Source of the DNA: Octopus vulgaris
Lineage: Eukaryota
Direction of reading: 5' to 3'
NCBI GenBank assembly: GCA_951406725.2
Contig: OX597818.1
Coordinates: 66,898,001-66,962,000, forward strand
DNA: 64,000 nucleotides
Positions 1 to 64,000 of the stretch are shown one piece after another (position 1 is the stretch's first letter; each line of letters begins with the position of its first letter). The notes under the pieces are model-generated. The model did not search any database and was not told the DNA's origin. It was given only the letters and a program-made list of their open reading frames with translations. A program made the position numbers and the translations under genes.

Positions 1-595
1 TATAAATTTGTTCTATATTTATTACTCCAGGTCGAAAGGGAGGTATTGAGCAACAATACTTACAGAATTTAGAGCAGTCTTATCTCATATCACCGTAACA
101 ACGATTACTTTGCAATCCTCAAATATATAAGCGAAAAATACTTATACATACCGATAAAATTATTCGTACGGATACCAATATATACATGCGTTTCCCGCGA
201 ATACATTGAAACTAGTCGCCCATCTCAGCCATGTGGCTATTCTCAGGAAGCTTACGGAATAAATATAGTACTCCAGCGTAATTTAGAGACTACAGAACTC
301 AAAGATTGTATATATACTTACCAAATGATGTTATCAGCAATAAAGTGATTATATCAGCGGTTAGCGAATAAAAAATGACCATATGGGTAAAGTATACAAT
401 TATGAAAATGTAATTACAATTCAGGGCGCTGGAATGCCAGTGCTGATACGCTAAAAGATATCAAATTACTATAATCCACTCTACAGTTGCTCTCTATTTA
501 CAACCCCAGGTCGAATGCGAATAAGCATGGAGATTTACAAAATTTCAGAGAATCTGATATTTTAAGATCTAACAATCTGTGCTACAGATTACAGA

Positions 596-598
<3 letters not shown>

Positions 599-659
<61 letters not shown>

Positions 660-731
660 GTATATATATATGTATATATGTATATACATATATATGTATA
701 TATATGTATATATATGTATATATATATATAT

Positions 732-826
<95 letters not shown>

Positions 827-879
827 GTGTGTGTGTGTGTGTGTGTATGTGTGTATGTATATATATATATATATATATG
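599..879. repeat. (TA)n/(TG)n compound microsatellite
   Basis: Seen directly; source of the YIYI/CVCV ORFs. Similar tracts at ~3155-3282, 5510-5563, 13430-13810, 18315-18480, 19392-19650, 25440-25640, 31230-31720, 58088-58240, 61025-61105. Confidence 0.97.
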
Positions 880-1832
880 CAGGGCTTGGAAAAATAATGG
901 AGCCACCTTAAAATTCCAAACAAGGTTAATTTATTAATGAGTAGGACTGCCTTTGGCAGTAATTACTGCTTGAATTCTACGAGGTATGAACTCGTAGAAA
1001 GTTTGAATTGTTCCTGAAGGCAAACCAATGGGCAGGCGGATTTTTAAGATATAGTCACCCACCACAGGGACATATCAACACCGATGTCCCTCCATATTTA
1101 AGAGTTGGAAGAAGGCAGTCTGAGTCAAATGCCTCTTTTGGCTGTCTCCACACGTATACTCGGCCGGTGGAATGAAATGAGGTAAAGGATGACTCGTACG
1201 AGAAAATGACATTCTTCCACTGCTATAGGGACTAATTCTGTGAGTTTTTACTCCACACTAAACGTTTTGCAACGTTTGTTTCTGAAAGATTTCCTGATTG
1301 CCACCCTCCCGTCAAATACGGTCGTGTACAGTTTCCAGCAAACAGTTCTAAAATTAGGTTCTCGAGGTGGTAATTAAGATCTGCAGTAATTTAGGGAGCT
1401 GTACTTTTGCCATCCTTTCTAACGATTCACGTAAGAGTCCGACGGCCTCTCTCTGAAAGTTTTGGATTTCTTCCGGAGTTTTGTTTCAACGAGAAGTTTT
1501 TTTTCTTCTTTCTGAAAGGTTGTCATTACTTTCGAGACAGTACTTCTTGATGCACCAAACATTTCGTCTGCTTTCGTTGCGATAGCGCCTGCCATACGAA
1601 CACCAGTAAATTGACCTGTTTGAAAGTCTGATAGATATGTCCTTTTACTGAATTTTAATTATCTTTTTCTTATGATATCAGAAAAGAAAAAGCAATTTTA
1701 GCAAAGCATATTAAGCAACACTAATAATAAATCAAAAGATATGAAAATAAACAAGCTTTTGACGGTCTTATAGATATGCCAAAATTATAATGCTATGATG
1801 CTTGGTGTTTCCATTATTTTGTCCAACCCTTG
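880..1832 (-). mobile_element. Tc1-family DNA transposon, internally deleted and decayed
   Basis: Imperfect TIRs cagggcttggaaaaataatggagccacc (880) and ggtgtttccattattttgtccaacccttg+TA (to 1832). The minus strand gives broken Tc1 transposase peptides: LSDFQTGQFTGVRMAGA..FGASRSTVSKVMT..NSGRNPKLSERGRRTL and WKNVIFSYESSF..GRVYVWRQPKEAFDSDCLLPTLKYGG. Confidence 0.88.
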
Positions 1833-3153
1833 TATATAGAGTAGACTACTCGCGACAAAATTCGGCGAGTATAGAATGTCCAATAAGTTATGTTTGATAG
1901 TTTGATACTAAAACATATCACCAAATAAATTGCAGATTAATTAATGTATACACATATATATACACAAATGCACACACTTACACGCAGGTGACAGTAAGTA
2001 TTGATACAAAGTGACATATACGTGTTTGTCTGTTTGTGTATGGGTGTGTGTGGGTGTGTGTGTGTGTGTGTGTGTGTGTAAAGACTGCAAGAAATGACAG
2101 CCATAAAATGGACAAACCAATATTTCGATTTTTTGAACACCATGTGAGACGCCAAACAAGCTTACGTTAAGTATATATGACTTCTGAGTATAAACGATGT
2201 TCGGTTTCATGTCAGCTGATGGACAAAATAAGGTAAAAGTAGCTATTGTTAAACATGTATAGTTATAGCAGTGACAGTTAAAGTTTATAGTATACAAAAT
2301 GGTTAATAACTTCTCAGTAACACAATAATGTGGAAGTGTTACTAACTAAATTACAAAATATAGGTGTATTAAAATATTTACTGACAGGCGATTAAATACT
2401 GTATGGGGATCAGCAACATTTTATGTGACACGTGTGAATTGTAGGAAAGCATTTTCAATGTAGTGTGAACGCATACTGTAACAGTAGAAATATATTACTA
2501 TACCCTCCTAGGAAATTATGCCCAATTTAAAATATAACTTATAGAAGTAATGTTTGAGTTAACTATATTGACGCAAACGGATATAGAGTCAAGAGAAGAT
2601 TATATAATCTACTCAAAATATTAAGTGGTACAATAAAGACTATATGAACGTTTGCAAATAACAGAGTTAAATGCTGTTCGTGGCTGTAACACTTTTAGGT
2701 TAATCTAAACTTTTCATTGAGTGGATTTTAGTAAGTGATATACTTCATTAAGATACAGAACGTAATTGCTGTTACAGACAATTTCTAATAGTTTGATGCC
2801 AATGATAATGGTATACACTTAACACTATCCAGTCGCATAAACATCAAGGGAAACATCAACTATTCACATTAACGAATATAAAAACTTTAATAGGTCTGTA
2901 TGAGGACTTAACTTAAAATGGTTAGTGAAACTTTAAAACCAGTCTGATTTTATGCCTTCAAAAATACACAAACACGCTGGGCGCATTCATTCAACTCAAT
3001 CCCACACATTCGGAAGCAAGTTTGCTAACAGCATGTGTGCACACGCGAAAATACACCCATTCACCTGTGTGTACGCATAATACGTAATTACATAAATGTA
3101 TATATATATATATGTCCGTGTATATAGTATGTTTATACACATTTCAAAGTAAG

Positions 3154-3281
<128 letters not shown>

Positions 3282-3500
3282 GTAGGGTATGAGAGATATT
3301 GGTGTGAAGAAGACCCAAAGGAATCAGGTAATACTGAGTAAGTGATATGAACAGACTATAGTTCAGCTCCAGGTTCGTTAATGATACGAATGAAGAATTC
3401 AACGTTGCTCACATATTAGCGAGCATATATATGAAAATTAACAGAATGAGATAAAAAATCCAAGGCTGTGAATGACTTTCAGAACATTTATAAAGAGAAT

Positions 3501-3548
3501 GTCTTACAGCTGATTCCAGGATATTTTATATGTCTTTTCATCAGAGAC
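3501..3548 (-). ncRNA. Minimal type I hammerhead-like motif (degenerate)
   Basis: Minus strand: gtct-CTGATGA-aaagacatataaaatatcct-GGAAT-CAGCT-GTA-agac. Stem I gtct/agac; GAAA segment damaged. Confidence 0.6.
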
Positions 3549-3819
3549 GGTACGAGAGAATGCTTAAGTAATTGTTATTATAGGGAAGATATGAAATACA
3601 GAGTGAAGTGGAGGAATGAAAACAAACGTGAGATACGCAAGGATATTGTATTTGCAGAATGGCGTATATATATATAAGTCTCCTGTACAATACTGCTTAA
3701 ATAATTCAACTTCAAATGCAATATCCTTGCGTATCTCACGTCTGATTTCATTCCTCCACTTCATTGTGCATTTCATATATTCTTTACAATAACGATTACT
3801 TAAACCTTTTTCTCGTACC

Positions 3820-3867
3820 GTCTCTGATTATGGGAGACGTAATAAATCCCGGAAACAGCTGTAAGAC
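3820..3867 (+). ncRNA. Minimal type I hammerhead-like motif (degenerate)
   Basis: gtct-CTGATTA-tggga..tcccg-GAAAC-AGCT-GTA-agac. Stem I gtct/agac, stem II ggga/tccc, palindromic stem III ACAGCTGT, GUA triplet; G8 mutated. Confidence 0.65.
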
Positions 3868-5139
3868 CTCTTTATAAATGCTCTGAAAACCACTCACAGC
3901 CTTGAATTTTTTTATCTCATTTTGTTAATATATATATATGTGTGTGTGTGTGTGTACATATATATATATATATATATACATATATACATATACATATGTA
4001 TATATGTCTATATATATATGCATGTGTGTGGGGGGTATCGATATACAGTGTTTACAATATTGCATATCATATATATATATATTTATATATATATATGTAT
4101 ATACACAAGTACCAATGCATATAAAGACACACACACATACACATAGTCATATATATAAATGTTTAGTAACACATTGAAGCATGGAATATATAATTCGAAC
4201 CTAATTGTGGAGATGCTGTTTGGAGTTGATTGAATAAAAGTTATCGTATACAGAATGGTGTATGAAATTATGTATAAAATCTCCAGCAGCTGTTTCTAAA
4301 ATAGCTGTGCATACGTTGCATATATCAGAGATAAAAAAATAGAAAGGGAAATGCTCCTATGATTTATTGTATATGTGTTTGACATTACAGCATTATGCAG
4401 TTCCATCTGTATTCCTTCTTTCTCTTTCTTCACTCTTTTTTTCTCTCTCTCTTTCTTTCTCTCTCTCTATATATGCATATATATAGTATTTAAAAAAATA
4501 GGAGATGGAATGTCTAATAGATTTTATTGGGTACAGCACATATTTCCACACGTGCTAAATCTCTTCAGGTAAATAGAAAGTCTCACTAGAGATATCTTGA
4601 GTCGACTTACGTACGGCTATGTGTCCATAAGATAAGACAAATTAAACCCAGACACGCTAGGATCAGCAATAAATTAAACACCTAATCCCAACAAAATCTA
4701 ATTGCTGCTCTAAACAACCACCCAAACAGAACGAGCGGAAAATATAAAAAAAAGCACGATGCCATTTGGTATAACCTAATTTGGAGCTCCAACTTTTCAT
4801 CTCAGATCGCAAAACCATTTTTCATCTCACTCGATCGCTGATTCCATCACAATGGAGTGTACAGCAAAATATTCAACCATCACAATATATAACTATCCGA
4901 TGCAAATTCGTCAAAGTTACAGCACCATATTCACAGGATGAACAACCGTAAACCGAAGATTTCTCCCGGAGACTTTAATAAGCAAATAGTGGAGAGAAAA
5001 GTAATAAACTGAGAATAAAGCATACTACTCTAACTCGGGTATTTGAGTACTCTTTTTTCCACCTTGTTTCATATTTATGTGCTCACTCTTCTATATATGT
5101 ATGTATTTGTATATATATATTTATACGTATATATTTATA

Positions 5140-5368
5140 TTTTTACATGCAAAATTTAAAGGACTGACCACTAAAAGTGGACCGTCTATATGCTAGATAT
5201 AGACGTCAAAATCGCTATTTTCCACGAAGAAAAAACTCAGCAAGACCAAAGTGTAAAAATGCTGAGTTCTTTCTTGAGAACACATTCTTCGTGGAAAATA
5301 GCAATTTTGACGTCTATATCTAGTATATAGACTAGTTGTCAGTCCTTTAAATATTGTATGTAAAAAAT
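5140..5368. mobile_element. Short foldback element between TA-rich tracts
   Basis: ttttacatgcaaaatttaaaggactgac..tagatatagacgtcaaaatcgctattttccacgaagaa is mirrored by ttcttcgtggaaaatagcaattttgacgtctatatcta..gtcagtcctttaaatattgtatgtaaaaa. A related end (accactaagtggac..tagatgtagac) occurs at ~35930. Confidence 0.7.
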
Positions 5369-5507
5369 ATTTTTAATCTTCGGATTTTTTTAAATATGCT
5401 AAGCCACTGGTTTTAATTGATTAATATCAATTTCTACCCTAATTTAATTTTAACATATATATCTATACATATATGCACATACATACACACACGTACATGT
5501 ATGCATA

Positions 5508-5569
<62 letters not shown>

Positions 5570-6451
5570 CATACATACACGCAAACACATATACACACGC
5601 CTGCGCACTATGTTTCCTAATCATTTTCCATTACATTCTCATCAATTTCTCTTTCAAGAGAATATGAATTTCAACTTAGAAGTTTTAAAAATATTCTCTA
5701 AGTAATTTCATCTTTCTTATGGCATAAATAAACAAAAATCCTAATTTTTTTCCATCCGTATTTTTAATTAATTTACATTAAGAAGAGCAGGACAAAAAAT
5801 TACTCTTACTTAAATTCTAAGATCATTAATCTGCAAAATAGATCACTTAAGGCCTATTTAAATACTGCTTTTTTTAGACGAATAAATGTTTTCTCTATTT
5901 ATACAAATGTTATATAGTTTTGTTTGTTTGCTTTTAAGTAGTCAATAGATATATTTTTTATTTCAGTTTTGACAAGTGAGGAATTGATTTTGTTTTATCG
6001 TTATTATTTATGCTTTTCTTTCTGTATTTTTTTTCTAGTATTTGTAGTGACTTAGAAATCTTTGAACGGATTTTTAAATTATAGAAATATAAAATGTCTA
6101 TTTTTCATTCTCATTATATGAATGATAAGTGAAATTGCTTTCTGTCAAAAGATTTCTGTTCTTGACATGCTCAGGATTGCTCCGACCAAACATAATTCAG
6201 CTTTTAAAGAGAACAATTATTGCTTGAATAACGTCGACGTGCATTAATTAACAACGATATAAAAGAGAAGCTGAGTGAAAATATTTTACCTCCTTTAATG
6301 TTTTCAACCAAAATATCCTTCAGCGTTCATCTATTCATGAAAATAAAATGAAACAAAGAGGTGGAACAGAAGGAACAAACGATTTTGAAATATTGCCGTA
6401 AGTAAATTTTTTCACATACAGAACTTATTCACATAGGGATAAGTTAGCATG

Positions 6452-6452
6452 G

Positions 6453-6544
<92 letters not shown>

Positions 6545-6590
6545 TATTATTATTATTTTTATTATTATTATTATTATCATCATCATCATC
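6452..6590. repeat. (ATT)n/(ATC)n microsatellite; tail or target of the adjacent R4/Dong element
   Basis: Seen directly. Confidence 0.95.
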
Positions 6591-7516
<926 letters not shown>

Positions 7517-7584
7517 ATGAAAACTCTTATTTTGCTGGGTATGATGGAAAGTGACAGACTAAGTTGACACTTGTTTTCTGGCCA

Positions 7585-7743
7585 TGAGTGAGAGTGCAGC
7601 ACATTCCATCAAAGTGACACTGGGGTAAAATATACAAAGCCCAATACACCCATCATTACTACCCGTCTGATAAGGGTGCACCAGGCACAGCATGAGATCC
7701 ATATGTGTTCGACATAGTGATCTAATATCAAGATAAACAGTGA
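7585..7743 (-). mobile_element. Partial copy of the (TAA)n-associated repeat at 56131-56562
   Basis: ccatcaaagtgacactggggtaaaatatac..actacccgtctgataagggt..tatcaagataaac is the reverse complement of ~56410-56562. Confidence 0.8.
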
Positions 7744-8078
7744 CTGGCTTTGGAGTTGGGGCTCAGTCATAATGTTATTTTATCTTGAGTAGCTCTTACC
7801 ACTCAAATGATCCCTTCGAAAATTTTTTGGAGTTCTAAAGAATGGTGATTTATGTAGGTCTTCTGCCTCCAAACTTGCACCGATCTTTTTCAGCCATGTT
7901 GGTAGTTCAGTAGTGATATTGGTGTTGCGTTTACTCTCGCCATTGACCACAACCTTTGTATTTCCAAATTTCCAACCTTTTTTATTCTTATTATCGCTTT
8001 ATCACCGATTTTGTTAGAATTCCCCCCAAATTTCCAAAACTTAGTACCATTAATAATAATAATAATAATAATAATAGA

Positions 8079-8145
<67 letters not shown>

Positions 8146-8190
8146 TCTTTAATAAGTTTTATAATATTTTATATGAAGTGTATTTATATA

Positions 8191-8598
8191 CTCTTTTACT
8201 CTTTCACTTGTTTCAGTCATTTGCTTGCGGCCATGCTGGAGCACCGCCTTTAGTCGAGCAAATTGACACCGGGACTTATTCTTTGTAAGCCCAGTACTTA
8301 TTCTTTCGTTCTCTTTTTGCCGAACTGCTAGGTGACGGGGACATAAACACACCAGCATTGGTTGTCAAGCAATGCTAGGGGGACAAACACAGACACGCAA
8401 ACATATACACACACATATATATATATACATATATACGACAGGATTCTTTCAGTTTCCTTCTACCAAATCCACTCACAAGGCATTGGTCGGCCCGGGGCTA
8501 TAGCAGAAGACACTTGCCCAAGATGCCACGCAGTGGGACTGAACTCGGAACCATGTGGTTGGTAAGCAAGCTACTTACCACACAGACACTCCTGCGCC
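8191..8598 (-). mobile_element. tRNA-derived SINE, family A (full length)
   Basis: Minus-strand head ggcgcaggagtgtctgtgtggtaagtagcttgcttaccaaccacatggttccgagttcagtcccactgcg has Pol III A/B-box-like motifs; internal microsatellite; A-rich tail. Other copies at 10240-10652 and a head fragment at ~61672-61735. Confidence 0.85.
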
Positions 8599-8764
8599 TA
8601 TATGTTTATAATTGAAGTAGAACCTGTGACACAATTACATCAGTAGCCGTAGCAGTATCAGAATTATCGGCCTCGGCAGCATTAGTAGTAATATTAGCTG
8701 TAATATTCTAATATTTATTGATAAGATCTCAGAGTTTATTCATTAGTTCTACCTGTTATAGTCT

Positions 8765-8932
8765 CAAGGCATAAAATATTGCGGGTGGCGGGTAGTCGAT
8801 TACGTCATCCTTAGAGATCAAGTGGTACTTTTTTATGGACTTTAAAAGGATGAGAATCAAAATATTTTTAACCCAGAATTTCACTTTTGTATTTAAAAAC
8901 AAAGAAATGCCGCTAAGCATTTTGCCCAGCTC
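8765..8932 (-). mobile_element. SINE family C fragment (degenerate)
   Basis: Shares caaggc..gtcgatta..ggtactt..aaaggatga..ccgctaagcattttgccc with copies at 44697-45260 and 46085-46283. Confidence 0.6.
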
Positions 8933-10239
8933 GCGGATTATTGATAGTAAAAAATTCGAGGATAATATATTTTTGAATGTGATACATTATGAAATGCAAG
9001 ATTGAAATCTAATTCTATGCGTTAATTATTTTCCCCTTCGAATGAGAAAAGAAAAGAATAATTCTTTTGCGAATAAAATACTTTTTCATACCCTACACAA
9101 CCAATCAAAGGGAGAGATGTTTTAATTGTTCAAAAAATTAAATTAATTTTTAACAGATGCACACGCAAACACACATCCAAGCACATTTATATACTTATAA
9201 GCATATATACTTTAGCAAAAATGAGTTTGTATAAATGTAAAGTAGAATATTTACGATATCTAAATATCAGAAAGCCCGAGTTGTCAAAGGGTATCAGAGG
9301 AAGATAAACACATTCCAGATAGGAATTCCACGTGCGAGAATAAGTCAGTTCAGAATATTTGACTTAACATTATTATAGTTCTGTGACTACTCTTCCGTGA
9401 AACCATGCCTAAGTTCTTCACACGGCCATTCGCCGTTCACTGAACTTTTTACGTTGTGTTTTCAAATCCCGTTGATGTCATCTTTATTCATTTTATCAAC
9501 ATATTCGTTAGAACAATGCAATGGAGTCGATTTACTAGAGTCAATTCCTGTTCTCCACATTGCTGACATATTTTTCACTAAATTAGAAACAGTTGCTGCT
9601 GCTGTTATTATCTTTAAACGATTCGAATTTGTTGCTTTCATTGCAAGACAGAAGACATTTCTGAAAGTCTTCGTTATGAGCAATTGCGTTTGTAATTTGC
9701 ATTATATTAATTACATTCTCAGCAGTAAGTATGTAGTAATTGTATTATAGTGCTATGGTGTATCTTTTGCACATATTAGTTGTTCCTTCCGTTTGGCATG
9801 TTTGTTATACGGTTATGTTTTTATAATTCATTCGATACTGACATGAATTGATAGGTTCCCTTTTTAGCCGAAAAAATGTTTTCTGTTATATCTTCAGCAT
9901 TACAGTAACTTCATGGCTTTACATTTGAATGATAAAATCTGTGAAAACGGGGGTAATATATAGGGGGCGACAAGAGTAGATCCCGGCAAAACTCAAATTG
10001 GTGATCAAAGAATATTATTGAGATAGCACAGCTATTGGCCCTTGCGTTTGGTTAAATATCGGGTAACAGACAAACAATGAATGCCAGTTATAGGAAAGTA
10101 GAGGAGGGAATGTTTTGTGATGTATACTTTGATCTTCATGTTGAGTGTACAGAACACAAATTATATATATATATATTCCTCTCATATAGTCGTAATAAAT
10201 CACTGAACTAAACAATTGAAATCTGATGCAATTCTAGAT

Positions 10240-10436
10240 ATTCTTTTATTTCTTTAATTGTTTCAGCCATTTGAGTGCGGCCATGCTGGAGTACCGGCTT
10301 TAAAAGAACAGTTCGACCCCAGGACCTATTCTTTGTAAGCCTAATACTCGAACTCATTTGCTGAGCCGCTAAGCTACGGAGACGTAAACACACCAAGACC
10401 GGTTGTTAAGTGATGGTGGGGGACGAAAACAGACAG

Positions 10437-10508
<72 letters not shown>

Positions 10509-10652
10509 CCATCCGATGGGCTTCTTTCAATTTCTGTCTAAGAAATCCACTCACAAGGCTCTATGCGGCCGGAGGCTATAGTAAAAGACATTTGCCCAAG
10601 GTGCCATGCAGTGAGACTGAACGCGGAGTGATGTGGTTGGTAAGCAAGCTAC
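10240..10652 (-). mobile_element. tRNA-derived SINE, family A
   Basis: Colinear with 8191-8598 (tgcggccatgctggag..aaatccactcacaaggc..ttgcccaaggtgccatgcagtg..tggttggtaagcaagct). Confidence 0.85.
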
Positions 10653-11154
10653 ACATACACACGCACACACATATACACACACACACAAACATATATATAC
10701 GCACATTATCCTTTATCACATTCTGGTGTTGATGGCCTGTAATCTTTCTATCATAAATCCTAACGAATGTGACTTTCATTTGCTTGCGTGGCAAACCAAA
10801 TAATTAAGATCAAAACAAATATTGGTTTTGATTTACTGAGCTAATCCATCAAATGCAATTACAGCGTTGTGCTTTGTCGGTATTAATTACGGTATTCTTA
10901 TTTTCGTGTTTAAAAGTAACGTACGTTAATTAAAAGAAACAAAGAAATAAGCTCAGATCTGAACTGAGTTAAACAGCCATATATTCGAATACCTTTCCAA
11001 ATAGAAATTTAACGTTAAATCGAACTGAAGCGAAAAAAATTTACGTTTGTTTTTTGTCGAATTGGTTCGGTATAGCAGAGGTAACAATATTACAAAGGAA
11101 GTAGCGAGCCTTCTAAATCACATTACAATGTGCTTACACAAAATTTTAATAAAT

Positions 11155-11206
<52 letters not shown>

Positions 11207-11371
11207 ATATATATATATGTATATATGGGGAAAGAAAAAATACGGTGAAAATGAAGAGGGTGTACGATTCGCAGCTGTATAGTGACCACTACAGGTTTCG
11301 ATACAACATAGATCTACATATATACAGGAGGTGAATTTGTATGTGCGTGTGTGTTTTTGTGTGCGTGTGTT

Positions 11372-11418
<47 letters not shown>

Positions 11419-13543
11419 ATAACAACAAAAGGCAGCATATGCATGGCTGAATTGCCTGAGAGACGCTCATTCCTTTCCGAAGTGTTGTTCAGCTTGACGA
11501 TGAACTTTTCACTGAGCTTATTTGTGTACATTAGAAGAACATTTTGCTCATATGTGTATTCGTAAGTTTTCACTTTGGATCCAAACTTGCAAATATTTGG
11601 CATTTCTCGATACACCACTTTCCATGGTAAAATATAAAGTCTGTCGTATTCTTTCAACATGTTTCCCGATAAAAGGTTTAATAATTTAGAGCGATATGCA
11701 AAACCGTGACCATACGGCTATTTGTACTAAATCTTGGATGAAATGCTTACATATTTACTGCAGGTTTAGCAATGTCTAAAGATTAGTTCCATTTCACGCA
11801 GCTTAATATAATGAAATAATTGAGAAATGTACCATTCTCAAATCGGTCCACCAACTGTAGTGCCATTGCAATGGAAACGTTATAATTCTTTTTCCCGCTC
11901 GCACTTAATCTAAGATTTGCAGCAAATGTGTAGAATTTCATTGTTTTCAGCTGACTACTAGCTATTATATAACATTTCTCATTATTTAGTGTTTTACCTT
12001 GCACAGTAAACTATCATTTAAATTCCAATGCGTATTGTTGTACAACAGCATCACGTGGAATACTGTTAATTTCATTCAATGGAATATTGTCTTTTCCTTT
12101 GACTTTGTGTAGGTTTTATTTTTATGTCAATAATAATATATTATCGCAGATTCTTCTGTTCTAGAATTGTGTTGTTCTAGTTGAATAATTATAATATGAG
12201 GACTGTAAGCAAACGGAGAATGAGCATTAATCCATAATCTGCCACAAGCAAAAGAACATTAATGCCATTGACTCATTGCATTAGATAGCCATTAATATCA
12301 GCTCAAAAAAATAATACTGTAATTTTATTAATGCTATCAAGTCTCGAAATGGATCTGTTATTGTCCTTCAAGGCATGGAATTAATTTAATTTCGTCATAG
12401 TTAGATTGTACATGTCAGCACATCATTCAATAAGAGCTTTCACATTGCTGTTATGCTCTTCTTATTCTACGACTGAGAAGCTTTAATTCCCGTTCTTCAG
12501 GCAATTCACTATTTCACACTGTTGTGATTGATATTTTTTCCAAGTAATTCGGTTGTTTTTATGGGTGTTTTTTTTATCCTTAGATGCCATTGATCATGGT
12601 TTAATTAAAGAGGAAGTTAATTGGAAAAAAGTAAGTTAAGTGACTTTAAAAACAACATATATTTAAAATGTAGAAATTGTAAAAAATGCAATTTCAATCT
12701 AATGTTAAAATAACTTCTCAAATCCTAAGGCTAGTGCTTAACTCCGAAATTTTTACAAGTTGGGATTTAAAAAGCTTCCACCAGCAAAGAAGGAAATCGA
12801 ATAAAGTTAAACATTTCTTATTTAAAAAGCTACTCCCCAATGGTTATCTAAGTCAATGATAGATTCAATAAATTTCATAGAAGGTTAATGAAATAATGTG
12901 TGTATAACGTTATGGAGAGAAGCATTGTTACGGAATAAATATACAAAGGTCCTTGTAAATCAAATTCCAAGAAAGCCTACGAGAAAACAAGAAAAAATAA
13001 TCAGCAGAGAATTCATAGGTATAATCATTTAAGACGGAATATTAAATATATATAAACATGAATAATATTTGTCTTTCTTTTTTATATATAAAATTACAAA
13101 ATTACATAGAGAAAGACTTAGATGAGTGAATCTCTCAATAACATGCGTGTATATGTGTACCTCTGTGCGGTGTGTGTGTCAGTGTCTGTGTGCATAAGAA
13201 TTCGTAGGTATGTCTGTAAATGCATGCATAGTATGTACGTGTGTGTATATATATATATATATATACATATGTGTGTGTGTATGTATGTGTATAGCTTTTT
13301 CCGCCTGAATGAGGCATTTTATATGAACAATATTAAACAGGAAATACTGTAAAATATATTCTGCTTCATGCCTCAATGATTTCCTTAGCAATTACATCAA
13401 TATACCCTCATAGATAATTCACTTGAGATTATATATATATTTGTACCTATCTATCTATCTACCTATCTCTCTCTCTCTATTTATCTATCTATCTATCTAT
13501 CTATCTATATATATATATATGTCTATTTATATATCTATTTACA

Positions 13544-13596
<53 letters not shown>

Positions 13597-13597
13597 A

Positions 13598-13630
<33 letters not shown>

Positions 13631-13735
13631 TCACGTAACATATGCAAATATACATCCCTGTATATATATATATCAATCTACTTACCAAAAGACACAGACA
13701 TACACACACATACACCCGCCCGCAAAAACACATGC

Positions 13736-13813
<78 letters not shown>

Positions 13814-15058
13814 ATATATACATATTTATGTATATATGTGGGTGCGTATCGATTAAAGTTAAAATATTTTTTTTCGTACCATTAGAGTAAAGATCAATAC
13901 TAAGAATGAGGTGGAGAGTAAAATCAATGAGAAATTGACAGAGTGATTGAGGGAAAAAGAGAACGAGCAGCAGAGACTGAGGAACAGATAAAGCGAGGGA
14001 GAGAGGCAGAGAGGGAGAGAGAGAGAAAGAGAGAGAGAGAGAGATATGGGGGCGATAAAAAATTAGAAGAAATCTTGAACGGAAGGGGAGAGAGAATGAA
14101 CCATACTTTGCAAGGTTTGTTTCAACACGCACCAATTTCATTTCAGACGGATGTTTTCATTTAAAGAACTCATTGAACTCAGTTGATGCGTATATTCTCT
14201 TGGGTAAGGAGATAGAAGGATTAAGATATACACACTATATCTATCTGTTTTGTTCTTTGATAATTGATTTTAAATAAAAAAATATTGTAAGAAAATAATT
14301 GTCAGAATCCTTTTTACTTCACAAATATGACAATATTTTGAACTAATATATGAAGTATGTGTTATGATTTATTCCACTTCATTGTATTTTAAATAGAATC
14401 GGTGATACTGTTTCTCCAAATGTGTTTTGTATATCAGTAAATGTTATACATAACGAGATATGGACGTGAAACATGAATGCAGTTAAACTATGATGCATGC
14501 AGCAAAGAAATACCTAATGAAAACACAGTAAAAATCAAACAAGTTTAGAGGACGTAACGAAAAATTGAGAGTGCTATCAAAAATTGGGCGGAGAATATTT
14601 GTATAGTCTGACGTTGTTGCATAATGAGTAACGTGATAATAATCATAACTTTTAACTTTGCTATACTGCACACACAGAATACAAGTTATTGTAAACGTTA
14701 AAGCAATTTCCAAGTTGTAGTTTAATTGAAAACACAGCAGTTGAATTGCATTGAAAAATTAAATTTGAAAAATAGTTACATAGATGCGGTATGTGTGGAA
14801 CTACATTGATTTAATAGTTTCCTTAATAAAGAGATAAATCTGACGGAAACAAAATACAGTAGAATATATAAGGAATATATTAAGATTATCGAAATCAAAA
14901 TCTTTAGACATAACACCAGTTATGCTACAATATTTTTTCATCCTTGACATGATCTTGTGTAAGTGCGTTTAGCAACACGTATCTGCACGCAAACACAAGA
15001 ACGCATAAATAAATATAAACATAAAAAAAGGCTCATGAATAGTCATGCTTAAATATGT

Positions 15059-15105
<47 letters not shown>

Positions 15106-15839
15106 TCTTCAAAACTGACAGTCATGCACACACAGACACACACAAACACACACGAATATGTATATGTATATTTATGTGTGTGACCAGCGAAGTTGGAAGT
15201 CACGTGATCTGGTCGTCTCAGTGCTACAGTTGGCGTTCACTTATCTCTCCATTAGAGATATAAACAAGCGAGCATTTGGCAGCACAAGTCTATATGAGAG
15301 CATATATATGAGAGTAAAGTTTGTTCTTACAAAACATCCACGTTTAGCTGGCAATAAATAATACTTCCTGGTTTGAGTACTGCCTATGTCACTAACGCGT
15401 GAATATGCATGTGTGTTTGAGAGAGAGAGAGAGAGATTGCGTGTATTAATATTACAATGTGACGAACATACGCGTACTTACTAAAGTAATGTGTTGGCAA
15501 GAAAGTAATTTTGGTTTTTAGTTTAAAAGACAATTCATTATAATTTTCATGAAAAGAATAAACTTTAATAAATACTATATTTTTCATTTTATTCGATGAC
15601 AATTTGTCATCTTTGTAGCCACTACGCGAATACGAGTTCATAGAATCTCTGCTCCTTATCTAATAAAAAACTGAAGTGAGTGCAATTTCTTATCATTATT
15701 ATTGAAAATTTTACTATTCAAATAAATTTACAAACTTCCGAATATAAGGTTATATGATGGTGCAAGAACAGATCTATATGGTTTGTGTGACAACACTTCT
15801 CATCCAAGATGCAATCATTTTTCACACGTTATATATATA

Positions 15840-16045
15840 TAGGAAGAATTAACACACAAAAAAAGAGACGAAGGCAGGTGGTGTACACAACAAACAGATG
15901 TATTAGCTTATCGCTCGGGAAGTGAATAAAGGTTTTAACGTTTCGAACCTACGCTCTTCCACAGAAAGGAACACAGAAAAAAGCAAGGAGAGAAAATAAA
16001 GAATGTGTAGTGGCTAGTGATCTATCATGGCGAATGCCGGACACA
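15840..16045 (-). mobile_element. Short TA-flanked element with hammerhead-like motif (CUGU-core family)
   Basis: Minus 15933-15968: cttt-CTGTGGA-agagc-gtag-gttc-GAAAC-GTT-aaaa. Homologous to 36820-36997 (+) and 37110-37270 (-). Confidence 0.7.
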
Positions 16046-16047
16046 CT

Positions 16048-16080
<33 letters not shown>

Positions 16081-18313
16081 TCATGCATATATGTAGGCGT
16101 ATATGCATGCATATATGTGTTTTTGTGTGTACGTGTGTGTGTATGCTTGTAACCTCACATTTTCTTCCGCTACACAGCAAAATTCGCAAGTTCTCTTCAC
16201 AGTAGTCCAGGTTCCATGAAATCCTTGTGCGTGAATTTCGTAGTGTTTATAAATTGCAGATCTTAGGCGGATAAGCAATATAATTGGATTTGGTCATCTG
16301 CTTATTTTCCACAGGAAATTTGAAGACAAATTTTTATAGTTCTTTTATCCTGCAGTATCTACAATTAGTGTGAAACTTTACTCCTATCACTGTCTCTAAT
16401 TCTACCGCACCGAGGTATATATATTTGAAAATTTGTAAAGGGACTTAATGTTCTCAGCCATATTTTCTATGCCCCGATTTCGCCTTCTCCTCTTCTGTTT
16501 CATGGGATATTCTTAGCGCATGTTTTATTGGTAATAGTGCGGACATCTTGTTTTCTTTAATGTTTATATTTAATCAAAGAATACATTAATGCATCGATGT
16601 AGTTTTACTAATATATATTTCATCAGTTTAAGGCATTCTACACTTTTTCTGCATCAGCTGTTTTTTCCATGTAACAAACGAGTCTCACAGAATGAGTTTG
16701 AGTGCGAGCTCAACGTTAAGAGTTTCCTATTTCCAGAGATGTAGATTGACACTCGCCCGAGACATCTTTCTTTTTAGTCTCTATGCGTCGCATACTTGGC
16801 CGAGTATAACTCTCCACAATCTATGTCGATATATTTACGTATTTCAGAAATCGCTATGCAAATTGCTTAAACAAATGATGAAAGATCCCTCTTTTGCTGC
16901 TGATCTACCAGAAGTATCTCCGGTAGCCTCGAACTCGGGTACATGTCAATTGCTTGTTCATATTAGTAGACATAACAGCTGATCGGGTAGTTTGGTGCCG
17001 CAGTTAAAACACACTTGTTCAATTGTTACATTCGCATTACATTTGAATATTATGTCTTAGTGGATGTAGGTGGCGGATTCTGTGTCTCCTGCCCTGCCGC
17101 GTTGTGTTTAGTTGGGTTTTTAGATACCATATTGATTAAGAAATAAATAGTTGATAATTTTAGAGCTATTAGGCTTGAGTTTTGGATGTTTGTACCTGTC
17201 TTTCTCGATACCATAAGACATCCTTAATTCGAAATCTCAAGATTTGCATTTTCACATGGCGTAAAATTATTATTTGCCCTACAGACACATATTAAAAAAA
17301 ATAATAATTCAGACACATCCAAGTTTGAGTTCTCAGAATAATTCAAGACGTCAATGTGGAACGTCTGTATGAAATAATAACATTGTATAAATTTAGTGAA
17401 ATATACATTTTTATTTGGAAAATATGAAAATAATAAAAGAAAGCAGAGAAACGTACATTGCATAATAAATTTATTACACATACGTATTTCAGTCTAGGGA
17501 GTAAAATCATAGATTTTCGGATCGGTTTATTGAAGATGGGATTTTAAAGATCTGTAGGAAGAGCATACTAATATCCTAAGAATTTATCACCAAGTGAATA
17601 AAACTGAGCAAAAGTAAAATTTCTCATTGAGCACAAGAGAATATGGAATAGTGAAAAATCTGTAATCGAAGACTATCTTGCTTTTTTCAACCCTTCAACT
17701 GTTGCGGAACGAAAATGTGAGTCAAAAAATATCAATGTGTTTGTGTGTGTATATTTACATTCACTTAAACACACATAAATACATATCTGTGTGTGTGTAT
17801 ATATACTTACCTTCACATACACGCAATTACATATATGCCTGTGCCTGTGCATGTCTGTATGTGTGTATATATACACATACCTATATACATATATACATTT
17901 ACCTGTCTGTTTTATATGATATAATGTAGATAAACATATTTTTAGGCATACAGATTCTTAGATCGAAGTCGTCGCTACAAATCCACAGACGTGTGGGTAG
18001 CGATACACATATGGAAGACGGTCGGAACTACCCTCATAAATCAATAATTACCGACTTTGAATTGACAAGCTGTAGGAGATAAATTACTTCGGAGAATTTA
18101 TGGCATCAGCCTTTCTCCATGCTCGAATGCACAATACTTTCTCCATTAGAAACGAGTTGTCTTGCATATGTCCAACAATGTAGTAAAATATTGCGTCCAA
18201 TTAAATTCCCCTCCTATTATATAGATTGCATTTAAATTTAAATACATCTTTCAGGTTGACTAGTAGACAAATTTCATATACGTATGTGTAAGTGTTTGTA
18301 GTGTTTATGTAAA

Positions 18314-18408
<95 letters not shown>

Positions 18409-18714
18409 ATATCTCTCTATATATAGGTATATATGCATGAATATATATATATACATATATATATGTGTGTGTGTGTGTGTGCTTGTGCGTGATTGGACAC
18501 GTGACTTACTGGTTAGGGTATTACACTGAGGATTCATCGATCGTGATTTCAATTCCTAGATCGGGTGATGCATTTAGTTCTGGAGCTAGAAAAAATTCAT
18601 ATCATGTGTCTCTGGAATGTGTGCGGGCGTGTGTACTTGTGTATGTGTATGTATATATATATATGTATTTGCGTTTACATTTCATACACACACACACACA
18701 CATATATATATGTC

Positions 18715-19051
18715 CCAGCTGATACGATCAACGAAACAGCTTCCTCGTGAAATTAACGTGCAAGTGGCTGAGCATTCCACAGACGCGCGAACCCCTAACA
18801 TAGTTCTCAGGAAGATTCAGCGTGACACAGAGTGTGACAAGGCTGGCCCTTTGAAACACAGGTACAACAGAAACAGGAAGGAAACGTGAGAGAAAGTCGT
18901 GGTGAACGAGCACAGCAGGGTTCGCCATCGCCCCTCCCCTGCCGGAGATCGTGGAGATTTAAGTGTTTTCTCTCCATACACACAAAACCCCGTCTGGGAA
19001 TCAAAATCGTGACCCTGCCACCGCCTGTCTGCTTCCCTAACCATTGGGCCA
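18715..19051 (-). mobile_element. tRNA-derived SINE, family B
   Basis: Minus-strand head tggcccaatggttagggaagcagac..ttgattcccagacggg; body (on +) gcaagtggctgagcattccacagac..gtgtgacaaggctggccctttgaa shared with 26770-27150. Confidence 0.8.
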
Positions 19052-19071
19052 GTAAGCCTATATACATATAT

Positions 19072-19265
19072 TAAATTCCCCAAAAACGAAGAACACAAGA
19101 AACAACGTGAAGACATGGTACATGTAGAATATCAGCAGCCACTCAGAGAAAGAAAGATGGTTTTACGTTTCGGGCAAAACTCTTCTTCACTAACGAAGAA
19201 AAGTCCAATAGAGAAGGAAGATGGAGGGAAAAATTTTGCCGACGATGCGATTACGTTTTGAAAAT
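19072..19265 (-). mobile_element. Short TA-flanked element with degenerate hammerhead-like motif
   Basis: Minus 19160-19194: gtta-GTGAAGA-agagt-ttt-gccc-GAAAC-GTA-aaac. Homologous along its length to 62115-62340. Confidence 0.65.
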
Positions 19266-19391
19266 GTATACATATATATATACTCAAAATAAGCAACAAG
19301 GATATCCAAGGTAGTGTAGTACGATCGTTTCATGCTACTTAATTTTATTGAACAATATACATTTTTATACTTATTTCATTTGCCAAAATTG

Positions 19392-19463
<72 letters not shown>

Positions 19464-19466
19464 CAC

Positions 19467-19579
<113 letters not shown>

Positions 19580-19584
19580 TATGC

Positions 19585-19632
<48 letters not shown>

Positions 19633-20354
19633 ATATATATATATATAGATATACGTACGTATACTCGCTCGAATCCTACCAGATAATGTCAAAGTACTGA
19701 ATAAATAGTTAGTACAACATTTGAAGTAATGTAAATGAATGTTAGAAACAAAATGTACCCGACTGAGAAACTGGATGAGAGAGAAAAAACAGACTGAAAG
19801 GCAGGGCAAAATATATGGAGAGACAGATGGAGTAAACCTCAATGTAATAAATAAGCGTATGAAAAGAACAGCTCTTTACGCTATGAATAATAATCAAAAC
19901 AATATCGATCAATATTACCGTAACAAGTGAAAAAGCATATTGGAAATATTTAATATGGCTGAACGTCTTTTCTCTTTCAGTCGTTCGAGATTTCATGCAC
20001 ACTCACTGCAATTTCGGTGCTGCAAAATCTTAGAATCGTTCGCCGAAAGTCCATTATGCTTAGGTATCTTTAACGAAATATTAACGGAATTTCTAGCAAC
20101 ATTCATACATTACAATCAAAGTAAACTTAATTATCTGGTTGCAAAATTTCCTTCAAATATCACGGATCTGTTTGCAGATAATTTTCGATGATATACAATA
20201 TAATATCAAACAAATATTAGTTACAATCATTTATGTTCTTTAATGCATTATGTGTTGACTCATATTCCTCTATTTATTCTTGACAAATATTGTGGAAATG
20301 CCATATAAATTATGCGATGTGTACTCCGTCGCTACACAGTAATGGATTTAAACC

Positions 20355-20599
20355 CAGTCAGTCAGTCGCCCACTGACACTCTCTGACACTGCATCGAAGA
20401 GGCCAGGGACAGAAGAAAGAAGACATGCACCCAACACCAGAGCTGAAGATACCTCCGAGAGGGATGGGGCGACACGTCAAATCGGTAGAGGAGTAGGGGC
20501 CGCAACCGGACGTGGTTCCCCCTGATGATGTTCTGAGCTAACTGGATCCTATAAATGAGCTGTTGTTGTAGCAGACCACAAAACACCGTTGAAATTCCT
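20355..20599 (+). repeat. Dispersed GC-richer repeat, partial copy of 58518-58947
   Basis: cagtcagtcgccc..catcgaagaggccaggga..agaagacatgcacccaacaccagagct..ggtagaggagtaggggccg..ctgatga..taactggatcctataa..gttgaaattcct is shared with 58703-58945. Confidence 0.85.
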
Positions 20600-22320
20600 A
20601 CTTATGTACTTCTTAATATACATTTTTGTAGAGTACCACATTCATTTTGTGGAGTACCATATTCAAGAGTATATACTATTGGGTGTCAACAAGAAATCGT
20701 GAAAAGAATAGATCGTAGAAACCACTTAATTCATGTGAGCAAGGGTGGAATTTAATATGATTAAAAGTTTCTCGAATAAACGTCCGGCTATCATTCATAA
20801 GGAATACTAGTCCCTGGGTCGCATCATCACCACAGCGTGAAACATATAATCAAAGCGATGCAATTTAATCAAACATTGTAAATAGGTTTAGGAGAACAGA
20901 ATGAGTTATGTGCATCGCTGTTTTACTTTTAGAGCTAACTTATATTTTCAGTACTCTACACGGAATAATGAGGCAATATATCAAGATGCATTATATGTTA
21001 AGCCTTACGTATATTACAATTGATCCGTTATGACCGCAGCTACGGAAAAACCGCTTTGTCTTTTGTTTCCTCTGCATCGCTAATAAAACCTCACCCTGTC
21101 ATATTAATTTGCATAGTTGTCCAATGCCTGTACAGACGAGCAACAGCTTAATGAGAAAACGAAATCTTTGACACAAAAGGTGAACAATTTATTGGAAAGG
21201 TGAAAATTTGAAACCTGTCATCCATGTTCTTTTATTTACTGAAAGGGACTTATATCTCTAAGGTTATACGAATTTATGTGCCAAGCTAATGTATCTTTTC
21301 ACAGTAATGTGTTTGATGTTGTTGAAATTACAAGTTGCAGCACCTTCAGGATCAAAATTATTCATCGTATTACTTCACTTTATATTTTCTACTTTGAAAA
21401 ATATGTCCTTGAATTGTATCAGGAAGAAGCGATTTGTATCATTATCTAGAGCTTGTTTTTCTTCTCTGCAGTGAACAAAAACAATCAGAGATCAATTACT
21501 CCATTGCTATCTTCTGCATTCAAACTGATCGGACAAAAAGGGGTTGTTTTGAATCAATTTTATGTTGAAAGATGAAAGTGTGATTTTTCTGTACTGCCTT
21601 GCGGATGGATTGATTTATATAGTCTGCGAAATTAAATAGAAATCTTGAAAGGAAAACTGGAGCAATAAATATTGGCAATACTATTGCTATAATTTAAAAT
21701 AAAATCATAAATCATAAATATTATATTATATAAAAAGTTAGCCAAAATTTCAAAGATTTTAATATACGAAACACATACAATGTTCCTCAAAAGTATTATA
21801 TATACGAATGGCGTTCCACAAACAATAATATCAGAGGGCAACAACAACTAATATAATGTGTACTTTGATACGTGTTCTAGGTGTTCTGTTCCAAGCAGAA
21901 GCTAATCGAATATCGAAGACTTTGGGGTTTTTATTTTTGTTTCGGAACGTTTTCTTTTGACACATTGTAGATTTTGGTTTATTTTTTATAATATTCTGAA
22001 TAATTAATATATTAAACGAATTCAATATAAGTTCTGGTTTTCACTCTAAAATAATAGGAAACGTTATTTCTACTTGATTCTACGAAGAGAGGAGTATCTT
22101 TTCATTGTAACCAACGGACAATAATGGCTCGGTAAGAGAGTCTGCATTTTGAAACATGTTTAACATCGTGTTTCGAAATATGCCCAATGGATTTGGATCT
22201 GCAAAGAGAACCTCCAAGTAAGTCAGCGCTTATGCAGCTTTGGTATCAATAAGTTATTTTATTTTAACAGAGATCCGTATCAACCATGATAATTCATTAT
22301 GCGATGCACATGTCAGAATA

Positions 22321-22540
22321 TATTGGGCCATCCCATAAATAATGCGGTTTATTTAATCATTTAGATTTTAAAATTAAGAAAAACAATCTTTATTAATCTA
22401 AAATATATTCTCCTTCAATTTCTACAATTTCTACAATGCTCTTCCATTTATCTGGTAGAATCGCGGGGTCCCACCTCCAAACTTCACTTGTCCGTGACGA
22501 AAACTACACCGCCAGTACTGTTCGGAGCAAGTCTGAATTC
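22321..22540 (-). mobile_element. mariner-family transposon 3' end remnant
   Basis: Minus strand reads FSSRTSEVWRWDPAILPDKWKSIVEIVEIEGEYILD*, matching the mariner C-terminus (LPxRW..GEY), then a TIR-like end tattgggccatcccataaataatgcgg. Confidence 0.65.
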
Positions 22541-22544
22541 ATAT

Positions 22545-23290
22545 TTTCCCGACCACATGATTTTAAAGACCGTAGAATAAATGATAATCAGAAGGGGTTA
22601 TGGAAAAATCAAATTGCACAAGGCTTTAGTACAACACTAACTGAAAGACAATATGCACCATCACTTATACACGAGGGAATTAGGCATAAAAACTTCAAGG
22701 ACAACAAAGCATAACACAATATCTTATCCCAAAACACTTCTGTATATTTCCACTCACATCCCTAGAAACATTGAGATGCACTACAGTATTGTGCAAAATC
22801 TTACATTAGTAACTGGAGACCCCACAATTGACAACATCGTGAAAACACATTAATTCATCAAATACAAAAAGCAACACAAATTGCTAGAGACTTCTAACAA
22901 ATGTGAATATTTACAAAACAACTACGAAACCAAATGTTAGAAAATGTAGATGTCCAAATTGTGGAACCTGCCCTAATCTACTTGATGCCTCAGATCTTCT
23001 TTTCAAAAAAGAGAGAGGTTCACAATCAAAGCCAACTTCGTTTGTGCCCCTGAGAATCTAATTTATGTAATAACCTGCTCAGGTTGGGAACATAGCTATA
23101 TAGGACTGACGAGTATGATATTGCGACGGAGAAACACTTTAGTGAGCACATGGGAAAACGTGCAGGTAATAGCAAACCAAATTTTACAGGTTTCCCATTC
23201 TACCAGTGCTAAGATACAATTTCTGTACAAGAACGTAAAAATATATAAATTTTATTCATAAAAAATGTAGAACACTTCTAAATATGCACG
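22545..23290 (+). mobile_element. Penelope-like element remnant (RT thumb, Cys linker, GIY-YIG endonuclease)
   Basis: Broken frames give LTERQYAPSLIHEGIR, KCRCPNCGTCPNL and FTIKANFVCAPENLIYVITCSGWEHSYIGLTSMILRRR (LIY..YIG = GIY-YIG motif). Confidence 0.8.
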
Positions 23291-23583
23291 CATAACAAAC
23301 TTTGATTTCTCTATATATTTTAATTCACGATTACATACCCATCACTTTATATATTTCTCCCACTACAATATTTAAAAAAAATTTTGTACATAATTCCACC
23401 CACCCTCCACTGAAAGCTGACAAATTATCTCTCCTGTCCACAATAATAGCGATCGCCAATTACCTCCCCATAGATTTTTCTACTTGTTGGATTATTCACT
23501 CACAAACTCCAGAAACAGCATGGAGAAAGCTTTTCTTTTTGTCCATGTTGTGTGTGGAAAAAAGGTAGTTAAAGTAAGTTTAA

Positions 23584-23616
23584 CATCATGATTAGCGAAA
23601 GCAAAACCGGTCGACG
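23584..23616 (+). ncRNA. Degenerate hammerhead-like motif downstream of the Penelope remnant
   Basis: catc-ATGATTA-gc-gaaa-gc-AAAAC-CG-GTC-gacg versus consensus CTGATGA..GAAACCGGTC; several core substitutions. Confidence 0.5.
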
Positions 23617-25471
23617 AACACAATATAAAATATATTATAAAATAATTTCAGCCTATGTAAAATGTGTGCTTTTTCTTTCATTAAATTCGTGCATATATTA
23701 CATCACACCACGTGGGTATATATATATATATATATATGTGTGTGTATGTGTGTGTGAGTGTGTGTATATGTGTGTGTGTTATTGACGAATTCACTGTGAG
23801 AGGCTGCAGATGAATTGTAGAGTGGTGTGTGTGTGTGTTCCCAGAATTCCAACAATGTCAAATGCGCAAGTAATTATGTTTTATATTCATACATCTACAG
23901 TGATTGATTTTCAGGTTGTTCCGTTTGCATTATACATACTGTATAGTGTTGCCGTAGGCTTACTCGCATCTAATGAAAATCGCGGTAGATTTTGCAAGGA
24001 AATATTATTGTAGATATATTTGTGGATTATGTACAATAATATTATTCCAATTCCATGATTTGAATTTTAAATCCGAATTTGTTGGGCACTTTAATGTGGA
24101 GAATATATTCCCGGAGAGATTATCTTCCAAAATATATATCTCGTGCTTTCATGACATCGACAAGATTATATCAGTGAGTGCGTTTCAAACAACATCAATT
24201 TTGCAGCCTCTGGATGAAAGAAATACACGTGTGAATATATTTATAAGCTTTATATCCCAAAAGCATAATCATGACAATGCTAATATATATATATTGATGC
24301 ATGTATACATCCCTGTGCACGTGTGTGTAAAGGTGTGTGTGTTTATACAGGCATGCTATATAAACTTACATGCACACTCCAACATACACACACATACGCA
24401 TATATATTCCTACATCGGAGAAATCTTTGACAAATACCAGAGCAATGTACAGCATCAGCTGGTAGTATATGTTACGATTTTGTTGGCAGAAAACCATGTA
24501 TATTGCTGTGAATGTAGTGGCTACATGGAGTGCTGTGTTGTCCTGTCTACATTCAAGGCCTTTAAAGACATTATATTGCAACAAATAATAGTTACATCTC
24601 AAAATGCTCCCAGATTCGTGAAATATATAATCTGAAAGGTGAGTTAACCACCCAATAAGCATCTTAGGTTCATTTTGACCTTAGTCAGTATCTCATTTTC
24701 TATCAACTTTTATTGTCACCAAACAATAAATCATATTCCCTACATATAAATAATGAATACAAGCACGCATATTTATGTACGCAAAAGCACCATGATGCAC
24801 CATGATGCAAACCGGCACAAAACTCATACGTACATATTCTAAGGGACGTAAAATATATTTAGAATATATTCTACGTATTACAAGTATTTTCTGACAGAGA
24901 AAATAATAACTTAGGTAGGATTGATAGACATGTCTTCATTATTCTAGACATTAACCCGGGGCCGTGAAATGTTCACAACTCTCGCAAACACCCGATTCCT
25001 CTGGAATATGTCACAATTTCGAAATACATTTGCAACAATAAAAATTCAGAAAAACGAACTGCAGAGAAATTTCAGATTAAGGACATTTTGAAGCGGGTAT
25101 TTGCGCATCGTCTTTATTCTGGAATAATCTTAAAATTGATCCCTGAAATTTGAGAATAGTCACCATATCTCAATAACCTGAACTGGTGTAATAAGAAAAA
25201 CAATAAGAGCAAAATCTACGATAACAATAATGACAATGATAGCACTAAGCAACCACCATGGCTCAAAATGATTGGTAAAAATATAAAGATAGAACACCGA
25301 AAAAACTGGGCATTGCTCCGAATTGCAAGTGTATTCTGCAGGGGTATTCAAGCACGATCAGTAAACAGGTATCTTCTTAGACAGTGGACAGAGAAGGAGA
25401 GGCACTCAAACAATTAAGTGGAGTTTGTATGTATGGTTGCATATATATATATATACATACATACATATATA

Positions 25472-25549
<78 letters not shown>

Positions 25550-25579
25550 ATATATTTATATATACATATATATATGTAT

Positions 25580-25640
<61 letters not shown>

Positions 25641-26704
25641 TACATATATACCTTCACATATGAATACGTATTGTTTTATTGGCCTTTATGTTGTTCTCTT
25701 GATCGTAAGGTTGTGATTTCCAATTTGGACCGAGAAAAGCGTTGCGTTCATGAGCCAATACTCCAATTCCCTTTCCTTCACTGTTGGCAGGTGTGGAAAA
25801 AAAAATGTTCTGCTATAGAGCAATGTCCCGTCCACGTAGGTAATACATAGGCCAATGAATCCCAGAAACCTGGGATTATTGGCATATGGCATGCTATGGA
25901 CTTTTAATCATTAAAATATATGTATATGTGCGCGTATGTGTTTCTTTGTTTGCGTGTGTGTGTATGTTTGTGTATGCATTTCTGTTTGTCTATTTATAGG
26001 TGAATGTCCTCCTACAAACTTTGTTTACTTTCCATACATCCATATCTTCGTATATTTAATATCCGTATCGCACGTTCCACTCCTCAGAAAAGAAAATACA
26101 CCATCATGGTGTACATTACCCCCCATCGCTTCTTAATTCTGTGCATTGAACAATATTTTTTGAAAATGTATATTGATTGGGTTTTTTTTTTGTACATTTC
26201 ATCAAATGTTTACCTACCATCCGCTTGTTATATCTGAATACACACCCACATGTCGTTTAACCCCCGCCTTTTTTTTTAGTTATTCATTGATAAATATTTT
26301 TTCCTCTAAATTTATAATGATAATATTATATTGTTTGAATTCTTTTTCTTTTGTTTTGCATTTCACTAAGCTTCTCCCACTGAAGTGCGTAGGTTTCATA
26401 TGATACTGTTTAACTCGCCGCAGGACGTTACCTGAATAATATCAATTCTATTTTATATTTTGTCCAATCAAAACATAACTATAAAAGAGCAAAATAATTA
26501 GTATTCAATTTTTGCTTTTTGTTGGTTTTACTTTCACTTTAGTCTTCTGTTCTGTGGATACAATGGAGACATTCTAAGCAGCTAGGCTGCCAAATTCTGT
26601 GACAAAGACGAAGACGAATCACTCATACACTGTTGCAAATATCGCTCTTGCTTTACATAGTATTTGTATTTAAATGGGAGTTAAATAAACGTTGTTGTGT
26701 GGGT

Positions 26705-27524
26705 AAGTTACTTGCTGCGTCTGTCTGCGTTCGTGTGCGTTTGTTACTTGATATTTGAAGTATCGTGGTACTGCGTCGGTTACGACAACGAGGGTTCCAG
26801 TTGATCTAATCAACGGAACAGCGTGCTCATTAAATTAACGTGCAAGTGGTTGAGAACTCCACAGACAGCTATACCCTTAACTTAGTTCTCGGGGAGATCC
26901 AGCGTGACACAGACTGCGACAAATCTGGCCCTTTGAAATTCATGTACAACAGAAATAGGAAAAAAGAGTGAAAGAAAGTTGTGTTGAAATATTACAGCTG
27001 GGTTCACCGCCACTCCCTGTCGGAGCCTCGTGGAGCTTTAGGTGTTATCTTTTCTCTCAGTAAACACTTACAACGCCCCGTCTGGGAATCGAAACTGCGA
27101 TCCTATGCCCATGAGTCCGCTGCCCTAAATGCTGGGCCATTGCGCCTCCACATTTGAAGAATATGTTTGTTTCAAATAATAAGTAATTCCTGTAATGTAG
27201 TGTAATGGACCCTGAAAATGTCTCAGGGGTAGGGTCCGACAGGGGGTGGCGGTGAACCCACTCTTTCTTCCTATTTCCGCTGTACATGAATTTCAAAGGG
27301 CCAGATTTGTCGCAGTCTGTGTCACACTGGATCTCCCCGAGAACTACGTTAAGGGTATACCTGTCTGTGGAGTTCTCAACCACTTGCACGTTAATTTAAT
27401 AAGCACGCTGTTCCGTTGATTAGATCAAATGGAACCCACGTTGTCGTAACCGACGGAGTACAACGATACTTCAAATATCAAGTAACAAACGCACACGAAC
27501 GCAAACAGACGCACCGAGTAACTT
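26705..27524. repeat. Local inverted duplication, ~300-bp arms
   Basis: 26705-27024 is the reverse complement of 27235-27524 apart from one ~30-bp gap, including non-SINE flank. Confidence 0.9.
26770..27150 (-). mobile_element. tRNA-derived SINE, family B (partly re-copied in inverted orientation at 27235-27460)
   Basis: Head tggaggcgcaatggcccagcatttagggcagcggactc..tttcgattcccagacggg; homologous to 18715-19051. Confidence 0.85.
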
Positions 27525-29733
27525 TTGAACTTGTGGATGCAGATATTTTCCTGTTTAAATACGATATCCATGTTTTTGAAAGTGTCTGTGCGAGTGGAAG
27601 TTTGATAGTCTTCACTGATGTAGGGAAAGTTCGAAAACATTTCAGTTTGTTTGTATATCTGTTTTCTTCTTTCTTCAATAATTATTTATAATTTTGGCAG
27701 AATACAAGCAATTTGAGGAGACAGAGGGAAAGTAGATCAGGAAACCCCACTGCGTAACTCATAATTACTTTATCGGAGAATTTGAACTCGAAATGTAAAC
27801 AAATTGGAAGAATTCCTCCAAGAGCATTGCCAGGTGCTTTGACAATTCTAACTCCTCGTTGCCTTCATTTTCTACCCAAAATAAATGACAAAATGCTTAG
27901 CGTGGCATTTCATCCGCCTTAACCTTCTGCTGCGGTGAACAATCCAATTAATCCTTTCGATGCCGATAAAATAAATAGCAGTTTAGTACTCGGGCTAATC
28001 TAATCGACGAGGATCCCTTTGAAATTGCTGGCTTTGTGTCAAAATTTGAAATCAGCCATAACCCTAATTAAAGTATCGATGGTTTTCTACGTCTCTTCTC
28101 GTTTCCGCCTTCAAAGCAGGACAATTTGATGTCGTTGCAACGGTTTATCTATTTGACGTAAGTCAGCGAAACATTGAATATAATCATTCTTCGCATGGTT
28201 AGTAGGTATATTTCTTTTAAAAATACAATATCGTATTTTAAATGTTATTTGAAGGATATATCGCTGTTATTTCAGCAACGCAAAGTGCCATGGAAGTGCT
28301 ATCTTTGGTCATATGAGAAGTAAATAGTGGGATATGTGTTTCTAGTGGAATAGTTTACTTAAATATGTCTCGTTACATTCGACATTGTGATTCCGACATT
28401 TTCCTTAGGATTTCACACCCGTTGTTTTTGTTGTATTTTCTTTACTCATTTTATTTCTTCTCTTTTGTGGAATGATGTTCTATGTATTCCTGGAAATTTG
28501 TAAGATGCTTTCAAATGGAAGATCATATTAGTAAAAATATGGAGGTTTCTATTACCAGGTGGCGTGCAATATTGCAATTACCGTAGGAGTTGCATGTTGA
28601 TATAGATGTGACTTGTTTGGATAATGGAAAGGAATTTTGTAAAGAAGCGTATATTATTTTAAAAATTGTACTTTTAGTGGTTCCCATCATATATTTATTA
28701 ATGTCAGTCTCTAAGTATTTTTAACAGATATAACTCTGTGACGTGTATGAGCGATTTACTCCGTTCAGGTTACCTTTTGGGAGTTATTTTTATATTTTAT
28801 TGTGTCGAACATAAGTCGTGTTTAATATTCTGTTGCCATTGACGTTTTCGTATTGTTGGCGTCGTCTGTATCGATGTTGATAAATCTTTAGTCATGTATT
28901 CAGAGTTAGGATTTGTTTTCAAAACATCATAAATTTTGTTGTTGCTGCGTTGTATGATCTAATTTCGTCGTTTTGGTTCCTGTCCCTCCACGAAATTGCG
29001 TAGTATATCAACTTATATTGTTTTAAAGAAGAAATGTTGGAATATATAATGGCGTATCCAGTGACATATTCAAAGGGAAATATGCACAGAACATGCACTG
29101 AATATATAAAAAAATGTATGCAGACCTCATTTATGCATATATTGAAATTCAAAAGAAAATAGTAGGAGCAGAAACTTGAAGTAGGAAATAATGCAATATG
29201 ATTCTTCTTAAACAATGGTAACCGAAGATAGTCTATAGCAATGTGGAAAATGAAAGATAGCGCAAACTATAAATTACTAATCCAGAAATGTATAAAACGT
29301 TCACACTTCAAACATAGAAATAAATTCATATTCATGAAACTGAACCAAATCTATACAGGAGAGATCTCCGCCGACATAACACTCTGCTGTAGACGCTAAC
29401 AACAGGGAAATGTCAAAAGAAGCAGTTTTATAATATTTTCAATGATGTATACGTGAGAAGTAGTACAGTGATACGTCGTAACGGAATAGCATTAAAAGTC
29501 TTTCTTCTGTAAAGTAAATATCACCATACTTTGCATAATGCTACATCGTTACATCATTCGTGTAAAAGTAGAAATAGTTCTAGTAAGAAGAGAAAAAAAC
29601 AGAATATTTATACTGAAGTTTTACTTGCTGCAGGTCAGTCATCTGAAGGGAATCATATAGAAAGTGGCATAGTTATAATTGCACAGTACATTTCAAACCA
29701 CACAGACACACGCACACACACTCTCGCACACAC

Positions 29734-29781
<48 letters not shown>

Positions 29782-30197
29782 CAGAAGAGAATTCAAGTAG
29801 GTTCAACTATTTATATATATTCAGCCATAAACCGATGTGTGTCAGTTACTAAAATATATTAATGTGTCAATCATTAACATATCTAAAAATATTAAATATT
29901 TATAAATGTATAAATATGTAAAAATATAATACACATATATGGGTAGAAAATGAAACTGAAGTGTAAAATTGTCCATGTATCAATTTATATAGAAATATCT
30001 TGAATTACTCTCCTATTAACAGATTAAAAGCGTTGTTAAATATGTTAATGATTATAAGTATAAGACTTTTATAATAAATATAATTAATGATTATAAATAT
30101 AATGCGAAAAGGTGAATGAATAATGTTTGAAACATAGAGGTTTGGTTTCCAAAGAACAGGTGTAGTTAATCCAGTTTAAATAAATAAGTAGTGGTGT

Positions 30198-30283
30198 TCC
30201 GACAACCGTTTCAGGGGGACACTAATCCACAGATTTGAGGGTCTTTCCATCAAAGTATTTGACACTGCCTCCTTCATTAGGGA
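30198..30283 (-). ncRNA. Hammerhead-like motif with extended stem II (degenerate)
   Basis: Minus: tcc-CTAATGA-aggaggcagtg...tagtgtccccct-GAAAC-GGTT-GTC-gga. Stem I tcc/gga, GUC triplet; G5 mutated. Confidence 0.5.
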
Positions 30284-30659
30284 GACTACTGTATGAAATA
30301 TTAATCTTAAACATTGTATTCTCTCAGATGAAATTTATTCAAATTTTGAAAAAAAGGAAATAATAGTAATTGAAAATTGCTGCAATGTTTCATTCCCTCC
30401 CAGACTGGTAAACAACAACATGACAGCTTGAAGTCAGGATCGTTAGCGAGACACAAAGTTATGTATGATGAGGCCCAGGTTGCAAAATGGATGCAGCACG
30501 ACATGTTTAACGTGGTCCTACACATAACGAACTGTAGCAAGATAGGTCGAAACGAACGTTGTACAAATTAACGATTAATACCAAATCCATCTTCTCATTA
30601 TTATTACTATTGTTATTATTATTAATATTGTTATTATTATGATTATTATTATTATTATG

Positions 30660-30736
<77 letters not shown>

Positions 30737-31026
30737 CATTATTATTGTTATTATTGTTATTATTATTATTATCATCTCAACTAACACTGGTTGAATTCCT
30801 GAAGTAGATCCAACGGAAATATCCCACGACCGTGCGTGACACCAGGCAGCCCAAAGTGTGCCAGTGCTCTATTCAACACTTCAACAGACTAATTGATATG
30901 GGTCTTTAGTGCAAAATGGTATATATATATATATATATATATAATAATAAATATTAGGGAATAAATCCAAATTTACAGGGAAAAAAAATCAGATTTAGGA
31001 TTAAATCCAATTTTATAGTAAAATAT

Positions 31027-31225
31027 TATAAAATATTATTAGAGACAAAACCACTATTTTGCAAAACAAACAAGGAAAGACTTAATCAATACATAAAATT
31101 TTAATAAATAGTCAAAAAAACCGGCACTACAATCGTTTCTTGTCTTGATCGACAATCTTCAGGTATTGATTAAGTCTTTCCTTGTTTGTTTTGCAAAATA
31201 GTGGTTTTGTCTCTAATAATATTTT

Positions 31226-31228
<3 letters not shown>
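31027..31228. mobile_element. Foldback element with perfect 66-bp inverted arms between (TA)n tracts
   Basis: 31027-31092 is the exact reverse complement of 31163-31228. A diverged single arm (attagagacaaaaccactatt) occurs at ~37029. Confidence 0.9.
31125..31165 (-). ncRNA. Minimal type I hammerhead motif with intact core
   Basis: Minus: tac-CTGAAGA-ttgtc-gatcaa-gacaa-GAAAC-GATT-GTA-gtg. Perfect 5-bp stem II, GUA triplet, 3-bp stem I. Confidence 0.75.
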
Positions 31229-31279
<51 letters not shown>

Positions 31280-31534
31280 CAAATTAATAAATAAAACATA
31301 TGCATATATACATACATATATGTACGTACCTACATCTATATGAATATATACATGCATATATGGGTACAGGACACCAACAAAAAATACGTCGAACACAATG
31401 AGAAACGAAGACAAAACGCAAAACCAAGGAAATGGACATTTTTCTTGAACAACGAAAAAATAGAGAACAAGACATACAGCACAAGAAAATTTCCCCTTCT
31501 TCAGCCGCATCTCTTTCATCTACTCCGCGTTTCG

Positions 31535-31717
<183 letters not shown>

Positions 31718-33660
31718 GTGTGTGTGTTTGTATACACCTATATTGTGAGTAGGTGAATATAAATGCTCTTGTACTTAAGCATTCACTGTCGTATACAGAG
31801 GTGTAGGTTATAAAGTAGAATGGTATTAGAAAGATAACTCACGCAATTTCTTCAACATTTGTAACATTGGCAGGATTGATTTTTGTTTATTGCTATTTGT
31901 CTTGTAATTACGCATGATTAAATTCATTACACTGAATTAGATAGGTGAAGATCTGACACGAATATGTTTTCCATTTTAGCACATTTAAATGGACTGAAAT
32001 TAAATTATGGCCTTTTTCAAAGCATACTGAACAGGTTATAAAGTAGAATGGTATTAGAAATGTTAGATATGTTGACTCCTAAAATGATCGCTACGTTACG
32101 TCAAAGGTTAACATTTATTTGACCACTATTTCCATATATATCTGTGCCAGTTATAGCTCTCCCCAAATCAAATTATTGATATTAACTGTATGACATTTTG
32201 GACTATTTTAGAAACGACAAAATGCAATATATTCCATTTATATTTTAGGTAAGGGAATAACATTTTAAAAAGATCTTCTTGCGCCAGTGGAGTCATAAAA
32301 CTGGTTAAAAGTTTTCCACGATGGATAAGCAAGATATCAAAACGTTTCGCCTTGAGTGTGACAGCGATCTGTTGCAGGGTTCAATTCCAGCCGGTTTGTG
32401 AGGGAAGGGTAGAATATGATATCATCCACCCTTGTACGTTATTTTATCTATTCCAAAACCAGAAGGCAAAGTGGACATCTATGTGATCTGAATTCAAACG
32501 GTAACAATGCTGCATTGCCTTTTGTCCGACCCCCTTACGCCTCTACTATCTCATTGTGTAGTGTCTTGAATTCTAACATAAACTAGATATATGGATATTT
32601 AAAAGAATCATGCATTATTTTGCATCAGTTAAATTTGTTTGGGACATACTTTTACATTTTAATCCTCTATAATTGTTTCGATCACTAACTGAAGCAGCAA
32701 TAAATTTATAAATATAGGTAACTGAAAACAATAGAAATCAGATTAAAGCGTAATTCAAGAATGGTTCTTTAAAGGAAAGATAATATTTGGAACAGTTGTG
32801 AGTGCTGTATATGTTTCAAGCTGCATAAATTAATGCTAAAATGAAAACGTCTACGCCTCTAGTTTCAGCAAATAATTATTGGGCTAAACTCATTTGTTAC
32901 ATATATATATGATCACGAATGTCGGTTTAATTAGGTTTTCGGTTTGTGCAGATACGTCAGCACACATTTAGTTCTTGCGAAATCAAATTCCCGATGAGCT
33001 GATTTTCTGCTTGTTTGGAATCCTTGAACGTAGGTAGATATATCACATGACTCTCTGAATCCTGCACGTTTACACTCTTAATGAAATTACATAAGACTAT
33101 GTTATATTATCTGCGAATAATGCCATACAATTTTAATATACTATTATATGATAAATCTATTGTATAATTAAATTTATAAATTCTAAATGTTGACATATAG
33201 TAATTGTAAAATGTATTTATTTGAATCTCATTCATAACAATATTACAAATTTTAATTTACATGGCTTCTTGATTCAAATGCAGAAGATGATTTTTATATT
33301 TATTGTTGATAATAAATTGAATTACCTGTAATTGGATGAGGTTATTAATTATACAAACTATCTTAATGTCAATATTTTTACAGCTATGCTTTTCATTTCG
33401 TGTTTGCCAGCATAAATCTAGTAAAGACTGTGAGCATGGAATCAGGTAACATACTCTTGAAAACAATCCGTTTCTATTACTGTTCTCAACCGGTTGCTCT
33501 TAGCGTGCTATATTTATTCGATTGGCAACAAATCTTATAGAAGCAGCAATAGTGAGGTAGGTGCCGAATAGGTTGAATCAGCATTGTTCGAACCTTGTAT
33601 GCGTACTTCGGCTTTGAATCGTAGAAATGCATTCCACCATCTATTTCGTTTCAGACTTAC

Positions 33661-33758
33661 CTGATTTTGTTTTTGTAGGGCGGATTCGGAGTTTTACGGA
33701 TCCTGGCATTATCTTGATTCGAAAATATTCGGTGGCTCGAAACTTTTTACTCTATCCA
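33661..33758 (-). other. Putative exon, possibly 5'UTR plus start codon (MPGSVKLRIRPTKTKS, phase 1)
   Basis: Acceptor ttctgtctgcatttcag| and consensus donor CAG|gtaagt; internal ATG open to the donor. No recognised homology. Confidence 0.45.
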
Positions 33759-34725
33759 CTGAAATGCAGACAGAATTCGTTAATTTCAATTTTAATTTTA
33801 TTGAGTACGAACACTTTTCCTTTCAGTCACAGAGTTATTATCCTTGTTCTTGCTCAAGATATTTTTGACCACAAGATATAATGAGCATTGTAGTAGACTT
33901 TGTAATACTGTCAAGTGCAAAGATATTCCTTATTCACTGTAATGTCTATATTTCTTGCGTTAAAGAAAATGCTGAAAATATATTTCATTAAATATTTGGA
34001 CGGATGCAGGCTTTGTTTCTTTGTAAATGAGATGATGCGTTTAACACAATATTTGAATTCAACGGTGAAAGTGAATTTTCATTATTCTGCTTTGATAAAT
34101 ACATCCTAGATGCCAAATGACATTTAGGGAGTCAATAATGGCATGGATTTGCTTAATTATGAGTTATATATTATTTTTTATTATTATTTCTGTGAGTGTA
34201 GTGATAAATGAAGTAGAATGTCTAAATAAAGAAGATATTTGTAAGATATTTGTGAGAACCGAACGACAAATGTGTTGAAGGTCTGTTACGAGATTGCATT
34301 CCGCTTTTACAAATATTTAGCGTGAATTTATGCGTCCAATATTAAATTAAATTTGAAGTGGAAATTATTGGCGAATCATGAAATAAGTATTCCGCAAAAT
34401 ATGTAGTTTCGATGAATTTAAAATGATAAAGGACATATAGAAATTTACCTATTAATGAGGTTTTGTGGAAAAAGACAAAACATTACCTCCAAACTTAAAC
34501 ATAAACCTACACACCTGCAAGAACCAGGCATTTCGAAATCCGAAAAATTATATGAATGTGTCTTGCGCAGAGAATGAGAGAAAGGAAAGATAAAGGATGT
34601 AAAATAGAATTACATTATTTAATTCTTATTTGAATATCCCTTTTGTAGTTTGAAAATGTTTGATCTGAAATATTAAATTAATTTGCCAAATATTCAAAAA
34701 TTTAATTTTGTATTACAATACTCAC

Positions 34726-34811
34726 CTTACATTTTCCGATGAGATTTCGAATGTCGCAGTGTGTTTCCAGTTTGAAAATTAGAATCAAAGCTAACGGTTG
34801 TTGAGTTGTGT
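34726..34811 (-). other. Putative non-coding (5'UTR) exon
   Basis: Acceptor caaatttcttttctag| and donor AAG|gtgagta; same strand as, and ~1 kb upstream of, the 33661-33758 candidate. Confidence 0.4.
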
Positions 34812-35859
34812 CTAGAAAAGAAATTTGAGAAAAACTATGATACGTTTTACACATGAAGTATTAAATCAATATAGAAGTCTAAAACTTCAACATTTTGTGC
34901 AGTCTGAACACCATATTTTAGCATTTGGTAGAGCTGTATATACTAAGTGAACGTAAGATCAGATTAATTTATTCCCTATGGAATATCAACACAATTTTAC
35001 AAAAGCAATGGAAAGCTATGTAATATCAAATTTAGCTTCAAGCAAGATCTAAAATGGCCACAATGTTTATCTTGCTGTAGAAGTATGTTCTTCTATAATG
35101 TTAATGATGTACATGATTCAAGAATTTCCTATCATGCGCCTTCAATACGTCTTGGAGCTATTGTTGCAGCAAATATGTATTTGGACAGACAAGAATTTGA
35201 AGCTAACCTTTGGCCTTCTCATTCGAGCGAAATAGAATAACTTTGGATTATTCGTGTATGTATGTGTTTTATATATATATATATATGGATGTATATGCAT
35301 GTATTTGCGTATATATATGTTTATGAATATCCATCTACATAATATTGTATATATACGTGTGAGTGGGTAACTTATAAATATGCATGCATCTGTGTTTACT
35401 TTCTAAGAGTTTAGAAACTCAGAAATAAATAAGTAGATTTTAAATGTTAAATGTTGAGTATGAAGCGCAAAATGTTTTAATACAAGTAGGTATGATATAG
35501 GAGTAAAAACATTTTGATGAGAAAAACAAAATTTTGTTTCGTGATTGGAACTCATATCCTATGTTGATATCACATATATCATATTTCGAATTTCAATGTA
35601 AATAAAAATATATCTCTTATCACTTAATATATCCATTGTAAATAGAGAACAATTTTCGCAGGTAAGAATTAAGCTTGTAAAATATTGATAAGTTCGAAGT
35701 GCTGCTTCGGTATAAACGTGAAGTGCCTCTTAAACTTTTAGAGTATGAGGGGATGTGTTGTGTATCCATCCCTCAATAATTTTCCACCTCATTAGCTTTA
35801 AGTTATAATATATAGCTTTATAAGCTTTGAGCTCCACATTTAAGGGCATTATTTTACAC

Positions 35860-35911
<52 letters not shown>

Positions 35912-36819
35912 CATACGTATAAGCGGGGTTACCACTAAGTGGACATCCATTATGGTAGATGTAGACCCCAAATGGTCTGACTACTAAACTAAGAACATAT
36001 ATTTCTCAAGAAAATTCAGCAAACGCCAGAATGTAAGCGAGCAACAGAAATGAAAAGACACGAAATATAAAGATTAGTCACATACCCGGTTTCATTGTTA
36101 CCGCTTACGTAATATTGCGAGCGAATACTTTGGATTATTCGTGTATTCGCTCTCATAAAACATGGATGAATGATAAGAGCTCAAATAGATATGAACCGGA
36201 AGTGACCCACCAATATAAAGGAGCCGGAACTGAGCACCAACATTGCCCTTCTCCTAAGCAAATCTGAGGCGTCTGGCGTAGGGCGCCTGTTCAACATTCC
36301 CCTGACACCCAAAGAAAAAATCATAAAATATGCAAAGCTCTGACTCAGAAGTAAGGATAATCTAAATAGTAACCTCTCACTGTATGTTACAGAACCCTTA
36401 AGCAAACAATATTGGAGCGAATAAAATGTTTGTCTCAAACATTATTATCAGGCTAAGTGCTGCACGCAAAGAAGAACTGCGACTACAAATATACAGCATG
36501 CTTTGAAACTTAACCCTCATACTTGCAACATATGCGGGCTCTTTTCAGATCATTAGCTGGACGCGAACATTACATTCGACATTACCATTATAACTTAGAA
36601 AGAAAGCGTTGTTTGACGGATCCTCATACGTAAACACTATGTGGAAATAGATGCAAAAATACAAACACACACACACACACACTTACACATACATGTATAT
36701 ACCGAATATATGTGTTTGCGTGTGTATGTATGCATTCTTTTATTTCATTATACGCTTCAGCTCTAAAGCTTTGGCCATTCAGGTGCGCAGCCAGCTTTAT
36801 ATATATATATAAATGATAG

Positions 36820-36997
36820 TTCGCTAGCCTCTAAGCCTTTTTTTACTTTCTCTCCCTGTTTATTTCTGTGTTTCTTTCTGTCGAAGAGCGTAGGCTCGAA
36901 ACGTAAAAGACTTTCTCACTTCCCGAGCGTTAAACAAATGCACCTATTTGTTGTTTACACACCCGTATTCGACTTTTGCTTTCTGTAAATTCTCACT
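36820..36997 (+). mobile_element. Short TA-flanked element with hammerhead-like motif (CUGU-core family)
   Basis: 36873-36910: tcttt-CTGTCGA-a-gagc-gtag-gctc-GAAAC-GTA-aaaga. Perfect 5-bp stem I and 4-bp stem II. Confidence 0.75.
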
Positions 36998-37109
36998 ATA
37001 TATATATATATATATTATATTATATTAAATTAGAGACAAAACCACTATTAGGCAAATCAAACAATGAAAAACTTAAGCCAGTACATAAGATTATTTAATT
37101 TATATATAT

Positions 37110-37270
37110 GTGGCTAGAATTAAAAAAACAGGAGGACAGGTAGTGTACAAAACAAATTGATGTATTAGTATAACGCTCGGTAATTGAAAACAGTTTATAA
37201 TATTTCGAGCCTACGTTCTTGCACAGTGAGGAACAAAGAAAGAAACAAGGAGAGAAAAAAATGTAAAATG
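37110..37270 (-). mobile_element. Third, more decayed copy of the CUGU-core element
   Basis: Minus: CTGTGCA-agaac-gtag-gctc-GAAAT-ATT; flanks colinear with 15840-16000. Confidence 0.65.
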
Positions 37271-37278
37271 TATGTATG

Positions 37279-37352
<74 letters not shown>

Positions 37353-37390
37353 GAAAGAAGGTTTGAAAATGCAATTTAAAAGATGTTTAT

Positions 37391-37435
37391 TTACTTTACC
37401 GGTTTCACTCTTTGGGAAAAGATTGTCAAAAGTAA
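37391..37435 (-). ncRNA. Minimal hammerhead motif with U3-A8 variant core
   Basis: Minus: ttactt-TTGACAA-tcttttcccaaagagt-GAAAC-CG-GTA-aagtaa. 6-bp stem I, palindromic stem III ACCGGT. Confidence 0.7.
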
Positions 37436-37903
37436 CATGTAGAAGTTTGGTTGCGCTAATTATTGGTTGTTGCAAATTGCTACATTACATGTATATATAC
37501 AGTCTTTGCTAACAGGGACATGTTAAGGACATAAAAAAGTACAACAGTATGATGAGAATATTTGAAAAATATTGTTTGTTTACTGACTTGTCCGTTTTAG
37601 CAGCTGCTAAAACGGACAGGTCAGTAAACAACCTCGCCACTACATTAATGTAAATCTTAATGTAAATTTTTTTGAATTCATAATATTCTGTACTGAACTT
37701 TTTTTGATAATTCCTCCTGGCAATTACCCTGAGATGTATAATATATTTGTTTTAATCTTTTCTGCCCATATTTTCAAAATTTCTCATCATACTGTTGTAC
37801 TTTTTTATGTCCTTAACATGTCCCTGTTACCAAAGACTGTATATATACATGTAATGTGGCAATGTGAAACAACCAATAATTAACGCAACCAAACTTCCAT
37901 ATG

Positions 37904-37948
37904 TTACTTTTGACAAACTGTTTCCAAAGAGTGAAACCGGTTAAGTAA
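37904..37948 (+). ncRNA. Minimal hammerhead motif with U3-A8 variant core
   Basis: ttactt-TTGACAA-actgtttccaaagagt-GAAAC-CG-GTT-aagtaa. Confidence 0.7.
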
Positions 37949-38028
37949 ATAAACATCTTTTAAATTGCATTTTCAAACCTTCTTTCGTATATAATTCCAC
38001 TCGTGCGATACCCCACAACTCAACTTTG

Positions 38029-38064
<36 letters not shown>

Positions 38065-38459
38065 AAAGAGAAAGAAAGAAAGAAAGAGAGCAAGATACAG
38101 AGACTTATAAATAAATAGATAGATTTGTTTGTACTTTATCCGAACACATACGTGTTTGAATGTGTGTGCGTGTTTGGGAGTGTGAGTGTTGTCCGTGCTC
38201 TCAGAAATCTCTAAAAGCTGCAGTCTCGGCGTCAGTTACATTTTTAAAAAATGGTTTCATAACGTACTTCCACAACTACTTATTGAAATATTCTCAATTA
38301 CTGCTTGATTCAGAGGCAATATTGCGAGTGATAATAAATTGGTTTCTCACACAAGGAAACCTATTAAATATCTAGTAGGCAATATGATATCACCACAGTC
38401 ATTAACTGTATTGTATGCTTATACCAATTCGGGACAATTTGAAGCAGTCAATAGTTCGT

Positions 38460-38700
38460 TGCAATAGTGTAGATATTAAGTTCCTTAAAGCGTTTGTTTT
38501 GAAATAGTTTAGATAATATTTATATAAAGTATCTCGTGCGTCTCTTGAATATATTTCTGGAAACATTGTACAACTTCACAATGGCGTCGCCGGTTTAAAT
38601 CTATAAACTTGCACTTGATATGACGGACATGAGAGAAGCAATTATTTGTAAAGGCAACAAGAACCGAAGATCTTTCAGACTTTATTGTTTACAGAGAAAC
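38460..38700 (+). mobile_element. Highly decayed hAT transposase fragment (GTF2IRD2/SPIN-like)
   Basis: Broken peptides VSRASLEYISGNIVQLHNGVAG / YKLALDMTDMREA resemble the hAT segment TVARRIEDISxNI..YSLALDESTD; recognised by eye only. Confidence 0.35.
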
Positions 38701-39379
38701 ATATTCAAGAGATGTTCTTCTGTAAAGCAAATACAATGTCCATACGAAATTTTATGTTAATGTTGAAATCCATGGAACTTGTAACAATGTAATTCTGCCG
38801 TATGATAAATACAATTATATTACAAGTGTAGTTACGAAAGGAAATAATACTGGCTGGACTCCTCAGATACTTATCATTATAATAAATGTTTACAGAATTT
38901 GTTGCATGTTATATGCACAGACTACGTAAATCAATTTGTTATTGCTGTTTTTCTAAAACCTGGGGCTAACAGACTACGTGCAGAGATGAGATTATCAAAA
39001 TATGATTAATATACGAAATACAATAGAAAAACGTGATCAATATATGATATGATATACAAAAACATTATCTTTGTGGAATATAGAGAGAGAAGTAACCGGA
39101 AGCTTCATTCATGTATGGAATTCACTTGGAAAGCTTGAAATGTTTTCTAAGTGTGAGTTAGTTACTAGATAGAAGCTAAATAATAACTGTTGAATACCAC
39201 TGTTTTGTGAATGAATCATAACAATATATATTTCTAATCTTTCATTACAAGTTATAACCAGGCAACTAAAATTTCTTGCATAATTTATTTTTCAAATTTT
39301 GGAAAACACATTTCGACATCATATTTAAAATATTTTAAATGGTTCCCGTTTTCAACTGTAAGTATCTACTCAAGAAATT

Positions 39380-40300
39380 TAAACGAAAACTGCGCTAGAA
39401 TATATGCCACAAACATAGCCGATATGTAACTGGTCAATGTGATCCTTAAAGTTAAAATATAAGGTGACACTGTCAAGCAGCTGCGTGTAATGCGTCACAA
39501 TCCTAAATGCATTTCAATAAACAAAAACTATGAAAGGGAACGCAAAACTCGAACAATATGATTGATCACTCATGGAAATAATGGGAGAGGTTCATACGTT
39601 TCGTTTCTCTGCAATTTCCATTCGGTAAATATTTGATGAGAGATGTATTCTCTTTACTGAATATAAAATAAAATTAAATATATTTCTTTACTACCCACAA
39701 GGGGCTAAACACAAAACCTAAAATGCTGCCTGGATGAATGTTTATAGTTCAAGATATTTTATGGGAGAACCTCTTGCAAAACTGATTTTGAGAGAGTTCC
39801 AACTGCAAACTCTACTCAAAAGAAATAGCAATCCATTTTCTTTGGAGGCTAAACATGTTTGTCACTCATAGCCGAAGTAATCTGACTCATGTTGTCTTTC
39901 CGAAGAAAACACTTCTTAGAATTTTTCTCGTTTGCTAAGGAATTATCATTTCACTTGTTACCAAACCACATTGCAAATTTGATGTTCATTTACACAACAT
40001 TTCTGGGTAACAGCAAGGAATGGAGGATTATTTAAATGAGAGCAACACAATTGTTTTGTACAATCACCTTTACTGTCCGAGCATGCCTGACTTATCAGTT
40101 AATGTCGAACGCCAGTTGTCTTTTTAAGGACGGATCGGCTACTGTCTGAGTCCGTGTAGAAGATCGTCATTCCATTGCCATGTAGGTCAGGCATATCTTG
40201 TCTGCTTGGTGGCCTTTGTGAAAATGGAAAACTTTGAAAGATACTTGCCACTTCGGCCATATTTACATCCGCAATTTCAAGTTCAACTTCCAAAGGAAAG
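39380..40300 (-). mobile_element. Highly decayed hAT transposase fragment
   Basis: Ordered broken motifs on minus: FQSFPFSQRPPSRQDM, ESDYF..LASKENGL (cf. WLSKGNCL), AFP..NAFRIVT (cf. AFPSSYLVERGFS), LRITLTS (cf. LRLxLT). Confidence 0.35.
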
Positions 40301-40667
40301 TGGAGGTTGAAAGGGAAATGCTGCCTCTAAGCAAGTTTGTTGAAGTTGGGGGCAACGTTGCATGAATGGTCCGAAAGAAAGAACGTATCTTAAGCATGCA
40401 CTTGTAGGTTGAAGAAGAACAACATGGGAAATGCAGTAGCCCATGTGGCCAAGTTGACTGTGATTTTTTGTTTTACCTTTTTACCTTTCATTGCCCGGGC
40501 AGGCTAAATAAGACGCCTCGTTTTGGGGAGTTATTCAGTCGTATAATGTTATTTTGTCACTGTTATTTGTTTGCTTTTTACACGCCTTTGCTGTAACCCC
40601 AGGTTTTATTTTCCTGTATTGCCCCGAATGTTTGCAAAGAACCTTTCTAATTGATATTGAAAACACT

Positions 40668-40896
<229 letters not shown>

Positions 40897-41774
40897 AATC
40901 ACCTGGGAATTGTCCCAGACATAAGTAAGGTAGATTACGTGAAGTTGATATTTGCTGATGCATTATGCAAAACAAAAGAAAAATACTTCGTGTTTGTCGT
41001 GTAAAGTAATTTATATGAACATGTTCAAATTTGCCTCAAGCAAAAATAATTCACAACTCATTAACACGACACCTAGACGAGAGGCTGATCTGTTACCAAA
41101 TAAATAAACCAAAACAACGAATAATTAATATCTAACAAATAAATGTTTCATGCGTATTCCGTTTTCTAACATTTTCTTCGCCATTTTATGTTTCTGCATT
41201 TTTGTGATGCTTTCACTATTTGCTTTATATAGACTATATAGACAATGAGAAAGTAAATCATCTCTTCTAGGAATTCCCTTTCGTGTGTTTAACCAGTGAT
41301 GAGTTTTGATCGAGTATACCAATGGTGAAAGGCATTCCGGCCGAGACGAAATATTTTTTTTTCCTGTAGCACTTTCTATAAGTAGGCGCTATTAATTATT
41401 TTTTAATACGACTCAATAAACACTGTGTTTCTATATATCGCTGACGAAGAATCGACTGTTCTCTCTAGATAAACATTTGTCAGTTACAAGTCCAAGCAAA
41501 GGCGAACTCACGTGATCTGGCAATTTTGATGGCCGTGTGGAACGTTTATCACTCGCAGCGATGTAAAAACGCGTGCAATCTATGCAAAACGAGTCCATGA
41601 CGGAGGTCATCTCATGATAAATAATGCGGTAGTCTCTTTTTCAACAGAACATCCACTCTAAGTGTGAGATACGTATTAACTTTATGTATTAATACCGCTT
41701 CTGTTGTTAGTGGTTACTTACTATTATACAGTCTTTATATGATTTAGAATTCTAATGAAATATGTTTTGCAGGT

Positions 41775-42900
41775 ATTGCTCCAAATGAGATCGAGCAATT
41801 AAATTACATGAAAATTTGACTCGATTTATTAAGCGTGTAAGAAGACTGTTTAGTTCTTCGACGAATGTACCTGCTTTGGTGCGCTACGGCATTGGGTCAC
41901 TATTTGAAGAAGACCGCTTGCTAACAGCAGACCTCAAGTGGTTAAGTGAAGTGCTTAAGAAACCATTCTATTGTGTCTTCACTTCTGAACTGGAAAACAT
42001 GCAAATCAGCAAACGTGGAGGGTTTTTCAACACTGCAGATATACATGTAGAACAGGCAACGATCGATTACTTCGACAAAAATAGGAAGGTTTAATATCAG
42101 CCATTGATAAGATGGCCTCGAACTCAGGGACGGACCCAGATTGATTTCTGCTTTTTCTTATATATGACATGAAAGAAACCCAAGCAAAAACATTGCTCAT
42201 ACTTTTCTGTGTCCCCTTGCATTAGGGAAAATTCCCAGAATGTTAAAAAATTGTAGCATTTGTCCTGTCCATAAAGGAGGGGGAAGTAGAACAGCTAAGA
42301 TTACCTTTTAGCAAGGTCTTGGGACACGTCGTCAGAAGTAGCTTGGTCACGTTCCTGGAAAAGTAACTTACAAACACATGACACAGAGTGGGGAATCCTC
42401 AATTAGCCACTGCAACGTTGTGACTGGGTGCTGAAACAGCAGCTCAACCACCCAAATATGAATGTGTTATACGATGTATGTGCCAAAACGTTTGGCAAAG
42501 CTGATCATAGGTTGATATATAACAAACTGTGTGACCTTCATGGCATTGAAAAAGAGGGCGAGTACCGGTATTATTTTTCTATAAGACACGAGCGAGTCAG
42601 TTCCGGACAATGGAGCTCCCCTTCTGGGGAGACATCCATCTGAAGCAGAGTTTCTCGAGGATCAAAACTGGGACCACGCTTGATTTTAGTGGATCTGTCA
42701 GACATAAAGTCAACCACTCTCACCAGCTACGCTAATGATACAAAAGTATCACAGTCGTTGAAGCTCGAGTATATCATACTAAAACCGCAAAACAACTTAA
42801 CTACAGAATTATTAAAATGAGTTGATGAATATTTCATGCAGTTCAATGCCCAGAAGTGTCAACCAACCACTATCAGTCAGCAAGAAAACAGGTCTTAGCA
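41775..42900 (+). mobile_element. CR1/L2-group LINE reverse-transcriptase remnant
   Basis: GIGSLFEEDRLLTADLKWLSEVLKKPFYCVFT; CPVHKGG; MNVLYDVCAKTFGKADH (cf. DFAKAFDKVDH); SRVSRGSKLGPRL (cf. SGVPQGSVLGPLL); SYANDTKV (cf. YADDTK). Many stops and frameshifts. Confidence 0.85.
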
Positions 42901-44696
42901 TATTTATCTCTCAAATACATGCATGTTCTATTCCATAATGGCTTTATATTACTTGTTGAGAACGTTTTCTTTACTTAGTGTTCACCAGTGAATAAGGCAC
43001 CTATCTATCTATCCATCCACCTATCTATCTACCTATCTACATACCTGTGTGCCTGTCTGTCGTTCTGCCTATCTATATATCTGTCTGTCTACCTACGCGT
43101 GTGTCTGTCTGTCGTTCTGCCTATCTATCTATCCATCAAAAAGAGGCAGAACTACGCCTGCATCTTTTATTGATTATCCTGTCGACTTGGATTGGCCCAA
43201 AACCACTAAATGGATTGTGTGGTTTTGCACCTATTATATCGCTGCCTAGATTTCACTTGACCTGTCTTATAATAATATACACCATATGTGTGTTCTCATC
43301 AATCTCTTATGTAGTTGTATTAAAGGCTACTTTTACAATATTCCAGGGTAATTTATCAATAAATCAATAATTTTCCCAATCCAGCTATTAGGAATTTCCT
43401 TAAATTGACCAGTTCTTAATCTGTAGATAATTAACACGAGCGGCAAATGGTGTTTGAAACCATATCCATAATTAGTACTTAATTGTTTAGTTAATCCTTT
43501 CAGCTGAATCATTATCAAAGAACTCATTATCATGCTCAAGAGAACTTTATGAGACATTATATCTTTAAAGTTCTGAGACAAGTCATTGCAGAAATAATAT
43601 GGAATCTCAACATTTTCTGTTCCGATAAACTAAGTAAGAATATTAAAGTTAACTAATTCTCACATACGACCCTACACGTCAAAATTAATAGCTTCAATTT
43701 CACTTTACGTGCTAAATATAGCAGGCATCATCCATTAAGACTATTAAAGGAGGGCAAAACGTTCTAGTCTGACCCTGGTATATATTTTTGAAGAAAAGTG
43801 AATTACATTTATTACTTTTAACTATTAGTTTTGTAATTCCTCACTGAAGCTAAGTAGGAAAAACGAGCCTTAACTATTTCATGTTTTACAGGTAAAATCG
43901 TAGCTAGATTTATGATTAATTCCAATCAGTAGATTAACAGTATGCACCTGGTATTTATTTTTGAGTCTTCAACGTAGAATCAAAAAGCAAAATTGTTGCT
44001 GAATACAGGTGTAATTGACGTAAGTAATGTTAGATAGTTATTCTTGTGTTCCAAGGTACTTCGTTTCCCAAAACGTTTTCTACATCATTAATGAAGAACA
44101 TTAAAACATAGGAAAAGAAATTGCCAGTGAGTTACTCTTTTGAAAGACAAAGATTAATGAAGGAGAACATAATTTATCAGCTAGTCTTGATTAATGAATT
44201 TTGTGAAACAAAAGATGATCAAAAAAGGCGTTTCAGAAGCGAATTTTCCCAGCATTGTAGTAATTACAGTCTACGACGAAATAAGAGAACGCTGATGTTA
44301 GTTTGGGCCATAGTATGTAGTGGTTTTTATCAAGCTCAACAAAGATTGTTTATATAAAATCAGGAATAAAAAAAGCCCTAGCTTGAGATAGGTGCTAAAA
44401 GCAGAACTTTTGAAGGCATCTAAATTTAAAAGATTTGAATGTCTTTGTTAGGGAAACAAAATATATCTAATTCGGCCTTGCGTTGAGACGCAAACCATTA
44501 TTAGAGTTTTATCGAACGAACGCTGGAGAAGATGATCCTGTAGCATGAAATAATATGATGTGCTTTCATCTATGTCATTATTAATATGGTAATATTATGA
44601 GTAGAATATATGAGTAGAATCATATTATGTGAGTAATGTTTTCGAACGTATTTTGGGATTTGCATATCGTACTGTACCACATATTTTTCCTACTCG

Positions 44697-45260
44697 AGGC
44701 ACAAGGCCTGAAATTTCGGTGGGGAGGGGGCCAGTCGATTATATCGACCGCAGTACGAACCGCTACTTAATTTATTGACCCTGAAAGGATGAAAGAAAAA
44801 GTCGACCTCAGTGGAATTTGAGCTCAAAACATAGAGACAGTCGAAATATCTATTTCTTTACTACCCACAAGGAGCTAAACACAGAGAGGACAAACAAGGG
44901 CAAACTGATTAAGTCCATTATATCGACCCCAGTGCGTAGCTGGTACTTGTTTAATCAACCCCGAATGGATGAAATGTAAAGTCGACCTCGGCGGAATTTG
45001 AACTCAGAACGTGGCGGCAGACGAAATACCGCTAAGCATCTCATCCAGCGTGCTAACGTTTCTGCCAGCTCCCCACATGAAATAATTACTTTTACTATAA
45101 GCACAACGACTGCATTTTTATGGGGAAGAGGACAGTGGATCACATCGACCCCAGTACTCATATGGTACTTAATTAATCGACCCCGAAGGGATGAAAGGAA
45201 AAGTCAAAGTCAGCGGAATTTTAACTCGGAACGTAGTAGTACGCAACCTATTAGCTAAAG
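44697..45260 (-). mobile_element. Cluster of three stacked SINE family C copies
   Basis: Three repeats of tcgacc.cagt..tactt..accc.ga.ggatgaa..aagtc..ggaattt.a.ctc at ~44745, ~44925 and ~45145. Confidence 0.85.
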
Positions 45261-46084
45261 CTGTCTCGTATAAGCGCCATTGTATACTACTATCTGAAAT
45301 ATTTTCCAGAGGGCATATATGCAGAGCTCTCAACATTAAAATTATATTGTAATGGAAGCTCATTCTCGATTGCTTAGATTTAAATTTATTTAACTAATGT
45401 TGCTGACTCGGTGGCCAGAGTTAAAATAAATTTCTCACCACATTTTTTTGTTTTCTGTCTTCCTTTTACCAAAACATGTTCGCAGCATTTAGTGACACTT
45501 ACGTAATCTCTATTTTCCTAATACATTCCAAATTATTTTCAGAGTGCTCTATAAAGAAGGAAACTTCTGCCAAACCTGCTTGAGAATTTATATCGGGGAA
45601 AAAGCACAAACAGTATATTCGGAATCTAATGACCTATGAATGTGGAAGAATGTAACAGATTTTTATTTTCATTGTATCACATTCACAATTCATCAATGCT
45701 ACTTAATACATCCTAGAAACACTTGTGTAGAAATACGAATTAAACTCTAGTGGAATATGTAACTTGATTCAACCATCGACTGAATTCTTGGTTTGTAATT
45801 AATTGTTTCCTTGTGTATTAATTAAATTCACGTGAAATCGATGGATCGCTTCACCGTTGCAATAAACATATACAATAAATACGGCTGAATAATTGCAATT
45901 GATCAGATCCGGCATCTCCGCAGCTCTATTGTATAAAAGTAATATAGTAGTCAGTTACATCAACATAATATTATACAAATTGTTTAATACAGAATTGCCA
46001 GCTCAAATCTATGGAATTTGCTAATAGTACGGCCTTAAAACCCTGGAAATTACTGCTGCCATATTAGAATCTGTACACAGAAAA

Positions 46085-46283
46085 GGCGGCGAGCTGGCAG
46101 AAACGTTAGCACGCAAGGCAAAATGCTTAGCAGTATTTCGCCATCCCTACGTTCTGAGTTCAAATTCCTCCGAGGTCGACTTTGCCTTTAATCCTTTCGG
46201 GGTCGATATAATCGATTTAATCCGTTCGTCTGTCTTTGTTTATCCTCTTTGTGTTTAGCCCCTTGTGGGTAATAAAGAAATAC
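46085..46283 (+). mobile_element. SINE family C with target-site duplication
   Basis: Head ggcggcgagctggcagaaacgttagcac..gagttcaaattcc, core gtcgactttgcctttaatcctttcggggtcgata; TSD gaatctgtacac at 46067-46078 and 46284-46295. Confidence 0.88.
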
Positions 46284-49103
46284 GAATCTGTACACGGTAA
46301 ATGTACGCATGTAATAAAGTATTTAAATGCATGAGCGCAAAATTTGTGAATCCTATACCGTTCTTCAACTCACACTCTGCTACACGACAGAATATTTCAT
46401 ATTGCATTTTAGCTTAATACTTGACATAATTATACAAACTGCAGCGCATATAACGTCTTATATTGTATATTGCAATGGCATATGTCTTTCATATACGTAT
46501 AATTATGTATTTTTAATGAATGAAGATGCAGTAGATGAAATGCTATGAGAATTTGCATACTTCAGAAGACAAGATATAGTTACATAATTACACTGCAGTT
46601 ACTCTTCCCTTTGATCTACATGCTTTAATATATGCGTAGCAATTGATGAAGCCCGGCAGAAATGTATCCGTCTGGTGGTTAGTGCTGGGCCAAAGATACT
46701 CATATTAATCTCTAACTGAAATTGTGCTGTAGGAAGAACAATATAAGAAAAGCTAGGAATGTCAGGACATAAAAATAAATAATTCGATGAGAAATTAATG
46801 TTTACCAGGAATAATTCAATTATTTTATGCCTTTCTTTTTTAAATTATGTTTTTCTTTTTTTTTACACCGTTTAGAAATTCCGTTTCTTTGAAGTGTTTA
46901 TCTGTCCGAAACACATTGCTTACAAAACAAAACAAAAAGAAAAGGTAAAATGCGCAGGATACGAAAGGAACTAAATATAAATAGGGAACAGGAGAAAGGA
47001 GTAATGAAGTTGGGGACCTCTGAGAGACTAAGAAAACAAGAATTATCTACGAATGACCATGTTTGTATAAATTTAGACAAATCTTCCGGATAATAAATTT
47101 GGCATAATCAGTTGTACACAATAGTCACTCACATATAATTAACATGAAGACATTTTACCTGTACTTATATAGCTTCTTAAATTTGATTAATATTATGGTA
47201 AGTATTGGCAGCAACATTCTAAGAAAGTTGTATTTTGTCATTTTATATTGATTTGAATGTATAATTTGTAAGTCGATTCTGGTACCTGGATGTGTTGCTT
47301 CTTTTTTTTCTTTCCACCAAAGCACTATCATAAAAAACTGCCACCACATACACTACACAGTCTTGACACAAAACTAAGAAGAGCATTTCATGATTGCTCT
47401 TCGTGATAACAACACAGTAGATATTAATATTTTTAATCAGGTGACTATAATACTTATACGTGCAGCTTATAAGAAGTGATGTCATAAGATTTTAAAAATC
47501 TGTAAAATTAGACCAAAATATATTCCAGTATGTATTTCTCCATTTACGAGAAGAAATGTGTCTTGTGTTCTTTCTTGTATTATTTCTATCAAATCTACTG
47601 GATAGATTAAAAATATTGTTTTGTTGAGAGAAATGTTCATTCCTTCTTCGCATCTCGAAAATGAAAGTCTTGTTAAAAAGTTAGAATTACAAGACAAAAG
47701 AAAAGAAATACATATTTCATACGTAGCGTTTAGTTCTCGAAGACCGAATGTGTTTTACTCGATCACACTGGTCGAAATTCATTTTTGTCCTATTTCATCG
47801 TTGAAAAACATTTTCTTTCAATAACCGAAAAAATACGAAAATGAATTAAAACTGTAATTAGAACAAAAAATGTCTTTTCTTCATAATGTTTAGTTGCAGA
47901 CTTTTACAAATTGGAATAATACTACTGAAAAACTCTATTAATAAAATGTAGCTGTGTGGAAATAGAAATATCTAATTAGTTTTAATTTTCTTGTAACTGT
48001 ATTAAGTATCGCGTCAGGGAAAATGGTATAAACAAACCAGAAATATATTCTATTTCAAAATATTTCTTGGGGTACTTTTGATAATTAAATATCACTTACA
48101 TGAGTTTTGGTTAGTTATCTAAACTATTGTTTTCTTCCTTATCGATTTAATTGCCTCTAAGCATCTGATTTTTATGATATTTTTCAGAGAAGATATAATT
48201 CTTTACCTGAAAGTCTTTCTGATTTGAAACACATAAGCACCAATATATTCAAATTTATGTAGACTATAAGCAGCAGTCGCAACAGACGAATGCTTATTTG
48301 CATCTACACAACGTTACCAATTAACATTTGGGGGCCATACAGCCACTGGAAGACATCGGCACGCTGTCAACCATATTAATTTGACGTAGTGGAAGATCTG
48401 ATAATTAGTGTGAGGGAAAGATTCTCGACTACCGGGAAATTGTTGATCGACTCAAAATTGAAAACTGTCCTTCGGACAAAAGGTAGGTATGATATTGCCA
48501 ACTACTTTATCCAGAAATGACTCTAGAAAATTTAATCTACGAAAATCTCCCAAAATATCTGTGACATTGTTCCGATGTCAAATTTCGGATGAAAATATTT
48601 GATAATATTTTCGGTATAGTACTGCATAACTGTTTTAATTATTCAGATTGGTACATTGGAACTAATTCATTTGAAGGATCATTTACTCTTTGAAGAAGTC
48701 CGGTTGTGGTTTGCTTTCTATGTTGGCAAACTTCGAGAGAAAGGAAAAAAGAGAAAGTGTAAGAAATAAAGGGGTGCAAAGAGAGAATATGCTTTATAGA
48801 AACAAAATTTTGATTCCGAAAATCGAGTTTTTACTGATTATTTAAGAATACGTGAATCGTAAACTCCATTTCCATATTGTAATATATTGTTCTGTATATT
48901 CACTCGATTAGAACTAAACTATAGAAAGCAATATAGAGAAGTTTAAATGAAGTTCATCGAGCTGTTTAAATAGCAACTAACACTGATGCGTATTATACTT
49001 TACACAATTAAATGAGGAAAGCACACATAGGATAATTTTGCTTGGAATCGATTTGGCGAGAGAGAGAGGGGAGGAGCCCAATCCTAGCAGATTTATGGAT
49101 ATT

Positions 49104-49965
49104 CGGGATCTGATCAAAATTGATTGTTGCCATAGTAACAGCACTAAAGCACTCGGAGTAAAGCTACTTGGCAAAGATTGACCTGAAACACTATTTTGTT
49201 TGCGCATTAAGTTTTAACGATCTAGCGCACTTGCACTGTTTACAGCAGTAGTTGGAAGGAAGGTATGTAGCGTGTGATTGTCGCATTGACCATGAAAATG
49301 TCAGTTCTCATTGTGATAGCTGCCAAGAGGGCTACGCAAGGTTGCAGAAAGTGCAGGAAGAGCCGTGTTTCAGCATCACACAAGTGTACGAGTTGTTCAG
49401 ACGATTCTAGGATGGCCAAAAAAATGCCGGTATTGACAAACGTTTTGAGAGACACGCAAGCACGAGAACTGTGAAAAAGAACGCAGTTATGCGTACAACT
49501 TTGAGAGAAAATCGTCGACTCCCCATCCGTGAGCTATTCGAGAATGTGCAGACTAGTTACGGTTCAGTTCATTATCACTGAAGATTTGGGTATGAGACGC
49601 GTGTCTGCCAAGTTTGTGCCCAAAATACTTTCAACTGTCCAAAAAGATCGTCGGGTTTCAGTTGTACAAGATCTCTTTGATGGGTCGAGAAAGAGGCAAA
49701 CATTTTGAAAATTGCGTAGACAAGCTTTTGGCAAAATTTGATGCAGATTCTCTGCCCAACTTTCACGGTCATGGCCAATGCGACGATCACACGCTACACA
49801 CATCCATTCCAAGAACTGCTGTAAACAGCTGAAGTGAGTTACGACGTTAAAACTACGTGCGGACGCGCAGTAGTGTTTCACGTCAATCTGTGCCAGGCGG
49901 ATTTACTCTTCAGGCTTTAGCTTCGTTGCTATAGCATCAGTCCTGTTACTTATTAATAAACCACG
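49104..49965. mobile_element. mariner derivative made of two inverted 5' ends
   Basis: Plus strand: TQVYELFRRF*DG, LRENRRLPIRELFE, TEDLGMRRVSAKFVPKILS (mariner WVP-type linker). Minus strand: MTVKVGQRICIKFCQKL (N-terminus). 49104-~49300 mirrors ~49770-49965. Confidence 0.85.
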
Positions 49966-52307
49966 TGGATCTAATAGAAACAGGATAATACACAGAATCT
50001 AACTGCAAAAACCGGCATCGAGTTACATAAAGCGCTCATATAACACCATGATATTGCGTTGTTTATTATTTCTTAAACATTAAGCTATTACAATAACCGA
50101 AATGATAATTGTAAAAACAAAGAGGAATGCAACTACATATAAAGATATTTGATAATCTTATATTTCATCGTTATGTACATTTTAAATATTTAATAAGCGC
50201 GATTATTAAACTATTTATTAGGAAATATAGTAAAACGAGGTATTATACATTTAAAAGTAATAGACTAGTGGAACCTCGTTCAATCAAGAACAGGTGTATT
50301 AGAGTTATGCATACAGGTATCCATAAATACACACTCACGCGCAAATACACGCATAATTTGAGAATCGATTACGTAAAGGCTGCTAAGGTGTATTATCACA
50401 ACGTCTGTACTAATACAAGAAGTCCCCTTTCTTATCTAAATCGAGGGTCTACATACATATATATTCGGGATGGTATTATTTACGTCCGCTTTCTTTTACC
50501 ACAGACTTTTTATAACTGGCAATTTTCAACATCTTTGACGTATTATTCAGAGAAAGAAATGAATGTTTCTCTATCATTATATTTTGTTTTTATTCGTTAA
50601 TTTTTTCTTCACTTTTCTCAAGTTTTTCAACTGTCCATGGTCCACAATACAATTGTACTTCACTGTTTTACAATGGTTATTCTTATGAGGAAACGTGGGA
50701 TTGTACAAGACTCGTTGGCAGAATTTTCCATATACTTAGTAATTTTAAAGATATTACAGGAATTATATATTTTCCGCTTACACAGGTACAAAATATATTC
50801 ATGTGTGTGTGTGTCCGTGCATGAGTACCGAAGTCAATTTCTTCTTTTTCTCTCTTTCTGAACACACACACACACACACACGCACACACACACACACACG
50901 CACAGGCACATACAAACACACGCGTGCACAAACATACTATATTAAAAGTGAATTTCGGTAACAAATTTTTCAATAATTTCACTGGCAGTAGCATTTAAAA
51001 TTTTTGTTATTACTGTTCTGTAACTCATCTATATGTCTTAGTAAATTATTAGAGAGTAAGGTTTGTCACAAATTATTAATAGGTTATGAATAAATTTAGT
51101 TTGATGTTCTAACAACTTACAACATTATATAATATTACCCTCACATACCTGCGCTAAACTGATGTGAACTAGAATTGAAAACATTTGATACACATATAGA
51201 GACGACCAGTTCCTAACACACAGACTTGTGCACTTATTCTTACAAAAGAATCGCATAATGATGTATACATACTTAAATACAACCACCCATCTATTACACA
51301 CACACATACACACGCTCTTTCTCTCCCTCTCTCTCTCTCTCATATACACACAAACACACACACACACAAATACATAATACATACATACATGAACAAGTAT
51401 CACAAATTTATATATTCATATATGACTACGTGTCTTGAAAATATCTAACTGCCAATTATTGGCAGTCCTGATTCCAAGAGAATTCTTTGATCATTGAAAT
51501 ATTGTGAGACATTTGAAATGTTGAATGGTAACAGCTGTTAAATCAGTCTCTAGTTGCAGGGAACATACACTTATTTCGTAAAATACCATTCATATAATTG
51601 CTTTTAAAAAATAGATTTTTCTGTCCATTTTATTCTTTATTTCTTCGATAAATTCATTTCGCTTTTCAGTTATTTCCTTTTAAATAGTCTTCTAATATTT
51701 ATTTTCTCATGTTTATTTTCTTCTTTTCTTCCACGTTTTTTTTTTCTTTCTACAACTGTATATTTCGCGCAGCCGTATGGAAATGCATTTAATGAGGTAA
51801 TAGCGAATGTGCAGTGATTCGTTTCGGAAAAATAATTAGAGCGACGGAGAAAATTCATTGAGGGTTTTTCGTGCTCCCATTTTGTGTCCTCAAATAAAAT
51901 CGTATAGAGAGGAACCCAACTTTAATTGTTTCTCGATGTTGTTACGTAAATCATTAACCAGCGGTACGCTTTGGATATCGCATGGTGTTTTTCCTTCATC
52001 ATTAGGTGTCATGTTATGCCTATTTTACACATTAGTTATCGTTACGTGGAATTATATTCCATGCTGGATCTAATTGCACGATTTATAATTGCAGTTCAAA
52101 ACCTGTCAAGGATTAGAATGTTTTCATCTCATTTTTGGTTTAATGAAATATAACGTCCATAGGGAACTAAATAGACAAATAGCAAGTAGTAAATAGAAAA
52201 AAGTAAGGACTAAATAGACAAATAGGTAATAAACTAGACACGCTAAATAGTAAGTAGTTTTAATTTCTGTCCCTTTTGCCCGTATATAGAATTCTAGTAA
52301 ACGGAAT

Positions 52308-53458
52308 GTCGTGTCACTTTCAGTTCAAATCAAATGATACCAATTTTGCAATCCATCGACTCGGAATCAATATGCAACACTCTATAGAGGTAATAGGTTC
52401 CATAATTATGTATACATATTTACCAATATTTTTCTCTGTAGTTTACATGAGATTTTGACACGCTTTTAAAATAATCGGGCGTAATATGCACATGTGGAAT
52501 GTGGAGTCGTTTACAAATTATGTTCACGAGTAGAATTAATGTTGACCCATTGCAATGTAATTTGCTTTAGCTTCCATGCAGATCCACCAAAAAATAGAAA
52601 ACGTGTTCCTTACAACTAATCGGACCAATTCTATAACTTACATCTTTAGCAGCATCTCGACAATGCTTACTTTCCGAGTTCAAAATTCGACGGGAAGTAA
52701 TTTAGCTTTCAACATTTCGAGATCAATAAAACACGAACGTTACAGTGAATGTCCTTTTAAATTCTGATTTGAGTCACTCTTTCTTCTAAATGTTCCGTCG
52801 TTATTCTTAAAAAGATTTGAAAATATTACCGCAATTACAAATTTTGTTTCTCAAAAATTATTAAAAGTTGTATAAAACTGTGAGTAACATGTCACATGAT
52901 TGATGGATGTGACAAACCTATATATCTATAGAGTTACCGTTGATACAGGAAATGACGTATAGGTCTCAACTTTTGGTACTGAGAGAGTAAGTCGACTGCA
53001 GCTGCCGCAATACACAAACAGTATTTCTTTTTTTGACCTCCAAATGATGAAAGCTATATAACCTCTCGGCAAATTTTGAACTCGGAAAGTAAAAATTGTC
53101 GAGATGCCGCAAATGACGTAAGTTATAGAATATGTCCGGTTAGTCGTGAGGAACTCATTTTTCTACTTCTTGGTAGATCTGCATGGACGCTAAGGCAAAT
53201 TACCTTGCAATGGGTCAACATTAATTCTAGTCGTGAACATAATGTGTAAACGATTCTGCATTCCATATATGCATATTACGCCCGTTATTTTATAAGCATA
53301 ATTACCGTGACAAAATTTCATGTAAACTACTGACAGAAAGGTTGGTGAATATTTATATATTTATAAAACCTATTACTTGTATGGTGTGTTGCTTATTGAA
53401 TCCTATTCGATAGATTGCAAAATTGGCATCATTTGATTTGAACTGAAACACGACGCCC
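52308..53458. repeat. Local inverted duplication, ~420-bp arms with ~300-bp spacer
   Basis: 52308-52730 is a diverged reverse complement of 53030-53458 (e.g. tagaattaatgttgacccattgcaa / ttgcaatgggtcaacattaattcta; tttcagttcaaatcaaatgat / atcatttgatttgaactgaaa). Confidence 0.88.
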
Positions 53459-53965
53459 GTGCAAGAGATGTAATAGAATGGCAGTTGCTGTTGACATTAC
53501 CTCAGAACTTGAAATGTGTTACATACCTAACCAAATTGATATAATTCAAACGAGAAAATTTTCATTTTTGGGTCAACTTGTATTTATTAAATACCCATAA
53601 TGGGTTTTAATTTGATGAAATCTGTGTGAGTTCGTTTAGTGAGAAATAATCGAATAACAATTGATTTTACGTCAGTATGTTTCTGTGGACAGGGCACTAG
53701 CTGGTCAGCTAATTTACCGTTGGTAATCACCAGCATTTGAGAACTCAGATACTGGTTTATCGGCATGGCTAGACTGGTCATCCTAATATGACCCTGCATA
53801 GTCCTTTGTAAAATGTAGGAGACTATTGTACAGTTTCTGTCCAATTTTTCTTCTCACTCTTCTTTCCTCTCCACTTATTTTCTCTTCCTTAGCATTTTAT
53901 GGCCAATGAATGTTTAATAGAGAAGTTTCGACAGATTATAATTAATAATAATTATTTTATTATAA

Positions 53966-54180
53966 GGCGGGGAGTTGGGAGAATCGTTAGCACGCTGGAC
54001 GAGATGCTTAGCAGTTTTCGTCCATCGCTACATTCTGTGTTTATAATCCGCCGAGGTCCACTTTGCTGTTCATCCTTTCGGGGTTGTAAATTAAGTACCA
54101 GTTGCGTACTGAGGTCGATTAAATCGACTGCACCCCCCCTTGCCCAGAAAATTTCGAGCCTTGTGCTTAGAGTAGAAAGT
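53966..54180 (+). mobile_element. SINE family C
   Basis: ggcgggagttgggagaatcgttagcacg..ccgaggtccactttgctgttcatcctttcgggg..aagtaccag..gccttgtgc. A further minus copy lies at 59279-59430. Confidence 0.8.
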
Positions 54181-54431
54181 ATAATTACTAATAATGGTAA
54201 AGGCAGTGTGCTAGATCGTTTAGCAGCATTGTTTCGGGTGTTTTACTTTGCAGATCACATGCCAACGAAAGCAATTTTACCATTCATCCTTTTGGGTGCG
54301 ATGAAATAATCACTTATTTTGCACTGGGATTGAACCCTGCATGGTGAGACACTAGCTCCTTATTTATTAATCCTGTGTCACTATTATGTTTTGCGTTGGT
54401 GTCTCCTGTGTCTCGATTATATATCGTTTCA

Positions 54432-54700
54432 GGTATTTGCTGGAAGGTGTCTACATCAGAATCTTACCTGAAGTGCTCAACATCTCTTGCAGAAAGCACC
54501 CAACAAAATGTACCGACTTTCTAATTGATCATTCAAGAGTGGAGATTCATGTCACCTGGCCACTGCTGGAGAAATAAAGAAGAAAAATGATGGTAGTGTG
54601 TTGCTGTGGAGAACAAATCCTGTTATCACAGCGACTGGGAGACCACAGAAGACGTACATAAGACAGCTTGCAGAAGATGTTAGGTGCAAGTTGAAAAACT
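54432..54700 (+). mobile_element. RTE/RTE-X LINE C-terminal remnant
   Basis: LEGVYIRILPEVLNISCRKHPT, GHCWRNKEE, VLLW, GRPQKTYIRQLAED. Confidence 0.75.
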
Positions 54701-55294
54701 AGAGATGATACCTCCCCAGAAAATAAGGTCTTAGATCAATATGCCCGACTATCGTCCACCCCTAAAAAGCTAGACTTTTACGAAATATATTAGTCTTAGA
54801 TGCTGCGCTACTTGTGCCTTTAATATCATTATTAGCGGTTTGTTGTGCAGCGATAGTATTTGGTTATTTAAAGGAAATTATATAATTATGAGTCATTCAC
54901 AGGGTTATAACAACGTTTGCAAAGCATTTTCAGAGTTGCTACATCTGTAAACAAAAGTAGTAATTATGGGATGGGGTATTAATTAAAATTGAGGCTATTA
55001 TTGATGATTTAAAATACATTCTTATTTCTGCCAGAAAACAAGTTAAACTTTTAAGACTTTCAAAAATATTTCCAATTAATTTACTGTCAAATTGTTAGAT
55101 AAATAGATTCTCGCTTTTCACAATTCTTTCACCATTGAAACTACTTTGAACTGAGCCAAAAAAATTAAATAGTTACCAAAATTAATTAAAATATTAATGA
55201 ACAAATGACAGAACAAAACAAAAAACAAAAAATGCAATATCATTTCAGCAACAAAACTTTATAACAGACAACACATTTGAAAGCAACAATACTT

Positions 55295-56130
<836 letters not shown>

Positions 56131-56562
56131 CCACAGATTTGCTTGTCAGTTGTTTGACCTTAACCACTTGACCATGACCCTTAGTAGCTGACGATATGTG
56201 GCATCTCTGATCACGAGCAGAAGTTGTTGGGTAGCATTATAGCCATGCGTTGAGAGGGGTGCTTTGGGGGTTTGAATAATTCACCTTGTGAAACATTGGC
56301 GGTTCGTTCAACATCCTTAAAAAATCCTTATTTAGGGACCTTTTGAACGGGATGGGTTACTCAACCAGAGGAAAATTCTAACTGGGCCCCACCTGTAAAG
56401 TCATGCGCCGTTTATCTTGATATGAGATCACCATTTCGCGCACATATGGTGGTGATGCATGTGCCTAAGGTACCTTTATCAGACGGGTAGTCATGATGGG
56501 TATACTGGCCTCTGTATATTTTACCTAGTGTCACTTTGATGGCATGCACTACTCTCACACTC
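56131..56562 (+). mobile_element. ~430-bp non-coding interspersed repeat inserted in (TAA)n
   Basis: GC-richer block bounded on both sides by (TAA)n; second partial copy at 7585-7743. Strand arbitrary. Confidence 0.75.
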
Positions 56563-57269
56563 AATAATAATAATAATACAGGTAAATGCATTCTTGTAGT
56601 AGTATTTAGTATATAGTAACAATGCATCGATGTTTCCAATTATTATTCTCTAAAATAAATTTTTAAGCAGTGAATAGTTATTGAAAAACCTAAATCGGGA
56701 TATGATAATAAGCATGACTTGCGGAACTCTGACAAAGAACTGTCGAATGCATTGATGACTTTCAAACATCAATAAAACGATTGTGTCCGATCGTAGGTCA
56801 AAATACCCTAGAAATGAATTTGGCGTTGCGGGAAAGAAAGATCAAATGTTATATTTGGTGTAGCAAAAGATACAGAACAGGCTGCCTCGAGGAAGTACGA
56901 AACGAAAATAGACAATAACACATAAGGATTCGGATAATATTATTTAAGACCCTCTGAGATAGCGGCGAACATTCTGCTCTTTTTCTGATAAACTAACTGA
57001 GTAAGATGCAGGAAGACCCATTCTATACTTATGCCCTGCTTAAATCCCCAGTCATAAGTAAGATATATATTCTGAGAGAACGGTGTGATGGATCATGGCA
57101 GGAGAAACTCACTGGATGGTCAGGGGTGGGGTTCAAACAAATAATCAAAAAACAAATAAATATAAAAAGTCATGGTGATATGTAGAGCAGTCTGCAGATA
57201 GGGTCGGGAGAAAAAATGGAAAAGAAACGGAAAAACAAAATTAAGATGAAGGAGATGGAGAGTAAGGAA

Positions 57270-57540
57270 CGGACGCTCCGTCTGTATCGACGACGAATGT
57301 CCCAGTTGATTCGATCATCGGAGCATCATGCTCGTGGAATGAACATTAGGACTTAGGACTCCACGGATACACGTACCGTTAACATAGTGCACAATGTTAC
57401 GGCACTTTCGCATACGGGTACATCTCATTTTTCCTGCTGAGTGGACAGGAACAACGTAAAATGAAGTGTCCCGATAGGGACACAATGGGCCGCCATGAAT
57501 CGAACTTACTTCCAATTTCCCGCGCGCCATCACAAAGGAT
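57270..57540 (-). mobile_element. Old SINE sharing its 3' part with family B
   Basis: Minus: gttcgattc B-box-like head, then ctatgttaacggtacgtgtatccgtggag..gatcgaatcaactgggacattcgtcgtcgatacagacggag, which aligns to the family B tail. Confidence 0.6.
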
Positions 57541-58085
57541 GAGTAAGAGAGAATCGAAACAGACATTGGACATAAAATGGAGATGAGATTTCTCCGGTTA
57601 TTTCCTGTAATATTTCAAAATAGGTGTTGATTAAATGAGTGGAAACTAAAAACAGAATTATACATTTGACTCCATAATATATAAGACATGGGTGTAAGGA
57701 ATATAAAAATTGTAGGAAAGAAGTGTGAGGAGTTTAGCAAATGATCGACCAGAGATTGTGGTTTGCTTCCGTACATGGCACGAGAAGTTTTCGGAATTGT
57801 TTCCGAGGAAAGAAATGAATGCTTTGCAAAAGAACTTTCTGGATATTTCAGTATTAATTGTTTTATGTGAGAATATATAAACTTTCATTTCTTTCTTTGT
57901 TTTCTTTTAGATTGAGAACGTTTTCTCAATATTTTCAGTCGGCAGTTTTTAACGAAAGGAAAGGAAAAAATGAATATTTCCCTAAAGCAACGGTATAAAT
58001 AAAATTAAATTTCTCGCTTTAATAGATACGTGTGAAGTCTATACAGCAGACAAAGTGGGTGTATCTATCTATCTATCTATGTATC

Positions 58086-58223
<138 letters not shown>

Positions 58224-58517
58224 GATGTGTGTGTGTGTGTGTGTCAAATCGTTGGAAATAATATTACCACTATGCTAGTCTAAACGTTATGCAAGCTATA
58301 AGTAGTTGGAGCAAAACAAATATTTTTCATTATGGCAATAAAATAAAAATAAAAATATTAGTGATAATAATGATGAGGAGGAGGAGGAGGAGGTGGAACA
58401 TGAGGACGACGACGACTACGATTATGATGACGGTGATGATGATGATCATCATCATGAACATGATGAATTCGATGCATATTAATTTAATATATCATGCCGT
58501 TTTAATATATCACTAGG

Positions 58518-58947
58518 TGAGACAAGCTCACACTGAATTAGCTTCGCTGATTGACAGATGACGGTATCGTTTAGGGAATGCGTGGGCTGAGACTACGCAC
58601 CCTCATTGGTCAGTTAGAGTTGAGACAGTGTCACGTGACAACTCGCTGGGGCTGCCTGCTGGAGACTAGCCACAGGTATTTAAAGGAAAACATTTGACAA
58701 GACAGTCAGTCGCCCGTTGACGCTACATCGAAGAGGCCAGGGAACAGCAGAAGAAAGGAGAAAAGAAGACATGCACCCAACACCAGAGCTCAAGACACCT
58801 TCGAAACGGGGGGGGGCACCACGTCAAAACGGTAGAGGAGTAGGGGCCGAAACCGGACATGGTTCCTCCTGATGACGTCTTGAGTTAACTGGATCCTATA
58901 AGGAGCAGTTGTGGTGGAAGACCATGAAAGACTGTTGAAATTCCTCA
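58518..58947 (+). mobile_element. Solo-LTR-like repeat
   Basis: TGAG...CTCA termini, TATA-like tatttaaa (~58677) upstream of cagtcagtc, 3' half repeated at 20355-20599; no TSD seen. Confidence 0.45.
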
Positions 58948-61021
58948 TAAAATCAGACTCCTAAATTCCGAAGAATACACGGTTTTTCATATTCTACCCG
59001 CCATCAATGTGTCTCAATTCCTGTATACATCTGTACTTAAGCGGTTTGTGTGTTGTGCCAAATGCATTCATTTCATCAATTTTGAGCTTTGTTTTCCCCA
59101 ATCACTTCACCACACGGCTTCGGTTCATACATTTCTTATTTCCATCAATTTCTTGAGGCTCTCCTCTATAATCATATGGTATTGCTAGTCTAGGATTTCT
59201 AATATTTATTGCGCTCTGCAATGGCATCACTTCTGGAAGCTTCGATTGTAATTACGATCATAAAAACCCTCTCCACTGAAGCACAAGGCCTGACATTTTG
59301 AGGAATTCAAAGAGTCGAAAGGATGAAAGGCGAAAGAATAAAAGGCAAAGTCGACCTCGGCGGAATTTGAAATCAGAAGGCAGCGGCGGGAAAAATACCG
59401 CTCAACATTTCGTTCTGCTCGCTAACGATTTTGGTGTCGATGTGGCACATCCATCGGAGTGTTTATTGAGACACTTCTAGAGGGTTGCTGGGACAGGATA
59501 AAGGAACCCGCCATCCAATGAAATAGACGTGACCCCGGCAGTCACCAGCCTGGTATTTCTTGGCCTCAGTGAGGTCTCACGGTTACTACACTTGCCCAAA
59601 ATTGATCAGAAGGTAGTTGTAGTTAAAGGCAACTTTGGTCATTCCACATACTGGCTACATAACCGGATGTAGTTTCCTGCCATACGAAGAGTGTTTTATT
59701 ATTAGAATTATTATAATTTGCTTCTGTTGTTACACTCAGTGGTAGCCGTAGCACTGTTGTAAGTTATTGTTCCCTTTTCCTGTATTCGTGGTGTCTTTGT
59801 TAGCAGCGTTGCTCTCCTGTTTCTGGTCGTTTCTGTTGCTTTTGTACTTGATTTCGTTCTTGTTATTGACTGTGTTGCTGGGATGGCTGTTGTCGTCATT
59901 GTTCTGCAACTCTTTCTGTGACCTTCGAAGATGGGCTGCTAATGTTCATCCTCCTCGACATGTTGTTCTTACTTATTTCGGGGACATATTGTGAGGGGTG
60001 CTGGATGGGCTTAAGTAGTGAACTGATATGTCTATAGAAATTAAAAAGAATAATTTATTATGGGGAAAATCATAAACGCACCAAAACGAAACGCTAAAAG
60101 TATTGATATTTTGTAGATGAATGTTTAGACAACAATGATATATCCATGTATTTTACAGTAATTATATTTTGATGTGCGTTTTTATGATTTCGTTTGTTTA
60201 TGTTTTTTGTTGATAAAATCGTTTCTTAATCGATTTACTGGAGGAGATTGTGTAGACAAATTATTTATTTCATGCACCACTGTCTACATTATATATATAT
60301 ATATATTTGCGTGCGTGTGAATGCGTATATATGTATATATTTAAGTGCGCATAAATATCTGAATTTCTCTCACTATAAATATGAATATGTGTATTTATAT
60401 ATATATATATGTTTGTGTGTGTGTGTATTGTATGTGTGCGCGTGTGTGATGCTGAGATGCAGTTCACACATTCCCATATATTTCTATTGATGTTCTTTGT
60501 CAATTGGCAAACGACCAACCTACCAACATACCAGCTACCAATCTACCAACCTTCCAACCAGCCAGCATAAATTTCTATGAACACATATATACAGCATCGT
60601 AGAACACACTGCCAAGTACACAAATATGCAAAGAAATAGTAATATTCTGTATAAAAATTCTAAAACGAAATATATTAAAACTTAAATCTTCCAATATGAC
60701 AAAACCGCGAAAGGCAATATTAATAAGGAATACAAAAACTCGCGAAAGATATCGTTTTAACTACCGTTTTCGAGCAACACATTTGCTAAAGAACGGTATT
60801 CAGCAAAACGTACAGTTGGAAGCTAAACCAGAATGTTACACCTGGAGCACACGGGCAAATATTAAAGAAGTAATTAACACACCGCGTAATCTACAATTAT
60901 GAGAGACGTAGACAAGCAATGAAAAGCACCGTCCAAGCAATGCACGGTGATGAAACACAAGGACCAGAGTACAGACAGATATAGACACACACAGATCGCA
61001 CAGATGAGTACCTACAAACAC

Positions 61022-61101
<80 letters not shown>

Positions 61102-61789
61102 TATACTACATATGTGGGGCATTGTGTCTGTGGGTGATTTTTTGTGGAGTTGTCAGCTAACTCCTTCTACGCCTCATCATTTTATCGATTTTGATGAAAA
61201 GTGATACGAGAGTAGAACTCATATCTCGAAATCTCTCGGCATACTCAGATTGTTGAAAAAGTCAACAATAGAGCCCTTGGAAGTGATCCTTATATATAGC
61301 CAAGGGAAATGATCAATTTATTTTCCTAAATTATTTGGTAAAAATGAAAGTGTGTATGCTTATTTCTTGGTATTTGAACTGTTAGAATTATTTTCGGAAT
61401 TTATCCAGTACAACCCGTAAACAAATAAATAGTATTTTCCTAAATAATAGATCCCCCTATTTTGCTTAGTGACTAATTCGCTAATATGCAAGCGTTAGTG
61501 CCCCTGCGAGTAATATACTCTGGGCGCACACAAAAGTACTTCTCTAAGTTATTTACCTTGAATTGTTATTATCTCATATCTGATTATTCTCTTATTACGC
61601 ATTAATTCACTTTTGGGGGCTACTTTATTTGATCGGCCGGAAGCCATACTGGAAATCACATGTCTACGGTACCATGCAGTGGGACTGAACCCAGAACCTT
61701 ATGGTTGGGAAAACAGCTTTTTAACACACAGCCAGTTATGCCTATCTACGTAAGTATGTTCTTATATGTGTCTGTATTATATCATCTGC

Positions 61790-62080
61790 GTTCATTTATT
61801 CCTGGGTGGTTCGTGGAGGCAGATTCCTGAAACGCGCCTTCCATCAGGTCATGTCAGTAGCAACCAACTGATACGGCTCATGGATGTCATGCAACCATCT
61901 TCCTTGATTTTCCTGTCAGTTATTTTGATCCGCAGAATATGGCCGAGGATTCTTTCGAGAGACACTTTTAACATACCTCCGTAGCATTGGAGCTGTGGAC
62001 TTTCAATTCGGAGAACAATTGTCTCTATCTGGACCACCTCTCTGATCTCCGAACTACGCACTCGGAAATAATCACGAACT
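61790..62080 (-). mobile_element. RTE LINE 3' remnant
   Basis: RVRSSEIREVVQIETIVLRIESPQLQCYGGMLKVSLERI resembles the RTE C-terminus RVRSSxIRExLxVExLLLxIERSQLRWFGH. Confidence 0.7.
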
Positions 62081-62083
62081 CTG

Positions 62084-62114
<31 letters not shown>

Positions 62115-62340
62115 AAGTTAATCCAAACATGAAAACCCAAAGAGAAATCACAACAACCCGAGGATATGGAACAAGTATAGTGTTATTGGACGCTCAGGAA
62201 GAAGTAAAGAAGGAGGATTTAACGTTTCGAGCGGAGCTTTTCGTCAGAAACATAGGAAAAGGAAAGATCCAAAGAAGGGAAGACGGAGCAAAAAAATCGC
62301 CAACGGTATACACGCGATCACATTTTGAATGACCGGAAGG
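62115..62340 (-). mobile_element. Short TA-flanked element with hammerhead motif
   Basis: Minus 62217-62251: gttt-CTGACGA-aaagc-tcc-gctc-GAAAC-GTT-aaat, intact core; homologous to 19072-19265. Confidence 0.75.
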
Positions 62341-63517
62341 GATATATATATATATATATATGCAGCACACACCGATATTCTAAGTATGAATATGTGTATG
62401 TGTATATATATGTATATATGTATGTAACAAATTTACAAAGTAAGTGTTGGTCAACTCGGAGCTACTATAGGAAAAATCACTTAACCAGGATGCTCAGCAG
62501 TGAGACAATACTCGAGAACATGCTCTTGGGAACCAAGCTTCTTTGAGCACGACCAACTCTACTTGTGAAGAAGTTTCTGGAATTAAGCAATACGTTCCCT
62601 CGTTCACTGTTCGTGAGTTTACGGTTCTCAGTAATTTAATAATCATTTATTTATTTGAGGCCAACGAGGCGATAAATGTTTCGCTGTTAAATGTTTCCCC
62701 GTATGGAGGAAAGTATTGTTGCTCACGTACGTAGCGCAGGTCGCATTTCAGTAAAACATTTCAAAATGTCAACTGCAATATAATGTTTCTGGTCAAAAAT
62801 ATCGATTCGATACGTAAATGTTACTCATTGCTGAAATAATATATTAGAATCGCTGATCCGTATTACCTCAGAAATTAGAAAACAATGCATTTAATATACT
62901 AAATATAATTCCTGTAACAATACTTTGATATTACTGGAAATTATTCTGGTCATTATTTCATAAATTTCATTTCGGCAAGGCAGCTCTCTTTCGCTTTAGA
63001 ACCATAATACACTAAAGGAAATATTACTGGGCTACAAGTCCATATCATCTGTTAGCGTGTGTTGGTGTGTTTTTGCATCACTTTCAGGGATGTTCTATAA
63101 CAGTCAAAGCCAGCAACCTAAGCTACGACGTCTCGTATAGAAATGCGTCAATATAAACAACACGTCGGAGCGAGAAAAACTGTGTAACAGATATATGGAT
63201 GCATGTTAATATTTCAAGGGTAATTGCCCTTTGATCAGCACCTCTGGTAACACATGTACTAGCTACGAACATATTATGTACACACTTAGTTTGGCTGGGT
63301 AACACTCGTATATAGTAAAATTTGCATATTAAGTACAATTCAAGTAGCAGGTATGTAAATACAATTACTGATACAGCAACCGTATTTCGTTCGACTACAG
63401 AGAAAATCTTTCAAACCGTTTCTCCAGTGAGACTGAACTTGAATACCTGCAACACATAGAAAACAGAAGATAAATAAAAATATATATGTATGTGCACATA
63501 CACACACAGACACACAC

Positions 63518-63577
<60 letters not shown>

Positions 63578-64000
63578 CTACGTATATTACATACATACAT
63601 ATTTATATACATATGTGTTTCTGCGTACATGTGTAGAGAGAAAGAAGGGAGAAAGTTTACGAAGCATTATATAATTTATAAATTAAAACCATGGTAATCT
63701 CATAGTGTCCTGTCATTTCCTGTAATTCGGGATACGAATTAATAATCGCTATGTGAAATAACCACATATATCAATTACTAGGTATTACTGGAGTGTTGTA
63801 ATGCAAAACATTCCACTGGAATTTTTTTGCTCTCAACCAATGTTTGTTTTTAATATAATCAATGTTTGTCATGAAATACTTTTTATAACAGTAAAGCATT
63901 GACTCAATTACAATAATTAGATTAGCTTTTTAACGGTAGACAATAAATCTGTTTTTGGCTTGTGTATTGTGTAAACAATTAGATTATAATAACATTTTTC

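Follow-up and report, generated by a model that had tools for sequence, protein, structure and literature searches.

A foldback copy of a high-copy octopus repeat family with a U3-A8 hammerhead motif in each arm, likely a truncated and inverted Penelope-like insertion

The window analysed here, a stretch of 64,000 nucleotides of Octopus vulgaris (contig OX597818.1, positions 66,898,001 to 66,962,000), is AT-rich, with a GC content of 24-40% per 2 kb, and contains many microsatellites. Between two (TA)n tracts it holds a foldback element (Table 1), the arms of which, 37346-37568 and 37771-37993, are 223 nt long each and 94% complementary, with 13 mismatches. The right part of the element is a direct copy of a repeat family. 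The left part corresponds to the reverse complement of 37604-37631 joined to that of 37771-37993, so that about 139 nt are missing from it compared with the direct copy. The tail is carried by the right copy and not by the left one, and both outer ends lie in (TA)n. An ATG placed directly before stem I of the right-hand motif (37901-37948, + strand) opens a frame of 15 codons that ends inside stem I and in which position 17 is a synonymous third base; this frame is probably incidental. An open frame running through the left motif was considered as a gene and rejected, U17 making a stop codon in the right arm and Pfam finding nothing, and a sigma-70 promoter scan, which is irrelevant to a eukaryote, remained at chance level.

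Table 1. Features of the foldback element and its flanks (positions in the window)
Feature	Position	Strand	Remark or basis
(TA)n microsatellite, left flank	37288..37351	.	likely insertion target; last six bases counted in the arm
Inverted copy of the element's 3' 223 nt	37346..37568	-	3' end outward, without tail
Left hammerhead motif	37435-37391	-	U3 at 37429; U3-A8 core, U10.1·U11.1, A17
Inverted copy of 37604-37631	37576..37603	-	56-nt palindrome without a loop, where the two copies meet head to head
Direct copy of the repeat family, putative 5'-truncated pLTR	37604..38029	+	contig depth
Segment of about 211 nt, absent from some family copies	37689..37899	+	ends just upstream of stem I
Right hammerhead motif	37904-37948	+	U3 37910, A8 37915, U17 37942; sequence, descriptor scan
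AATAAA straight after stem I	37948..37953	+	possible polyadenylation signal, from the sequence
36-nt tail, present at one end only	37994..38029	+	family contigs
(TA)n microsatellite, right flank	38030..38061	.	sequence

Read outward, the two arms display the same layout, namely a 6-bp stem I, UUGACAA, a 16-nt stem-loop II and GAAA-CCGG-U-(U/A). In the right motif, stem I is made of six Watson-Crick pairs (TTACTT/AAGTAA), the core is TTGACAA (37910-37916) and the other side of the core is GAAA-CCGG-T-T (37933-37942). The left motif has the same stem I and core and terminates with GAAA-CCGG-T-A, the palindrome ACCGGU being present there too. All the letters of a type I core are found, with the 3-8 pair as U-A, and the literal CUGAnGA consensus is absent. 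The A15.1-U16.1 pair is in place and position 17 is an H in both motifs (U17 on the right, A17 on the left), so that the predicted cut sites are after 37942 in the right motif and after 37397 in the left one. Helices I and II flank the core in both arms, in a fold that is not the minimum-energy one. Stem II, which the sequence-only reading of this DNA did not mention, departs from the usual form. The pair at 10.1-11.1, usually G-C, is replaced by U·U in the left arm, where 5 bp follow, and by an A-U private to the right arm, where stem II has 3 bp and then a G·G mismatch (3+2 bp); the right stem II has two private changes, at 37917 and 37920, and the left motif is close to the majority form of the family. 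There is also no unpaired base between 9 and 10.1, as the U after A9 faces the U before GAAA, most plausibly as a U·U pair.

The hammerhead-type motif is real and beyond chance. A U3-A8 descriptor gave two matches in the window, exactly these two motifs. Over 150 dinucleotide shuffles of the window minus its simple repeats (59,365 nt, both strands), this descriptor, which was written after the motif had been seen, gave a single match with a stem I of at least 4 bp and none with at least 6 bp. Viral contigs provided a natural control: their 54 matches to the bare core, all rejected as chance, include none in which stem I and stem II both reach 3 bp, and 19 of the 54 carry a G at position 17. 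The exact 25-letter pattern has no match in metagenome and viral contigs. Two matches to stem I plus core, one in a metagenome (L055) and one bacterial (L056), were likewise attributed to chance: they lack the closing strand of stem I, at most a match of 15 nt connects them to the element, and L056 falls within a coding frame. Rfam yields no match at gathering score over the whole window, and no hammerhead family appears among the 26 matches obtained for 36600-38200 at E up to 10; the weak matches, all below gathering score, are microRNA-like and fall on microsatellites and on the palindrome. It had been proposed from the letters alone that both arms carry a UUGACAA core with a 6-bp stem I and that standard searches miss such a variant. 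The descriptor and the shuffles bear out the former, and the silence of Rfam agrees with the latter.

We will now turn to the other copies of the family. Parts of the stretch occur in 20 of the 24 public runs listed, none of which holds half of its words, and none of the listed runs that carry the stretch is on record as RNA. Four runs, belonging to three studies and to three of the four organism labels listed, were aligned to 37569-38022 at a likeness of at least 80%, differences being listed from 2%; this survey reads contigs, in which rare variants drop out, and it covers relatives of at least 80% identity. The contigs aligned number 1943, 1084, 707 and 99, and the depth at 37917, next to the core, is 455,739, 267,441, 38,556 and 168. 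Among the variants listed, none of 2% or more falls within 37910-37916 or 37933-37941 in any of the four runs. As no other letter is listed at 2% or more at positions 3 and 8, UUGACAA with its U3-A8 pair is supported as the norm of the family, being the majority form in all four runs, and not as a private decay. This is what the sequence-only reading had anticipated: CUGAnGA was looked for in the other copies, and no variant at 37910 or 37915 reaches 2% among those listed in the four runs.

The family also has T at 37917 (more than 99.5%) and T at 37920 (99.9%), so that its stem II would open with U10.1·U11.1 and continue with 5 bp, as that of the left arm does. This U·U, found in more than 99% of the family depth, constitutes a second family-wide deviation. 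Position 17, for its part, is variable, with U at 45-62%, A at 30-46%, C at 8-10% and G at no more than 0.1% in the three large runs. Where the arms differ from each other, at 13 positions, six letters are private to the right arm, five are left-arm letters with no counterpart among the family variants listed and two, at 37858 and 37942, are common alleles of the family. Each arm is thus about 2-3% away from the family majority, as an ageing copy would be. The ratio of summed depth to single-contig depth, which is not itself a copy number, points to copies numbering from the thousands to the tens of thousands, as an order of magnitude only.

The way in which the family is covered is informative on its origin. 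Its depth starts at the centre of the palindrome, 37603/37604 (from bin 37601-37616 on in all four runs), and in the three large runs it rises about a hundredfold to a peak at 37953-37984, the highest values being near the 3' end. Such a rise from 5' to 3' is expected of 5'-truncated retrocopies, from which we infer the truncation. The family has two alternative 3' ends, 36-42 nt apart, both of which run into (TA)n: behind 37993 in at least 37, 29 and 27 contigs (runs X1, X3 and X5), and after the tail, near 38029, in at least 15, 15 and 4 contigs (runs X1, X3 and X7). Some internal variation was also seen. The 211-nt segment is missing from some copies, with joints from 37688 to 37900 or 37903 in three runs, one of them a DNA run. 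It starts near a GT, which an 8-nt insertion turns into GTATGT in some copies, and its 3' end in the family reads AC, not AG, so that it is intron-like only at its 5' end. The intron of Drosophila Penelope likewise ends just before stem I. Besides, some contigs in three runs return from 37863-37899 to 37664-37741, a step back of about 155-200 nt that suggests internal tandem duplications in other copies of the family.

This anatomy can be compared to the one seen in Penelope-like elements (PLE), for which the accessible parts of the literature describe an adjacent inverted and 5'-truncated copy, a tail of 30-40 bp that is often present at one end only, a bias for microsatellites and a hammerhead near the 3' end (PMC8557442). 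In an anole PLE, the tail corresponds to the span between two internal start sites of reverse transcription (PMC11167929). The element has an inverted truncated copy beside a direct one, the truncation itself following from the slope of the depth, and its 36-nt tail is within the described range and at one end only. With the EN+ PLEs taken for comparison (the Penelope/Poseidon, Neptune, Nematis and Hydra clades), it shares, as far as the portions consulted of these two papers go, the pairing of an inverted truncated and a direct copy, the one-end tail of 30-40 bp, the microsatellite or AT-rich target and the hammerhead near the 3' end. Unlike them, it has no ORF: a Pfam search for reverse transcriptase and GIY-YIG domains in 28 frames near the element, chosen from 78 listed, gave no match. 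The missing ORF is expected for a copy made of the end repeat (pLTR) only; it also means that PLE membership is deduced from anatomy and that the element cannot be assigned to a PLE clade. Within these bounds, the combination of a (TA)n bias and a hammerhead would fit a Neptune-like element better than Naiad, since the Naiads lack canonical hammerheads. We therefore consider it fairly probable that the foldback is one copy of a high-copy U3-A8 family and likely arose as a truncated-plus-inverted insertion of a PLE pLTR; in the founder RNAs, its ribozyme is predicted to have been weakly active, either in dimeric form or with the help of a protein.

The insertion could have proceeded as follows. 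A PLE protein encoded elsewhere, with reverse transcriptase and GIY-YIG activities, would nick a (TA)n tract. Synthesis of cDNA would then be primed downstream of the hammerhead, at one or the other of two internal sites, and a tail would thereby be left at one end only. If priming used the short end on one side of the target and the long end on the other, with copying from both ends of the target, the head-to-head arms would result. In a precursor containing two sense copies, helix III could form between the ACCGGU palindromes, and cleavage of the RNA would be expected after U17, A17 or C17. This cleavage would be weak or assisted by protein; according to the available part of PMC11167929, the hammerhead of the anole PLE cleaves only with the protein of the element, and insertion in vitro can do without cleavage.

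The copy in the window would not behave in that manner. Its two motifs lie on opposite strands and face away from each other, so that no cis dimer can form at the locus. Modelled across the locus, a transcript of either strand forms a single long hairpin (about -380 kcal/mol), and dimerization of the arms in cis was rejected on both grounds. Read-through transcription would bury each motif in a 223-bp hairpin, which makes this copy probably inactive. From this modelling, it probably has no ribozyme activity and could at most supply double-stranded RNA.

Whether the family as a whole has kept its ribozyme for a purpose is less clear, and the signs are mixed. All five motif alleles that reach 2% in the three large runs keep the fold (p about 0.007 when transitions and transversions are given separate weights), against a background in which 35 of the 135 possible substitutions are compatible with it. 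These alleles are a change in loop II, a U·G turned into U-A at 37929, a U-A turned into U·G at 37947, and A17 and C17. When five more alleles, for which the small run alone gives 2% or more, are added, 7 of 10 are tolerated and three break the fold (p about 0.025); the test is post hoc in both cases, having been designed after the data had been seen. The near absence of G17 can be set beside the report, in the part consulted, that G17 impairs minimal hammerheads (PMC3884650). The ACCGGU self-duplex that would form helix III is worth -8.3 kcal/mol and no variant is listed at 37936-37941; a palindromic helix III region of this kind suits dimers, as is the case for the minimal hammerheads of PLEs (PMC4209133, accessible part). 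On the other side, the invariance of the core is not significant (none of 11 core sites polymorphic versus 19 of 184 others, p 0.31), nor is that of core and palindrome together (none of 15 sites, p 0.20). The catalytic monomer folds come to -1.3 and -2.7 kcal/mol, compared with -5.2 and -6.1 for the minimum-energy folds, the z-scores of folding are about 0, and the best dimer fold keeps the ACCGG duplex and replaces stems I and II by an alternative hairpin. The suggestion that the double change is functional was hence met halfway: the common variants do keep the fold, but the core is not significantly invariant and the catalytic fold is not the minimum-energy one.

Self-cleavage is put forward here as a prediction. 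Two departures from the consensus have been fixed at once, the cleavage base has been swapped between U, A and C, and the helices have been kept, which could mean that a detuned but still active ribozyme was selected during retrotransposition. We hold this as a tentative idea only, one that we doubt somewhat more than we believe, and it concerns a family of thousands of copies common to at least three organism labels. If true, it would be direct evolutionary evidence that the hammerheads of PLEs matter to the element and do not simply ride along.

The same family could, on the contrary, carry a dead relic, with U3-A8 and U10.1·U11.1 fixed through the amplification of a founder and not through selected cleavage. 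The core invariance lies within background and the AU-rich stems are weak beside a more stable alternative fold, as such a relic would have it. Moreover, in the parts seen of the relevant papers, insertion of the anole PLE in vitro is unaffected by hammerhead mutants (PMC11167929) and high copy numbers are attained by PLE clades that lack canonical hammerheads (PMC8557442). However, the paired changes of the core preserve the 3-8 Watson-Crick pair, and the subfamily-level changes leave the pairing intact and conform to the NUH rule (5 of 5 variants, or 7 of 10), which together make this explanation rather unlikely in our eyes, although it is the most serious of the alternatives.

Other explanations bear on the nature of the element itself. 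A MITE with TA target sites, whose terminal repeats would by accident hold a captured hammerhead-like stretch, could be evoked by the long terminal inverted arms, by the lack of an ORF, by the TA at both ends, which lie inside (TA)n runs, and by several other foldbacks within the window. Yet the ends are asymmetric and the one-sided tail is family sequence, the depth climbs steeply toward one end, and the spacer belongs to the family too, in a single orientation, with a truncation junction that is palindromic. The symmetric and fixed ends with terminal inverted repeats that characterize a MITE or a Tc1-mariner derivative are not found; this origin is very improbable. Least probable of all is that the element is a piece of a non-LTR retrozyme, in which short repeat units arranged in tandem give rise to circular RNA by means of their type I hammerheads: the 6-bp stem I and the short palindromic helix III are those of canonical animal type I motifs, some contigs do go back as tandem units would and a pLTR origin of retrozymes has been proposed (bioRxiv 10.64898/2026.07.22.740005, in its accessible part), but self-comparison reveals no tandem units in the window, the go-back joints listed leave before the hammerhead, so that the repeated part lacks it, and defined 3' ends with a tail fit a target-primed insertion. 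As far as the accessible text of PMC7229834 goes, the element has in common with the animal non-LTR retrozymes that it is a non-coding repeat with a type I hammerhead and a low GC content, whereas the units of retrozymes follow one another head to tail in tandem and have canonical loop contacts, and here a head-to-head copy with a tail is found.

The truncated and inverted PLE insertion that we prefer has a close precedent. In the Cercyon PLE of Schistosoma mansoni, the U3-A8 variant accounts for about 1,300 matches (Cervera and de la Peña 2014; PMC4209133), and in the accessible portion of the same work dual PLE motifs lie 100-700 bp apart on opposite strands, minimal motifs have a low activity as dimers, and the typical PLE hammerhead has an extra base after A9 and a G10.1-C11.1 pair. 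On this partial view of the source, the octopus family has in common with the Cercyon PLEs the type I topology, U3-A8 as a family trait, a palindromic 15.2-16.2 region, mostly truncated copies and opposite-strand pairs. It differs from them by its 6-bp stem I, its longer palindrome ACCGGU, the lack of an extra base after A9, the U·U that opens stem II, the lack of a linked PLE ORF and a different host group. In natural ribozymes, U3-A8 covariation has been reported in several cases and a U10.1-U11.1 mismatch is tolerated (Perreault et al. 2011; PMC3088659). There, going by the main text, as the supplementary figures may show both together, the two deviations are separate rare variants, whereas here they form the majority state of a high-copy repeat.

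The novelty is accordingly limited, as U3-A8 hammerheads in PLEs, opposite-strand pairs and U10.1·U11.1 have all been published. In the literature searched, from which most subscription papers were absent, nothing was found on this repeat family or on both deviations fixed together, and the portions consulted of PMC13282606, PMC6962438, PMC7151607 and PMC2920678 hold nothing on the U3-A8 variant; the U·U opening of stem II beside U3-A8 is the only twist that we could not find in print. What the locus adds is a large hammerhead family that is invisible to the descriptors, the variant core itself not being new. Searches built on CUGAnGA and on a paired 10.1-11.1 would thus undercount the ribozymes of this genome. 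In the parts available of the papers on PLEs, hammerheads are unneeded for insertion in vitro (PMC11167929) and absent from the Naiads (PMC8557442). With its many subfamilies and two fixed core deviations, the family lends itself to a natural test for selection on cleavage.

The window contains further repeats. A fragment of a non-LTR retrotransposon C-terminus lies at 7146-7526 (- strand), where the match to zf-RVT is weak (E 0.009) and does not attain the Pfam cut-off. Five further foldbacks, with arms that are 74-95% complementary, are located at 3424-3940, 5140-5366, 26705-27524, 49122-49942 and 52318-53448, and a relaxed pattern detects no clear hammerhead in them. A small foldback at 31023-31248, related to 36997-37099, adjoins (TA)n and shows a decayed CUGAAGA...GAAA motif at 31162 (- strand); it possibly represents a third hammerhead-bearing family. 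A second and older family bears a decayed minimal hammerhead of the C3-G8 type at 36878 (+ strand) and 15964 (- strand), with a diverged copy at 37143-37257 (- strand). Its core is CUGUCGA or CUGUGGA, with a 4-bp stem II and GAAACG, its 3' ends run into (TA)n, and two of its copies face each other right beside the element.
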